DNA from: Octopus sinensis
Lineage: Eukaryota
Direction: 5' to 3'
NCBI RefSeq assembly: GCF_006345805.1
Contig: NC_043006.1
Coordinates: 22,692,001-22,756,000, forward strand
DNA length: 64,000 nucleotides
Made by a program: the position numbers and the translations under genes. Below the pieces are notes generated by a model. It searched no databases, was not told the origin of the DNA, and saw only the letters and a list, made by a program, of their open reading frames with translations. Every line of letters starts with the position of its first letter. Positions within the stretch are counted from its first letter, which is position 1. This document shows positions 1 through 64,000 of the stretch, piece by piece.

Positions 1-227
1 AGAGAGAAAAACACAGAAAGAAGGAGAGAAAAAAAAATGCGTGCAGTAGCTAACGAATCAACATGGCGATCTGATTTCGGCCAGAGGTCAAAGATCAAAC
101 ATGAGACGCGAGAGCGAAATAAGGGGAGATAATAGGGTTGATAAAAGGGTTGAGGGACCAGCTAATAGTGCGTAGGAGGGGTCTGGATGTGTGTATGTAT
201 AGGGTTGGTGTATGTATTAGTATGTAT

Positions 228-270
<43 letters not shown>

Positions 271-481
271 AGAGAGTATTAGTGTGTAGGATTGGTCTGG
301 ACGTGTGTATGTATGGGGTTGGTGTATGTATTAGTATGTATTAGTACGTATTGGTATGTATAAGTGTGTGTGTGTGTGTATGAGAGAGTATAAGTGCGTA
401 TGCGGGGTCTGGACGTGTGTATGTATAGGTTGGTGTATGTATTAGTATGTACTAGTATGTATTAGTACGTATTAGTATGTA

Positions 482-3400
482 TTAGTTGGTGTGTGTATTA
501 GTATGGCACATCATATGTGATGTGATGTGTAAAGTCATGTGGTGTAGTGAGGAGAAGAGGGGGAGAAGAGGGTGGAGAGAAGGGGAGGGGAATAAGAGGG
601 GGAGGAGGGGGGAAGAGGAGAGGATGGGGGAGGAGAGGGGGAAGAGGAGAGGATGGGGGAGGAGGGGGATGAAGGAGGAAAGAGGGAGAGGGGGAGAGAG
701 AAGGGGAGAGAGGGAGTGAGGGAGCAGAGGGAAGGGGAAGAGGGAGGGAGAAAGAGGGAAGAAGGGAAGGGGAGTAGGGGTGAAAGGATGAAGGACTGAA
801 GAAGTAGGGGTCGGGGGGAAAGGATAGATGAGGAGGGGGGGAGAGTTGAGACCAAATGGCGTATAAGAGCGAAGAGAGAAGATTAATTCCTGTTCACGGC
901 GCAAACGGGAATCCGGATGGCCTCTGTGTAAGGACAAACCGAACACAGATAGGTGTTGCAAGGAGTGACCGGTGGAGCGGAAATGGCGTGAGACCGGTGT
1001 GTCGTTCGCAAGGTGGATGTCACGAAGGTGTTCCGCGAACCGGTCAGCCAAGCGGCGTCCCGTTTGTCCGATGTACAAGGAATTGCAGAGAGAGCAAGAG
1101 ATGCAATAGATAATATTGCTGGAGGTGCAGGTGAAGGAGTGGATGATGGGATAGGGTCGATGGTGGGTGCTAGTGAGGCGGGTGGTGTTGGAGAGGTAAG
1201 GGCAAGTGCGGCAACGTGGGCGGGAGCAGGGGAACGAGCCGGGTTGGGAGGTAGGGTCAGGGAAGGAGCTATGGACCAAAAGGTCTCGAAGGTTGTGGGC
1301 TCGTTTGAAAGAGGGGAGGGGTCGGTTAGGGAAGAGGTGTGAAGTGGACGGGTCGGACTGGAGATGACGGAAAGCTCGAAGAATGGTGCGTTGGAGACGT
1401 AGGGTCGTGGGGTGGTAAGTGAGGGGAAAAGGGAGGCGGGAGACTACAGGGCGGGTTCGGGGAGAGAGAGCAGATACACAGTCCACGGACCGTGCTCTGG
1501 CAAGGGCGGTGTGGATAGTGGTGAGGGGGTATCGACGTAGGGTGAAGTGGTGAGCCATACGTTGAGACTGAGTCTCAAAGTCATGGTCGTCACTACAGAG
1601 CCTACGTAGACGGAGGAATTGGGAATAGGGGATGGAAAGCTTGGTGTGTTCTGGGTGGGAGGAAGAGAAGTTGAGGTATGAGTGTGAGTCTGTGTGTTTG
1701 TAGTGAATGGAGGTGGTAAGAGTGGAGTGAAGAATGCTAACCGAAATGTCGAGGAAGGAGACAGAGGTGTTGGAGATAGTGGAAGTGAAGTGGAGGGCTG
1801 GATGGAAAGATTGGACGAAAGAGAGGAAGGAATCTAGATGTTCGCGGGAGAGTGAGGTGGCACCGATAATGTCGTCAATGTAACGAACATATAGTTCAGG
1901 AGTGGGATCAGTGAAATTAGAGAATATTTGGGCCTCAACATAGCCAACGAACAGGTTCGCATAGTTGGGGCCCATTCGCGTTCCCATGGCCACTCCCGAG
2001 ACCTGATGGTAGAACTCGCCCGCGAACGAGAAGCAGTTCAGAGTAAGGACAAGTTCGGCCAGACGAATGAGTGTGGAGGTGTCATGTACAGGGTTAGAGC
2101 GGAGGTCAAGAAAGTGTCGAAGGGCCTGCAGTCCTTCGTGGTGAGGGATAACAGTATAGAGGCTTTGGATGTCCATAGTAAAAAGGATTTTGGAGGAGCC
2201 GGGAGGAAAGGAGAAAGAGTTGAAAAGCCGGAGAGCATGGTTGGTATCGTGGATGTGAGAGGGAAGAGATGCCACTAGGGGGGCAAGGACACGGTCGAGG
2301 TATTTAGAGATGAGCTCCGTGGGGCAGTTACAGGCGGAGACGATGGGGCGGCCAGGGTTGTTGGGTTTGTGGATTTTGGGGAGGAAGTAAATGGTGGGGT
2401 TACGTGGGGTTCGCACAATTAGGTTGGATGCGGTGCGGGGGAGACGGGAGGACGAGATGAGGTCTTGGACAGTAGAGGATACCGTCTGTTGGTAGCTACG
2501 TGTGGGGTTAGAGGGCAGAGGGGAATAGAAGGAGGTGTCATTGAGTTGGCGGAAAGCCTCGGCCCTATAGAGGTCCACGCGCCACACCACTACAGCTCCA
2601 CCCTTGTCAGCCGGTTTGATGATAATGTCAGCGCGCCGTTGGAGGGAACGAAGAGCCAAGAGCTCAGCCGGGGAGATGTTGAGGCGGCGTTGGCACCTGG
2701 AGAAGTTGAACCGCTCCAATGCACGCTGACAAGCGCCCGCGAAAAGATCCACTGCTAGGATCTGGCCAGGGGCAGGCGTCCACGGGGATGGTCGGCGGCC
2801 CAGGCCAGTGAAGCAGTCCTCTTCGTTGGGTGTGGGTGGCGAGTCGTGGTAATGCGCACCCAACCGGACACGGCGCACAAAGCTGTGGACATCAACTCGC
2901 GTCTGGAATTCCTTACAGGATGGAGTGAGGGGGGATGAAACGCAGACCCCTACCAAGGACGGAGCGTTCAGCCGCAGAGAGGGGAAGATCGGGGGGAATG
3001 GTAACAACAGACGGAAGTGGAGAAGGGGTGGGTGGAATAGAAGTAGAGGGGTGGTAGGTCTCGTGGAGGTCTGAGGGGGAGGGATTGGGGAGGTGTGTGG
3101 GGGGTGGGTTGGGCGGGGCAGTAGGGTTAGGTGTAGGTGGATGGAGCCTAACGGGAGGGGAGAAGGGGTTGTAGGGAGGGGCAGTGGGGTTAGGTGTGGG
3201 TGGATGGAGCCTATCGGGAGGGGAGAAGGGTGGTGGAGGAGTTGGGGTAGTGGCGTCGGGTAGGGTGGAATGGAAGAGTGATTGGAGTTTACGAAGTTTG
3301 GTATCAGAAAGAAATTGATGGAAGAGTTGATTCAAATGGATAATGAAGCGTAGCGTGTTTGGAGCATAGAGAGGCGGCAGAGAGAAGAAGGTGGAGAAAG

Positions 3401-3773
3401 CAGGAGGAAGAAGGCGGTTGATGGCATGTAGTTTGGAGAGATTGGAGCGAATGGTGGCCCGCATAAGGCGGTAAGATGTGGTGCGGAGTATGGGTAAGAT
3501 GGAAGAATCCGAGTGGAGAGCAGGGTGGAAGTGGAGGCGGAAACCTTTAGGGATGAGTCGGTGATGTAGGCAGCGGCTTAGGAAAGAGACATGGCTAGAG
3601 AAGCGGGTTTTTTTAAAAAGAAGTAGAGAGAGATTAACGGACGGCTGAAGGCAATATACAGGAAGCGAACGGAGATGATACTTCAAACGGTGATGGAGGG
3701 TGAGGAGGTAGGACCTAGGATCTGGCATGATGGGATAGCGGAAAAAAAACGTTCGAAAAAAAAAAAAAAACAA
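482..3773 (-). CDS. PLE polyprotein (N-terminal domain + RT + GIY-YIG) split by one frameshift
   Basis: ORF 2913-3773 (...SVLGRGLRFIP) and ORF 482-3007 (LTPSCKEFQTRVD...) join into one frame if one base is removed from the G6 run at 2929-2934. Confidence 0.85.
3116..3236 (-). repeat. 63-bp tandem duplication inside the PLE ORF (Pro-rich 21-aa repeat)
   Basis: PFSPPDRLHPPTPNPTAPP / PFSPPVRLHPPTPNPTAPP in ORF 2913-3773. Confidence 0.85.
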
Positions 3774-4449
3774 AAAAACAAAAATTATCGTATGAAAAAA
3801 ATAGAAAAAAAGGATAGCGAAAAAAGGGGAAAAAACAAACGTTCAAAAAAACAAAAAATAATAATCGTATGAAAAAACTAGATAAGTAAGCGATAGGGGC
3901 AGAAAAGACGGGGCAAACGGAAAAGGGAAAGAAAGAAGGGAAGCAGAGAGAGGGGGAGGCAAAAAAAGGGGGGTGCAGGCAGAGGAAACGGAGTATGGAC
4001 TTCCAGAGAGGGAAGAAAGACGGAAAGGAGAACAAAAATTCAGGAAAATGTGGAAAGCATGAAATGAATGTAAAAAAAGTGGTAATATAAGAGAAAATAA
4101 AAATACAACAAACGGGACAGTTTATGCGAACAAGTTCAAGGTTGAAAGTTCAAGGTGAGAAATGTGTAGACGTCGTGGTATATTTTTTAAGGATTTCACA
4201 TCAATGCAAAGTCACTTTGATCCGCGAAAGAGAGGTGCAGCCAATGGTAAGTATCCAAGAGGTAAAGAAAATCCAAGGTAGAGGTAAGTGTTGATAGTGG
4301 TATTGGTAGAATATAGGATGAAAGTGAGACCACGTGAGCGCATAATATATAACGGGAAGCTTTATGAAAATAAACAAAAGACGAAGGCAGGTGGAAAACA
4401 AACGAACAATTGTATTAGTATGGCGCTCAGGAAATATAAATAAAACAAG

Positions 4450-4487
4450 TCTTTAACGTTTCGAGCCTACGCTCTTCAACAGAAAGA
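4450..4487 (-). ncRNA. Minimal type I hammerhead ribozyme of the PLE pseudo-LTR region
   Basis: Minus strand reads TCTTT-CTGTTGA-A-GAGC GTAG GCTC-GAAA-CGT-T-AAAGA: helix I TCTTT/AAAGA, helix II GAGC/GCTC, core CUGNNGA...GAAA, palindromic ACGT helix III. A6 is replaced by U. Confidence 0.8.
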
Positions 4488-5174
4488 TACACAGAGAGAG
4501 AAAAACACAGAAAGAAGGAGAGAAAAAAAAATGCGTGCAGTAGCTAATGAATCAACATGGCGATCTGATTTCGGCCAGAGGTCAAAGATCAAACATGAGA
4601 TGCGAGAGCGAAATAAGGGGAGATAATAGGGTTGATAAAAGGGTTGAGGGACCAGCTAATAGTGCGTAGGAGGGGTCTGGATGTGTGTATGCATAGGGTT
4701 GGTGTATGTATTAGTATGTATAAGGGTGTGTGTGTGTGTGTGTATGAGAGAGTATTAGTGCGTAGGATTGGTCTGGACGTGCGTATGTATGGGGTTGGTG
4801 TATGTATTAGTATGTATTAGTACGTATTGGTATGTATAAGTGTGTGTGTGTGTATGAGAGAGTATAAGTGCGTATGCGGGGTCTGGACGTGTGTATGTAT
4901 AGGGTTGGTGTATGTATTAGTATGTACTAGTATGTATTAGTACGTATTAGTATGTATTAGTTGGTGTGTGTATTAGTATGGCACATCATATATATATATT
5001 AAATTAGAGATAAATCCACTATTAGGCAAATCAAACAGTGAAAAACATAAACTAAAAAATTAATTAATATAATATACAAAATATATAAAATATAAAATTC
5101 AAAATTTAAATTATTTAAATTTAAAGCTAAAAATAAAAAACTTTTTTTTAATTATTAATTTATACTTATAAATT

Positions 5175-5214
<40 letters not shown>

Positions 5215-5388
5215 TTTTTTATTATTTTATAATTGAGGTTATATATCTGTTTACATATATATTGGCTTATTTCATTCATTTACATGAATCACTTACACAT
5301 ATGTTTGTAATCAATTAATAAATAGATATAACTGAATGTTTACTGGCTGAAGTTTGTTGATTGTTTATCCTCTCCATTTTCTTACTTG

Positions 5389-5434
<46 letters not shown>

Positions 5435-5579
5435 CAAACTTCTTTCAGTTTCTATCTACCAAATCCACTCACAAGTCTTTGGTCAGTGCAAGGCTATAGT
5501 AGAAGACACTTGCCAAAGGTATCATACAGTGAGACCGAACCCAAAACCAAGTGGTTGGGAAGCAAGCGTCTTACCATGC

Positions 5580-5950
5580 AACCATCATCATCATCATCAT
5601 CGTTTAACGTCCGTTCTCCATGCTAGCATGGGTTGGACGGTTCGACCGGGGATCTGGGAAGCCAGAAGGCTGCACCAGGCTCCAGTCTTATCTGGCAATG
5701 TTTCTACAGCTGGATGCCCTTCCTAACGCCAACCACTCCGTGAGTGTAGTGGGTGCTTTTTACGTGCCACCTGCACAGGTGCCAGGTGAGGCTGGCAACG
5801 GCCACGGTTGGATTGGTGTATTTTACGTGCCACCGGCACGGAAGCCAGCCGAGGCGGTGCTGGCATCGGCCACGAGTCGGATAGTGCTTTTTACGTACCA
5901 CCAGACCAGGGATCCTGGCTGGTTCAATTCGATTTCGATTTCGATTTCGC
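5580..5950 (-). mobile_element. SINE-like family C (GGTTGGCGTTAGGAAGGGCATCC core, (GAT)n tail); representative copy
   Basis: Near-identical copy at 45200-45510; others at ~8470-8680(+), 23445-23590, 24890-25110(+), 28530-28680, 36345-36580, 62750-62850(+). Confidence 0.85.
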
Positions 5951-6068
5951 TTGCCCCAATATGTCTTGACTGTCTATTTTTCATGTCTGACCACTGAAAC
6001 TGCAAAATCTAACTGGAACTTACTGAACAACAACAACAACAACAAAATCAACACAAAATATTACTTAC

Positions 6069-7487
6069 TCAGGTCTTCAATCGATGGAATCTCTTCCAAT
6101 AAGAGCATTTCATCAGACAAGTGAGAAGAAAGAAATGACTCGTTATTACTTAAATCATTTAAAACAGTAGAAAGTGGAGTTCTTGCAGCAAGTTCGTCAG
6201 TTAAACATCCACTGCAATAATCTTTACTGTCATCATAGTCTTGATTTGTACAGATATGTAAACATTCCTTACTGGCAGATAATTCTCTCATACTTTCAGT
6301 ATATCCTACTACACTGCCGGAGAGCTCTTCCCTACTACTAAATATTACTTCACTGCTTCCTAATTTTTCCTTACTTCCATACAATCCTTCCCTACTGCTA
6401 TCCATTCCTCTCAGACTTCTACGTAACCCTTTTCTACTTCTATGTGATCCTTTTCTACTGGCACATCGTGCTCTTCTGTCATCTAATACCTTTCTACTGT
6501 CATCTGATCCTCTTCTACTGTCATCTAATCCCTTTATACTGTCATCTGATCCTTTTCTACTGCCATCTGATCCCATTCTACTGTCCTCTGATTCCTTTCT
6601 ACTGCTAACTGATCCCTTTCTACTGCTAACTGATCCCTTTCTACTAACATCTGATCCCCTTCTACTGTCATATGATCCTTTTCTACTGTCACATGATCCT
6701 TTTCTACTGTCATGTGATCCTTTTCTACTCCTATGTGATCCCTTTCTACTGATATCTGATCCTTTTCTACTGCCATCTGATCCTTCCCTGCCAACATCTG
6801 ATCCTTTTCTATTGACATCTATTTCTTTTCTACTGCCATCTGATCCTTCCCTGCCTTTCTGTACTTTTTTTATACCTTCTCTAAGACTATCACAGCTATG
6901 AGATGCTTTTCTAATGCAAAGTAACAGTTCCCGATCACCATATTCGTCTTCCTTATTGCAAGGAAATCTTTCCTTAACACTGCTTAATTCTTCCTTAATG
7001 TTAGGTAATCTTTCCTTATCGACACATAATTCTTCCCTACTACTAAGTGCTTCTTCCTTACTACTATATACTTCTTCCCTCCTTTCACTTAAATCTTCCA
7101 GGCTACCAAATATTACTTCTGTATGCCCAGTTTTTCTTTCTATACTAGTAACTGATCCTTCTCCATGGCCAAATGCTTCTTCAGCATTTTCTTCTCTGCT
7201 GGTTTGTGATTTATCCTCACTGGTTTGTAATATTTCTCTACTGCCAGGTAATGCTACTTTACTGGCAAGTGATCCATTTTGACTGATAGATAATTCTTCC
7301 GTAGTGTCAAGTAACACTTCAAGAAGCTGATTTTCTCTGACATTGATGTCTTTGCTGAGATCTTGGCGTTTTAGGTTTTCATCTTCCAGTGTTCTTTCTG
7401 CTTGATCTGAAGATTTCTGGTATTCCACATCTTTAACAGCTACTTTTGACTTTTCCAAGTTATCTTTCTGGCTCTCATCATCAACAA
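6069..7487 (-). CDS. XRRA1: XRRA1-like gene, exon 8 (large low-complexity exon with 7-aa repeat array)
   Basis: Acceptor TTTCTAATTTTAG before 7487, donor GTAAGT after 6069; 1419 nt open, phase 1-1, fits the phase-1 end of exon 7. No recalled XRRA1 similarity within this exon, so inclusion is inferred. Confidence 0.7.
6340..6860 (-). repeat. Coding 21-bp minisatellite (SRKGSxx)n
   Basis: Plus-strand unit TGATCCTTTTCTACTGTCATC, more than 20 degenerate copies, in frame. Confidence 0.95.
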
Positions 7488-8306
7488 CTAAAATTAGAAA
7501 TAAGTGAATTTATTTGAAGCAGGTTACACCAAGTTTTGTAGCTAATACTAGAGGGAATGGACAGGGTCAACAGTAATGATTTCAATATATTCTTTGTACA
7601 TAAACTAACACTAGAGAGAGATGAAAAACAGGGTCAAATAAGAATTAACAGAACAAATTTAAAACATGAAATAACATCATAACCTTCTTATAGATTTTGA
7701 GCTTCATCATGTATCAATATCTCAAAGAGGTCAGTGAATTAGAATATTATTACCCTTAATTTGGTAATAGAAAATGGCATTAGAAAGCATCCAGCTGTAG
7801 AAACAATGTCAAATTTGACACTGAAACTCTGCAGCTCACAAGATCCGGTGAAACCATTCGATCAATGCCAGCATGGAAAAAGGACATCAAATGATGATAA
7901 TGATGATGACGACGACGATGATGGTGATAATGATGATGAAATAGATACAATGACTTCAACTTATTATCAATGTTTTCATACATGTACATCCAAGAATAAG
8001 ATATAATGGTCAGAGATAAAGTTAATTATAATGTAATCACCATTGTCATCATCATCATCATCATTTCTTTGATGTCCACTTTTTCATGCTTACATGAGTC
8101 ACATGGAGATCATTGAGGCAGTCTTTCAATGACTGGATGCAAATTTCTGTCACCAAACAAGGTAATGTTACCTTGTAACCTGACATGTTTTCATGGAAGA
8201 TTGGAAACAAATAACACAATGTCAAAACAAAGTGCAAGCAAACACACACATACATATTCATACATACACACGCACACAGACATATATATATATTTTTACA
8301 CTTTTC

Positions 8307-8351
<45 letters not shown>

Positions 8352-9050
8352 TTAATATTTGAGGGAATAAAATCCAAAACTTACAAGGAAAAAAAATTCA
8401 ATTTAGAAGTACTAAATCAAATTTCACACAATATAATATATATAATATAATGTAAAAAGCACCATCCAATCATGGCCGTTTGCCAGCCTCGTCTGGCACC
8501 TGTGCAGGTGGCACGTAAAAAGCACCCACTACAATCACGGAGTGGTTGGCGTTAGGAAGGGCATCCAGCTGTAGAAACACTGCCAGATCAGACTGGGCCT
8601 GGCGCAGCCTTCTGGCTTCCCAGACCCCAGTTGAACCGTCCAACCCATGCTAGGATGGAAAACGGACGTTAAACGATGACATCTGTTCCTGCATCCAATC
8701 AACACTTGGCACAAAGCCACTTCCCTCAATTCTGCAACCCCTTTCCATTAAGGAAACTTGTCTTGTGTAAGTGAAAGACTGACAGGGACATATTGAGTGA
8801 AGGGCCAAGCTGAGAGCATACATATTAAGCTTCCAGAACTTCAGTTTTGCTGAGTTAGCATCGATGGTTAGGTCTTCTTGAGTATTATATATTGTCAATT
8901 ATTTTAGTTCTTTGTCATCACCTTCATGAGGCTCAATGTCATGAGGCCAGCCTTGACCATTTTATCCTGTGCCTTCCTGGGTTTCCTTCTTCCACATGTT
9001 TCCTCCACTGTAACTGCTTAAGTGAGTGGAAGACGGAGAACCAGGAAATA

Positions 9051-9273
9051 TATGAGAGGAAGGTGCTGAAAAGTTCCTGGCTTTGGGTAAAAGAAAATAG
9101 ACGAGGATCAGTTAATTATGATTTAATGCAACATATTCCCCTCTCAGATTCACACACTTATTGCAGTGGTCCTTCAGTTTTTCTAAGCCCTGTAAAAGAA
9201 CTCAGAAGGTTGGACCTCCAGCCAGGCCTTTCAAGATACCCTTTAAGCCAGAAACTTTTCAGCACCCCCTTGT
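9051..9273. mobile_element. Mariner-derived MITE (second, inverted copy ~60690-60915)
   Basis: TIRs GGTGCTGAAAAGTT / AACTTTTCAGCACC; shared internal sequence between the two copies. Confidence 0.7.
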
Positions 9274-9821
9274 GTGTGTGTGTGTGTGCTTGTGTGTGTG
9301 TGCTTGTGTGTGTGTGTGTGTGCATGTATATATGTGTGTGTGTGTGTGTGGAGGTGCAATGGCCCAGTGATTAGGGCAGCGGATTCGTGGTTGTAGGATC
9401 GCGGTTTCAATTCTCAGACAGGGCATTGTGAGTATTTACAATGGCGAACCCTGCTGTACTCTTCCACCTCAACTTTCTCTCATTCTTTCTTCCTGTTTCA
9501 GTTGTACCTGTATTTCAAAGGGCCAGCCTTGTCATAATCTGTGTCATGCTGAATCTCCCCAAGAACTACATTAAGGGTACATGTGTGTCTGTGGAGTGCT
9601 CAGCCACATGTATGTTAATTTCATGAGCGGGCTGTTCTGTCGATCGGATCAACTGGACTCTTGTCGTTGTAACTGACGGAGTGCAACCATTGACACATTA
9701 TGAATGTTAAGGAATGTTAGACAAATTACAAATTCAGATACCATCTGTTAATATTATTTTTAGATAACATTTATATTGTAGGAAGAAATTTATTGTACTT
9801 TTGGCAATCTTTGATCCTTAA

Positions 9822-10044
9822 CCCTTGAGCATTCACATTGTTCTGTCAAAACTAATGGTTATTTAGTCACATGTTTTGAATTAATCATGCATCAGTCATG
9901 TTATAGTTTCAAGATTTTGATGAGGCAATTGTTAATTTTTAGAATGACATTATAGGGTTGGTGTGAGAGGCTAGATCTGGCCACTTTGTATATAAAACTG
10001 GTAGAATATTTTGGCCGGACATGGCTGGTTTAAATGCTCATGGG
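9822..10044. mobile_element. piggyBac-type MITE
   Basis: TTAA at 9818-9821 and 10045-10048; TIRs CCCTTGAGCATT / AATGCTCATGGG. Confidence 0.8.
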
Positions 10045-10067
10045 TTAAATGTAGTTATATGAAATTA

Positions 10068-10270
10068 TCTATTATATAAAATCTGTCCTGTCTGTCTGTG
10101 TGTGTGTCTTCTAGGATCTCGGGCATCCTCCATCTGATTGCGCTCAAATTTGATATGTAAATATCAACAGTATCAGGGCGTGTATAAGTCTTGAAAAAAT
10201 CAAAAAAATCGATTCCAGGTGAGAATGCGATCAATAAAGCCGTGGGAATGTGCGTTTGTATGCGCAAATA
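10068..10270 (+). mobile_element. Truncated Helitron-like 5' end
   Basis: TCTATTATATAAAATCTGTCC followed by GTCT/GT repeats; no 3' hairpin-CTAG seen. Confidence 0.4.
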
Positions 10271-11254
10271 TATATAAATATATATAATCCGTCCATCTAG
10301 ATTTACCTCCAGCTAACCCATTTGCATGCATCATTTTTGTCCTGCTTTTCTTCCGTCAACCTGTACATAACTGCACCTTCCATTTTTTGTTGTTTTTGTA
10401 CTGCTTAAAGGCACGTTTCTTTCCTGCCAAGCTTACTGTTTAAACCATGTTTGTGTTCTCCCAATCAAAAGCTTTATCATTTCTGGTACTTTAAACTCTT
10501 CAGTTGCATATTTGTGTGAATAAAATCGTTTTTCTTTGGAATAGGAAAAAGTCTATCTTTCTTCTTTTGCTGGTGTCTCAAATTTAGGTTAAATCAGTGT
10601 TTCTCAAAGGGGAGGCCTATGGGACGGTCGGACAAATTGTTTTGAGAAAATTTGACTTAAATGTTTGACAACTCAGCACCGTCCATTGGATGGGGAGCAT
10701 TTTGCTCATGCAAAATAAATACAGGCACATCACCAATTTTCTGGCACTTTTAGTTCAAGACCCATACCAAATTATCCATTAGCTAAATTAAAAGAAGGTA
10801 CATAATAATAGTACCGGGTAAATTCTTAGAAGATTGCTGCCATGATATTAAAAACATTTTTGCTACAAAATTTACTTGACATACTTTTATTTATTCACTA
10901 GAAACATGTTATAAAGACGGAAATATTCTTCCACTCCTTCAACTGTAGTAACATGAAGGTACAAATATTGCTTTCAAGTTACGGTGCAAGGCCAGAAATT
11001 TTTAGGGAGGGAGTAAGTCTATTACATTGATTCCCCCATTGTTCAACTGGTACATATTTCCTCAAACCCCAAAAGGATGGAAAGCAAAGTCAACCTTGGT
11101 GGAATTTGAACTCCAAATGTAAAACCAGCTCACTGGTTTATGAAGGTACAAATATTGAAAGCAAAATCTAATGCCACATGCTAACTTCTAAAGCCACTGG
11201 GCCCTCCCTAGTCCATCTCTTCAAACATAACTGTGAAAAGCATATATTTATCTT

Positions 11255-11387
11255 TTTTTCTTCTGGAAAGAAAGTGAAATAAAGTGTCTTGCTCAAGTAG
11301 AGAACACACAGCCCGGTCTGGGAATCAAACTCAGTACTTCATGGTTGTGAGCCCGATGCTCTAACTACAGAGCCATGTGCCTTCACT
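11255..11387 (-). mobile_element. CORE-type SINE head (related pieces at ~34800-34975 and 55030-55258)
   Basis: Minus-strand tRNA-like head followed by CTTGAGCAAGACACTT. Confidence 0.65.
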
Positions 11388-11788
11388 ATGTAATTATAAC
11401 CAGATTGAAAACAGGTACTGTATATCTAGTTGCCAGAATCTTGGTATTGTGCCTATACAATATTAGATTTTCTGCTTTAAAGTCAGTGTCATTTGCTACA
11501 TGGCACCCTCATAGACATGCATACACCCCCATATATCCTTCAGACTACCACAAGAATTTGAGCCATTCAGTCAACAGAATTACCTACTTCTTGAATCGCA
11601 GACACTGAGTATCTCACAGTCATTTGCACACTTAACTGACATTCAGGTAGAATCAGCTGGGATCTTGAATCACAAAGGAATTCTACAGAATCTACATCTA
11701 CTAATTTTACTTCACACTTGAAGCTTTCAGTAACAGAAATGTATTTAGATCAAAATTGCAGTGTAAGGAAAAAAAAATAGTTGTTAAC

Positions 11789-11940
11789 CTCTGTAATAAC
11801 CGGTTTCCTTTCTTTTTATTTCTGGTTGCTGAGTATCCTGTTTAGTACTGTCCCCTACAGGAAAAAAGCTTTCTGTACTCTCCTTCTCCAAACAAGGAAT
11901 ATGGTAGATGCTGTTTCCTTCAAGGTCTAAATATATCAAG
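11789..11940 (-). CDS. XRRA1: XRRA1-like exon 7 (LIYLDLEGNSIYHIPCL...)
   Basis: CTTTTTGCAG acceptor, phase 2 start, LRR consensus, resembles XRRA1 LKKLSLDENRIIRIPYL as recalled. Donor GTTAAC is weak. Confidence 0.85.
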
Positions 11941-12821
11941 CTGCAAAAAGAGCATTTGTAAGCATTTATATCATAATCAGCATCATCATAATCATCATCA
12001 TCATCATCACCATCATCATCATCACTACCATCATCATCATCATCATAATTCCCACCATCACCACTATCACACAAATCATCATCATTATCATCATCGTCAA
12101 TTTAATGTCCACTTATCTATACTTGCATGGTTTAGACAAAATTTGTTAAGACAAATTGTCTGGGGGTGGTTGTCCTCTCCGACACCAAACTTCAACTACT
12201 CCCCCTAGTTTTAACGCAATTTCTTGGAAAACTGCACAAAAAAAAAAAAGGACAACTTGTATGACAGTAATCATATTAACTATAGGCACAAGGCCTGAGA
12301 CTTTTGAGGTAGGGGATAAGTTGATTACATCAACCCCAGGTTCTTGGTGCTAATTCCAAAAGGATGAAAGGCTAAATTGACGTTGGCAGAACTTGAACCC
12401 AAAACATAAAGACAAAAGAAATGCTGCTATGTATTTTGTCTGGCACAATAATAATTCTGACAGCTTGCTGCACTTGTATAACAGCAATACCCACTTAAAA
12501 TTTGTACATGATGTCACAACAACGAAACACACAATGGCCTTCTTTTCAGCTTGTTTACCAGATTCACTCAAAAAGCTGTGGTCAGCCTTTAGATAAGGAA
12601 ATACATACTTGCATGTTTCATAGCAATTGCAAAATCACATTTGCCAAAAACTGTAGACATAAGCCAGATTTATTTTAACACCACCCCACCATCCTGAGCG
12701 CTCAACTGGTACAAGTCGACCACAGCAGAGTTTGAACTCAGAATGTAAAGATGCACGATATATTACTAAGCATTTTACCCAGCATGCTAATGATTTTGCT
12801 AGTTCACCACTTTATAAATGA

Positions 12822-13126
12822 CTAGCAGTATCGCCCAGCGTTGCTCGGGTTTCTAAGGGAAATAACTATATAAGCAGTTTTAGTGAGTTACTTCCCTTAT
12901 ATAAACCGAGCAAAAATTGCATTAAAAATGTGGAAAAATGATGGTAAATTTTTTTTTAAATCGTAGACTCATCGTAGACACGCGCTAATACCCAGAAGGG
13001 CTCGATATGAATCACGACTATAAGATACCCACTTTTGGTTAAACTGCACCGCAAAATGTGGGAGTAGTTAGGAATCTAAATCGGAGTAGACAGACTCTCA
13101 CACAACTTCAGTTTTATATATAAAGA
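12822..13126 (-). mobile_element. Non-autonomous Helitron (short form)
   Basis: 5' TCTTTATATATAAAAC, 3' CCCGAGCAACGC(T)GGGCGATACTGCTAG hairpin + CTAG, inserted between A and T. Confidence 0.85.
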
Positions 13127-13489
13127 TAAACATTATTAACATAAATTTTGGACAAAACCAATCACAGAGAGTATTTTGCTTGTGTTCTCAGCAATGATCA
13201 AAGGGTAACTGGTGATACCTTTAATAACAGCTTATTTATTTGCCTAATCCACATGGTATGTTTGTTAAAATAGATATGCAACATACAGAATCCTTACGAG
13301 TCAAGTTTGATCCTATTTCAGCATATATGTCGGCCTGAGAAAGATTGGGAAGTATACTTCCCAACCTCGGGGTTTCAGGTTCATTCACACTGCATGGCAC
13401 TTCAAACAATTGTCTTCTGCTATTGCTCCAGATCAAATCTATTTACAAAACTTTGAGAATGAATTTGGTAGATAGAAATTGAAAGAAGC

Positions 13490-13538
<49 letters not shown>

Positions 13539-13896
13539 TTTATAATTAGGGTTCAGCAAAGATTTGCTTCACCACATACCGAAGTTTAGAAATAGCAGCC
13601 AAAAACCTTAGCTATTTCTTCTACTTTAAAAAGGGACTCCCAGAAAAACCAAAATACTTGAAAACAATCCACACAGGCACCTGTGTGGATGGGGGAGGAG
13701 AAGATAGGAGAGAAGATGAGGACGAGGAGGAGATGGGGAGAAAGAAATGGGAAAGAGGAGGGAGACAGGAGGGAGATGAGGATGAGATGAGGGAGATGAA
13801 ACAGGTGAAGAAGGAGAGGAGATGGGGAGGAGGATATGCTGGTGAAAAAAATTACGTATATGAGACGGCAAAATTTAAAATAAAGATCTGACTTAC

Positions 13897-14001
13897 TGAG
13901 TTATATTTGCCAGAGGTATGAAGATGTCAGGACTTTCCAGTTTGTTGTAGTTCAATTTTAATACTTCTAAACGGGGAAATCGGATATATCGACCTTTCCC
14001 A
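13897..14001 (-). CDS. XRRA1: XRRA1-like exon 6 (GKGRYIRFPRLEVLKLNYNKLESPDIFIPLANIT)
   Basis: TCTTTTTCAG acceptor, GTAAGT donor, 105 nt phase 2-2; matches recalled RFPALETLMLDDNRL. Confidence 0.92.
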
Positions 14002-15043
14002 CTGAAAAAGATAAGGAACATTTTGTAGCATTTTCACTTAACACACACATTCACATACACACGCTCATTTATAATTTATTTAAGGGCCTTTCTTGTATAA
14101 CATATGTGACAATCAGACACACACACACACACACACAGAAATTATGAATTATCTAAGCTGTAAATATTGAACGTTAACAAGAATTGTATAGATTCATCTT
14201 ACATAGTAAATAAAATTTCTCTACCCTGGCAAGAACACTGCTCGTGTGACAGGGACACTTGTTTACAACTATCATATGATGTCAAGATGGGGAGTCACTA
14301 ACACATACATACACATGCACACACACACACACACACACAATGTTTTCAAATTTTGGCACAAGGCCAGCAATGTTAGGGGAGGGTAAGTCGACTACATGAA
14401 CCCCAGTGTTCAACTGGTACTTATTTTATCGAAAGGTGGCGAGCTGGCAGAAACGTTAGCACGCCAGGCGAAATGCATAGCTGTATTTCGTCTGCCGTTA
14501 CGTTCTGAGTTCAAATTCCGCTGAGGTCGACTTTGCCTTTCGTCCTTTCGGAGTCGATAAATTAAGGACCAGTTACGCACTGGGGTTGATTTAATCGACT
14601 TAATCCATCTGTCTGTCCTTGTTTGTCTCTTCTGTGTTTAGCCCCTTGTGAGTAGTAAAGAAATAGGTACTATTTTATCGACTCTGAAAGGACGAAAAGT
14701 AAAGTTGATCTTGGCAGGATTTGAACTCAGAACTTAAAGATGGACAAAATGTCACTAAGCATTTTGCCCAGCATGCTAACAATTCTGTTAGCTCAACACC
14801 TTATGTACAAACATAATGAGAGGAAGAATAGCCTCTGCTGCACCTTCAGTAGATACATTACATCCCACCTAGAAGGATATGCCTTTGCTATCGAGGAACA
14901 TGAGATAGCTACCAAATACTTGATAAACAAGAGAGACAACTATACCACCAAACTTGCATGCTGTGAATAAATATGTCAGCTCTGCTATTCCAGTATGCTT
15001 CACCACCTCATCATCAGCACCTTCATCAGCAGCAGCTACCCCA

Positions 15044-15419
15044 GTGGAGGCGCAATGGCCCAGTGGTTAGGGCAGCAGACTCGCAGTCAGAGGATCGCGG
15101 TTTCGATTCCCAGACCGGGCGTTGTGTGTGTTTATTGAGCGAAAACACCTAAAGCTCCACGAGGCTCCGGCAGGGGGTGGTGGCGAACCCTGTTGTACTC
15201 TTTCACTCCAACTTTCTCTCACTCTTTCTTCCTGTTTCTTATCCCCGACTTCCTATGCAACCGCTGAGCCTAGATGCGCATTCATCCATCCGTCAATGCT
15301 CTCAGTGTCAGGGGTTGACCTGCTTTTTCTTCTGCAGGTTTTACAAATAGCAAAGGACCACGTTTCGGACTTCTCCCACTCTGGGACGAAGACCACTTCA
15401 CTCAACAAAAAAACAAACA
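15044..15419 (+). mobile_element. SINE family D (tRNA-derived); older copy at ~9350-9685
   Basis: A box GGCCCAGTGGTTAG, B box GGTTTCGATTCC; 13-bp TSD AGCAGCTACCCCA at 15031-15043 and 15420-15432. Confidence 0.85.
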
Positions 15420-15479
15420 AGCAGCTACCCCAAAATGTCTACAAGATACTACTTGCCCCTGAGGTATGATACAGTTGCA

Positions 15480-15636
15480 AAGACTATTTTACAATGTTAT
15501 CCATAGGAAAGATTACCCTGGTATGTAAAGGCATGTCAGAACCAGCGGGTATTCACACCAGGCATGCACACATGCATGCATGCATATATGCATCCATCCA
15601 TCCATACATACATACATACATACATACATACATACA

Positions 15637-15668
<32 letters not shown>

Positions 15669-16019
15669 CATACATACATGATGATGGCCGTCCACTCGTG
15701 ACCGAGGAAGACCATTGCCGACCTTCAGGAACATTGTGTGCTCTAGCCCTGCTCTTGACAAGCATACACGACTGCAAACATTGCAGACCAAGCTTTCCCC
15801 ATTCGCTATACGAGCCGTGCGCTTTCGCGCAGCTCGCTTAAGTTCTTCATGCTGGATAAGTGCTCTCTCAAAAGAGTCGATCCCTTCCTTAACCTGCTTC
15901 CTCCATCTGTGCCATGCATGCGTGAGTGTGTGCATGCCTGGTGTGAATACCCGCTGGTTGTGACATGCCTTTACGTATCAGGGTAATCTTTCCTATGGAT
16001 AGCATTGTAAAATAGTCTT
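15480..16019. mobile_element. Fold-back/MITE-like element with ~105-bp terminal inverted repeats enclosing the RTE fragment
   Basis: 15480-15585 is the near-perfect reverse complement of 15915-16019 (AAGACTATTTTACAATG...CAGGCATGCACAC). Confidence 0.8.
15675..15915 (-). mobile_element. RTE LINE 3' end with (TGTA)n tail
   Basis: WRKQVKEG...CNVCSRVCLSRAGL zinc-finger-like end and GGACGGCCATCATC terminus. Confidence 0.8.
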
Positions 16020-16079
16020 CTTTTTTCTTTTTTCTATATATATCTATCTTATTTTTAGTATATATTTTCTTCATTTTTA

Positions 16080-16134
<55 letters not shown>

Positions 16135-16439
16135 TATTCGGAAGTCCTGCGGCGATGGGAAGGTGGTGAAGCATGCAGACTTGACGGGTTGGAAGCATGT
16201 AGTCAGCGACCTGCACGTAGGCGACCCATGCTAGATATAAAGTCGTCTCCTTATCGCCCAAGACAGCGGTAGGATTCAGTTGCTGCTGCTGCTGCTGCTG
16301 CTACATACATACATGCATCCATACATACATACATACATACATACATACATACACACACACATACATACATACATACATACATACATATGGGACAGGGAAC
16401 AAAGTCATGCACTGTTGTAGAGGAGAGGTTAGCTGCCCA

Positions 16440-16610
16440 GCACACGTGAATGTGCAGTTTAAAGTCCAAGAAAAAGAGAACATTTATGGCATATTAAAGC
16501 AGAACTTACAGCTCGTGTACCCTGGCTATGAATTCTCATTTGTACCCATCATCATAGATGCAGTAGGCTATGTGCCACTTAGTTTCACAAAAAAAGAGCA
16601 AAGGAAACTG
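16440..16610 (+). mobile_element. Remnant of an RLE-type LINE C-terminus
   Basis: YPGYEFSFVPIIIDAVGYVP in ORF 16407-16724. Confidence 0.45.
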
Positions 16611-16625
16611 ATGTGGATTCTCCAA

Positions 16626-17078
16626 ATCCAATCTTTTATTTCCTTGTTTCAGTCATTTGACTGCAGCCATACTGGAGCACCGCCTTTAGTCGAGCAAATC
16701 AAACCCAGGACTTATTCTTTGTAAGCCTAGTACTTATTCTATTGGTCTTTTCTGCTGAACTGCTAAGTTACAGAGACATAAACACACCAGCATTGGTTGT
16801 CAAGCGATGTTGGGGGGGACAAACACAGACACACAAGCATACAGCATGGCCGCGGCCTTCGGGCTAAAACATTTTTAAGGATTTTAAGGATTTATACATA
16901 TACATACATATATACAATCGGCTTCTTTCAGTTTTCGTCTACCAGATCCACTCACAAGGCTTTGGTCGGCCCGAGGCTATAGTAGGAGACACTTGCCCAA
17001 GGTGCCATGCAGTGGAACTGAACCCGGAACCATGTGGTTGGTAAGCAAGCTACTTACCACACAGCCACTCCTGCGCCT
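16626..17078 (-). mobile_element. SINE family A (tRNA head, CORE-like GGGCAAGTGTCTT block, central TA/TG microsatellite, ...GACTGAAACAAGTAAAAGAG tail); representative copy
   Basis: Further copies at ~5432-5578, 13355-13500(+), 17360-17500, 22420-22845, 26985-27590, 27990-28370, 30535-30885, 37065-37510(+), 37520-37655, 47815-49775 (split), 55950-57000 (split), 60110-60480, 61100-61462. Confidence 0.9.
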
Positions 17079-17632
17079 AATCTGTTAATGGCACAGTGAA
17101 GATTTGTAAGACATTCCAAAATTGCTCCATGTGAGATGCAGATACTTTGGTGTATGCATCAACAGTTCAACCAACACACTAACTCAAACACACATTCACA
17201 AACACCGGGGACTCTCTTTACTCAAAAAGTCTTGTCACTTTGTTAGTGACTAGCTTGAACTCTCTGAAGCAGAACTTAAATTAAACTCAAAGAAAAGTCA
17301 TACATGCATGCATCCATCCATCCATCAATCCATCCATCCATACATCCATCCATACATACATACATACATGCTTCTTCCAGTTCCATCCACTGAAATCCAC
17401 TCACAAGACTTTGGTCAATTTGGAGATATAGTAAGTGACACCTGACCTCTAAGCCACATGGCTAGAAGCATACTTCTCAACTACACAGCCCCACCTGCAC
17501 CTGTGTCTGTATTTAAAAAGAAATGTATTAATATTTCTTCCAGTTACTGGTTATTGATTCTAATATGATAGTGTTGAGTGCATAAGAAATGAATTTCAAG
17601 TGGTAAAAGTTGAATGGCGCCAGAATGCTAAC

Positions 17633-17778
17633 CTTTCTGACAATGAGAAACATTGCGTGGAGTCTGCTGGCAGGTATGATATGTCGTTGTTTCCTAAATT
17701 TAGGTACTGTAGATTTGGCATCAATCCTAAACTTTTGAAACAATCTCCTGTTAGGTTATTGTAAGAAAGATCAAGATA
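17633..17778 (-). CDS. XRRA1: XRRA1-like exon 5 (YLDLSYNNLTGDCFKSLGLMPNLQYLNLGNNDISYLP)
   Basis: TTTTTTTCAG acceptor, GTTAGC donor, 146 nt phase 0-2, two LRRs. Confidence 0.93.
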
Positions 17779-17806
17779 CTGAAAAAAACAAAAAACAAAA
17801 AAAAAC

Positions 17807-17837
<31 letters not shown>

Positions 17838-18047
17838 GTTTTGAATTTTGACGCAAGGTCAGATATTTTGAGGGAGGGGTAAGTCAATTACATTGATCCC
17901 AGTGTTCAAATGGTACTTAATTTATCAACCCCGAAAGGATGAAAGGCAAAGTCAACCTTGGCAGAATTTGAACTCAAAACTTAAAAATAGATGAAATGCC
18001 ACTAACCATTTTGCCCAGTATGCTAACAATTCTGCCAGCTCACCGTC

Positions 18048-18049
<2 letters not shown>

Positions 18050-18080
<31 letters not shown>

Positions 18081-18099
18081 TAACAATAATAATAATAAT

Positions 18100-18162
<63 letters not shown>

Positions 18163-18170
18163 TAATAATA

Positions 18171-18224
<54 letters not shown>
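18050..18224. repeat. (AAT)n microsatellite (others at 17810-17835, 22107-22125, 23270-23300, 51850-51937)
   Basis: Direct reading. Confidence 0.98.
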
Positions 18225-18225
<1 letters not shown>

Positions 18226-18226
<1 letters not shown>

Positions 18227-21200
18227 TTATCGTAGCACCAAAATGTTTTTGGAAACTAAAAGGAAAACTAAATCAGTATACCAAATCGCTTGTCCTATGG
18301 TTAATTTGGAATCGCGTCCCCCAGGGAAGAGCCAGCCTGGGATCGAAAAGTCATCAACTGGCACAAACTCTTCTCCGAATACGGACATGGATGGTCACTT
18401 GAACGGGAAATCCCCCAACTCGAGCCCTCCAAGTTCACCACCACAACCACCACAGAAAGAAAAATGTAAGCGGAACAAATGGACCCAAGAAGAGTATAAA
18501 GAAGTAATATACGCTTATTACTATGCATTAGGTAGGCCATCTCAAGAGAGACACACCGCAAACTCTTACAGTATATGGAGAACACGGAATCAAGACAGTA
18601 GGCCCTATTTGGACGAGAACAAATTAGCAAATGTGAGGAGGGATATCCTTAGAAATAACAGACTCACAGACAGTGAAATAAGCGCGATCAAGCACGCAAC
18701 GGAAAATGACATAAATATAAGACACAAAGGAAATGAAGAATCAGATGAACAGTATAGCCCGCCACGAGGCTTAATTGAAAGACTGCCATCTGACCAAAAT
18801 ACGCAAAGGCTTGAAGATACAAGAAATTCTATTGTACCTGTTAAAGATAGCCAGGAAAACGAAAAAACAATAGTAACTGAAGATCTCGCATTTGCTGAAG
18901 AACACAGAGAGTCTATGGCAGAAATGAGGCAGAAAATCCTGAATACGCTTAAAGTTGTAAGACATACAAGTATGAATGATAGAGAACCACTTCATAAACT
19001 CTCAAATACAAACCAAAATAAAAAACAAATCCAAATTGGCAACTATGTAACAAATGAAATAATACGAGAATTAAAACCTGATTTTACTGAGTTAAATGAA
19101 ATTATTTACGCTTCTGCTAGGGCAATTGAAACCAGCTGTATGCCCCCGAAAAAACAAAGAAAACAAAACCTGGGAAGAAATCAAACCTGGAGAAGTAAAA
19201 TTGAAAAAGAGATTGAATTTATGAGAGGGGAAATATCAATATTAAATGAACTAATATGTGGAAATGATGTAAGATCCAGAACAGGAAGAAAGATGAAGAG
19301 AAAATTTGGATCCTCACCAAGAGAAGAACTGATATCAATAAAAGAAATGCTGAAACAAAAAGTCCAAGCAAAAGCCCAAAGAATACGAAGATTTGAGAAG
19401 AGAAACAAGTTTTACAAGCAAAATAAGCTGTTCACATCCAATGCCAAAAAATTCTACAGAGAAATAGGGAAGGAGAAAGTAACCGTTAAAGACCTCCCTC
19501 CCATGGAAGAAGTTCAAAACTTTTGGAAAAGGATTTGGAGTGACAAGAAGACGTACAACATAAATGCAGACTGGATTATACAAACTGAAGGATCCTACCA
19601 AAATTTACAACAACAAGCATGGGAAGACATCACAATAGCAGACCTAAGAAAGGCACTCACGAAGGCCCATAATTGGAAATCCCCCGGTAAAGATAGGGTG
19701 CCGAATTTCTGGCTCGCATCGCTCTCATGCGCACACGGTAAGCTAGTTCAGCTGCTCAATGGAATTATGAGAGACCCAAAGAAAACACCTGAATGGTTAG
19801 CAAGTGGCATTACTTACCTACTCCCAAAGAATAACGAAACCAACCTTCCAAAAAACTATCGGCCTATAACCTGTCTATCCACCACGTATAAAATCCTAAC
19901 ATCTATCCTGGCGAAGAAAACATATGCATTCATGGAGAAGAACGATATTTTCCCCATTGAACAAAAAGGGTGCCGCCGAGGCTCTTACGGATGCAAAGAT
20001 CAACTGTTAATCAATCGTATGATCCTTGAGAACTGTCACAACAAGCGCAGAAATCTCAGCACCGCATGGATTGACTATAAAAAGGCCTTCGACAGTATAC
20101 CGCATCCATGGATCTTGAGATCGCTGGACATCTTCAAAATTTCCCCTGTGATTTCAAACTTCCTGAAGCACAATATGTCGTTGTGGAATACGAATCTCCA
20201 ATTATACCAGTCTAATGGAGTACTTGCCTCAGAAAATATAAACATCAACTGTGGAATTTTTCAAGGTGACTTACTTTCACCTTTAATATTCTGCATAGCC
20301 CTAATACCCCTTACAAGTGAATTAAACAGAACAGGGTATGGGTATAAAATTGCCAATAAAAAAATAAGCCATCTATTTTATATGGATGACTTAAAACTTT
20401 ATGGTAAAGACAATAATGAACTTGAAGGCCTATTGCGCACCGTGAAAGCATTCAGCGATGACATCGGAATGGAATTTGGACTTGAGAAGTGTGCCAAGGC
20501 CACTTTCCAGAAAGGGAAAGTGAAGACCACAAATTCAGTCGTGTTAGATGTTGACACAGTCATAAGAGAGCTTGAGCAAGAACAAACATACAAATATTTA
20601 GGGATAAATGAAGGCTCTGGTATTCAGCATGCAAGCATGAAAGAGAAGATCAGGAAGGAATGTTATAGGAGAGTTCGTGCTGAAATCTGAACTAAATGCA
20701 CGTAACAAGGTGTTAGCTATAAATTCCTTAGTAGTTCCAGTTGTTACTTATAGCTACAATGTGTTGAACTGGAATATGAGTGAAGTAAAGAATATAGATA
20801 GGAAAATACGCAAGCTGCTGAGTTGTAATAGGATGCACCACCCAAAGGCAGACGTAGATCGCCTTTACCTTCCCAGAGCCCAAGGAGGTCGAGGCCTGAT
20901 CCAATTTGAACTAGCTTACAAAACAACCACAATTGGACTGGCCAAATATCTCGAAATAACGAATGACTGGATGCTAAAGCTCGTGGAAAATCACGAGAGA
21001 CGAAAGAAGCTTCATTCTATCATAAAGGAAAGCAAAAAGTTTGCTATTGATCTCGTGCAGGATACCCAAACTGAACAACCCGAGGGAAGTACGGCAACTA
21101 TTGTTGCAAAGAAGGTGAAAATGATGGCAAGGAAAAAAGCACATGAGCAATTGGCTGATAGGTGGGAGGAGAAACCTCTGCACGGCAAATATGTGACCCG

Positions 21201-22106
21201 CAGCAAACAAGCTGATGTTGACCAGAAGCAAACCCATCAGTGGCTACGGAGCTCAGGGCTAAAAGCAGAGAGCGAAGGTTTCATCCTGGCTGCTCAAGAT
21301 CAAAGACTATTAACCCGGAACTACCAGGCCAATGTGATGAAAAATGGAGCAGACCCAAAATGCCGATTCTGCACGACATGATTGAAACAGTGGACCACCT
21401 AATCTCTGGATGTAAAGTCTTAGCACCAGTGGAGTATAAATTAAGACATGACAGAGTTGGCCAATATCTCCACTGGCTAATAAGTCGGCATTACAATATC
21501 AAAACTGCCGACAAGTGGTATAATCACCACCCTGAGGCTGTAACTGAAGGAGAAAATGTAACCATTCTGTGGGACTTTCCAGTACATACAGACCGAACCA
21601 TCAAGGCCAATAAACCAGATATTGTTGTGAAAGACCAAAACAATAAAGTTTGCTTATTGATCGACATGAGCATCCCCTGTGATCATAATATCTCAGCGAA
21701 AGAGTTTGACAAGCTCAGAAAATATAAAGACCTACTCATTGAAATTGAGAAAATGTGGCATCTCAAGGCGGTTACAATACCAGTGATCGTAGGAGCACTA
21801 GGAATGATCAAGAAGGGAGCCGAAAATTATATGAGAATGATCCCTGGCTTACCATCCCTGCAAGAAGTGCAAAAGATTGTCTTAACTGGTACATCACACG
21901 TATTGAGAAGAGCATTGTCGATGTGAGAACTGTTGCTGCTCATGTATTTTAATTTAACTTAAAAAAAAAAAATTTTTTTTAAAAATGAACAAACTATTGA
22001 GTTTGGTTTAATGGCCTACCAATGTTACTATGAGTTTCTTTGCCCTAGGAGTCGGGAAGACACTCGGCAAGAAATGGAAGCAAATTTGAAAGAAGAAAAA
22101 AAAAGT
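18226..22106 (+). mobile_element. R4/Dong-type non-LTR retrotransposon (RT + CCHC + restriction-like endonuclease), near full length, two frameshifts
   Basis: ORFs 18243-20690, 20677-21381 and 21240-21926: Myb-like KWTQEE, RT (DYKKAFDS, GIFQGDLLSP, YMDD), CRFC...HLISGC, RHD, KPDIV...D...P. Flanked on both sides by (TAA)n. Confidence 0.92.
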
Positions 22107-22648
22107 AATAATAATAATAATAATAATGATGATGATTTCAAATTTTGGCACAAGGCCAACAATTTCAGGGGGGGGGGTGATATGATAGGCCAGTTTCAAC
22201 AACCCCAGTACTCAACTTTTTATCAACCCTGAAAGTATGACTGGTAAAGTCAACCTTGGCAAAATTTGAACTCAGAACATGGAGATGGACAAAATGTCGT
22301 TTAGCATTTTGGCTGGTGTGCTAAGAATTCTGCCATCTTGCAACCTTAAACACCTTGTGCTGCATACTAACAATTCTGCCAGTTTACTGCGTAATAATAA
22401 TAATAATACTTTCTACTATCCCTTTTTACTCTTTTACTTGTCTCAGTCATTTGACTGCAGCCATGCTGGAGCACCGCCTTTAGTCAAGCAAATCGACCCC
22501 GGGACTTATTCTTTGTAAGCCCAGTACTTATTCTATCGGTCTTTTTTGCCGAACCGCTAAGTGACGGCGACGTAAACACACCAGAATCGGTTGTCAAGCA
22601 ATGCTAGGGGGGACAAACACAGACACACAATCATATACACACACATAC

Positions 22649-22679
<31 letters not shown>

Positions 22680-23269
22680 CGACAGGCTTCTTTCAGTTTC
22701 CGTCTACCAAATCCACTCACAAGGCTTTGGTCGGCCCGAGGCTATAGTAGAAGACACTTGCCTAAGGTGTCACGCAGTGGGACTGAACCCGGAACCATGT
22801 GGTTAGTAAGCAAGCTACTTACCACACAGCCACTCCTGCGCCTATAGGCACAAGACCTGAAATTTTGGGGGAGGGGACTAGTCAATTACATCAACCCTGT
22901 TTCACTGGTACGTAATTTATCAACCCTGAAAGAATGGAAGGCAAAGTTGACCAAGGCAGAATTTGAACTCATAACATAGTGGCATACAAAATACTGCTAA
23001 GCATTTTGTCCAGTATGCTAACGATTCTGCCAGCTTACCACCTTAATAATAATAGTCCTTTCTACTATAGGCACAAGGCCTGAAATTTGGGGGAGGGTTA
23101 AGTCGATTACATTGACCCCCCAGTACTCAACTGGTACTTAATTTATTGATCCTTAAAGGATGAAAGGTAGAGTCGACCTTGGCGGAGTTTGAACTCAGAA
23201 CGTAGTGACAGGTGAAATACTGCTAAGCATTTTGTCCAGCATCTTAATGATTCTGCCAACTTACCGCCC

Positions 23270-23300
<31 letters not shown>

Positions 23301-25109
23301 CAATTCTTTTTATTGGCCACAAGGACTGACAAATATGATTAGAAAACATAAAGGGACAAAACAGGACGAAAGGTTACAAAGGGTTTTGTCCGTTTGTGAA
23401 AAAAATCGTGTAAAAACAGTAATAAAACAATAATAATCATCATCATCATCATCATCATCATTTAGCGTCCGTTTTCCATGCTAGCAAGGGTTGGACGGTT
23501 TAACTGGGGTCTGTGAAGCCAGAAGGCTTCATCAGGCCCAGTCAGATTTGGCAGTGTTTCTACGGCTGGATGCCCTTCCTAACGCCAAATAATAATAATA
23601 ATAATAATAATAATATCAGGAACTTTTTAATAATTAGCAATGACTTTAGTTTTCTTTGCTGCCAGTCATGTTCTTATAATAATGATAATAAATAATAATA
23701 ATCCCTTCTACTATAAGCACAAGGCCTAGAATTAGAGGGGAGAGAGACAGTCATCATATCGACCCCAGTACTTGACTCGTACTTAATTTATCAGCCCCGA
23801 AAGAATAAAAAGCACGGTTGACCTTGGCAGAATTTGAACACGAAATGTAAAGATGGACAAAATGCTGCTCAACATCTTGTCTGGTACTGTAACAATTCAG
23901 CTAGCTTGTCACATTCATATTAATAATGATCTTCAGCTCTATTACTTTATATTTCTTTATATATTTCTTTACTACCCACAAGGGGCTAAACATAGAGGGG
24001 ACAAACAAGGACAGACAAATGGATTAAGTCAATTACATCAACCCAGTGCGAAACTGGTACTTTATTTATCGACCCTGAGAGGATGACAGGCAAAGTCGAC
24101 CTCGGCGGAATTTGAACTCAGAACGTAACGACAGACGAAATACGGCTACGCATTTCGCCCGGCTCGCTAACGTTTCTGCCAGTTCGCCGCCTTTATAAGT
24201 TCTATCACTTTATAGTAATGCTTTTTAATAGGAATAATAGTCACCAGATTGGCAAAATTGTTTAGAGCATTCTAAGTTCTAATCCCGCCAAAGCCAAATT
24301 AGCCTTTCCTCTTTTCTGATGAAATAAAGTACCAGTGAAGTACAAGGGTTAGTATTATTTCTGATTTTAAGTCCATATTAGAAATTATCATTATTATTAT
24401 TATTGGCAAAAAGGCGGCGAGCTGGCTGAATCGCTAGCACGCCAGGTGAAATGCTTAGTGGCATTTTGTCTGTCTTTACGTTCTGAGTTCAAATTCCGCC
24501 AAGATCAACTTTGCCGTTCATCCTTTTGGGGTCAATAAATTAAGTACCAATTACATACTGGGGTCAATCTAATCAACTGGTCCCCACCCACCAAATTTGT
24601 GCCTATGGTAAAGAGGATTATCATTATTCGCAAAATTGTGAGAATGCCAGAAAAAATACCTTATGGCATTTCTTCTGGCTCTTTACAATCTGAGTTCAAA
24701 TCCCAGAGTGGTCAACTTTGCCTTTTATTCCTTTCAGGAATAGATATAATTGATTAAGCTCTCTGCAAAAAATTTCTAGCCTTGTGCCTATGTTAGAAAT
24801 TACTACTGTTGTTATTATTACTATTTGATTCAACTCATTACTGTACTTGAGAAGACCCACCCACCACAACAGAACTGAGATCCTAAAACCAAGGTACCAC
24901 GTAAAAAGCACCTATGATGATACCACATAAAAAGCACCCAGTACACTCTGTGGAGTGGTTGGCATTAAGAAGGGCATCCACCCATAGAAACCAAGCCAAA
25001 ACAGACCATGGAACTTGGTGCAGCCCTTGGCCTTACCAGTTCCTGTCAAACCATCCAACCCATGCCAGCATGGAAAATGGACATTAAATGATGATGACGA
25101 TGATGATGA

Positions 25110-25440
25110 CTCAGGTTTGGTCTTATTCCTGATAGAATTTATTAGGATAATGGGTTAATACTTGCAACATTAGATTTCCACAAGCTTTCAATAATCTTTC
25201 AAGTGCTCAAAACCTTTCTGATAAACTTTCCTGTCCCTAAGAGGCACTTTTCTGTAGAAGCTCTACAGAGCATTACATTTTAATTTTCTTCAACCATTTG
25301 TATATATCATAACCCACAATTCCTAATGCACCAATTACAGCTTTCATATTCCAAATTCTCACTATTTCAGATTTTGAGGGATTGTATTTAAAAAAGTTTT
25401 TCATCTCTTTTAACCATAACTCCCCTCTCCCTCCAAATTG
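25110..25440 (-). mobile_element. 3' remnant of an R4/Dong-type LINE
   Basis: EIVRIWNMKAVIGALG...QKSASLGT...RKVLS in degenerate frames. Confidence 0.6.
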
Positions 25441-26694
25441 CAGGTCAAAATTAGAAAGAATTAATTTTATTATTTTTTGTTATTATCATTATTTTTATTG
25501 TTTGGCAAAATCATTAGTGTGGTAGATAAATTACTTTGCATTTCTTCCAACTTTGTATGGCTTTCTTCTTCTTGGTAGTCCATCAATCTCCGATGAAGAC
25601 AGTCTGTGGTCTCAGCAGTCAGCAGTGGGAATGCATGTGGTTCTGTAGCCCAAAGCCAGAAGTACACAGGCGCCTGCAGGTTGGATACTGGTAGTCTGTG
25701 ATCAGGACTGAGAATGATGTAGCCCAATAACGTCTGTCTCTTGCGGCTGAAAGGCATTGCCATCAATCCACCTCAAAGGTAGCTGCAGCAGTGTTGGTGA
25801 TTGACCTCCAGGTAGCCTTGTTTGATGGTTGCGGTCTGACTAATAGCATGGGAGTTAATAATGCTTATTACCAAGGTTGGAAGTATCATTACTCTGTATG
25901 TAGTGAGTTCAAATATTACTGAGGTTGATAAAATAAGGTACCAGTCAAGCATTGGAACAGGGATCAATGTAATTGACAAACCTACTCTCCCTAAAAAATT
26001 GCTGTCTTGTACCAAAACTTGACACAATTAATTTTATTATTATCAATGGGTTTTTCAACGTGAGACCTTTTCTTTTTTCGAAGCGTCTCCTCTATTTGGA
26101 GTATTGTAAATTGTTGAATTTTTTCGTTGTTGTAAAGCTTGTTTACACGGACTTTTTTCTTTCAAAAAACGGACAAAACCTTTTGTAACCTTTCGTCCTG
26201 TTTTGTCCCTTTATGTTTTCCAATCGTATTTGTCAGCCCTTGTGGCCAATAAAAAGAATTAATTATTATTATTATTATTGAATGAGAGAGCAGCACACAC
26301 TATCAAAGTGATGCTGGGGTACAAATATACAAAGTCCAATTTACCCATCATGACTACCTGTCTGACAAGGGTACACCAAGCACATGCATCACAACCATAT
26401 GTGCATGACATGGTGATTTCATATCAAGATAAACAGCACATGAACTTGCAGGTGAGTTAAGGCAGCGAGCTGACAGAAATACTAGCAGACTGGACAAAAT
26501 GCTTTGCTGTATTTCATCCGTCTTTACATTCTAAGTTCAAATTCTGCCAAAACTGACTTTGCCTTTCAGCCTTTCATGATGAATTGAGTACCAGTGGAGT
26601 TCTGTGGTAGATGTAATTGACTTAACCCCCTCCCCTAAAATTTCAGGCCTTCTGCCTATACTAGAAAGGATTATCATTATTATTCGCTGAAAAT

Positions 26695-26965
26695 TTCCAG
26701 CTTATTTTGCTGGGCATGATGAAAAGTGTCAGCTGCCCACACCCAGCAGACTATGGTGAAAATTGTTTATAGATCATGCTTTAAGAACCCTGCAGAGAAC
26801 TCTTGCATTTCCAAGCAATGCTGATTTTTGTATGTGTTCTATCTTTACATTTGTACTAATTTTTTTGATCCACATTGGTAGTTGAGCAATGATACTTCCA
26901 AATGCACGAATCGCTTTTGGTATCACGTCCACTCTCTTCATTGCCCACAACATATTTCCCACTTC
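26695..26965 (-). mobile_element. 3' remnant of an R4/Dong-type LINE
   Basis: ORF 26774-26962 (IPKAIRAFG...QKSALLGNARVLCRVL) resembles the end of the 18226 element; followed by AATAATAATGATAAT on its sense strand. Confidence 0.7.
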
Positions 26966-27383
26966 AATTCCTTGTTGTTACTCTTTACTTGTTTCAGTCA
27001 TTCGACCATGGCCATGCTGGAGCACCACCTTTAGTCAAGCAGATCGACCCCAGAACTTGTTCTTTGCAAGCCTAGTACTTATTTTATCGGTCTATTTTTG
27101 CAGAGACCGTTTTTCTGTTCTTGTTTCGTATACATTCGATCCTTTTTCCAAGAAATCTAATGCTCGTAGCTTAGTTTTTCCTTGGGGCTGGCTGGATCGG
27201 AGCAATCTCAAGATTAATCAGCCGAAATTGCAAGGATGATCTGGTTCTTGACTGAAGATTAGAGGCTTCGAATGACCCGTACATTTTTTGTGTCGTCTAT
27301 TTGAATGTTTTGCGTTCTTGTCCCATTTTGTATTTTTATACATATATTATTGCGTCGTAACGTACACCTTGTTCTCTTCTATG

Positions 27384-27423
<40 letters not shown>

Positions 27424-29489
27424 TACGACAGGCTTCTTTCAGTTTCTGTCTACCAAATCCACTCACAAGGCTTTGGTCGGCCCGAGGCTATAGTAGAAAA
27501 CACTTACCCAAGTTGCCACGCAGTGGGACTGAATCCGGAACCATGGGGTTGGTAAGCAAGCTACTTACCACACAGCCACTCCTGCGCCTATTGTTCATGT
27601 TCATTTTTCATAAATTGTATGGCTTGGATAGGCTAGCAGTACACTCTCATTTGAGAAAGGCATGACAATCACAACTTATCATTTTCACTCAATTTAAAAA
27701 TCAAAACAACAAACAATAACAACACTTCAGCAAAATTGATTCAGTCGACACAACAACAATAGTATAATTATATATGATTACACTACACACAAACACTAGA
27801 CAAAAATGCTTAACAGAATTTTATGTTCTGAGTTCAAATACTGCAAAGGTCAATCTTGCCTTTTATCCTTCCAAAGTCAAGAAAACAAATACCAGATGAA
27901 CACTGAGTTCAATGCAGTCAACTAGCTCCTATCCCAAAATTTCAAGCCATGTACCCAAAGTAGAAAGGATTATTGTGGTTAGTTGAACCTTTTTACTCTT
28001 TTACTTGTTTCAGTCATTTGACTGTGGCCATGCTGGAGCACCGTCTTTAGTCGAGCACATCGACCCCAGGACTTATTCTTTGTAAGCCTAGTACTTATTC
28101 TATTAGTCTGTTTTGACGAACCGCTAAGTTACGGGGACGTAAACAAACCAGCATCAATTGTCAAGCGATGTTGGGGGGACAAAAACAGACACACATACAC
28201 ACAAATACATACATATATATACATATACATATATATGACAGGCTTCTTTCAGTTTCAGTCTACCGAATCCACTCACAAGGCTTTGGTAGAAGATACTTGG
28301 CACACAGTGGGACTGAACTCGGTACTATGTGGTTGGTAAGCAAGCTACTTACCACAGAGCCACTCCTACACCTATTATATTATTATATAATAAATAAATG
28401 ATTGTTAGCTATGTGGAATTTTACTTCACAACCAAGGGTGTTCAGGTTCAGTTCTACTGCAAGACACCTTGGGCAAATGTCTTCTGCTATAGCCCTGAGC
28501 CAACCAAGACCTTATTGTCATCATCATCCTCATCATCATCATTTAACATCTGCTTTCCATGCTGATACGAGTTAGACAGTTTGACTAGAAATGGTAAGCT
28601 ATAGAGCTGCACTAAGTTCCAGTCTGATTTAGCATGGTTTCTACAGCTGGACACCCTTCCTAATGCCAACCACTCCAAGAGTGGAATTCATGAATAAACG
28701 AATTTAATTAATGAACCTAATAGACAGAAACAGATAAAGGCAGTGATCTGGCAGAAACGTTAGCATGCCAGGCGAAATGGTTAGCGGTATTTCGTCTGCC
28801 ACTACGTTCTGAGTTCAAATTCCACTGAGGTCAACTTTGCCTTTCATCATTTCAGGGTCAATAAATTAAGTACCAGTTACACACTGGGGTCGATATAATC
28901 AACTTAATCCATTTATCTGTCCTTGTTTGTCCTCTCTGTGTTTAGCCCCTTGTGGGTAGTAAAAAATAGGTATTTCGTCTGCCGCTACGTTCTGAGTTCA
29001 AATTCCGCCGAGGTCGACTTTGCCTTTCATCCTTTCGGGGTCGATTAAATAAGTACCAGTTATGCACTGGGGATGATATAATCGACCCCAGTGCGTTAAT
29101 TGGTACTTAATTTAAAGGATGAAAGGCAAAGTCGACCACGGTGGAATTTGAACTCAGAACGTAACGGCAGACGAAATACCGATAAGCATTTCGCCCGGCA
29201 TGCTAACGATTCTACCAGCTCGCCGCCTTCCTAGGTGAAAATATATAGTGATGGTAACACAAGTAGAGTTCCCTTGCATCCCCATAAGATTCTGGAATCC
29301 TTACCATTCCAACCAATATAATATTACAAACAAATACACATAAAATGGGATTTACAGTCCAACAAGACAAAAGTACTCATAGCAATATCTCCTCTCTTGA
29401 ATACAAGCTGCAGTAAAATTTGAACTATGCAATTATGCCCTGAGTGGTCCAGCACCTTTACCTCACAGCCACTGTGAAGTTAAGCGCTG

Positions 29490-29904
29490 GGATCTTTTCG
29501 GTTTGAACGGCAGTTTTTCTAGCGGTGTCATATGAAATTGTCACCCATAATTATGACCCTAGTATCGATCTATTGCATTTCAATCTGTTTTAGGGTTAGG
29601 GTTAGGGGTGGGGGAAGGGTATCTTTTTTTTCTTCACAAATGTAAATAAACCCAATCTGTTTCTTAAACGAGGGACATATTCATACGGCACAGAATGTTG
29701 TTTACCTCAATGGATGTCAGTGATTGGTTGAAATTGTAGAAATTGAAGAAAAAAACAACAAATATCTTACAAACTATAGAATTTTCTCAATTAAGCCAAG
29801 AGAAAAAGATGTTTTATAAACACATTCTACCAGTATACGAAGCTTAAAATTTTTTACTTACCTAGAAATTATGTTAAAAATTGGCATTCAAACCAAAAAG
29901 ATCC
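29490..29904. mobile_element. Mutator-like MITE with 9-bp TSD, containing (TTAGGG)3
   Basis: TSD TAAGCGCTG at 29481-29489 and 29905-29913; ~29-bp TIRs GGATCTTTT(C/T)GGTTTGAA...; telomeric hexamers at 29590-29607. Confidence 0.85.
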
Positions 29905-29956
29905 TAAGCGCTGAACTTATTTTTCAATTGTTATTTATCAAATTGTCTTTACTAAC

Positions 29957-30054
29957 CTGAAGATGTGGAAATTCACCAAAGTTCACACTTAAATCCGTTA
30001 GTTTGTTTAATGGTAGTTTAAGTTGTATCAGACGACTGAATGATTTAAATGCCT
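29957..30054 (-). CDS. XRRA1: XRRA1-like exon 4 (EAFKSFSRLIQLKLPLNKLTDLSVNFGEFPHLQ)
   Basis: CTCTTTTAG acceptor, GTTAGT donor, 98 nt phase 1-0; matches recalled EAFHTFPALKELDL...GDFKLL. Confidence 0.92.
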
Positions 30055-30737
30055 CTAAAAGAGATGGGAGGGGGAAAAAAATATCAGAAAATACATGTAC
30101 TATTATTGATTTATTGACATTAAAGAACTGTGTATACTTGAGAAATAGGAAGACTGGTGGAAGACCTTGCTTTCAATGCCCCAGCAGAAAAATATAAAGG
30201 AAAAGCAGACAGGCAGCATGTAGACAGACAGACAAGCAGACGGGGGAAGGGGAGAGAGAGAGAGTCAGACAGACAGGCAGGCAGACAGGGAAAGTAGGTT
30301 GGTAGACTGGCAGGCAGAAAAGAAATTAGACAGATTGACAGATGTGATAATTAAAGAGATAGACAGATAGAATGATGGATATTTTAAACAGACAGGCAAA
30401 GATGAGACAGATGGATTGATAAACAGATAGAGGGACAAACAGACAGAGGCATGAGCTATTTCCTTTGAACACTATTCCTGCCTTGTAAGTATTCAGTGAG
30501 GATCTTCAGTAAGTTTATAGAATGCTCATAATCTCTCTTTTACTCTTTTACTTGTTTCAGTCAGTTGACCGCGGCCATGCTGGAGCACCGCCTTTAGTCG
30601 AGCAAATCGACCCCGGGACTTATTCTTTGTAAGCCCAGTACTTATTCTATCGGTCTCTTTTGCCGAACCGCTAAGTGACGGGAACGTAAACACACCAGCA
30701 TCAGTTGTCAAGCAATGCTAGGGGGACAAACACACAA

Positions 30738-30784
<47 letters not shown>

Positions 30785-31754
30785 CGACAGGCTTCTTTCA
30801 GTTTCCGTCTACCAAATCCACTCACAAGGCATTGGTCGGCCCGGGGCTATAGCAGAAGACCCTTGCCCAAGATGCCACGCAGTGTTCATTTTTTAAACAT
30901 TTTCTGCAGCTTTGGTTTCTCTTTTTGCCCTCAACTTGTCAGAGAAAAGTCTGAGTTTGTTAATGATTTCTATGGTTAATTGTCCTACAGATGAGAAAAA
31001 TTTCTTCCAAAACCAGTGAGGAGGGTATTTATAGGCAAGCATTTCGAAACAAGCAGCTGCTCTTCCCTGATTAGAAATTTACAATTACACCAATAATAAT
31101 TGGTGCAGGTGGTTTTGTTAATAAATTTTCTAAGTGACAATCTAGGAAAGCTAGGATTCCCAAGCAAAGAAAATTACAAATTGTCACACACTGCAAAACA
31201 GAAACAGTAAAAATGTGCATTTATAAGACTTTTCTAAAGCTCAACATGTAACTCTTATCATTGTTGTTAGTCCAAATTCCAATGGAGAAGTTTTATTTCC
31301 TTGTTAGAAACTAGTTCCTTCTTTGTAGAAATAATTAAATAATTATAACTGAATAATAGACACAAATCATATATGCATACAGCAAGATATGGTAGTGATT
31401 TTACTTAGCTTGGTGTGTTTTCTCAAGTACAGTAAATTGTCCGAATTCCCAGTCCTTTGTCATTTCCTCAGTGAGGCCCAGCATCCAACGATCCTTTCTC
31501 ACCACTTTGTCCCATGTCTTCCTGGGTCTACCCCTTTCACAGGTTTCCACCACAATTCGAGCTCGGCAGCAAAACAGAAATAAAATTTTAACATTTATTC
31601 TTTCTGTGTAGCCTGGTCCAGTACCAAATGATCCATGGCCTGAAACTGATTTACAGCCTGGTGGTTGGAGACCCCTATTCTACAGGGTTAGCAATTAATG
31701 AGCAAAACTGTTAAAAAAAAAAAAAAAGAATTTGAAAACTTCATTCTCACATAC

Positions 31755-31899
31755 CTAATTTCAAAGAATTATCTTCAGCATCAATGACTTCCAAGTTTGT
31801 GAAGAAATGAAAATCTTCAGAATTGGCAAGATTTAGCCCTTGGTTTGAGATTTTTAAGCTGAATAGTTCTTCTGGATCTGTAACTTTGCAATGTTTCAG
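31755..31899 (-). CDS. XRRA1: XRRA1-like exon 3 (LKHCKVTDPEELFSLKISNQGL...IDAEDNSLKL)
   Basis: CCCCTTCTAG acceptor, GTATGT donor, 145 nt phase 0-1; matches recalled LKHHCVRKPSDL...INASENLLPL. Confidence 0.92.
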
Positions 31900-33567
31900 C
31901 TAGAAGGGGAAAAACAATAAACTGAAAATTTAAGGAAAAAAAGTAGAATAACAACATTTATAAAAAGTGATTCCAATTTTGGAGTAACCCAAGTCTCAAT
32001 TTCAGCTGAAGGTAAATAAAACTTATTTCTATAATAAACTATATTATTCATTATTATCTAACAAAAGCTATAATATAGTATATTCTATAATACACTAAAT
32101 TCTATAATATAACAGTGTGTTCTATAATGCAGTTTATTCTACATCAAAATAGTGTATTCTACAATATAGTATATTCAATAATATATGACTATAGTCTATT
32201 ATATAATTGTGTATTTTCTTAAGTTATTAGATATGATGTGTATATAAACAGTTTAGTTACTTGTTTTGCTGGGATTGGTCAAATACCACCAAGGCCGAAT
32301 TTTACCTTTCATCCTTTCGGGGTCAATAAAATAAGTACCAATTGAGCAGTGGGGTTGATGTAATCTACTTACATCCACTCCCAGAAGTGGTAGCCTTGTG
32401 CCAAAATTTGAAACCAATATTTACTTCTTTTGCCAAAACATAACCCAATTTTGGGGTACCAATCCATCAATTATAGTATATTTCCATTGCTTATACTTTG
32501 AAACCGTAGTTAATGAAAAATAATGCTGATTACCTGGGTTTAATTCTATGGTGAAGAAGACTGTTGTTTCTACACTATAAAAGGAGGAGGAGGAGGTATG
32601 TTTTTACATTGTAGAAAGAAAATAAAAATGTTATTTAAACTTATGTAAAAATATATCATAATCATATCAGGCTTGGAAAATTCTTTAAAAAGATTGGCTC
32701 TTTCTTTGTCTTTCCACAAAAGTATCTATCTGGCAAAGCAACCAGCTTATCCTCTAAAGAATTAAACTGGTAACTTATAGCAACTAAAACTAAATACATT
32801 TAAGGACATTTTTAAAAAGATTTTTGAGACATTCCTTTATGGATTTTGCTTTCTAGATATGGCTTGGATTTCATTACTGGAATTAATCTTTGCACATAAT
32901 ACAGTATTGAACTGGTACAACTGTTGTACTCCGTAAGATTGCAGCTATGTACTTGATAACACCTTAAGGGTTTAAATATTCTTTTCTACTCTAGGCACAA
33001 AGCCCTAAGGGTTTAAATATTGTCTTAAGATAAGGTGGCAAACCGGCTGAATCATTAGCATGCGGGGCAAAATGCTTAGCGGTATTTTGTCCGGCGAGCT
33101 GGCAGAAACATTAGCACGCCAGGCGAAATGCTTAGCCGTATTTTGTCTGCCGCTACGTTCTGAGTTCAAATTCCGCCGAGGTCAACTTTACCTTTCATCC
33201 TTTTGGGGTCGATTAAATAAGTACCAGTTATGCACTGGGGTCGATATAATCGACTTAATCCGTTTGTCTGTGCTTGTTTGTCCTCTCTGTGTTTAACCCC
33301 TTGTGGGTAGTAAAGAAATAGGTATTTTGTCCATCTTTACATTCTAAGTTCAAATTCTGTCACTTTTGGGGCCAATATAATAGACTTACCCCTTCCCCCA
33401 AAATTGCTGGCCTTGTGCCAAAACTTGAAACCAATATTGTCTTAGGTAAATCAGTTTCAGTTTTTGTGTCTAATTTTAACTGCATAGAGCATATAAATAC
33501 AAATAAAATAGCCTGTATAATATCTATAGTACGTGTGAAACTATAAATTTTTTGTTTAGTTATGTTT

Positions 33568-35839
33568 TATGAAGGTTGTCCTGAAGTGGGTGTAACATTT
33601 TTATTAGTTGACTTATGGCTTTCAAACAGCACATGTTAGTAGAGTAACTCTTCCTCCATGCAAAGGTACTACTCAACATAGTCTCCATAAGAAGCAATGC
33701 ATCTGTGCCATCACTGAACCCAACTCACAAATTCGCTTTCAAAAAATTCAAGTGTGCACTGTTATAACCAATTTTTCACAGTCACTTTCCCCTTCTTAGC
33801 ATCATGAAATTATTGTCCCAGGAGAGTGTCCTTCCTCACACCAAACAAATGGAAGTTAGAGGGTACCAGATCTGGATTGTAAGGTGGATATCATCATCAT
33901 TGTTCGACCATGGTTGAGACAATGGAATTTACTATGTTACGTCAGATTTCACGGTCCATCATAGCATTACGGAGGTCCTGTTGCTGGATGCCTGTATCCC
34001 TGGAGATTACATCAGGATAGGAGAGTGTGCGCCCTCTGGTATCGCGAGCAGATGGCTTCCAGAGGAGAAGAGTTGAAATTACCTCGTTTTCAGCTCTACA
34101 ACAATGTCCAGCAAACTGGACTCTTCTACCTTTCACAAGAGATGATACAGGTGATAATTTCCCATATATTTGTACTTTGGTTGGATGACGCTTCCACGAG
34201 AGATTTTGAGCTCTCATAAGGAGGCGAGTGTAAGTTCCATCCAACCGCCTCTCAAGCTTCTTTGATAACGTCCAGGTTTCTGAGCCATATAGTAGAATTG
34301 GTTCGACTGTGGCTTCGAAATCCTCTAGGAGGGTAGTAGTAACCTATCCAGTCCATGCTAGTATGGAAAGCAATGTAAAAACTATAATGATTATAATGAT
34401 TATGAAGAAGATGATGATAATGATGACAATTTCTAAATATCTTAATGCATTCCAAGACTTGTACTCTGCAGCAGAAATGTCAAGACCGATCCTTATGGTG
34501 GTGTAAAGCACTCATGGCAATGCCACATAAAAGTGCCCATGCAGGGCCATGTCAGAACACTCATGTGGTGTTCTTCTTGGTTCGAAGAAAAAAATAAAGG
34601 GAAAAAAAGTGGGGATAAGGTAACCACTGACTAGGCCAATTTGCTGATTATCTGATTCCTAGGCAAAGATGTGTTGTTGTTGTTGACCTTCAGTGCAGTT
34701 GAACAACTAATCCCAACCAATCGGGATTCACAGTATTGGTTATACTATTCATCGTTTTGATCACTGAATATAAGACATAGCTTATAAGACCTCCATTCAG
34801 GTGATGTTCCTGAGTTACCATCTCACCCTTATATGCCAATCCATCACACGGTTACCCCTTTACAGCTGGGTGGATGGATACAACATGAAAGGAAATGTTT
34901 TCCTCAAGAACACAGCACAGCTGATCTGGGAATCAAAACCATGATCTCATGAAGGCATGATTCCCTAACCATGGGGAATGTGGATCATTTTTAAGATTCT
35001 TGTTTGGTCTCTTCCTTCTAATGGCTTCCCTCATCTCTTTGAGTGTCCCAATGTAGGGCTTGCTGTTCATGGTACAGCCATATTCCAGAAAATCGAGGAG
35101 AATGATGCATTTTCATACCCTCAAAACAGTCATCATGACTCTCTATGCCGACCGCTAGCTCTTGAACTTCTTAGGCCTTGGAGAAATGGTGTGATGCCAT
35201 TCCATGGACAGACCTTTGTTTCTGGATCATAAAGACATAGCCACATTTCATCCCCAGCTAACGATCTGGAAAAAAAAAAAGATATTTATCTTCACTGGCT
35301 TCAAATAATTCCTAAAAATCTTAGCAGACTTTCACTCTTTTCTCCCTCAGATCAGGTGTTTGCTGCCAAGGTGCCCAATTTGGACACTCTTTCCAATACC
35401 CAAAGTCTTCCAGCATGTTCTTCTGTAATGCATTGTGTGGCAAGCTCATGAATTGTGACTCATCTGTCATCATAAATGACTTCATCTACTTGCAAGCAAT
35501 TCATATCAGTGGGTGCAGTTCATGGGTTTCCACAGTATGGTTTGTGCTCAGAGATGGTTTCCCCTTCTTTAAACGTCTTCATCCATCTGTGCACATTACT
35601 TTTATCAATGGTGTCATCTCCAATAAACAACCCGTAGCCTTCTATAAATGTTAGACAGTCTGCAACCCTTCCTACAAGAACTCACAGCACATTGCTTCTC
35701 CTTGGAACCCATTATTTGTCTGTAATGAAGAAGAAAAGGATGAAGAGTTGCTTTAAAGGAAGTGTGCAATTTGAACAATGTATGCCAGCTAATAAAAAGT
35801 TACACCTACCTTTACATTACTTCCAGTACGACCCTTGTA
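33568..35839 (-). mobile_element. Decayed mariner (DD34D) transposon with nested RTE and SINE insertions
   Basis: AGDEMW..YDPETK motif near 35200-35260; YPPYNPDLVPSNFHLF...GDYVE at 33665-33890; TIR-like ends TATGAAGGTTGTCCTGAAGT and TACAAGGGTCGTACTGGAAGT. Confidence 0.8.
33895..34325 (-). mobile_element. 5'-truncated RTE-type LINE 3' fragment
   Basis: ORF 33942-34244 (YTRLLMRAQNLSW...FAGHCCR...LLLWKP) ending in a (GAT)n tail. Confidence 0.8.
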
Positions 35840-35975
35840 ATTTACTACTATAAAACTCCTAGCTTTAATCAGAAATATCCTGAAAGTCAACAAACTTAAG
35901 CATATCAAATTGCATGAGGTAACAATTTTGAAACAAATCAAATTATTGGTATGACTGAAACCTTGTACAACTTAC

Positions 35976-36148
35976 AATATAAGGAGTATCAAAAAGAAAA
36001 GAAGATTTTTGCCAAATGCCTTTGGGAGATTTTCTTTGTGTATGTTGTTTTAATCGTTCTTTGATTTCCTCATTGGACATAATCTTTGTTTTTAATACAG
36101 TATTGAGACGGCGCAGCTGTTCTGCTTTGTAAGACTGTAGCCATGCAC
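35976..36148 (-). CDS. XRRA1: XRRA1-like exon 2 (GAWLQSYKAEQLRRLNTVL...FLFDTPYI)
   Basis: GTGTATTACCAG acceptor, GTAAGT donor, 173 nt phase 1-0, open frame, bridges exons 1 and 3. Confidence 0.88.
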
Positions 36149-36799
36149 CTGGTAATACACAAAAGAAGTGGTTTTTCAGTCAGGGCTTTTTTTTTTTAAT
36201 AATATGCTTCAGACTAAAGTAGATGTGCTATAGTGACAGTGTGCATGTGTGCGCAAAAATTGATGGTAGTCATCAGAGTAGATGTGCTAAGGTTACAGTG
36301 TACTTGTGAATGCAACAACTGATGATAGTGATCAAAGTATATCATCATCATCATCATCATCATCATCGTTTAATGTCCGTTTTCCATGCTAGCATGGGTT
36401 GGACGGTTCAACTGGGGTCTGGGGAGCCAGTAGGCTGCGCCAGGCCCAGTCTGATCTGGCAGTGTTTCTACAGCTGGATGCCCTTCCTAACGCCAACCAC
36501 TCCGAGAGTGTAGTGGGTGCTTTTTATGTGCCACCTGCACAGGTGCCAGACGAGGCTGGCAACGGCCACAATCGGATGGTGACCATATCATTATGATAAG
36601 CAGTGAGAACAGTGTAAAATTCTGTAAAATCACTGTGTGCCTCACTAGCTTCCAGTATTTAGTTCAAGACCTACTGTTGGAGGGGAAAAGCAGCAAATAG
36701 CCACTGCTATATCATTATGTTAACAAAGAAAGTAAACATTACATTTACCACTTCTGTAAGATAGTGACAAGCAAAGCAAACAAATGCCAACCTTTATGT

Positions 36800-37065
36800 A
36801 CATACCAAATATGTATGTATGTATGTATGTATGGTATGTATGTATGTATGTATGGTATGTATGTATGTATGTATGCATGTATCTATGCATGTATTGTATG
36901 TATGTATGTATGTATGTATGTATGTATGTATGCATGTATTGTATGTATGTATGCATGCATGTATTGTATGCATGTATGTATGTATGTATGTATATGTATG
37001 TATGTATGTATGTATGCATGTATTGTATGCATGTATGTATGCATGTATTGTATGTATGTATGTAG
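36800..37065. repeat. (TATG)n compound microsatellite (also 15600-15678, 16305-16385)
   Basis: Direct reading; source of several spurious ORFs. Confidence 0.98.
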
Positions 37066-37232
37066 GCATAGGTGTAGCTGACTGGTAAGAAGCTTGCTTC
37101 CCAACCACATGGTTCCGGGTTCAGTCCCACTGCATGGCACCTTGGGCAAGTGTCTTCTACTATAGCCAACCATAGCCTCATGAGTGCATTTGTTAGACAG
37201 AAACTGAAAGAAGCCTGTCGTATATATATATA

Positions 37233-37264
<32 letters not shown>

Positions 37265-39249
37265 TTTTATGTGTGAGCATGTTTGTCACACACACACACA
37301 CACCACACACACAACATCATCACTTGACAACTGATGCTGGTGTGTTTATGTCACTGTAACTTGGTGGTTTGGCAAAAAAAGACCGATAGAATAAGTACTA
37401 GGCTTACAAAGAATAAATCATGGTGTCAATTTCTTTGACTAAAACCCTTTAAGGTGGTGCTCCACCATGGCTACAGTCAAATGACTGAAGCAAATATAAG
37501 AGTAAAAGAGTATACACACATGACAAGCTTCAATTCAAATACCACCTTTTATTCACACAACCTTTGTTGTCTCATGACTATTGCAGCATGCAATGGGATT
37601 GAACACAAAACCATGTGGTTGCAAAGTTAACTACTTAAACATATAGCCATACCTACACCTATAACATCATGATATTAAGTCGATTACATCGACCCCAGTG
37701 CGTATCTGGTACTTAATTTATCGACTCCAAGAGGATGAAAGGCAAAGTCGACCTCTGAGTTCAAATTCCGCCGAGGTCGACTTTGCTTTTCATCCTTTCG
37801 GGGTCGATAAATTAAGTGTCAGTTACGCACTGGGGTTGATGTAATCGACTTAATACCTTTGTCTGTCCTTGTTTGTCCCCTCTGTGTTTAGCCCCTTGTG
37901 GGTTACATCGACCCCAGTGCGTAACTGGTACTTAATTTATCGACCCCGAAAGGATGAAAGGCAAAGTCAACCTCTGAGTTCAAATTCCACCGAGGTCGAC
38001 TTTGCCTTTCATCCTTTCGGGGGTCGATAAATTAAGTACCAGTTACGCACTGGGGTCGATGTAATCGACTTAATCCCTTTGTCTGTCCTTGTTTGTCCCC
38101 TCTGTGTTTAGCCCCTTGTGGGTAGTAAAGAAATAGATACATGTTAATCAATATGAAATATAGCAGAATCATAACAATAGATTTAATGGAAAAGCTAATT
38201 CAGATAAGTTGCAACCACTTCCTCAATATATATATATATATATATGTATAAAAAATACAAACTGGGACAAGAACGCAAAACATTTTGAAGACGATACAAA
38301 AAACATGGACGGGACATTCGAAGCCTTCAATCTTCAGTCAAGAACCGGATCATCCTCGCAATTTCGGCTGATTAATCTTGAGATTGCTCCAATCTGGTTA
38401 GCCCCAAGGAAAAACTAAGCTAAGTGCATTAGATTCTTTGGAAGAAGGCTTTGAATGTATACAAAACAAGGACAGAAAAACGGACGATGTTACACGAATA
38501 TGAATACAAAAATAATATGTAAAAACAATAATAATAATACGTAAAAACAATAATGATAATAATAATAATATATATGTGTGTGTGCATATATCACCGTGAC
38601 CGATCAGGCTATCAGATATTGTTACATATCGCTAGTGACAATGCGCTTGACATTGTTTTAGCCTGCAAATGACGCCACCCTGCTGGCTAAGCAAGCAGGC
38701 CAACAGAAGAAAGAATGAGAGAAAGTTGTGGCAAAAGAGTACAGCAGGGATCGATGTATATTATATAGGAGTGTCAATGGAAAAGAGAAGGAAAGGAAGA
38801 AAGAGAAGAGAAATAAGAAAACCTGTGTTGATATCTTTGCAGTTGGTCAGTCCTTTTAATATAAAATGATTATTGGCTTTTAGAAATGGCAAACCCAGCT
38901 GGTCATTTCAAGGGGGGTAAAATGTTATTTTTCAAAAAATTGTCTGGATTTCTTTTTATCATTGTCTTGTGAGAGTGTGTGTGTGGGGGGGTGCCTGGGT
39001 ATCTGAAAGGAGTGTCAATGGAAAAGAGAAGGAAAGAAAGAATGAAGAAAGGAAGAAGAAATAATTGTGTTGACATCTATACCGATGTTTAGTTCTTTCA
39101 ATCCAATGTTTAATTCCTGTGCTGACATGGGTTGGAGAATCTGGATGAAAGATTGTTTTTATTTATGTATATGTACATATGTGTAGTACTGTGTGTGTGT
39201 GTGTGCGTGTGTGTTTAATACAATTTACTTTACAAAATTGGTCCTTCAT

Positions 39250-39850
39250 CTAGTACAAATTATTATAGAAATATTTTCAGCCATTCAATTTGGGAGAGAA
39301 TTTTGTTATGAAGTATTTTCCCATATTTTTCCTGAAGGAGGTGTCATTCTTTGGGCATTTTTAGAAGGGAAAGATCTTAAATTGTCCTTCTCCACATGTA
39401 TCTAGGTGTTTACTCAGTGGAATCTTTCGCAGTTCCTCCTGTTGGACATGTTGTCGGTGAATTCTGGCTCATTGGCATAAAGAATTTCCAGTTTCGCCTA
39501 TATAATTCTCCTTACATGTGGGGCAAGTTATGCAGTTCATTACATTCTGCGTCTTACAGTTCATGTCTGCATTTACTTTGAATATGTGGCCACTCTTAAA
39601 TTTTATTTGTTTGTCTCCCTCTATATATTTGTAGGTGGGGTTACTGCTCATCCCACATCTACCAACTCTGCATTCTTTTACAAAGAATTCGGTTTTAGTC
39701 GCTGATGAGAATTTTGCTCTTGTTAGTTGTTTCTTCAGATTTTTGTCTTGTCATTTACTGTTTTTTATGCAATATTCGTTTAATATGTTTCCCATTTTTG
39801 GGGCTTCTGCCACTGATTTTCTTGTCTTTATGGGGTCCTTTTATAAATAT
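39250..39850 (-). mobile_element. Degenerate Penelope-like fragment (GIY-YIG)
   Basis: ORF 39469-39651 CKTQNVMNCITCPTCKENYIGETG. Confidence 0.75.
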
Positions 39851-40042
39851 ATATATATATATATAAGTAGACAGTTCAAGTAGACATTGTTTGGTTTAAG
39901 TAATTTTGACCTATTGCCATCAAGCACCACCATATTACTAGTTTAAAATCTGATTGAGAAGCTATTCTAGAAAGTTCTACCCAAAATTCTGTCCTGAAAT
40001 CTATTCTAATTCTTATCTTTTCTACATGATAAAGAGTTATTC

Positions 40043-40051
<9 letters not shown>

Positions 40052-40112
<61 letters not shown>

Positions 40113-40115
40113 CTC

Positions 40116-40151
<36 letters not shown>
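40052..40151. repeat. (CT)n microsatellite
   Basis: Direct reading. Confidence 0.98.
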
Positions 40152-40152
<1 letters not shown>

Positions 40153-40266
40153 GATGAACTTCTTGTCTAAGGTCCTGTCATCTTTTTCCATCTTCCTAAA
40201 TACTTCGTAATGATGTTCAGTTTATATGACAATATTGAAAAGCTTGCCTAAATATTGTTTGTTTGA

Positions 40267-40419
<153 letters not shown>

Positions 40420-40563
40420 TAGACCTGTTTGTGCCTTCCAAATGCTGTTTTTACTGAGATCTCCCTTTTTAGTAGAAGAAATAGCTATAACCCTTTGACT
40501 GCTATTTCTAAATTCGGTATGTGGTAAGGCAACTCGTTGCTAAACCCTTATTGCTTAGTATTA

Positions 40564-40603
<40 letters not shown>

Positions 40604-40689
40604 CATACATATATATATAAATAATTTGGGAAAACAAATTTCTAAATCAATCAGGTGTAACCCTTCAGCATTATATGCATCTACATATC

Positions 40690-42800
40690 GTACTTTGGGG
40701 TCTTATTTATCGTATATTTTTATATATTTATCTATAAATATACAAACCATTCTCACAAATTTTTCAGGGCATCCTAGCTTTTTTAGGATCTCCCAAAGTG
40801 CAATTCTATTGATAGAATCAAATGCTTTTGTTAGGTCAATGAAAACTTGGTATAAGTCCATATCCTCTTCGATGCACTTCTCTTGCAACTGTCTAGCTGA
40901 AAATATCATATCCATAGTACCCTGACTATCCCTAAACCCACATTGCGATTCTGGTAGAACCTCATCAGCAATGTGCAGAAGCAATCTATCCAGCATTGCC
41001 CTACAGAAGACCTTTCCAGCAACAGCTAACAGACAGATGCTGTGATAATTATCACAGACATCCTTTCCACCTTTAGATTTATATAGTATCTCCATAGTTG
41101 CATCACACTAATCCGGAAGAACCTCTTCACTTTGCCAAACCCTCTGAATCACATCTGTCAACATTGCACAGAGATGATCACCACCATATTTATATATCCC
41201 TGCACCTAGTCCATCTATGCCAGGGGCCTTTCCATTGTTCAATTTCCTGATTGCTGCCTTTATTTCAGCCAGGTTTGGAACTTCTGCTATAAGATGTTTT
41301 AATGGTCTCTCGGGTATATTATCAAGAAAAGAGAGATCAACTTCAGTGGGTCTATTGAGCAACTCATCAAAATGTTCTTTCCATCTCCCAACAATATCTT
41401 TAGGATTTGTTAATAATTCTGTGCCATCCTTGCTCTGAAGTGGCACAACCTTTGATGAAACTGGTCCATAAACTTTTTTCAAGAGAGAGTAAAAAAGTTT
41501 GGAATTGTTAGCATTTGAAGCTTCTTGGCTTTCATCGCATCTATCACTCAATTTTTCTGCATCATCCATAGCTTCCTCGGCACTTGCTTTTTCAGCCTTG
41601 ATATATGTAGCCACTGTACTGTTCATTGACATGTCAACATTTTGCAACATGTTAAATGCCTTTCGTTTCTCCTCTAAGATAAGATTAACTTCTTCATCAT
41701 TATCGCCAAACCAATCTTGGTGTTTTTTTTACAACAAAGCCAAGAATGTTACTACAAATCTTGTACACTCTTTCTTTGAATGACTTCCATCACAGGACAA
41801 ATTATTTATCTCACTCACAAACTCATTGCGTACTGACGGAATCTTAAGCTTATTCACATCGATCTATTTAGGCAATTTGTCACTATTTGCTCTAACATTA
41901 GACTTGACAACAGGATTCACCTTGGCATGCAAAAGCCTATGATAAGTCCAGCACTCTGCACTACACACCACTCGTACAATAACCAAGTCCCTAATATCTC
42001 ATTTCCTGGTGAGGATGTAATCTGTAAGATGCTGTTTCTTAGAACCAGGGTGCATCCATGTCATTTTATAGTTATTCTTTAGTCGAAACATTGTATTCAT
42101 GACACACAAGTTCATTTCTACGCACATTTGTAACAGTAGCAAACCATTACTGTTGGAACTCTCAACCCCATGCTTTCCTAGGACACCCCAAATCTCCCAA
42201 TCGGCACCAACGGGAGCATTAAAATCACCCGAAATGACAACTTAGTCATCATGGGGGATATTGCGTATAATCTCTGTAAGTGATAGATAGAAGGCAAGTT
42301 TATCATCCTCTGATGAATTCTTAGTTGGAGCATATGCACTTATGAGTGTTGCATAGTGACCTTTTCTTAATGGAAGTCTTAAAGACATCAAACAATCCAA
42401 ATGACCACATGGTAGTTCCTCAAGTTTTGAAGCCAGGGTGGTTTTGATAGCAAATCCCACTGCTGATTCTCTCTTATAGGTCTTTTCTCTACCGCTCCAA
42501 AAGAAATGATATCCAGCAGATTATTCTATGAAATTCCCCTTTCCATGAATTCTTGTTTCAGCTAATGCTACAACATCCGTATCATACCGCTGTAACTCTT
42601 TTGCAACAAGCGCGGATTTTCTCTCTGGACGAGACTTCAAACAATCATTGTCTAACAACGTTCAAACATTCCAGCATCCTATATTCATAGGCTTGCATCT
42701 TAACTTAGATTTACTCACAGTTGCAGGACGATGACCGGATCCAGGGACACCTGCCAGGCCAGACCACAGAACAAAATGTTCCAGAGACCTTTTTGCCATT
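40690..42800 (-). mobile_element. Degenerate RTE (BovB-like) LINE: AP endonuclease + RT
   Basis: IGCWNV...RPERKSALVAKEL...AETR; GKAPGIDGL; CGFR...GTMDMIF...QEKC...FIDLTKAFDSINR; many stops. Confidence 0.9.
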
Positions 42801-43181
42801 TACTTCATTATCAATATGAACTTTTATTGTTTAGATGTACCTTATTAAGCTTCGGCCAGCCATGTACATACAAGATGTCCATTTCTTTGCTCTCTCCAGC
42901 AATACCTGCGCTTGACGTTTTTTAAAGTGAGGAAAAGTTTTGCAGAGCAACCATTCCCACTCTCTAAACTACAAAGCATGATCCAAAAAGAAGAGCAAAT
43001 CGACATCATTGGGTGCATTTGCAGTTGCAGGTTTATATCTGAGTGTCCTTCTCCTATTCTTTGCCCAACCAAAGGCTAACTACAAGAGATCAGTGAAGTA
43101 TTTAAATTCAGAGTTACTTTCTTGTAGATAGACTGCCTTCGCCATGGCTTGGAGAAATAGAGGAGCTCTATCCACCACTCA

Positions 43182-43976
43182 TCTTTATATATAAAACTAA
43201 AGTTGTGTGTCTGTCTCCTACGATTTAGATTCCTAACTACTCCCACATTTTGCGGTGCAGTTTAACCAAAACCAGGTATCTTATAGTCGTGATTCATATC
43301 GAGCCCTTCTGGGTATTAGCATGCGTCTACAATGAGTCTACGATTTTTAAAATAATTTACCATCATTTTTTCCATTTTAATGCATTTTTTCGCTATTATA
43401 TAAGGGAAGTAACTCTCTAAAAATGTCTACGATGAGTCAACGATTTAAAAAAAAATTTACCATCATTTTTTTTCCATTTTTAATGCATTTTTTGCTATAT
43501 TTTGGCTATAACTCTCTAAAAATGCTTATATAGTTATTTCCCTTACAAACCCGAGCAACGCCGGGCGATACTGCTAGTCTTTATATATAAAACTAAAGTT
43601 GTGTGTCTATCTCCTACGATTTAGATTCCTAACTACTCCCACATTTTGCGGTGCAGTGTAACCAAAAGCGGGTATCTTATAGTCGTGATTCATATCGAGC
43701 CCTTCTGGGTATTAGTGCGCATCTACAATGAGTCTATGATTTAAAAAAAAATTTACCATCATTTTTTCCCATTTTTTAATGCATTTTTTGCTATTATATA
43801 AGGGAAGTAACTCTCTAAAAATGTATTATTAAATCTCAGAACGTAAAAAGCTACAGTAACACCAACCCCCCTTTGTGGTTAGCCATATTGAGATGGCTAT
43901 TATACTTTACATCTCTAAAAATGCTTATATAGTTATTTCCCTTACAAACCCGAGCAACGCCGGGCGATACTGCGAG
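43182..43976 (+). mobile_element. Two head-to-tail non-autonomous Helitrons
   Basis: Copies 43182-43577 and 43578-43976; junction CTAG|TCTTTATATATAAAAC. Confidence 0.88.
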
Positions 43977-44794
43977 TCTATTTATAAAAAGAAATTCAGG
44001 TAAGAGAAATAAATACAAATTAAAAATTGGGATAAAAACTGAGTAAATTTTAAAATAAGATTGACATACAATATATACAATTTAAAAGCACAATATACAA
44101 TATGTACATACGCATGCTGAAACACAGTACTTTTCATACACATACACACAGAGCTTAAAATGCAATATATACAATATACACACACACAAACACACGTAGT
44201 TGAATGGCCATTGACCACTTTATAGTTCCTCCGCCCTTTGACGGGTCTCATTTTTTGTCTAGCAGGGTGTTCAACAAGCACCCACTTCACCAAGCAAGCC
44301 TGGCGGGGTTGCCAGTTTAGTCGCCGATGACCCGACCATGGAACAGGTTGTACTGGACTACATGTAGCACTGAAGAGCGACCTGACATACGAATATATAT
44401 ATATATATATATTAACAATTAAGGAACGGCCATAATAGGCCATTCACCCACTAGAAATAACAGCCAAAGCTTCTACCGCAAATAAAGATTAATTCCGTAA
44501 ACAGGAGAAAATTAAAAAAACATTTACCCTGTAATTTCTTGTACGGTATACCGTTTCATCCGCTGTTTAATGGTAAAACTAACCTGATTAAATAAATCAA
44601 GCCAATCTTCCATAAGCCCTCGGATTCTTCAGCAAGAAATAGCTCAAGTCGGAACAGATATTTACACGAGGCATACCCATCTTGCCAAGGTAATATCTGA
44701 CCTAAAATTTTCAAATCGTCGCACTCGCGCCAAATTTATCGGCAGCAAATAAATATCAGCCGTCGATTCCATTACGGAATTAACCAAAAAATTC

Positions 44795-44984
44795 ATAATT
44801 AATCAATATAGGGTGGCAAGGAAAATTTTGTAGAATTTTATTGCCACCAGCGGCCCAGTGGGAAAAAATTAAATAGTCATAGACCATTTTTAAGTTAAAA
44901 TGGTCTATGACTATTTAATTTTTTCCCACTGGGCCGCTGGTGGCAATAAAATTCTACAAAATTTTCCTTGCCACCCTATATTGA

Positions 44985-44992
<8 letters not shown>
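44795..44992. repeat. Perfect inverted repeat, 96-bp arms, 6-nt spacer
   Basis: 44795-44890 is the exact reverse complement of 44897-44992 (checked base by base). Confidence 0.97.
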
Positions 44993-45038
<46 letters not shown>

Positions 45039-45157
45039 ATATATATGTATATAAATATATATATATATATGTGTATATATATATATATGTATATGTATAT
45101 ATATATATGTATATGTATATATATGTATATGCATATATATATATATGTATATATATG

Positions 45158-45194
<37 letters not shown>

Positions 45195-45598
45195 ATGTAT
45201 ATCATCATCATCATCATCATCGTTTAACGTCCGTTCTCCATGCTAGCATGGGTTGGACGGTTCAACTGGGGTCTGGGAAGCCAGAAGGCTGCACCAGGCT
45301 CCAGTCTTATCTGGCAATGTTTCTACAGCTGGATGCCCTTCCTAACGCCAACCACTCCGTGAGTGTAGTGGGTGCTTTTTACGTGCCACCTGCACAGGTG
45401 CCAGGTGAGGCTGGAAACGGCCACGGTCGGATTGGTGTATTTTATGTGCCACCGGCACGGAAGCCAGTGGAGGCGGCGCTGGCATCGGCCACAAGTCGGA
45501 TAGTGCTTTATATATATATATGTATCATCATCATCATCATCATCGTTTGATACATATATATATATAATATATATATATATAAATATATATATATATTT

Positions 45599-45630
<32 letters not shown>

Positions 45631-46235
45631 TTACCCTATATATATATATTTATATACATACATACATATATATATATACACATGTATGTATGAGAAAGAG
45701 AATATAATCAATACATAATATATGGAACAAAATCGATACGTATCATAACTGAGTGCATAATCGATATGTAACATATGGGACAATCAGTAATGTAACAAGG
45801 TGTGTCACATTTAATAGGAATCATAATAGAGATGGCTATCCATGTGTAACATAACAGATAAGAATCGATATCAAGCGATGAATATGTAACTTAATATTAT
45901 GCAACATAATCAATAGGTAAACAGGATCTTATTCAAAATATAATGGAAAAAGCTCGCGGAGAAAAGTAATTAAAAACACACCTATAGAACAGGACTGAAT
46001 GATGCGGTTGATAAGGCAGATCAATAAGCAATATTAATGTAGGGGAATATATAATGGAAATATCTCGCAAGATCAGTTAAACTAATAGCCATAACCATCA
46101 GTGACAGGAAATAGTGAGTATATCGAGGTAAAAACATAACGTAGAGCTCTAAATACGGTGAAATGAGAACTGAATTCTGTTGACGAAAGAGATAAGAGGG
46201 TTGCAGTGATCCAACGCGAAAGGGTAAAAGACAGG

Positions 46236-46286
<51 letters not shown>

Positions 46287-46507
46287 ATATATACATATAT
46301 ATATAATTTTCTTAAAGTAGTGGAAATAGCTAAAAAAACTTTTTAGCTGCTATTTCTAAAAAGTTCAGTATGTGGCAAAGCAATTTATTTTACTAAGCCC
46401 TAATTATATAATGTAATATTTTGAATACGCCTTAAATGGTCCTTTTACATACTGAACACTACTTGGTGAAATTGATTAATAAATAATTAGTTTTACCCTC
46501 AATTATT

Positions 46508-46573
46508 GATATATATATATATATATTATATATATTATATATATATATATCTATATATATATATATATATATA

Positions 46574-46662
<89 letters not shown>

Positions 46663-46663
46663 A

Positions 46664-46705
<42 letters not shown>

Positions 46706-46712
46706 TATACAT
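46508..46712. repeat. Interrupted (TA)n microsatellite (also 44992-45200, 45550-45680, 46245-46305)
   Basis: Direct reading. Confidence 0.98.
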
Positions 46713-47260
46713 ACACACACACACACACATATTCGTTAATATTTTAATGCAATATTTTTCCTCCTTTGAATTTTATGAAATGGATAAATTGTGTTGCAAA
46801 TAAAGCCCAACATTGTCTCACGTATATACATGTAACGAGTACCGGCGACTCGATCCACATGAACCAAAAAGCAATCCTTCTTTCCCTTAGTGACTTTATA
46901 CCTAATTAACAAAAAAAAAAATCATCAACAACAATGTTTTCATTATTAATAAATATTATAACCATTATTATTATTACTACAGTAATAATGGGTTCGATTC
47001 CTATTTGTAGCCAGCCCAGTATACTTACTTACATCGTTAAAAAATCATGTCACTCCAATCTATTTCCTATTCCCTATAAATACAAGACAATGTGCCGAGT
47101 TAAGATCAATATAAGGCAGTGTGTCTAGACAGAAATCAATACAAAACATTGTGCCTTGTTAGTTACAAAATCAATAAAAAAAAACAAAAAAAAACTGAAA
47201 GCAAATTAAGACTATATATATAAAGTATGGGTTTATGAATGTTTCCATTAATAAACTAAC

Positions 47261-47387
47261 CATAGGAAATTACTCCATTTCGCAGTCTTATCGGGAAGTA
47301 ATTGCCTAAATAAACTCGTGACTCTGTGGAGCGGCCTGAGTTACTGCTGCTATCACTTCGGATATTTGTAAACTTCTTTGCCGCCAT
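47261..47387 (-). CDS. XRRA1: XRRA1-like exon 1 (MAAKKFTN...YLGNYFPIRL...)
   Basis: ATG in AAGATGGCGGC context, YLGNYFP resembles recalled XRRA1 YLNNCFP, donor GTTAGT, 127 nt phase 1. Confidence 0.85.
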
Positions 47388-47390
47388 CTT
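47380..47390 (-). promoter_or_regulatory. YY1-type motif overlapping the start codon
   Basis: AAGATGGCGGC on the minus strand. Confidence 0.5.
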
Positions 47391-47403
47391 GGTAGATATT
47401 GAC

Positions 47404-47417
47404 GTTGACATGGCAAC
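47404..47417. promoter_or_regulatory. RFX X-box upstream of the XRRA1 start codon
   Basis: GTTGACATGGCAAC (reverse GTTGCCATGTCAAC), one mismatch from the palindrome GTTGCCATGGCAAC, 17-30 nt upstream of the ATG. Confidence 0.7.
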
Positions 47418-48063
47418 TAGTAAACACAAGACCCCGGTTGTGTTGAAGCACAACAACGAAAAGATATTAATCGGTCGCTGTTGTTGTTGTTGTTGTTTGG
47501 TCTTAGGTCAGCCTGTACTTGACCGGAACTACATTCAAAGACATTTCCAGCTGTAAAACCACCCTGTCTGCTAGAAACAATGACGCACTACATTATTTCA
47601 GGTGTATGTTATGGTGCGTGATTTAGGCAGTGGAGGAGTGGATTTGGTCGTTATTTCTAGCGACAGCTGCTCCTCACACCCAACCCACACTCTTAAATCG
47701 TGTCACAGGTGTTGTAAGTTGACGTTGTAATGGCGGGGCCGGCGGTGGTGGTAGTGGTGGTAGAAATAACGGTGGTGATCTTTCGGTATAAGTGTAGGGG
47801 CAGTGAGAGTAATTGTTGTTCTTTTACTTGTTTCAGTGATTTGACTGCCGCCATGCTGGAGGGTTTTAATCGAATAAATCGACTCCAAGGCTTATTTCTT
47901 AAACCTAATACTTATTCCATCGTTCTATCGGTCTTTTTTGCCGAAGTGCTACGTTACGGAGACGTAAACACACCAACACCGGTTGTCAAACGGTGATGGG
48001 GGAGACCACACACAAATATATATATAGTGACCACTCTCTTATATATATATATATATATATATA

Positions 48064-49600
48064 CTAGCAGTATCGCCCAGCGTTGCTCGGGTTTGTAAGG
48101 GAAATAACTATATAAGCATTTTTAGAGAGTTACTTCCCTTATAGATGCCAATTCGGGCTTTCTTAGCCATTTCTGTTTTGGTGTCTTCAAGCCATGAAGT
48201 CGTTGTTCTAAAAGAACGCTGGTCTCCTTGACAACGCATTACGACGTTGATTTCCTTACACTCCCTTCCCCACAGCTTCACGAGGGAGGGAAGAAGGGGG
48301 AGAAGCAAACAGGTGCAGGTGTGACCATGGACGCCAACTCCGCCGCCATCGACACACGAAAAATTATGCATTAAAATGGAATAAAAAATGATGTTAAATT
48401 ATTTTAAAAATCGTAGACTCATCGTAGACGCGCGCTAATAGCCAGACAGGCTCGATATGAAACACGACTATAAGATACCCGAATTTGGTTAAACTGCACC
48501 GCAAAATGTGGGAGGAGTTAGGAATCTAAATCGTAGGAGACAGACACTCACACAACTACAGTTTTATATATATACTAGCAGTATCGCCCGGCGTTGCTCG
48601 GGTTTGTAAGGGAAATAACTATATAAGCATTTTTAGAGAGTTACTTCCCTTATAAATTCGGGCTTTCTTAGCCATTTTTGTTTTGGTGTCTTCAAGCCAT
48701 GAAGTCGTTGTTCTAAAAGAACGCTGGTTTCCTTCACAACGCATTACGACGTTGATTTCTTTACACTCCCTTCCCCACAGCTTCACGAGGGAGGGAAGGG
48801 GGAGAAGCAAACAGGTGCAGCTGTGAGCGTGGACGCCAACTCCGCCGCCATCGACACACGATGCATTTTATGCATTAAAATGGAATAAAAAATGATGTTA
48901 AATTATTTTTAAAATCGTAGACTCATCGTAGACGCGCGCTAATACTCAGACGGGCTCGATATGAATCACGACTATAAGATACCCGAATTTGGTTAAACTG
49001 CACCGCAAAATGTGGGAGGAGTTAGGAATCTAAATCGAAGGGGACAGACACTCACACAACTAGAGTTTTATATATATAGATATATATACTAGCAGTATCG
49101 CCCGGCGTTGCTCGGGTTTGTAAGGGAAATAACTATATTAGCATTTTTAGAGAGTTACTTCCCTTATAGATGCCAATTCGGGCTTTCTTTGCCATTTCTG
49201 TTTTGGTGTCTTCAAGCCATGAAGTCGTTGTTCTAAAAGAACGCTGGTCTCCTTGACAACGCATTACGACGTTGATTTCTTTACACTCCCTTCCCCACAG
49301 CTTCACGAGGGAGGGAAGGGGGAGAAGCAAACAGGTGCAGCTGTGAGCATGGACGCCAACTCCGCCGCCATTGACACACGATGCATTTTATGCATTAAAA
49401 TGGAATAAAAAATGATGTTAAATTATTTTTAAAATCGTAGACTCATCGTTGACGCGCGCTAATAGCCAGACGGGCTCGATATGAATCACGACTATAAGAT
49501 ACCCGAATTTGGTTAAACTGCACCGCAAAATGTGGGAGGAGTTAGGAATCTAAATCGAAGGGGACAGACACTCACACAACTAGAGTTTTATATATATATA
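48064..49600 (-). mobile_element. Three tandem non-autonomous Helitrons with ~230-bp internal cargo
   Basis: CTAG 3' ends at 48064, 48575 and 49089; 5' (TC)TATATATAAAAC ends; separated only by (TA)n. Confidence 0.88.
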
Positions 49601-50227
49601 TATATATATATATACAAGCTTCTTTCAGTTTCCGTTTACCAAATCCACTCACAAGGCTTTGGTCGGCCGAAGGCTATAGGAGAAGACACTTGCCCAAGAT
49701 GCTACGCAGTGGGTCTGAACCCGGAACCATGTGGTTGGAAAGCAAGCTTCTTATCACACAACAACGCCAACGCCTGCGCATTATTTATAATTTGTGAAGC
49801 TGATTGAACAAACCTATGATCAGATTTTCCAGCCTTGACCACTCATCTTATTTTTTCCATCATATATTACTGTGTCCAATATACAGCTTTTATTATTATT
49901 ATTTCTTATTTATTTTTTGAGACAACCTTATGGTTGTGATTTAAGAAAGAGGTAGCTGTTATTTCTAGAGCCACATAGAGGCCGCCTCGTTGACTGATAC
50001 GTGGATATCGGTGGAGCTGTGGAGAGTGGAAGTGAGGTTGTTGGACATTTTTTTTTTTATTCCTCATAACCTCGCCTAAATGTTACAGCAATGAACGAGC
50101 AGTGAACCAACAGATGGAACTGACCACTGAGTTACAGCAACAACCTGTACATGGAGAACACTTGGACCACTGGCCGCGCTTCTCTGAGCTCAGATCTGGT
50201 TTAGAGGAAAAGTCCAGCAGCACCCAA

Positions 50228-50458
50228 GGCAACGAGCTGGCAGAAACGTTAGCACGCCGGGTGATATGCGTAGCCGTATTTCGTCCGCCGTTACGTTCCG
50301 AGTTCAAATTCCGCCGAGATCGACTTTGCCTTTCATCCTTTCGGGGTCGATAAACTAAGTACCAGTTACGCGCTGGGTCGATGTAATCAACTTAATCTCA
50401 TTGTCTGCCCTTTGTTTGTCCCATCTGTGTTTAGCCCCTTGTGGGTAGTAAAGAAATA
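50228..50458 (+). mobile_element. SINE family B (GGCGAGCTGGCAGAAACGTTAGC head, B box GAGTTCAAATTCC, GCCTTTCATCCTTTCGGGGTCGATAAA core); representative of tail type B2
   Basis: More than 20 copies, e.g. 14335-14800, 17836-18045, 22135-24810 (cluster), 26455-26680, 28740-29228, 33035-33440, 37675-38135, 51938-52700, 53650-53963, 61692-61923. Two tails: B1 ...GTGCCTATAGTAGAAAGG(ATT)n and B2 ...GCCCCTTGTGGGTAGTAAAGAAATA. Confidence 0.9.
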
Positions 50459-50829
50459 TATTTTGAAGATAGTACTACCCAGCTTGTAATCAGGAATGGG
50501 CCAAGAAGAAGTAATCTAAACATCGCCTTCCCTACGCCATCTGGCCAGATACGAAAACATTGCATTCCTTGCTCCGCCTGAGCAGCTATCCGCAGTTAGC
50601 AGACTACTCAACCGTGCAGTCGAAATCAAAGGAAAAAGATATTACAGCTAATAGCATGGAACATCCATTCAGTAACGGATAAGGGATACGAGTGTGTTGT
50701 TTTAGTTGCTTGTGGCCAGGCATTGGTCTTGTGCAGTGAGAATCAGTCCTTCCGATTCTGCTTTTAGTCCAGAGTTTTTTTTTTTTTTGGCTATTTTTAG
50801 CTTTTAAATAGGCTCACTCCTCTGTCAAA

Positions 50830-51835
50830 CTTTGCACGGTATTAACCATGGATTGTTTATTCTCTCCATTTCTTCTTTAGTATGTTTTGCAGCTCTATTT
50901 ACATGTTTTTTTGTCTCTTTGACCATTTCTTGTGTTGTCATCTGCGTATAGCTTGTTTCCATTTGTATCTTGTCGCCTCCCTTGTATAGAGAAAAGCGTC
51001 CTATTTTTTTCCTCTTTTCGTGTTGCTTTATAACGTAATAGTCGTCCACTTTTTGTAGTCCAACAGCTGTTATTTTAAAGTTGTTCTCTATCTGTGTCAG
51101 GCCGAGACTTCGTTCTGAGCCGGGTAGATATATTATCCGTCTGCTTTTGGTGACTTGGATGTACCGTTAATAGTTTTCTGGTTTTTCTAAGTTTCTTAAT
51201 TCACTAATCTTCCACTTTATTATGTTGAAGCTGTACTTAGACTGGTAACTCTAGCCTTTTTACCCATATCTTATTTTCAGCGTTGAATTCAGTATTTAAT
51301 TTCAGTCTAACTTTTCTGTAGTATTTTCTCGTGATTTCCTTTCTTTTATGAGTTGTATTTTAACTATTTCGTCTGCTCCTAGATATTCATATAGGCGATT
51401 GTGGTCCAATTTTCTGGTTTCTGTGTCTATGTCGTTTACAATGCTGATTAATTTGCCCCTTCTTTGTCAGTTTAGCACATTTGTCCATTCGCAAGCTCAT
51501 CACGATGTCCTTGCTGAAATTATGGACAATTTTTAGAAAGATTTTTTTTTTGTTCCGTGATAATTTTAGTGAACATTTAAAAGATATCCATGTTTTCGAC
51601 ATGATTTGTTTGTCCATTGCATATATAACCTATGTTGGTTTCGTTTAAGAAGTTTGTAGGGTCAGAGTAAGGCAGAAAAGCAGAGGTGACAATGAGTCTC
51701 CTTGAAAAATTTTTCTTTTTATGGGTGTAGGACCGGTTTTCATAACTTGTGATTGATTTTTCAGTGTTATGCTGGTTTTCCAGTTTGCCATTGCATGGTT
51801 GATAGTGCTGAAGCTACTTTATTTGCACTTTATTC
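50830..51835 (-). mobile_element. Degenerate 5'-truncated R4/Dong-type LINE
   Basis: Minus-strand translation gives IFQGDSLSPLLFCL and YEYLG...YYRKVRL...NTE; begins right after a (TAA)n tract. Confidence 0.75.
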
Positions 51836-51845
51836 ATTGTTGTTG

Positions 51846-51939
<94 letters not shown>

Positions 51940-52748
51940 AGCGGCGAATTGGCAGAAACGTTAGCACGCCGGCCGAAATGCGTAGCCGTATTTCGTCTGC
52001 CGTTAAGTTCTGAGTTCAAATTCGGCCGAGGTCGACTTTGCCTTTCATCCTTTCGGGGTCGATAAATTAAGTACCTGTTACGCACTGGGATCGATATAAT
52101 CGACTTCATCCGTTTGTCTGTCCTTGTTTGTCCTCTCTGTGTTTAGCCCCTTGTGGGTAGTAAAGAAATAGGTATTTCGTCTGCCGTTAAGTTCTGAGTT
52201 CAAATTCCGTCGAGGTCGACTTTGCCTTTCATCCTTTAGGGGTCGATAAATTAAGTACCTGTTACGCACTTGGATCGATAAAATCGACTTCGTCCGTTTG
52301 TCTGTCCTTGTTTGTCCTCTCTGTGTTTAGCCCCTTGTGGATAATAAAGAAATAGGTATTTCGTCTGCCGCTACGTTCTGAGTTCAAATTCGGCCGAGGT
52401 CGACTTTGCCTTTCATCCTTTCGGGGTCGATTAAATAAGTACCAGTTAGGCACTGGGGTCGATATAATCGACTTAATACCTATGTCTGTCCTTGTTTAGC
52501 CCCTTGTGGGCAATAAAGAAATAGGTATTTCATTTGTCGCTACGTTCTGAGTTCAAATTCCGTCGAGGTCGACTTCGCTTTCATTCTTTCGCGGTCGATA
52601 AATTAAGTACCAGTTGAGAACTGAGGTCGATGTGATCGACTATCCCCTTCCCCAAATTTCAGGCTTTGTGCCTATGGTAGAAAGGTTTATTATTATTATT
52701 AAAATAAAATGAAAGTGAAGTGGATCAGAGTTTTGTATGTATTATAAA

Positions 52749-53259
52749 CTAGCAGTATCGCCCGGCGTTGCTCGGGTTTGTAAGGGAAATAACTATATAA
52801 GTATTTTTAGAGTTACTTCCCTTATAGATGCCAATTCGGGCTTTCTTAGCCATTTCTGTTTTGGTGTCTTCAAGCCATGAAGTCGTTGTTCTAAAAGAAC
52901 GCTGGTCTCCTTGACAACGCTTTACGACGTTGATTTCCTTACACTCCCTTCCCCACAGCTTCACGAGGGAGGGAAGAAGGGGGAGAAGCAAACAGGTGCA
53001 GGTGTGACCATGGACGCCAACTCCGCCGCCATCGACACACGAAAAATTATGCATTAAAATGGAATAAAAAATTATGTTAAATTATTTTTAAAATCGTAGA
53101 CTCATCGTAGACGCGCGCTAATACTCAGACGGGCTCGATATGAATCACGACTATAAGATACCCGAATTTGGTTAAACTGCACCGCAAAATGTGGGAGTAG
53201 TTAGGAATCTAAATCGAAGGGGACAGACACTCACACAACTACAGTTTTATATATATAGA
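52749..53259 (-). mobile_element. Non-autonomous Helitron, cargo-bearing form
   Basis: Same structure as the 48064 copy; TC...CTAG; A|T target. Confidence 0.88.
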
Positions 53260-53591
53260 TAGGTAATAATTGTCATATTATTTTTTTAAAATGCGTCATA
53301 TTAAAACCCATTTTGTATTTGATATTACCACTCAGTGTTGTCCTGTAGTCCTCCCGTACACAGTCTATATCTTATCTTATCTTGCAGACGTATTTCTTTT
53401 GCCAAAAGAAGAAAATTGTAAGTCGTTTAATTTGTTCCAGTGAATTAATTTCCTGCAAGATTCAAGGTCAATTTCTATAAAGGAACAATAGATATAATTA
53501 ACCGTAATATAAATGAATATACAAGAAAGCGCTATCTGATGTGTCTGTCTATTTATATACCTTGTGATTGTTTGGGGCAAGTCTCTTTCCG

Positions 53592-53622
<31 letters not shown>

Positions 53623-54272
53623 ATCTATCTATCTATCTATCTATCTATCGATCGATCGAGCTGGCAGAGACGTTAGCGCGCCGGGCGAAATGCTTAGCGG
53701 TATTTCGTCTGCCGCTACGTTCTGAATTCAAATTCCGCCGAGGTCGACTTTGCCTTTCATCCTTTCGGGGTCGATTAAATAAGTACCCGTTTGTCTGTCC
53801 TTGCTTGTCCTCTGTGTTTAGCCCCTTGTGGGTAGTAAAGAAATAGGTATTTCGTCTGCCATTACGTTCTGAGTTCAAATTCGGCCGAGGTCGACTTTGC
53901 CTTTCATCCTTTCGGGGTCGATAAATTAAGTACCAGTTAGGCACTGGAGTCGATATAATCGACCGCAGTGGGTTAATGGTTAACGAAGTTAAATTTCGAT
54001 AACGTAAGCACCGTTTTCGAAAAGTTAACTTCGTTAACCATTAACCCATTAACCAAAAAATGAACTTCGATAACTGTTAATCAGTTAATTCTTTAAAAAT
54101 ATTACGGAAGTTATCGATAAACCGTTAACGTTAATTTTTATTATAGAAAAAAAAAACAACAGTTTTTGCTCTAAAAACACCTTTAAAAAAGTGCCCAAAC
54201 TATAAAATCATCCTTTTTAGACCTTTCTAATGGCTTTAGAAACTAAAACGTTTATTTTATTTCATTTATTTA

Positions 54273-54695
54273 CTAGCAGTATAGCCCGGCGTTGCTCGGG
54301 TTTTTTTTTTTTTTAGTTGCGCTTAAAACGGCAGACTTTGATGTCGCGTTAACAAAGTTTTGACATAGTTTCAATCTTTTTTGAAAAGTAAAAAATTTGC
54401 GTTATGTAGCTTGCTATTCTCTTTAAGTGAACATTTCTCTGGTTGAAATACACCGAAAAATGGCTACAGAGCAGTCGAAAAATCGTAAAAAATAGGGATT
54501 TTCATAGAAAATAATTTTGGGTCTTAACATGGTCCGAATTGAATTTTTTATTCTACGGAACGAAGAGCAAGCCTTCTTCTATCATACTCTCGATTTTGGT
54601 CAACTTGCGCCGCCGCAAGGTCTCGGAGGAGATAGTGTTAGTTGAAGGCTACCAAACCTGCCACACACAGAAAACTTCAGCTTTATATGTATAGA
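54273..54695 (-). mobile_element. Non-autonomous Helitron of a different internal type
   Basis: 5' TCTATACATATAAAGC, 3' CCCGAGCAACGCCGGGCTATACTGCTAG, unrelated middle, A|T target. Confidence 0.8.
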
Positions 54696-56739
54696 TTGCT
54701 TTAGAGTGAAAAAAAATGCTGATTTTATAGTTTAAAATTTTAAAAGATCTAAAAAAAAAGGCTGATTTCATAGTTTTGACCCTTTCTTTTTGAGGTTTTT
54801 AAAGGCATTTAGAGCCAGAAAAGAGTGAAAAGAATTCAAATGAAACTCAATATTAGCATTAAATTTTTAAAGTTTATTGATAAAATGGCAGTAAAAAAAA
54901 TAATAGGAAAACCACGATATACATATAATTTACTTTTTTCTCTTCTTGTTCTCTTGTGTTCCACCCTCCTGATCTTAGTATTTATATTGGCCTTTATAGA
55001 AGTAGCCCTTCCAGTTAAGTACCCCTAAGAAACTGTAATATCAAGTACGGATTAACACTGATAACTTTTGGTGGTGGTGACACCCTTCGGTCAGACACAA
55101 GTCTGGGCAAGGTTGTTTTTTTTTTATGGAAGACCAGCAGTCGCCCATGCATACCGGCCTCCCCTCTCCACGTCACCGATGTGGTCCAAGGGAAAGGCAA
55201 GGGCCGATACAGCTTGGCACCTGTGACGTCGCAACTCATTTCTACAGCTGAGTGAACTTTTAAAACCTATATTATACCTTTTAATTTAAAATTGGTATAT
55301 ATGTTATCGTGCAATGCCTGTGCAAGAAGATTTCTTTTAAAGTGAGGAAAGGCTGTGCACTGAGTCAATCCCAGTCACTAAGCAACAGCAGCCATAATCC
55401 GAAAAGAAGAACAAGTCAACATCATCGGTAACCACTGAGCCGCAGTCTTTATGCCGGAGTTATCCAAGTTACCTGAGTTACCTTCTGCTAGAAGGATGCC
55501 CTAACAAAGGCTAGGAGTCTTTCACTCCCAATGGTTTAACCGCGCGATCGGGTATTCAGACCGCGCATGATACAGCATTAAGACATTTATTGGATGGCCA
55601 TTGACTCTCAAGAGTTCCTCCGCCTTTTGACGGGTTTTGTTTTTCATCCCGCAGGGTGTCCAATAAACACCCTCCTCACCAAGCTATACATACTTACATA
55701 CATACATACGTTCGTTTTTTTTTGGGGGGTGGGGTCGTTTTTAACGATGGAACTCGAAGTAGATAAAACTATAACAATAGTTTTAAACAATATTGGATTA
55801 AGAAATCCTTTTAGATGACCGTAATGTGTGTTCGTACGTGCGTGTGTGCAGTACAAGCATTGTATTAGACGCCTTTACGAACCCTTTCCCTTCATTTCAT
55901 TTCGTTGTTGTTGTTGTTATTCTTGTCATTATTGCGGTTATTTCTATTCTTTTATTTGTTTCCGTCATTTGACTGCGGCCATGCTGGAGCACCACCTTTA
56001 GTCGAACAAATCGACCCCAGGACTTATTCTTTGTGAGCCTAGTACTTATCCTGTCGGTGTTTTTTTTTTACCGAACCACTAAGTTACGGGGATGTAAACA
56101 CACCAACATTGGTTGTCAAGCGATGATGGGGGGGGGGCAAACAGACACAAACATACACACACACACACACATACATATATGTAGTGGATCTTGCATGCAT
56201 TAAGTGGGTTCGATCCACCACAGCCAAATTTAAATTAACGCTGCAACAGAACTTTTCCCACGGTGGAACAATGGTTTTTCTCTGACAGCAGTTTTACATT
56301 TTCCAGATGCCTTTAGCTAGGCCGAAATAATGTCTTCACTACTTGACCCTTTTTAACCTCTTCTACTTCATCAAAAGCTAGAATAGAGATAACAAGACCA
56401 CCAACTAAATCTATTGTTCTCCATGATATGTCTATCCTTCTGGATAGCTATAAAAGCAAGCACACCCCAAGCAAAAATCAGTTAGTCACAGTCGGTGACA
56501 ACGAAGTTTGGCTGACCAACAAGTACCTTGGTCAAAGGGAGAAATGAAGTTTACTGTTAGCAACTGTGAGACAACGTCCCACAACCTACAACTCTCACTA
56601 GCTCTAATTCTGCTCTCTTACAACATCATTCTATCTCTCTTTGTAATTACACCTAAACAATGAAGAGAACACAAACACAAAGTTTACTTCGCATGCTTTT
56701 GGATTTATCATAATATTGTTTACTTATCAATTTCTCCCG

Positions 56740-56841
<102 letters not shown>

Positions 56842-58106
56842 ATACGACGGGCTTCTTTCAGTTGCCTTCTACCAAATTCACTCACAAGGCTTTGGTCGGC
56901 CCGAGGTCATAGTAGAAGACACTGGCCTAAGTGCCACGCATTGAGACTGAACTCAGAATTATATGGTTGGGAAGCAAGCTACTTACCACACAGCCGTGCC
57001 TGACGTTTTTTTAATTTTTGTTCGGTGTTATATGTTTTCGTCTTTCTAGGAAATTCTCATGGCAATTTTATGACAGGCTTCGTTAATAAGCTTTTTCTTT
57101 CTTTTATTTATTTTTTCTCATTCTGTTCTTCCTCGAAGTTAGTTTTCTTAAAACAATATTTTTCAGATCGATTATTAAATAATCCCTATTTTCTAAACCT
57201 GAGTGAACCATTGAAAGAGAGAGAGAGGGAATGCGGTCATCCATCGCCCTAATTTTTATCAACGACCTCTGGATCTTTTCATCACCCACTTTAGAGACCA
57301 TTGGTTAAGCAATACGCTGGGGCTCCTGCATACACACTTATAATATACATGGGTTAGCACTGGATCCCTAAACCTGTAACGTTCCAGGTTAACTATTCCA
57401 GTGTGCTCCCCTACCTCATAACAGCAGTATGATTTGAAGTTCCCCTCGTCTCGGAGTTTCTCCCAACATCAAGTGACATACAACAGTTCAAAACAAATTC
57501 TAACTAATTCCACCTCACTCAAAAGGAACCTACATATGTGTGCTTGGTGTACAAGAAATAGCAACCAAATCTTCAAATTGCACCGTGCAATTTTTAATAG
57601 GTTGCAGATAACTAAGTTTCGTGTATATAACTATGACGCGATGGTTACAGCTGAACCGGAACAAACAAGGATGTCTCTATATAATCGCTGAGCCTGCTAA
57701 AAATAGCAGCCAAATCTCTCCAAAAACACTTGCAACTGTCGTCGAAAATGAAAGACACATTGAATAATGTGATCCTAGAAAAATGATCAGTAATGACTAC
57801 AATAGATTAGTGTGTAAAATCAGGGCTGAACTAGGCTAAAAGACAAACATTACTCAATTATATATATTTTGTATAAAAGAAAACTCGGGTAATAAGGGCT
57901 ATGGGTGTACACAACTTTCCCTCGAGGTAGGTTTATGAAGTGAAAACTAAAACCTCCGCAAGATTTGAACTTCGAAATACGAAGAGGATGCTTCCCACCA
58001 AATTAATCAGAAGTACCTGCTATTGAAGGGGAGACAATTCAGTCAGTTTACGTCTTACACACGTGAATAAACAGCACGGAGCAGACCTGCTGGCCACCTT
58101 CCGATC

Positions 58107-58208
58107 ATGAAAGGGCTGGAAAAAATACTAAGAGGAATTATAAAATATCAGCTTACTGATAAGGTTCGGATGAAACTGAGCCCGCAAAATATAATTGAAT
58201 ATCCCACT
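58107..58208 (+). CDS. Probable first coding exon of a beta-class carbonic anhydrase
   Basis: MKGLEKILRGIIKYQLTDKVRMKLSPQNIIEYPT then GTGAGT donor, phase 0. Resembles the invertebrate beta-CA N-terminus (MERILRGIMRY...DHPEP). Inr-like TCAGTC/TCAGTT at 58039-58048. The catalytic CxDxR exon was not found in the window. Confidence 0.6.
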
Positions 58209-60309
58209 GTGAGTATCATTCGTATCGTTGTTGTTTTGTGTTGCTTTCATTATGCGATGTTTTCAAACACAACACTGTGCTTCCACGATAAAATTAGGCT
58301 TTAAAAGCCTCTCAAGTTTTAAATAAAGTAAAGAATATTTCAAGCAGCTTACTATTTTGTCTCAGTTTTTATTTCCAGTCCGATTCTTACTAACATCATC
58401 GTTAGCTTATATGTTTTAGTGATTACACTTAAGCAACGTTTAACCCGGTTGATACATGGATGGGTGCCTGGTTGGAAACCAAAGCGCCGACAAACCAGTG
58501 AGGGAACTTTGAGGTAATCACTCGAATTGCTTGAAATAGTTGTCAAATGTCCATCAAAGCACATTCTACAAACTTTAAAAACATACATTGGATAATGTAG
58601 AATTAGATACACAAGATGCTATGATCATTGTTTGACTGTTTTATTTCATAGGTCTGCTCGATCGAGATCGACTTAGGACTAAACAACAACTAGTGCTGAG
58701 GGAAAACATCGTTGGTATTTACTTAACGCGGCATTGTATAGAATATCAGAGATGTTTATTATGTGTTTAATGTTGCAATTTCTGTTAAATGCAAAGTGAA
58801 TCAATAAAGCCATTGCACATTTTGTGTTTTCAAAACTAACATTGTCAAAAGAAAGCTCTAATCTTGAAAAATCAGGTATATATTATAAGTTAAGGACAAC
58901 ATCAAAATATATTGAAAGTGCACTGCTTAATTCATTCTTGCTAATTACTTGAATGTTGATTTTGTCATAAGAAGGCATAATGATACCTGCGACAGCGGTT
59001 CGGATTTACATCACTCTTTGACCCTACATTGTCCCACTTTCGCCCCACACTGTCCCACTCAAACTGTGTTCCGCTTTGTTAATGGCTCCCGTCTATTTAC
59101 AATGCTACATTCTCATGCCTATGCGTTTCATTGAATGATATTTCGTCCCAGTTTTAATTATAAAATAATTGCTTTGTAAGCATTCCTCTCGTTGAACGGT
59201 TCATGAATTCTTATCCTCCGCTACTATCACCCCTACTATCTTGTATAATATTTTTCGACCTTCAAAAAGTTTTCGTTCCCTTGCATTATAATGTTTCTTC
59301 TCTTTCGTTTTTGTCCTTTCTTCCTGAATAGATTTTTTCCATTTCTTTAAATGACTTTAGTTATTGTCCTTAGGATCCAGTTATTTAACACTAAATCTAA
59401 AAACCTAAACGGCGATCTCTATTCAATTCGTCCTGTAAGCTACGCTATTAGATATATCGGATGTGTGTAAGAAAATGAAAATATCTGTATGTATAATTTG
59501 AAACAATTATATCACAGAGACTTTAAAAATAATTTTATAAAAAATATAATTGTACTTTTATTTGGCATTTCCATTTTTTCTAATGCCTTCTTTTTTTACT
59601 TTACCTTTCCATTTTCTCTCCTCTGCATTTTATTTGCCCATGTGGAATGAATGGATCTGATTCCGTGCTTGTACACATGTCTGTTACTCTAAATTATTAA
59701 TTAACCAACCGACTGCTATAACCTCACAGAAGGTATATACTTTTGGTTACACTAACTGAACATTTTGATCTGGGTTATGCCGAAAGTATGTTACATATAT
59801 GTTATTGTAATTTTAATATGTTTTTTAAACAATCATCTCAAAAGATTATTTTCAATACTCTATAATATAGTGATAATGCTGTACAAGGCTATTTCTTGTC
59901 AGTGCTCTGCATTTTATGCTTCAAATTGTCCTAATGACTTCCAGATAAGGGAGATTAAGTCCCCAATACTAACAGCTGACTTCAGTTTATCTGTGAAATG
60001 GAGCAGGGCTTAATTATGGTATTTCACTGTACAGAATATTCTTAGAGAGAGAAAGTGTGTGTGTGTGTATGTATATGAATGAATGTGTGTGTATGTGTAT
60101 ATACATATTCTTTTACTTCTTTCAGTCATTTGACTGTGGCCATGCTGGAGCACCGCCTTAATGGATTTTTTAGCTGAAGAAATCAACCACAGCATTTATT
60201 CTCTTGGTCCCTTTTGCCGAACTGCTAAGTTACGGGGATGTAAACATGCCAACATATGTTGTCAATTGATGGTGCCAGGACAAACACAGACACAAAAATA
60301 CACACACAT

Positions 60310-60342
<33 letters not shown>

Positions 60343-61238
60343 CACGACGAGCTTCTTTCAGTTACTGTCTACCAAATCCACTTACAAGGTTTTAGTTGGC
60401 TTGAGACTATAGTTGAAAACAGTTGCCCAAGGTACCACACAGTGGGACTGAACCCAGAGCCATTTGGTTGGGAAGCACACTTGCACCTACACACACACAA
60501 AGTTTTTCTGTACATCATCCTGTGATGCATCTGGACACATTATCAATGATGTTTTTGGAATTACTCACACACAATATATGCTACATAGTTGATTGATTTG
60601 ATTTATTCTTTGATTAGATAGCTTTCAATGTTTTCCACTTTGCCCCCAAATGAAGGACTGACCCATCTTGAGCTTATTTTTCAAGAAATACAAGGTGGTT
60701 CTGTAAAGTTGCTGGCTTTAAGGCTATTACGAAAGGCCTGGGCTGAAGGTCCAACCGTTTGAGTTCTTTTACAGGGCTTAGAAAAACTGAAGGAACACTG
60801 TAATAAGTATGCGAATCTGAGAATGGAATATGTTGAGTAAAATCGTAATTAACTGATCCTCCGGTATTTTCTTTTACTCAAAGCTATGAATTTTTCAGTA
60901 CCCACCTCATACACCTGCTGTATCATGGCCAGTGCATAGAAAATTAACAAGTGCCCTTTATTGATTTAAGATTGTTGAACTTCCACTAAGACCTTATCTC
61001 TGTTAGTGTTAAGCATAATAGTTTTGAGTCAATGACCGAGGTTAAAGTGCTGGAATTGATCACATGATCATAAGTTCAAAATATTTTATAGTTATTACTC
61101 TCTCTTTTACTCTTTTACTTGTTTCAGTCATTTGACTGCGGCCATGCTGGAGCACCGCCTTTAATCGAGCAACTCGACACTAAGTGATGGGGATGTAAAC
61201 ACACCAGCATCGATTGTCAAGCAATGCTAGGGGGACAA

Positions 61239-61301
<63 letters not shown>

Positions 61302-62039
61302 TACGACAGGCTTCTTTCAGTTTCCGTCTACCAAATCCACTCACAAGGCATTGGTCGGCCCGGGGCTATAGCAGAAGACACTTGCCCAAGTTGCCATGCA
61401 GTGGGACTGAACCCGGAACCATGTGGTTGGTTAGCAAGCTACTTACCACACAGCCACTCCTGCACTTATTGTGTTATTCTTCCGATGAAGACATATAATT
61501 CTGCTAGCTTCAGTTTGCCTGACTGGCAAAAAGACTGGTTCTACTTCATCGCTGAATGGTTTCTGTAGAAAGAGCATTTAACTTAGATATTAATTCCTCC
61601 GACAAAAATGTCATCTCACTCATGAATGCCCCTTGAATATTGGTAAAGAGTTAACTGTATCATGATAATTTGCACCAGATACCAAAATACTTATTTCTTT
61701 ACTGCCCACAAGGGGCTAAACACAGAGGGGACAAACAAGGACATACAAACGGATTAAGTCGATTACACCGATCCCAGTGCATAACTGGTACTTAATTTAT
61801 CGACCCCGAAAGGATGAAAAGCAAAGTCGACCTCGGCGGAATTTGAACTCAGAATGTAACGGCAGATGAAAAACGGCTACACATTTCGCTCGACATGCAA
61901 AGTTTCTGCCAGCTCGCCACCTTATACCAAAATACTGACATCATGATTGCTGCTCAGTACACTGTGAACACTGTAAAAACGGTAAGATGTGACATGGACA
62001 GCTGCAACAGAGACTACGAAGCCATGGCCGACAGGTGTT

Positions 62040-62620
62040 CTGGTTGCATCTTCATGCTGGAATTCATCCCCACATCTTTGAAGAAGGTCTTAGGCTCAAT
62101 TCAGACAGCAATATGAAGCGGCTGGAGAGTGGTCAATCCCCAGGTTGCTGGCGGAAGGCCATATGTGTGGCAGCAGGATTTGGTTCCCTGTCATACCTGC
62201 TGAAAGAGTCAGAAGTGGTCGTTGGAGAATTTCTACAACTTCACCATCCCCAAATTCTGGCCTCCCTACCTCCCCTAATTGTCATCTCATTGATTACTAA
62301 GTGTGGGGCACAGTTGAGAAAGACACCAACCATTCTGCCTCTAAAACCAAGGCCAAGCTGGTATCCAAGATAAAAAAAAAAAAAAGAAACAGATGTTCAA
62401 AGATCTTCCCAAGGACACAGGGAAGAATACATGTGCCAGATTCTTGGGCTGTCTTGAGGCCATTGGTGGAAGCTGCTAGTGGTTACTTTGAGTAAACTTT
62501 TCCAGTTATAATCTAGTTGATATTTTTTTATCTTTTAAAATACTTTCATTTTTGGATGGGATATTGTGTTTTCTGTTCCTGTTATACAAACTATCCAATT
62601 TATCCTGAACACCCTGTATA
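62040..62620 (+). mobile_element. Decayed Tc1/mariner (DD37D-like) transposase remnant
   Basis: HIFEEGLRLNSD, YVWQQD..PCHT, FWPP...DY.VWGTVE across frames; ends ACCCTGTA-TA. Confidence 0.75.
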
Positions 62621-62861
62621 TGTGGGTGTTACTGTCTTGTTGCCATGGGATCATGTAATAGTTGTAAGCTAGTGTAACTGTCATATCAACAGTGTCCTTT
62701 GTTTCCAGTCATCCATGTCTGGTCTTATGGAATATTGCCTCTTTTGGAAACAGGTTAGGGTTGGCAATAGGAAGGACATCGGGTCATAGAAAATCCACCT
62801 CAACAAAATCTCATTTGTCACTTGCAAGTATGGAAAAGTGGATGTTAAACTGATAGTGTTT

Positions 62862-62892
<31 letters not shown>

Positions 62893-62908
62893 TACATATA
62901 TATATATA

Positions 62909-64000
62909 TCTCTTATTATAAAAGGCAGATTTTATCTGCCTCCCTTTGGGAGTTATACAAATCTACAATATAGGATTTCTTCAATTACAATTTACCTAGC
63001 AATTTTAAGAGTACAATGCATCGCGGCATGCCAGGTCCAGTTTTTAAAATTTAAACTCCATTAAGCAAAATTTACAGAAAACTCACATTCTGGTGTGTGT
63101 GTCAATGCTTTTCTTAGTCTGGTTTACACCACACGCAAACGCACACACACACAAAGGGAGCGAATTGTTTCACTGACGCTATCACCCTTCTCCTCCTTTG
63201 TCTTTGCAAGTTGGCAGCTATTAAAGTGAAAACAGTGAATCCGACAACGATAAAGAAAACGAATTGGTACCTGAATGGAGTGAAAATTTAAAAACTGTTT
63301 CTTTCGGTGAGTTTTCTGAAGAAACTGGACCAAGCCACAGACTTTCCCAGAAGAGTAAAGCCTTAGACTATTCTATTTACTTTTTCGAATGAGCCTATTT
63401 GAAATCATTACGCTAAACGTAAACAAACCGAAAGAAAGGATAGTTTGTTATTTCCCACAATCTTAAATGAAATTAAGGCCTATTTTGCCATAAATATTAT
63501 TATGGGTATCAGAAGTTACCCAGAATAACAAATTCTATTGTAAAATTTTGTTGTATACCCAATTGAATATTAGCTAATAACCCATTTTCTATAGCGATGT
63601 TTGAACAAAATTTTAATAATTTTACAGAAAGTTACCCAGAATAACAAATTCTATCGTAAAATTTTGTTGTATACCCAATTGAATATTAGCTAATAACCCA
63701 TTTTCTATAGCGATGTTGAACAAAATTTTAATAATTTTACAGAAAGTTACCCAGAATAACAAACGAGCCCTTCTGGGTATTAGCGCGCGTCTACGATGAG
63801 TCTAACGATTTAAAAAAAAATTACCATCATATTTTTCCATTTTAATGCATTTTTTTCGCTTTTATAAAGGGAAGTAACTCTCTAAAAATATCTACGATGT
63901 GTCAACGATTTAAAGAAAAATTTACCTTAATTTTTTTTTCAATTTTTAATGCATTTTTTTGCTACTTTTTGGCTATAACTCTCTAAAAATGCTTATATAG
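62909..64000 (+). mobile_element. Chimeric Helitron-like element running off the window
   Basis: 5' TCTCTTATTATAAAAGG; piggyBac-like fragment 63225-63430; ~116-bp tandem repeats 63510-63763; 63764-64000 matches the 3' module of the 43182 copy. Confidence 0.75.

What the first reader, a model, noticed from the sequence alone, without database searches (positions are those of the whole stretch)
4450..4487. Hammerhead ribozyme with an A6U core change, lying sense to the host gene transcript
Seen: a complete minimal type I hammerhead fold on the minus strand, with CUGUUGA instead of CUGANGA. Established: Penelope-like elements carry minimal hammerheads that cleave as dimers through a palindromic helix III. 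Inference: the element is co-oriented with XRRA1 and lies downstream of exon 8, so the ribozyme, and a second copy expected just before position 1, would be in XRRA1 pre-mRNA if the gene continues. It could then cut the nascent transcript, and A6U could be an attenuating or family-wide variant.
Basis: partly seen in the sequence, partly recalled or inferred. Interest (0 to 1): 0.7.

Follow-up and report, generated by a model that had tools for sequence, protein, structure and literature searches.

The report
Octopus retrotransposon hammerhead with U6 core
This is the small hammerhead-ribozyme motif of a Penelope-like retrotransposon sitting, in the sense direction, in an intron of the octopus XRRA1-like gene; its odd core base (U where A is expected) is shared by every sampled copy of this transposon family, so it is not a private mutation, but whether it still cuts RNA is untested.

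Summary
Window 4487..4450 (minus strand) reads UCUUU-CUGUUGA-A-GAGC/GUAG/GCUC-GAAA-CGU-U-AAAGA. It matches the minimal hammerhead of Penelope-like elements (PLEs) in every feature except A6→U. My descriptor expects 0.005 chance hits per window. A covariance model built only from relatives gives E=1.5e-6.

The window is Octopus sinensis chromosome CM016868.1.
- The PLE is a partial tandem with one frameshift.
- It lies sense-oriented in the 14-kb intron after exon 8 of the XRRA1-like gene.
- The predicted second hammerhead, 8 nt before window position 1, exists and is identical, U6 included.

New result: four further independent insertions of this family all carry U6. They are in O. sinensis and O. 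bimaculoides, and one is orthologous, so it predates the species split. Of 44 descriptor hits in related PLE loci, 43 have A6, one G6 and none U6. Within the family, hammerhead-defining positions change far less than the flank (4/150 vs 60/436, p=5e-5).

So U6 is a family-wide variant that appears to be selectively maintained, not decay and not a local adaptation to XRRA1. Cleavage is untested. Published A6 data predict strong attenuation in Mg2+. Cutting of XRRA1 pre-mRNA is possible but unlikely to matter.

The parts
4450..4487 (-). Minimal type I hammerhead motif of the upstream pLTR copy; core is CUGUUGA
   Evidence: exact sequence, descriptor hit, covariance model at 32.4 bits and E=1.5e-6
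4479..4479 (-). Core position 6, U instead of A
   Evidence: A6 is invariant in the 24 relatives used for the model, and 43 of 44 descriptor hits in relatives have A6
4454..4455 (-). Predicted scissile bond, 3' of U17 (4455)
   Evidence: Position follows from hammerhead numbering applied; cleavage was not tested
4342..4991 (-). Upstream 5'-truncated PLE copy (pLTR): 3'UTR tandem repeats, hammerhead and 3' terminus, joined head-to-tail to the full unit at 4342/4341
   Evidence: equals unit positions 3826-4494; 5 substitutions in about 645 nt, all CpG-type
1..4341 (-). Full-length PLE unit (4495 nt). Its last 153 nt, including the second hammerhead, lie beyond window position 1 at L083 49388-49541
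2913..3773 (-). N-terminal ORF of the PLE protein (Met at 3728)
   Evidence: homologous to residues 1-204 of P0003
482..3007 (-). Reverse transcriptase plus GIY-YIG endonuclease ORF (homology 2932..842; low-complexity read-through tail 841..482)
   Evidence: RVT_1 E=1e-8, GIY-YIG weak; best relatives 54-55% identical at E about 1e-245
2925..2935 (-). Frameshift separating the N-terminal ORF from the RT ORF. Relatives have a single ORF, so this copy is no longer coding-competent
   Evidence: homology to P0003 and P0005 switches frame at 2931/2932
1..516 (-). 3'UTR of the full unit, with tandem repeats of about 100 nt and a (CA)n run; duplicated at 4495-4991
6069..7487 (-). Exon 8 of the XRRA1-like gene (LOC115216585); GT donor at 6068-6067
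   Evidence: the protein continues ...IPSIEDL|KLFMNLSK in the next exon, 8.1 kb beyond the window start
1..6068 (-). Part of the 14.2-kb intron 8 that holds the PLE; the PLE starts 1.08 kb after the donor
   Evidence: next exon at L083 57535

Best explanation
The motif is the 3'-terminal mini-hammerhead of an endonuclease-encoding Penelope-like retrotransposon. The insertion is the usual partial tandem, so the hammerhead occurs twice, 4494 nt apart, in the same orientation. The whole element lies sense-oriented in intron 8 of the Octopus sinensis XRRA1-like gene.

The U at core position 6 was inherited from the source element. It is the ancestral state of this octopus PLE family, which has kept an otherwise intact hammerhead through repeated rounds of transposition.

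Inferred mechanism: the RNA serves the element, not the host. It is kept as a hammerhead-shaped 3'UTR structure that pairs with a second copy through the ACGU palindrome. With U6 it self-cleaves only weakly, if at all, under cellular Mg2+, and any activity probably needs the dimer plus the PLE protein or another cofactor. Transposition does not depend on fast cleavage, so the U6 lineage persisted. Any effect on XRRA1 pre-mRNA is incidental and probably negligible.

Shown: identity, position, orientation, the second copy, family-wide U6, and excess conservation of hammerhead-defining positions.
Inferred: attenuated activity, an element-level role, and no host effect.
For: Identity and context:
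- Sequence and anatomy.
- Chance expectation 0.005 per window.
- Relatives-only covariance model, E=1.5e-6.
- Helices I and II covary in relatives: 72 compensatory cells vs 23.5 in shuffles.
- RT/GIY-YIG ORFs and the pLTR repeat.
- The window is 100% identical to the O. sinensis locus L083.
- The second hammerhead at L083 49395-49432 is identical, U6 included.

Family-wide U6:
- Further copies at L083 72760-72723 and about 75.0 kb, and at L084 17632, 36516 and about 66.3 kb, all read CUGU.
- The Osin_D and Obim_G copies are orthologous at 95.5% identity, so U6 predates the species split.
- The two pLTRs of this insertion differ by only about 0.8%.
- Non-CpG changes against the family consensus: 4/150 at hammerhead-constrained positions, 60/436 in the flank (p=5.5e-5) and 7/33 at free positions N7, 9a, loop II and H17 (p=7e-4).

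Expected activity:
- Of 44 descriptor hits in related PLE loci, 43 have A6, one G6 and none U6.
- A6C lowers Mg2+ cleavage by more than 10^4-fold but not Mn2+ cleavage (PMC7151607).
- Every other single or double mutant of the CUGA turn region was low in activity; only the C3-G8 pair swap was tolerated (PMC9901934).
- Metazoan PLE hammerheads cleave poorly, and only as dimers (PMC4209133).
- In the Anolis PLE, catalytic hammerhead mutants still insert, and cleavage needs the protein (PMC11167929).
- U6 adds a pair to a competing fold: monomer -10.2 vs -7.8 kcal/mol for the hammerhead 2D, against -8.7 for an A6 version.
Against: - No cleavage data exist for any U6 hammerhead in the sources I could read, so 'attenuated' is extrapolated from A6C and general mutagenesis.
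- The constraint test rests on five insertions from 180 kb of two genomes, uses a consensus as ancestor, and its flank alignment is less certain than the gap-free hammerhead block.
- Strong conservation of the catalytic nucleotides other than A6 would be easier to explain if catalysis mattered, which favours the 'active variant' rival.
- This particular copy has a frameshift, so nothing here shows that the family is still mobile.
Confidence: 0.5

Rival explanations
1. U6 is a fully functional natural core variant. The dimeric U6 hammerhead, perhaps helped by the PLE protein or by Mn2+-like ions, cleaves PLE transcripts efficiently. In sense-intronic copies such as this one it also cuts host pre-mRNA.
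For: - All other catalytic nucleotides, G10.1-C11.1, the 9a nucleotide and the ACGU palindrome are kept across the family, while N7, H17 and loop II vary.
- An unrelated PLE (L035:2790-2827) combines U6 with the compensated U3-A8 pair.
- A pyrimidine at position 6 (C6) is active with Mn2+ (PMC7151607).
- PLE hammerhead cleavage can depend on protein (PMC11167929).
Against: - Mutations in the CUGA turn gave low activity in comprehensive mutagenesis (PMC9901934).
- C6 is more than 10^4-fold down in Mg2+ (PMC7151607).
- Of 44 descriptor hits in related PLE loci, 43 keep A6.
- U6 stabilises a non-catalytic fold.
- Even canonical metazoan PLE hammerheads cleave poorly (PMC4209133).
Confidence: 0.22
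2. The motif is catalytically dead. It is conserved only as a structured binding site or folding element of the PLE 3'UTR, for example for recognition by the element's reverse transcriptase.
For: - Conservation covers stems and core alike.
- Two other invariant blocks lie just downstream, ACTAATACA and CACCTG.CTTCGTCTTTTGT, so the whole 3' end looks functional.
- Insertion in vitro does not need hammerhead catalysis (PMC11167929).
Against: A pure binding site would not need GAAA, G8, A9, G12 and a non-G at position 17 to stay hammerhead-compatible. Nothing here shows protein binding.
Confidence: 0.18
3. It is a neutral relic. The family lost hammerhead function when A6 mutated, and the apparent constraint is a sampling or alignment artefact of a few related copies.
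For: - Only five insertions were sampled.
- Most changes in old copies are CpG decay.
- This copy carries a frameshift.
- Mutant hammerheads in repeats are common (PMC3088659).
Against: - U6 is already present in an insertion older than the species split and still present in one about 0.8% diverged.
- The core shows no other non-CpG change over that span, while the flank differs from the family consensus at about 14% of sites by non-CpG changes.
Confidence: 0.08
4. It is a host-level regulator. The intronic sense ribozyme has been co-opted to tune XRRA1 expression by co-transcriptional intron cleavage, and U6 was selected to slow it down.
For: - Sense orientation within intron 8.
- There is precedent for an intronic ribozyme competing with splicing, at CPEB3 (PMC10919898).
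Against: - U6 is not specific to this locus.
- Two other copies in the same gene are antisense.
- The insertion is young, with about 0.8% pLTR divergence against 4.5% between the species. Its presence at the orthologous O. bimaculoides site could not be shown because of an assembly gap.
Confidence: 0.02

Closest known systems
Minimal hammerheads of Penelope-like elements (Cervera & de la Pena 2014, PMC4209133; Lunse, Weinberg & Breaker 2017, cited in PMC6765202)
   Same: - Type I topology with no stem-loop III.
- Palindromic 15.2-16.2, so helix III forms only between two copies.
- An extra nucleotide between A9 and G10.1, and a G10.1-C11.1 pair.
- A short helix I.
- One copy in each pLTR of an RT/GIY-YIG element.
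   Different: Core position 6 is U, not A, in every sampled copy of this family. Descriptor searches that fix the catalytic boxes would miss such families.
Natural A6C hammerheads (phage Bcep176; Perreault 2011, PMC3088659; Naghdi 2020, PMC7151607)
   Same: A pyrimidine replaces the conserved A6 in a naturally occurring hammerhead that is otherwise consensus.
   Different: Those are C6, monomeric and bacterial or phage, and have been tested: weak in Mg2+, good in Mn2+. This one is U6, dimer-dependent, in an animal retrotransposon, and untested.
Poseidon PLE of Anolis carolinensis (PAc; PMC11167929)
   Same: A canonical endonuclease-encoding PLE with a pLTR hammerhead. It shows that insertion in vitro does not need hammerhead catalysis and that cleavage needs the protein.
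   Different: The PAc hammerhead has a consensus core and overlaps the ORF start. Here it lies about 110 nt from the 3' end of the unit.
Intronic CPEB3 HDV-like ribozyme (PMC10919898)
   Same: A self-cleaving motif in the sense strand of an intron, whose cleavage can compete with co-transcriptional splicing.
   Different: It is a different ribozyme class, a single conserved host element rather than a transposon copy, and its activity is demonstrated.
Animal non-LTR retrozymes (PMC7229834; bioRxiv 10.64898/2026.07.22.740005)
   Same: Hammerhead-bearing repeats related to PLE pLTRs. They are reported to be under-represented in introns.
   Different: Those are short, non-autonomous tandem repeats with canonical type I hammerheads. 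This is an autonomous-type PLE unit with ORFs.

Membership tests
Hammerhead ribozyme (type I) | Three-way junction with helix I open and helix II closed by a loop | tested here: met
   Helix I is 5 bp and helix II is 4 bp plus a GUAG loop. Both helices covary in relatives.
Hammerhead ribozyme (type I) | Core box C3 U4 G5 A6 N7 G8 A9 | tested here: not met
   The sequence is CUGUUGA, with position 6 = U (window 4479). A6 is invariant in the 24 model sequences.
Hammerhead ribozyme (type I) | G12 A13 A14, the A15.1-U16.1 pair, and H17 not G | tested here: met
   GAAA at 4462-4459; U16.1 at 4456; H17 = U at 4455. The 15.1-16.1 pair can form only between two copies.
Hammerhead ribozyme (type I) | Site-specific self-cleavage | not testable with these tools
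The literature on A6 variants predicts a strong reduction in Mg2+ (PMC7151607, PMC9901934).
Hammerhead ribozyme (type I) | Match to the Rfam hammerhead models | tested here: inconclusive
   No hit even at E<=10. A canonical A6 PLE mini-hammerhead is missed as well.
PLE mini-hammerhead (min-HHR) | No loop III; palindromic 15.2-16.2 that allows a dimeric helix III | tested here: met
   A-C-G-U is contiguous at 4459-4456 (AACGUU in this copy).
PLE mini-hammerhead (min-HHR) | An unpaired nucleotide between A9 and G10.1, and a G10.1-C11.1 pair | tested here: met
   A at 4475; G 4474 pairs with C 4463. The same holds in nearly all relatives. The features are listed in PMC4209133.
PLE mini-hammerhead (min-HHR) | Present in both flanking repeats of a PLE, same orientation as the ORF | tested here: met
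   Window 4487..4450 and L083 49395-49432, flanking the RT/EN ORFs.
PLE mini-hammerhead (min-HHR) | Similarity in sequence and structure to hammerheads of related PLEs | tested here: met
   Model R1 was built without the window; 32.4 bits, E=1.5e-6, full length.
Penelope-like element, endonuclease-encoding | Reverse transcriptase followed by a C-terminal GIY-YIG endonuclease | tested here: met
   Pfam RVT_1 E=1e-8; the GIY-YIG match is below cut-off. There are 819 homologues, the best at E=1.9e-245, carrying RVT_1 and in some cases GIY-YIG annotations.
Penelope-like element, endonuclease-encoding | Partial tandem (pLTR) organisation | tested here: met
   A 650-nt upstream partial copy joins head-to-tail to a 4495-nt unit.
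XRRA1 (host gene) | Orthology to X-ray radiation resistance-associated protein 1 | tested here: met
   - Spliced exons are 99% identical to O. sinensis XP_036362238.1.
- The sister isoform is named 'X-ray radiation resistance-associated protein 1-like' by NCBI.
- The Capitella homologue is named XRRA1 by UniRef.
These names are database annotations, not tested function.

The most novel reading that the evidence does not exclude
A6U is a genuine, selectively maintained natural variant of the hammerhead catalytic core. It would be the first U6 hammerhead. It would retain cleavage under special conditions (dimer, PLE protein or non-Mg2+ ions) and has supported transposition of an octopus PLE lineage since before the O. 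sinensis / O. bimaculoides split. Sense-intronic copies such as this one would then nick host pre-mRNAs at a low, tolerated rate.
Probability: 0.2. Interest if true: 0.65.

Novelty: new variant of a known kind. Interest (0 to 1): 0.45.

Why it matters
A6 is one of the nucleotides that defines the hammerhead. Searches for PLE hammerheads fix the catalytic boxes, so families with a changed core are invisible to them.

A retrotransposon lineage that kept a U6 hammerhead intact through several transposition rounds gives a natural test of two open points. The first is whether hammerhead catalysis is needed for PLE mobility at all. The second is how much core variation the ribozyme tolerates in vivo.

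It also gives a concrete, easily assayed pair (U6 versus U6A) in a dimer-dependent context. For the host gene the finding is probably of no consequence.

Tried and rejected
- Rfam scans, at gathering and at E<=10, found nothing. I set this aside because a canonical relative is missed too.
- My first attempt to name the host gene used concatenated exons including the low-complexity exon. It returned only plant LRR proteins. An exhaustive HMMER search with the LRR exons alone solved it.
- Look-up of isoform X3 (P0165) was not on record. Isoform X2 (P0315) worked.
- I considered 'private decay mutation of an old copy' first, because of the frameshift and a first estimate of 96% repeat identity. 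I rejected it because a gapped alignment shows about 0.8% substitutions, the second pLTR copy also has U6, and independent copies share it.
- Minimum-energy cofolding of two copies gives only a trivial extended duplex, so it is uninformative about the double hammerhead.
- The empty-site test in O. bimaculoides failed for this insertion and for copy C. Both orthologous sites fall in assembly gaps.
- Lunse et al. 2017 (PMC5785218) is not held.
- A search for 'A6U' with hammerhead found no relevant paper.
- A chance motif at window 44750-44700 (CUGCCGA) has no support from the model.

Full report
**1. What is in the sequence**

On the minus strand, window 4487..4450 reads UCUUU CUGUUGA A GAGC-GUAG-GCUC GAAA CGU U AAAGA, and the string is unique in the window.
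- In hammerhead numbering: helix I is 5 bp; C3-A9 = 4482-4476 with U at position 6 (4479); one extra A (4475).
- Helix II is 4 bp, starts with G10.1-C11.1, and has a GUAG loop.
- G12-A15.1 = 4462-4459; C15.2-G16.2-U16.1 follow with no loop III; H17 = U (4455).
- The predicted cut is therefore 4455|4454.
- A descriptor of this architecture with position 6 free gives 0.02 hits per dinucleotide-shuffled window, and 0.005 with U6.
- Rfam reports nothing even at E<=10. It also misses a canonical A6 mini-hammerhead of a related element, so this is a limit of the models, not evidence against the motif.
- The monomer's minimum-energy fold is not the hammerhead junction. U4-G5-U6-U7 pair with A14-A15.1-C15.2-G16.2.

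**2. The element around it**

- The minus strand carries an ORF with reverse transcriptase and a GIY-YIG-like C-terminus (482-3007). Upstream, in another frame, lies an N-terminal ORF (2913-3773).
- The best database relatives are single-ORF PLE proteins, 54-55% identical at E about 1e-245.
- Homology to them switches frame at 2931/2932, so this copy has one frameshift.
- Window 1-516 is repeated at 4495-4991.
- This is the usual PLE partial tandem. A 5'-truncated copy (4991..4342) is joined head-to-tail to a full unit that starts at 4341.

**3. Relatives**

- I fetched 82 related PLE loci.
- The descriptor with position 6 free finds 44 hammerheads in them: 43 with A6, one with G6 in a degenerate copy, and none with U6.
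- Nearly all have the extra A after A9, G10.1-C11.1, and CGUC, CGUU or GCUU in place of helix III. In many loci they lie roughly 100-250 nt after the ORF. These are the features Cervera and de la Pena list for PLE mini-hammerheads (PMC4209133).
- Helices I and II covary strongly in these relatives: 85% of cells are paired, and 72 cells show compensatory changes against 23.5 in shuffles.
- A covariance model built from 24 of them, without the window, finds the window motif full length at 32.4 bits, E=1.5e-6. The only mismatch to an invariant column is position 6.

**4. Where the window comes from, and the host gene**

- LRR-coding exons with canonical splice sites lie on the minus strand.
- Joined together, they match O. 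sinensis XP_036362238.1 at 99%. A sister isoform (P0315) is named 'X-ray radiation resistance-associated protein 1-like'.
- The P0315 locus (L083, 98 kb, GCA_006345805.1 chromosome CM016868.1) is 100% identical to window 1-49387 in reverse orientation. Window x corresponds to L083 position 49388-x.
- The large exon (window 7487..6069) ends at a GTAAGT donor. The protein then continues for about 475 residues in exons starting 14.2 kb downstream.
- The PLE is therefore inside intron 8, 1.08 kb after the donor, in the sense orientation.

**5. The second copy, and the origin of U6**

- L083 49395-49432, 8-45 nt beyond window position 1, holds an identical hammerhead, CUGUUGA included. The repeat runs on to the element's 3' end at L083 49541, where a (TA)n tract begins.
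- The two pLTR copies differ by 5 substitutions in about 645 nt, all CpG-type, plus microsatellite length changes.
- U6 therefore came with the source RNA.

The same locus and the orthologous O. bimaculoides locus (L084) contain further copies of the family's 3' end:

| Copy | Position | Core reading |
|---|---|---|
| Osin_C | L083 72760-72723 | CUGUCGA, GUA |
| Osin_D | L083 about 75.0 kb | CUGUCAA |
| Obim_E | L084 17632-17669 | CUGUGGA |
| Obim_F | L084 36516-36479 | CUGUUAA |
| Obim_G | L084 about 66.3 kb | CUGUCAA |

- Osin_D and Obim_G lie in colinear flanks and are 95.5% identical, so they are one insertion older than the species split.
- That makes five independent insertions, all with U6. 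U6 is the family's ancestral state and not an adaptation of this locus. Osin_C and Osin_D are antisense to the gene.

**6. Constraint**

- Measured against the family consensus, non-CpG changes are 4/150 at hammerhead-defining positions (stems and core, U6 included).
- They are 60/436 in the adjacent 3' flank (Fisher p=5.5e-5), and 7/33 at the positions a hammerhead leaves free: N7, 9a, loop II and H17 (p=7e-4).
- The four 'constrained' changes are two at the outermost helix I position and two G8-to-A changes. The latter are CpG-type if N7 was ancestrally C.
- The two youngest independent copies differ only at N7 and H17 within the motif.
- This is the pattern expected if a hammerhead-shaped RNA with U6 has been under purifying selection in the master lineage.
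- The sample is small and the flank alignment is less secure.

**7. Likely function**

What the literature says:
- Every other single or double mutant of the CUGA turn region gave low activity in comprehensive mutagenesis; only the C3-G8 pair swap was tolerated (PMC9901934).
- Natural C6 variants have low but detectable activity (PMC3088659).
- C6 variants are more than 10^4-fold impaired in Mg2+ yet nearly normal in Mn2+ (PMC7151607).
- Canonical metazoan PLE hammerheads cleave poorly and only as dimers (PMC4209133).
- In the Anolis PLE, catalytic mutants still insert, cleavage needs the protein, and no cleavage ends were seen in RNA-seq (PMC11167929).

What I computed:
- U6 adds a base pair to a competing fold. 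The monomer is at -10.2 kcal/mol against -7.8 for the hammerhead secondary structure, whereas an A6 version sits at -8.7.

My best reading:
- The motif is maintained for the element's own RNA biology and cleaves weakly at best.
- Cleavage of XRRA1 pre-mRNA would need pairing of two copies 4.5 kb apart and is probably negligible.
- A fully active variant, a purely structural element and a neutral relic remain as rivals.

**8. Novelty**

- PLE mini-hammerheads, their dimer mechanism and intronic transposon copies are known.
- Within the papers I could search, a family-wide U6 core is not described. One unrelated metagenomic PLE (L035:2790-2827) shows U6 together with the compensated U3-A8 pair, which hints that the variant recurs.
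- I rate it a new variant of a known kind, of moderate interest, with a cheap decisive experiment (U6 versus U6A dimers).

Noticed in passing
L035:2790-2827 (+): A metagenomic PLE (43% protein identity) has a 3'UTR hammerhead with core UUGUCAA. That is the known compensated U3-A8 pair plus U at position 6, a second and unrelated U6 case.
   Followed up: partly
window 4992-5003; L083 49542-49760; 3' ends of all copies in alignment A7: Every copy of this PLE family abuts a (TA)n microsatellite at its 3' end, and this insertion has (TA)n on both sides. This suggests a (TA)n target preference or a templated tail.
   Followed up: partly
L083 85280-85325 (+) and L084 59137-59092 (-): A different mini-hammerhead family lies in the same gene and has a consensus A6 core (CUGAAGA). 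Octopus therefore also carries canonical PLE hammerheads.
   Followed up: partly
L002 3475-3442, L008 1091-1056, L011 2292-2259, L030 4597-4562: In several related PLE loci the second hammerhead copy is inverted relative to the ORF (inverted pLTR arrangement) rather than direct.
   Followed up: no
window 39385-39741 (-): A GIY-YIG endonuclease fragment of another, distant PLE (24% identity to this one). No hammerhead was detected nearby.
   Followed up: no
window 40706-42520 (-): ORFs of a non-LTR retrotransposon (EEP-type endonuclease and reverse transcriptase) lie in an upstream intron of the same gene.
   Followed up: no
window 5700-5920 (-), also 36490-36663, 45345-45524 and many sites in L083 and L084: A SINE-like repeat with three copies of a GGTGGCACGTAAAAAGCACC-type box. 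It is very abundant in both octopus loci at 75-90% identity.
   Followed up: no
window 124-516 and 4618-4991 (-): The PLE 3'UTR consists of tandem repeats of about 100 nt with an internal (CA)n run. The run differs by 18 nt between the two pLTR copies.
   Followed up: partly
window 482-841 (-): The RT/EN ORF reads about 115 codons past the point where homologues end, through a CT-rich low-complexity tract. The usual stop appears to be missing.
   Followed up: no
window 6500-6900 (-), exon 8: The SRKGS-type repeat block of the XRRA1-like exon 8 is longer in the window than in isoform X3, and differs greatly from O. bimaculoides. This disordered repeat is evolving quickly.
   Followed up: no
L002:6553-6586: The Rfam 15 hammerhead models do not detect a canonical A6 PLE mini-hammerhead even at E<=10. 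Rfam-based annotation will therefore miss this whole class.
   Followed up: yes

Follow-up and report, generated by a model that had tools for sequence, protein, structure and literature searches.

Can a coding exon with an array of 21-bp repeats at its centre be a functional part of an LRR protein, and what are its repeated R-[KR]-x-S motifs for? The question is raised by a minus-strand exon of an Octopus sinensis gene, at positions 6069-7487 of the 64,000-nt stretch of DNA analysed here (the window). The original prediction, made from the letters of the window, saw in it a symmetric and skippable exon in the LRR region of XRRA1, built by minisatellite expansion and carrying an array of PKA-type sites between acidic segments. 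The features on which the following account is based are collected in Table 1.

Table 1. Exons, splice sites and exon segments of the XRRA1-like gene in the window
Feature	Position	Strand	Remarks
First coding exon, ATG at 47387	47261..47387	-	spliced model
Coding exon 2	35976..36148	-	spliced model
Coding exon 3	31755..31899	-	spliced model
LRR exon	29957..30054	-	spliced model
LRR exon	17633..17778	-	spliced model
LRR exon, 105 nt, left out of RefSeq isoform X3	13897..14001	-	spliced model
Upstream exon, last LRR of block 1 and start of linker	11789..11940	-	donor joins exon 6069-7487, phase 1
Acceptor AG, ttctaattttag/TT (ttttag/TT at 7487)	7488..7489	-	direct reading
Large internal coding exon	6069..7487	-	XRRA1-like gene LOC115216585; residues 316 onward of RefSeq proteins
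N-terminal acidic flank, exon residues 1-125, net charge -13	7111..7485	-	non-repetitive; short conserved islands between variable stretches
Older degenerate heptads, x-S-S-[KR]-E-E-L type, exon residues 126-209	6859..7110	-	TRF, register
Core 21-bp coding minisatellite, exon residues 210-370, net charge +20	6376..6858	-	TRF array, unit table
84-nt segment (4 heptads, 28 aa) in genome, missing from all 3 RefSeq proteins	within 6741..6835	-	
Two heptads (SIKGLDDSRRGSDD, 42 nt), in O. sinensis but not in O. vulgaris	6499..6540	-	placement ambiguous in repeat
C-terminal acidic flank, exon residues 371-472, net charge -14	6070..6375	-	charge count
Donor GT, ACCTGA/GTAAGTAA (CTGA/GTAAGT after 6069)	6067..6068	-	direct reading

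The exon and its gene

The symmetric 473-codon exon that had been predicted is confirmed: it spans 1419 nt (473 codon-equivalents) between GT-AG splice sites, with phase 1 at both ends. Its frame contains 0 stops in 472 codons, compared to 0.082 stops per codon calculated from base composition (P ~3e-18), and the remaining five frames contain 8 to 82 stops; among them, a second sense frame has an open run of 94 codons, and one antisense frame a run of 218. An in-frame TAA lies two codons inside the intron after the donor, and the junction to the next exon, which is outside the window, is again in phase 1. The donor is the same in all three Octopus species compared (O. sinensis, O. vulgaris and O. 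bimaculoides); the acceptor of O. vulgaris equals that of O. sinensis, and in O. bimaculoides a single base of the polypyrimidine tract is changed. The spliced model built from the window reproduces residues 1-330 of the RefSeq protein exactly, including the 11789 to 7487 junction, and the exon is contained in RefSeq, ENA and UniRef proteins from the three species. It is a real coding exon of the octopus XRRA1 gene and is already present in the annotation, with its expression indicated by gene models from annotation pipelines.

The gene, LOC115216585, sits on chromosome CM016868.1 and carries the RefSeq name XRRA1-like. Isoforms X1 and X2 are named "X-ray radiation resistance-associated protein 1-like," the O. 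vulgaris protein is also called XRRA1-like, and for isoform X3 and the model of O. bimaculoides the name is "uncharacterized." In an exhaustive search of representative proteins, the best match outside octopus was the UniRef XRRA1 of the lizard Salvator merianae (E = 5e-41), followed by a plant LRR kinase (E = 6e-17) at the level of generic LRR proteins. BLASTP aligned the octopus and lizard proteins in three collinear blocks, at residues 26-282 (E = 4e-37), 858-968 (E = 1e-10), and 1095-1188 (E = 1e-3). The RefSeq names, the lizard match and these blocks together bear out the identity that had been recognized in the letters. A word-indexed protein search with the exon alone as query gave no matches, and with the concatenated LRR exons it gave only plant LRR proteins; the true relatives, which the exhaustive search did find, were probably crowded out by low-complexity words. 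A search of the PDB returned generic LRR receptors only and no XRRA1 structure.

Within the protein, the exon lies between LRR block 1 and LRR block 2, in agreement with its claimed placement in the LRR region. The vertebrate linker at this position was said to be short, and it has 84 residues in the single vertebrate orthologue compared, that of the lizard, whereas the octopus linker has 575. Local alignments of the two linkers gave no significant similarity relative to shuffled sequences (P = 0.085 and 0.29). Both have a basic S/R/K patch and a "TEV[IL]F" string, the latter not conserved in O. bimaculoides.

A 21-bp coding minisatellite between acidic flanks

Tandem Repeats Finder (TRF) reports a period of 21 with 17.9 copies and an 81% match at 6472-6846, and additional period-21 or period-42 arrays at 6367-6459 and 6947-7243, so that about 30 units of 21 bp are detectable in all. 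A heptad register extends over exon residues ~126-405 and shifts by one residue near position 336; "heptad" denotes here only a period of seven residues. The core unit has the consensus GACAGTAGAAAAGGATCAGAT, translated as D-S-R-K-G-S-D, and its matches within the window are confined to the core array. A coiled coil was considered and rejected, since the unit x-S-R-K-G-S-D has no hydrophobic a and d positions and AF2 models the array without helices. The R-[KR]-x-S motif occurs 14 times in the O. sinensis exon, 13 times in the array and once as RKAS at residue 192, compared to 1.47 ± 1.18 in composition-preserving shuffles, none of which (0 of 20,000) reached 14; this excess reflects duplication of units and does not amount to 14 independent events. 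About 5 of the 18 core units have already lost the motif. The earlier count of more than 20 seven-residue repeats, 13 of them with the motif, thus holds for the array, and the acidic segments described on either side of it are evident from the net charges in Table 1.

The number of units differs among the Octopus species. The exon measures 1419 nt in O. sinensis, 1377 nt in O. vulgaris, and 1449 nt in O. bimaculoides, with 14, 12 and 14 R-[KR]-x-S motifs, respectively. The copy differences seen are those between species and those between the genome and the RefSeq gene models. Among the latter, the 84-nt segment absent from the RefSeq proteins is bounded by a direct repeat of 11 to 12 nt, and we rejected an intron as its explanation, as GT-AG, GC-AG or AT-AC ends are lacking in all 12 equivalent placements. 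Units are homogenised within species: the arrays of O. bimaculoides are near-identical copies of AGTAGAAA[AG]GGATCAGATGGC, and a further unit type, SKERLPN, is expanded to 5 to 6 copies in that species only, within the older degenerate heptad region. The TRF period of 21 and the whole-unit copy differences between species support an origin by minisatellite expansion, as originally proposed.

When the exon was compared with 1.84 billion representative proteins, no relative was detectable beyond the three Octopus species. The other matches were rejected as XRRA1 relatives; they have no similarity to the rest of the protein, being unrelated heptad arrays of low complexity in algal and metagenomic sequences. 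A Pfam scan of the exon gave no family past its cutoff, and a match to Ino80_Iec3 at 19 bits was discarded as it fell under the cutoff of 27. By charge-hydropathy, all segments of the exon class as disordered and the LRR controls as folded. The AF2 pLDDT is ~23 to 30 across the exon, compared to 70 to 91 in LRR block 1, although low pLDDT is weak evidence of disorder here because the AF2 alignment held four sequences and LRR block 2 is also of low confidence.

Selection, phosphorylation and skipping

The reading frame of the exon is maintained by selection. All indels between species are multiples of 3, and since 6.5% of possible substitutions create a stop, ~13 such changes would be expected among 201 differences, with none seen (P ~2e-6). 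The amino acid sequence behaves differently, with a non-synonymous rate raised to about twice that of introns. The dN/dS ratio is 1.65 for the exon and 1.6 to 1.8 for its non-repeat flanks versus 0.55 to 0.64 for the LRR blocks, although dN > dS could be inflated if repeat units were aligned non-orthologously. Divergence at 0-fold sites is 0.163 (0.148 in the flanks) versus 0.084 in 16.3 kb of intron, the latter taken from alignable segments only, and 0.053 at 4-fold sites; for the flanks alone, the 0-fold rate differs from that of introns (P = 1e-5) but not significantly from the 4-fold rate (P = 0.088). Synonymous and 4-fold divergence of the exon lies at 0.05 to 0.10. Conservation between species is highest in the final ~55 residues of the exon (DYCSGCLT...IPSIEDL). 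Within the array, codons 1 and 7 show 25 non-synonymous and 2 synonymous differences, compared to 16 and 12 in the S-R-K-G-S codons, a weak indication that this motif is constrained; the signal is fragile because differences between units lack independence, and a single AAA/AAG site accounts for 8 of the 14 "synonymous" ones.

The array had been described as a series of PKA-type sites. The minimal R-[KR]-x-S is indeed present, but PKA prefers a hydrophobic residue at +1, which is found in only about 2 of the 14 O. sinensis sites (five Asp, four His, two Val, and one each of Cys, Tyr and Glu). At the 14 sites of O. bimaculoides, +1 is Asp in 11 and His, Pro and Ser in one each. PKA specificity is doubtful because Asp predominates at this position. 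The motif suits basophilic kinases generally, and bulk phosphorylation of the array is plausible.

Of the suggestion that the exon can be skipped, the formal part stands: skipping would keep the frame because both ends are in phase 1 and the length is divisible by 3, and the resulting G/AA join would read Glu. The exon is nevertheless present in every annotated isoform or model, with no exon-less form among O. sinensis X1, X2 and X3 or the O. vulgaris and O. bimaculoides models. Four constructed exon-skipped proteins had no counterpart in a collection of 15 billion proteins; rare skipping would be compatible with absence from the annotation. The only long inverted repeats are SINE-like arms in the introns. 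We rejected these arms as a conserved looping device, as O. bimaculoides has no inverted pair and elements of this type are frequent in the window. The codons of the array had also been put forward as targets of A-to-I recoding, which finds no support here because the array RNA shows no folding excess (MFE of -50 kcal/mol compared to -49.95 for shuffles; z = -0.01).

The suggestion of a ciliary or sperm role comes from two things, a conserved X-box-like site and human expression data. Ending 17 nt before the ATG, this site (GTTGCCATGTCAAC) is the only X-box match with at most one mismatch in the 64 kb, and O. bimaculoides has GTTGCTATGTCAAC in the same position. In humans, XRRA1 expression is highest in testis (bioRxiv 10.64898/2026.04.21.719372). 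The literature found on XRRA1 together with cilia, testis or cephalopods comprised this human testis enrichment and cancer or radiation studies, with no link to cilia.

Alternative readings and known systems

The reading that we favor, with a probability of roughly 0.6, is that the exon is a disordered insertion of ~470 residues between the LRR blocks of octopus XRRA1, grown by a coding minisatellite, with its frame kept and its sequence unconserved. The insertion would form an intrinsically disordered loop, to which slippage or unequal exchange would add, or from which it would remove, whole 21-bp units, with homogenisation within each species; the now-dominant unit x-S-R-K-G-S-D would thereby supply 12 to 14 minimal basophilic-kinase motifs between acidic flanks. 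With LRR block 2 and the conserved C terminus lying downstream, selection would keep the frame of the exon open but would leave its amino acid sequence unconserved; this sequence changes faster than neutral DNA. The loop might serve as a flexible and highly charged spacer that depends less on its exact sequence than on its length, its charge, and the state of its bulk phosphorylation, and its fast evolution may reflect a reproductive role in sperm or testis.

The array could instead be neutral filler, a tolerated product of slippage in which any hydrophilic sequence would do, R-K-G-S has no function, and only the frame is selected on account of the essential domains downstream. A dN/dS at or above 1 with strict frame maintenance is what such filler would give, and it agrees with the variable copy number, with the expansion of different unit types in different species, with the 84 residues that suffice at this position in the lizard, and with an unrelated long low-complexity stretch that the lizard protein has in a different linker. 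Pure neutrality does not, however, predict amino acid-changing sites at twice the intron rate, less variation in S-R-K-G-S than in codons 1 and 7, or the good conservation between species of the ~55-residue C-terminal block and several islands in the N-terminal flank, and we regard this explanation as unlikely. An annotation artefact, that is, a chance or repeat-driven intronic ORF outside the mRNA, deserves hardly any credence: tandem repeats can hold several frames open, as the second sense frame and the antisense frame do here, but ~310 of the open codons are non-repeat, three species retain the splice sites and both phases, the indels are in frame with no nonsense changes, and independent annotation pipelines include the exon. 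The purine-rich, GAR-type units might also be retained at the RNA level, as exonic splicing enhancers for recognition of a 1.4-kb internal exon. The sense strand of the exon is 65.5% purine, compared to 49 to 59% in seven other coding exons, and synonymous or 4-fold divergence does not exceed the intron rate despite the fast amino acid sites; yet this richness follows automatically from the codons for Lys, Arg (AGA), Glu, Gly and Ser (AGT), and enhancers would be compatible with the disordered-insertion reading rather than exclusive of it. As the explanation of the exon we consider them very improbable.

Another alternative is a regulated, skipped cassette that acts as a cAMP/PKA multisite phospho-switch for ciliary or sperm XRRA1 function. 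It draws on the symmetric phases and frame-preserving length, the 12 to 14 motifs kept in three species, the X-box-like site with its O. bimaculoides counterpart, human testis expression, and the inverted SINE-like arms in both flanking introns of O. sinensis and O. vulgaris, which could loop the exon out. Several observations speak against it: no annotated or stored isoform omits the exon, the +1 residue is mostly Asp, His or Glu and so sub-optimal for PKA, the motif fits CaMKII, PKC, PKG, Aurora-type and acidophilic kinases equally well, the arms are a common element not conserved as a pair in O. bimaculoides, and the literature gave no link to cilia. Fast sequence turnover, with the motif lost in about a quarter of units, also fits poorly with a finely tuned switch, which we judge improbable. 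Similarly doubtful, and bolder, is a phosphorylation "rheostat" of sperm or ciliary XRRA1, in which gain and loss of minisatellite units, under sexual selection in octopuses, would tune the number of basophilic-kinase sites and with it the charge of the inter-LRR loop. On this view repeat number, which would be inherited and evolve fast, would help to determine how well sperm or cilia perform.

XRRA1 is an LRR protein enriched in testis, little understood in its mechanism and with no structure solved to date. The octopus gene shows that the loop between the LRR blocks can accommodate, and may exploit, a disordered insertion of 470 residues. The exon offers a small and clean case of repeat instability creating and multiplying kinase-type motifs in a disordered region. 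Should the repeat number prove polymorphic, it would serve as a ready marker, and repeat length could be tested for a link to a reproductive or ciliary phenotype.

Vertebrate XRRA1, as represented by Salvator merianae, shares with the octopus protein the order of an N-terminal region, LRR block 1, a linker, a short LRR block 2 and a C-terminal region, the last conserved and containing KYKGYE, and in both only generic LRR Pfam families match. It differs in the length of the inter-LRR linker, and the long low-complexity stretch of the lizard protein is rich in Pro, Ser, Glu and Gln. The literature on vertebrate XRRA1 deals with radiation response and testis expression and does not cover repeats or phosphorylation. 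Among other systems, the KSP tail of the neurofilament heavy chain and the CTD heptads of RNA polymerase II are disordered tandem repeats that serve as multisite kinase substrates. Like the octopus array, they consist of tens of copies of a short Ser-kinase unit that varies in number and drifts in sequence, but they are proline-directed (KSP, SP), long-conserved and phosphorylated by experimental demonstration, whereas the octopus array offers basophilic R-K-G-S-D candidate sites, is seen only in Octopus and evolves fast. Abalone VERL, a repetitive reproductive protein with folded units of ~150 residues and demonstrated sperm-egg binding, resembles the array in that its units are homogenised within species and differ between species, with raised non-synonymous rates; the octopus units have seven residues and lie in a disordered linker, for which a reproductive role is at most suggested. 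With coding minisatellites or VNTRs the array shares a period of 21 bp, ~18 to 30 copies, whole-unit in-frame changes, and a deletion bounded by direct repeats. The octopus exon exemplifies a familiar process, the apparently lineage-specific expansion of a repeat in a linker, within an already annotated gene, rather than a new mechanism.

A large exon in an XRRA1-like gene

The large exon is an internal coding exon of the O. sinensis XRRA1-like gene LOC115216585 and is already present in public gene models. An exhaustive HMMER scan of proteins with the exon returned two true relatives, both from Octopus: XP_036362238.1, isoform X3 of LOC115216585 (100% identical), and XP_014776026.1 of O. bimaculoides (67%). 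The window is an exact segment of O. sinensis chromosome CM016868.1. With the protein lacking the large exon as query, we recovered RefSeq isoform X2, which carries the name "X-ray radiation resistance-associated protein 1-like," and UniRef XRRA1 of a lizard, Salvator merianae, whose E of 5e-41 compares to 6e-17 for generic leucine-rich-repeat (LRR) proteins. BLASTP aligned the octopus and lizard proteins in three collinear blocks (octopus 26-282 with lizard 15-262, E 4e-37; 858-968 with 347-451, E 1e-10; 1095-1188 with 1076-1174, E 1e-3), in support of the XRRA1 identity originally proposed. The only Pfam families in either protein are LRR families; the large exon has no Pfam match above cutoff, and no XRRA1 structure was found in the PDB.

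A spliced model of eight GT-AG exons in the window matches RefSeq residues 1-330 exactly. The next exon, about 14 kb downstream and no longer in the window, starts AA/TTA TTC, which confirms the phase-1 exit. The large exon is in phase 1 at both ends, with two codon-completing bases at its start and one extra base at its end; its acceptor is good and its donor is consensus. Its coding frame has no stops in 472 codons, compared to 0.082 per codon expected from base composition (P about 3e-18), and the remaining five frames have 8 to 82 stops each.

Within this exon, Tandem Repeats Finder identified a 21-bp period with 17.9 copies and 81% match at 6472-6846, with smaller period-21 and period-42 arrays on either side, for a total of about 30 units. 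The seven-residue register spans about residue 126 to 405 and runs, in protein order, from older x-S-S-[KR]-E-E-L units through a core of 18 to 23 x-S-R-K-G-S-D units to a degenerate tail. There are 14 occurrences of R-[KR]-x-S, of which 13 lie inside the array, compared to 1.5 in composition-preserving shuffles, an excess that arises by unit duplication and not from independent events. The core has a net charge of +20 and the two flanks -13 and -14, so that the phase symmetry, repeats, motifs, and acidic flanks of the original prediction were accurately observed.

Features of the XRRA1-like locus (window positions unless stated; slashes mark junctions)
Feature	Position	Strand	Details
XRRA1-like exons in model	47261-47387, 35976-36148, 31755-31899, 29957-30054, 17633-17778, 13897-14001, 11789-11940, 6069-7487		GT-AG
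Large exon	7487 to 6069	minus	1419 nt; acceptor ttctaattttag/TT, donor CTGA/GTAAGTAA
X-box (RFX)-like palindrome GTTGCCATGTCAAC	47404-47417	minus	ends 17 nt upstream of ATG at 47387
SINE-like arms	5682-5826 and 8452-8596	opposite orientation	145 nt, 88% complementary; in introns flanking large exon
Reverse-transcriptase ORF	485-3331	minus	949 codons, intact; Pfam RVT_1, E 1e-8
Degraded LINE-like element	40706-42661	minus	RVT_1 fragment, E 2e-12; intron between coding exons 1 and 2
Last-intron shift	about 99950-99965 and 103975-103990 of O. sinensis locus sequence		outside window; donors CGG/GTCCAA or CAA/GTTTCA, acceptors ACAG/GTTGAG or GTTGAG/AAT

The paired donor and acceptor shift at the last intron gives isoform X2 KRVENYY where X1 and X3 have KRVQNYY, a difference of one residue. 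The O. bimaculoides RefSeq model ends at 1018 aa, and exons matching the C-terminal approximately 240 residues of the O. sinensis protein lie in the next annotated gene, which has a 276-aa product (74253-80954 of the O. bimaculoides locus sequence). That annotation has apparently divided one gene in two.

Repeat turnover and divergence

The orthologous exons of O. sinensis (1419 nt), O. vulgaris (1377 nt), and O. bimaculoides (1449 nt) have lengths divisible by 3 and identical splice-site contexts. Two heptads of O. sinensis are absent from O. vulgaris; the S-R-K-G-S-D units of O. bimaculoides are near-identical in DNA, and a different unit, SKERLPN, has grown there to five or six copies. These gains and losses of whole 21-bp units among three species uphold the proposed minisatellite origin, and the array is an unstable coding sequence undergoing concerted evolution. 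The assembly also encodes 84 nt (28 aa, four heptads) within 6741-6835 that are missing from all three RefSeq isoforms of LOC115216585. An intron was considered and rejected, since none of the 12 equivalent placements has canonical ends; given also the 11- to 12-nt direct repeat flanking the segment, the transcript evidence probably carries either an allelic copy-number variant or a template-switch artefact.

The O. sinensis and O. bimaculoides copies of the exon are separated by 201 nucleotide differences and several indels. All the indels are in frame and none of the differences is a nonsense change, with about 13 expected (6.5% of possible substitutions; P about 2e-6), which indicates selection on the reading frame. 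The amino acid sequence is not conserved: dN/dS is 1.65 for the large exon, 1.6 to 1.8 for its non-repeat flanks, and 1.8 to 1.9 for the adjoining linker segments, compared to 0.55 to 0.64 for the two LRR blocks. Divergence at 0-fold sites is 0.163 over the whole exon and 0.148 in the flanks, against 0.053 at 4-fold sites and 0.084 over 16.3 kb of collinear intron, the last from alignable segments only. The flanks exceed the introns (binomial P = 1e-5), and 0-fold exceeds 4-fold divergence for the whole exon (Fisher P = 0.0035; P = 0.088 for the flanks alone). The simplest reading is a disordered linker under diversifying or positive selection, subject to misaligned repeats, few synonymous sites, and the restricted intron rate. 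Outside the large exon, dN/dS is 0.95 over 750 codons and 1.17 in the C-terminal region between the same species, and the gene as a whole is fast-evolving.

Kinase motifs, splicing, and surrounding elements

A charge-hydropathy plot groups all parts of the large exon with disordered sequences and the LRR blocks with folded ones; coiled-coil heptads were rejected as an account of the array. AlphaFold2 gave the O. bimaculoides protein a pLDDT of 70 to 91 in LRR block 1 and about 23 to 30 across the large exon, weakly suggestive of disorder given an alignment of four sequences and a poor LRR block 2. PKA prefers a hydrophobic residue at +1 of its consensus. The minimal R-[KR]-x-S core of the predicted PKA sites is present, but most units have Asp, His, or Glu directly behind the serine and about two a hydrophobic residue, and the unit would fit other basophilic kinases equally well. 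Its S-x-x-x-S and S-D-x-S spacing might permit primed phosphorylation of the GSK3 or CK2 type. Non-synonymous differences among the array units cluster in codons 1 and 7, sparing S-R-K-G-S, a comparison limited by the non-independence of units; the motif is lost in about 5 of 18. Multisite phosphorylation is plausible; PKA specificity and switch behavior are not supported.

The exon had also been called skippable. Skipping would be frame-compatible, yet it is absent from all annotated isoforms, and four constructed exon-skipped proteins had no match in the protein collection. The annotated cassette is instead exon 13897-14001 (105 nt; one LRR and the preceding loop), omitted in frame from LRR block 1 in isoform X3. 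Nor did the suggested A-to-I recoding find support, the array RNA folding no more stably than shuffles (z = -0.01). O. sinensis and O. vulgaris share the SINE-like arms as an inverted pair, which O. bimaculoides lacks. The arms could favor back-splicing or intronic editing; other copies lie at 45301-45444 and 36446-36581.

The reverse-transcriptase ORF lies in the intron downstream of the large exon, in a block of 51 to 53% GC with strong GC skew, between direct repeats (1-266 and 4495-4760) that are 96% identical and 4494 bp apart. The motif LYIGQTGRRL, recognized as GIY-YIG-like by eye, hints at a Penelope-like element, but Pfam did not confirm it. Upstream ORF pieces of the LINE-like element are interrupted by stops and frameshifts. 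A GAT-rich microsatellite (11969-12101, minus), open as a poly-Asp ORF, immediately precedes the acceptor of exon 11789-11940 and is intronic in gene models.

At the 5' end, the X-box-like GTTGCCATGTCAAC is the sole match to GTTRCCATGGYAAC at ≤1 mismatch in the 64-kb window. It is identical in O. vulgaris, whose annotated ATG lies inside it; O. bimaculoides has GTTGCTATGTCAAC in the corresponding position. On the ciliary or sperm function originally suggested, human XRRA1 expression peaks in testis (bioRxiv 10.64898/2026.04.21.719372), and a literature search found no link of XRRA1 to cilia or cephalopods. Immediately upstream of the gene are three tandem copies of an approximately 505- to 520-bp unit (48121-49602), with a fourth 3.6 kb away (52804-53261), and a 184-bp tandem array lies nearby (51988-52539).

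The inter-LRR linker in octopus and lizard

From the end of LRR block 1 to the start of LRR block 2 there are 575 residues in octopus and 84 in the one lizard orthologue, a difference accounted for by the large exon and in keeping with the predicted insert and short vertebrate linker. Homology between the two linkers was not demonstrated (shuffle P = 0.085 and 0.29). Apart from the two Octopus clusters, the exon's matches among 1.84 billion representatives cover the repeat region only, with no similarity to the rest of XRRA1, so the exon is known only from Octopus. The structural and evolutionary part of the original prediction (XRRA1, inter-LRR insert, minisatellite origin) is therefore supported; its functional part (skippable PKA switch, cAMP control, editing) is without support here. 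The newly described features are an unstable kinase-motif array and a linker evolving faster than neutral.

The lizard protein (1265 aa) has a repetitive Pro/Ser/Glu/Gln-rich stretch of its own at residues about 480-1070, which lies in the linker that follows LRR block 2, away from the site of the octopus insert. Linkers of XRRA1 may tend to expand independently, or the lizard model may be mis-predicted. The large exon is a fresh example, of modest interest, of a familiar kind of event.
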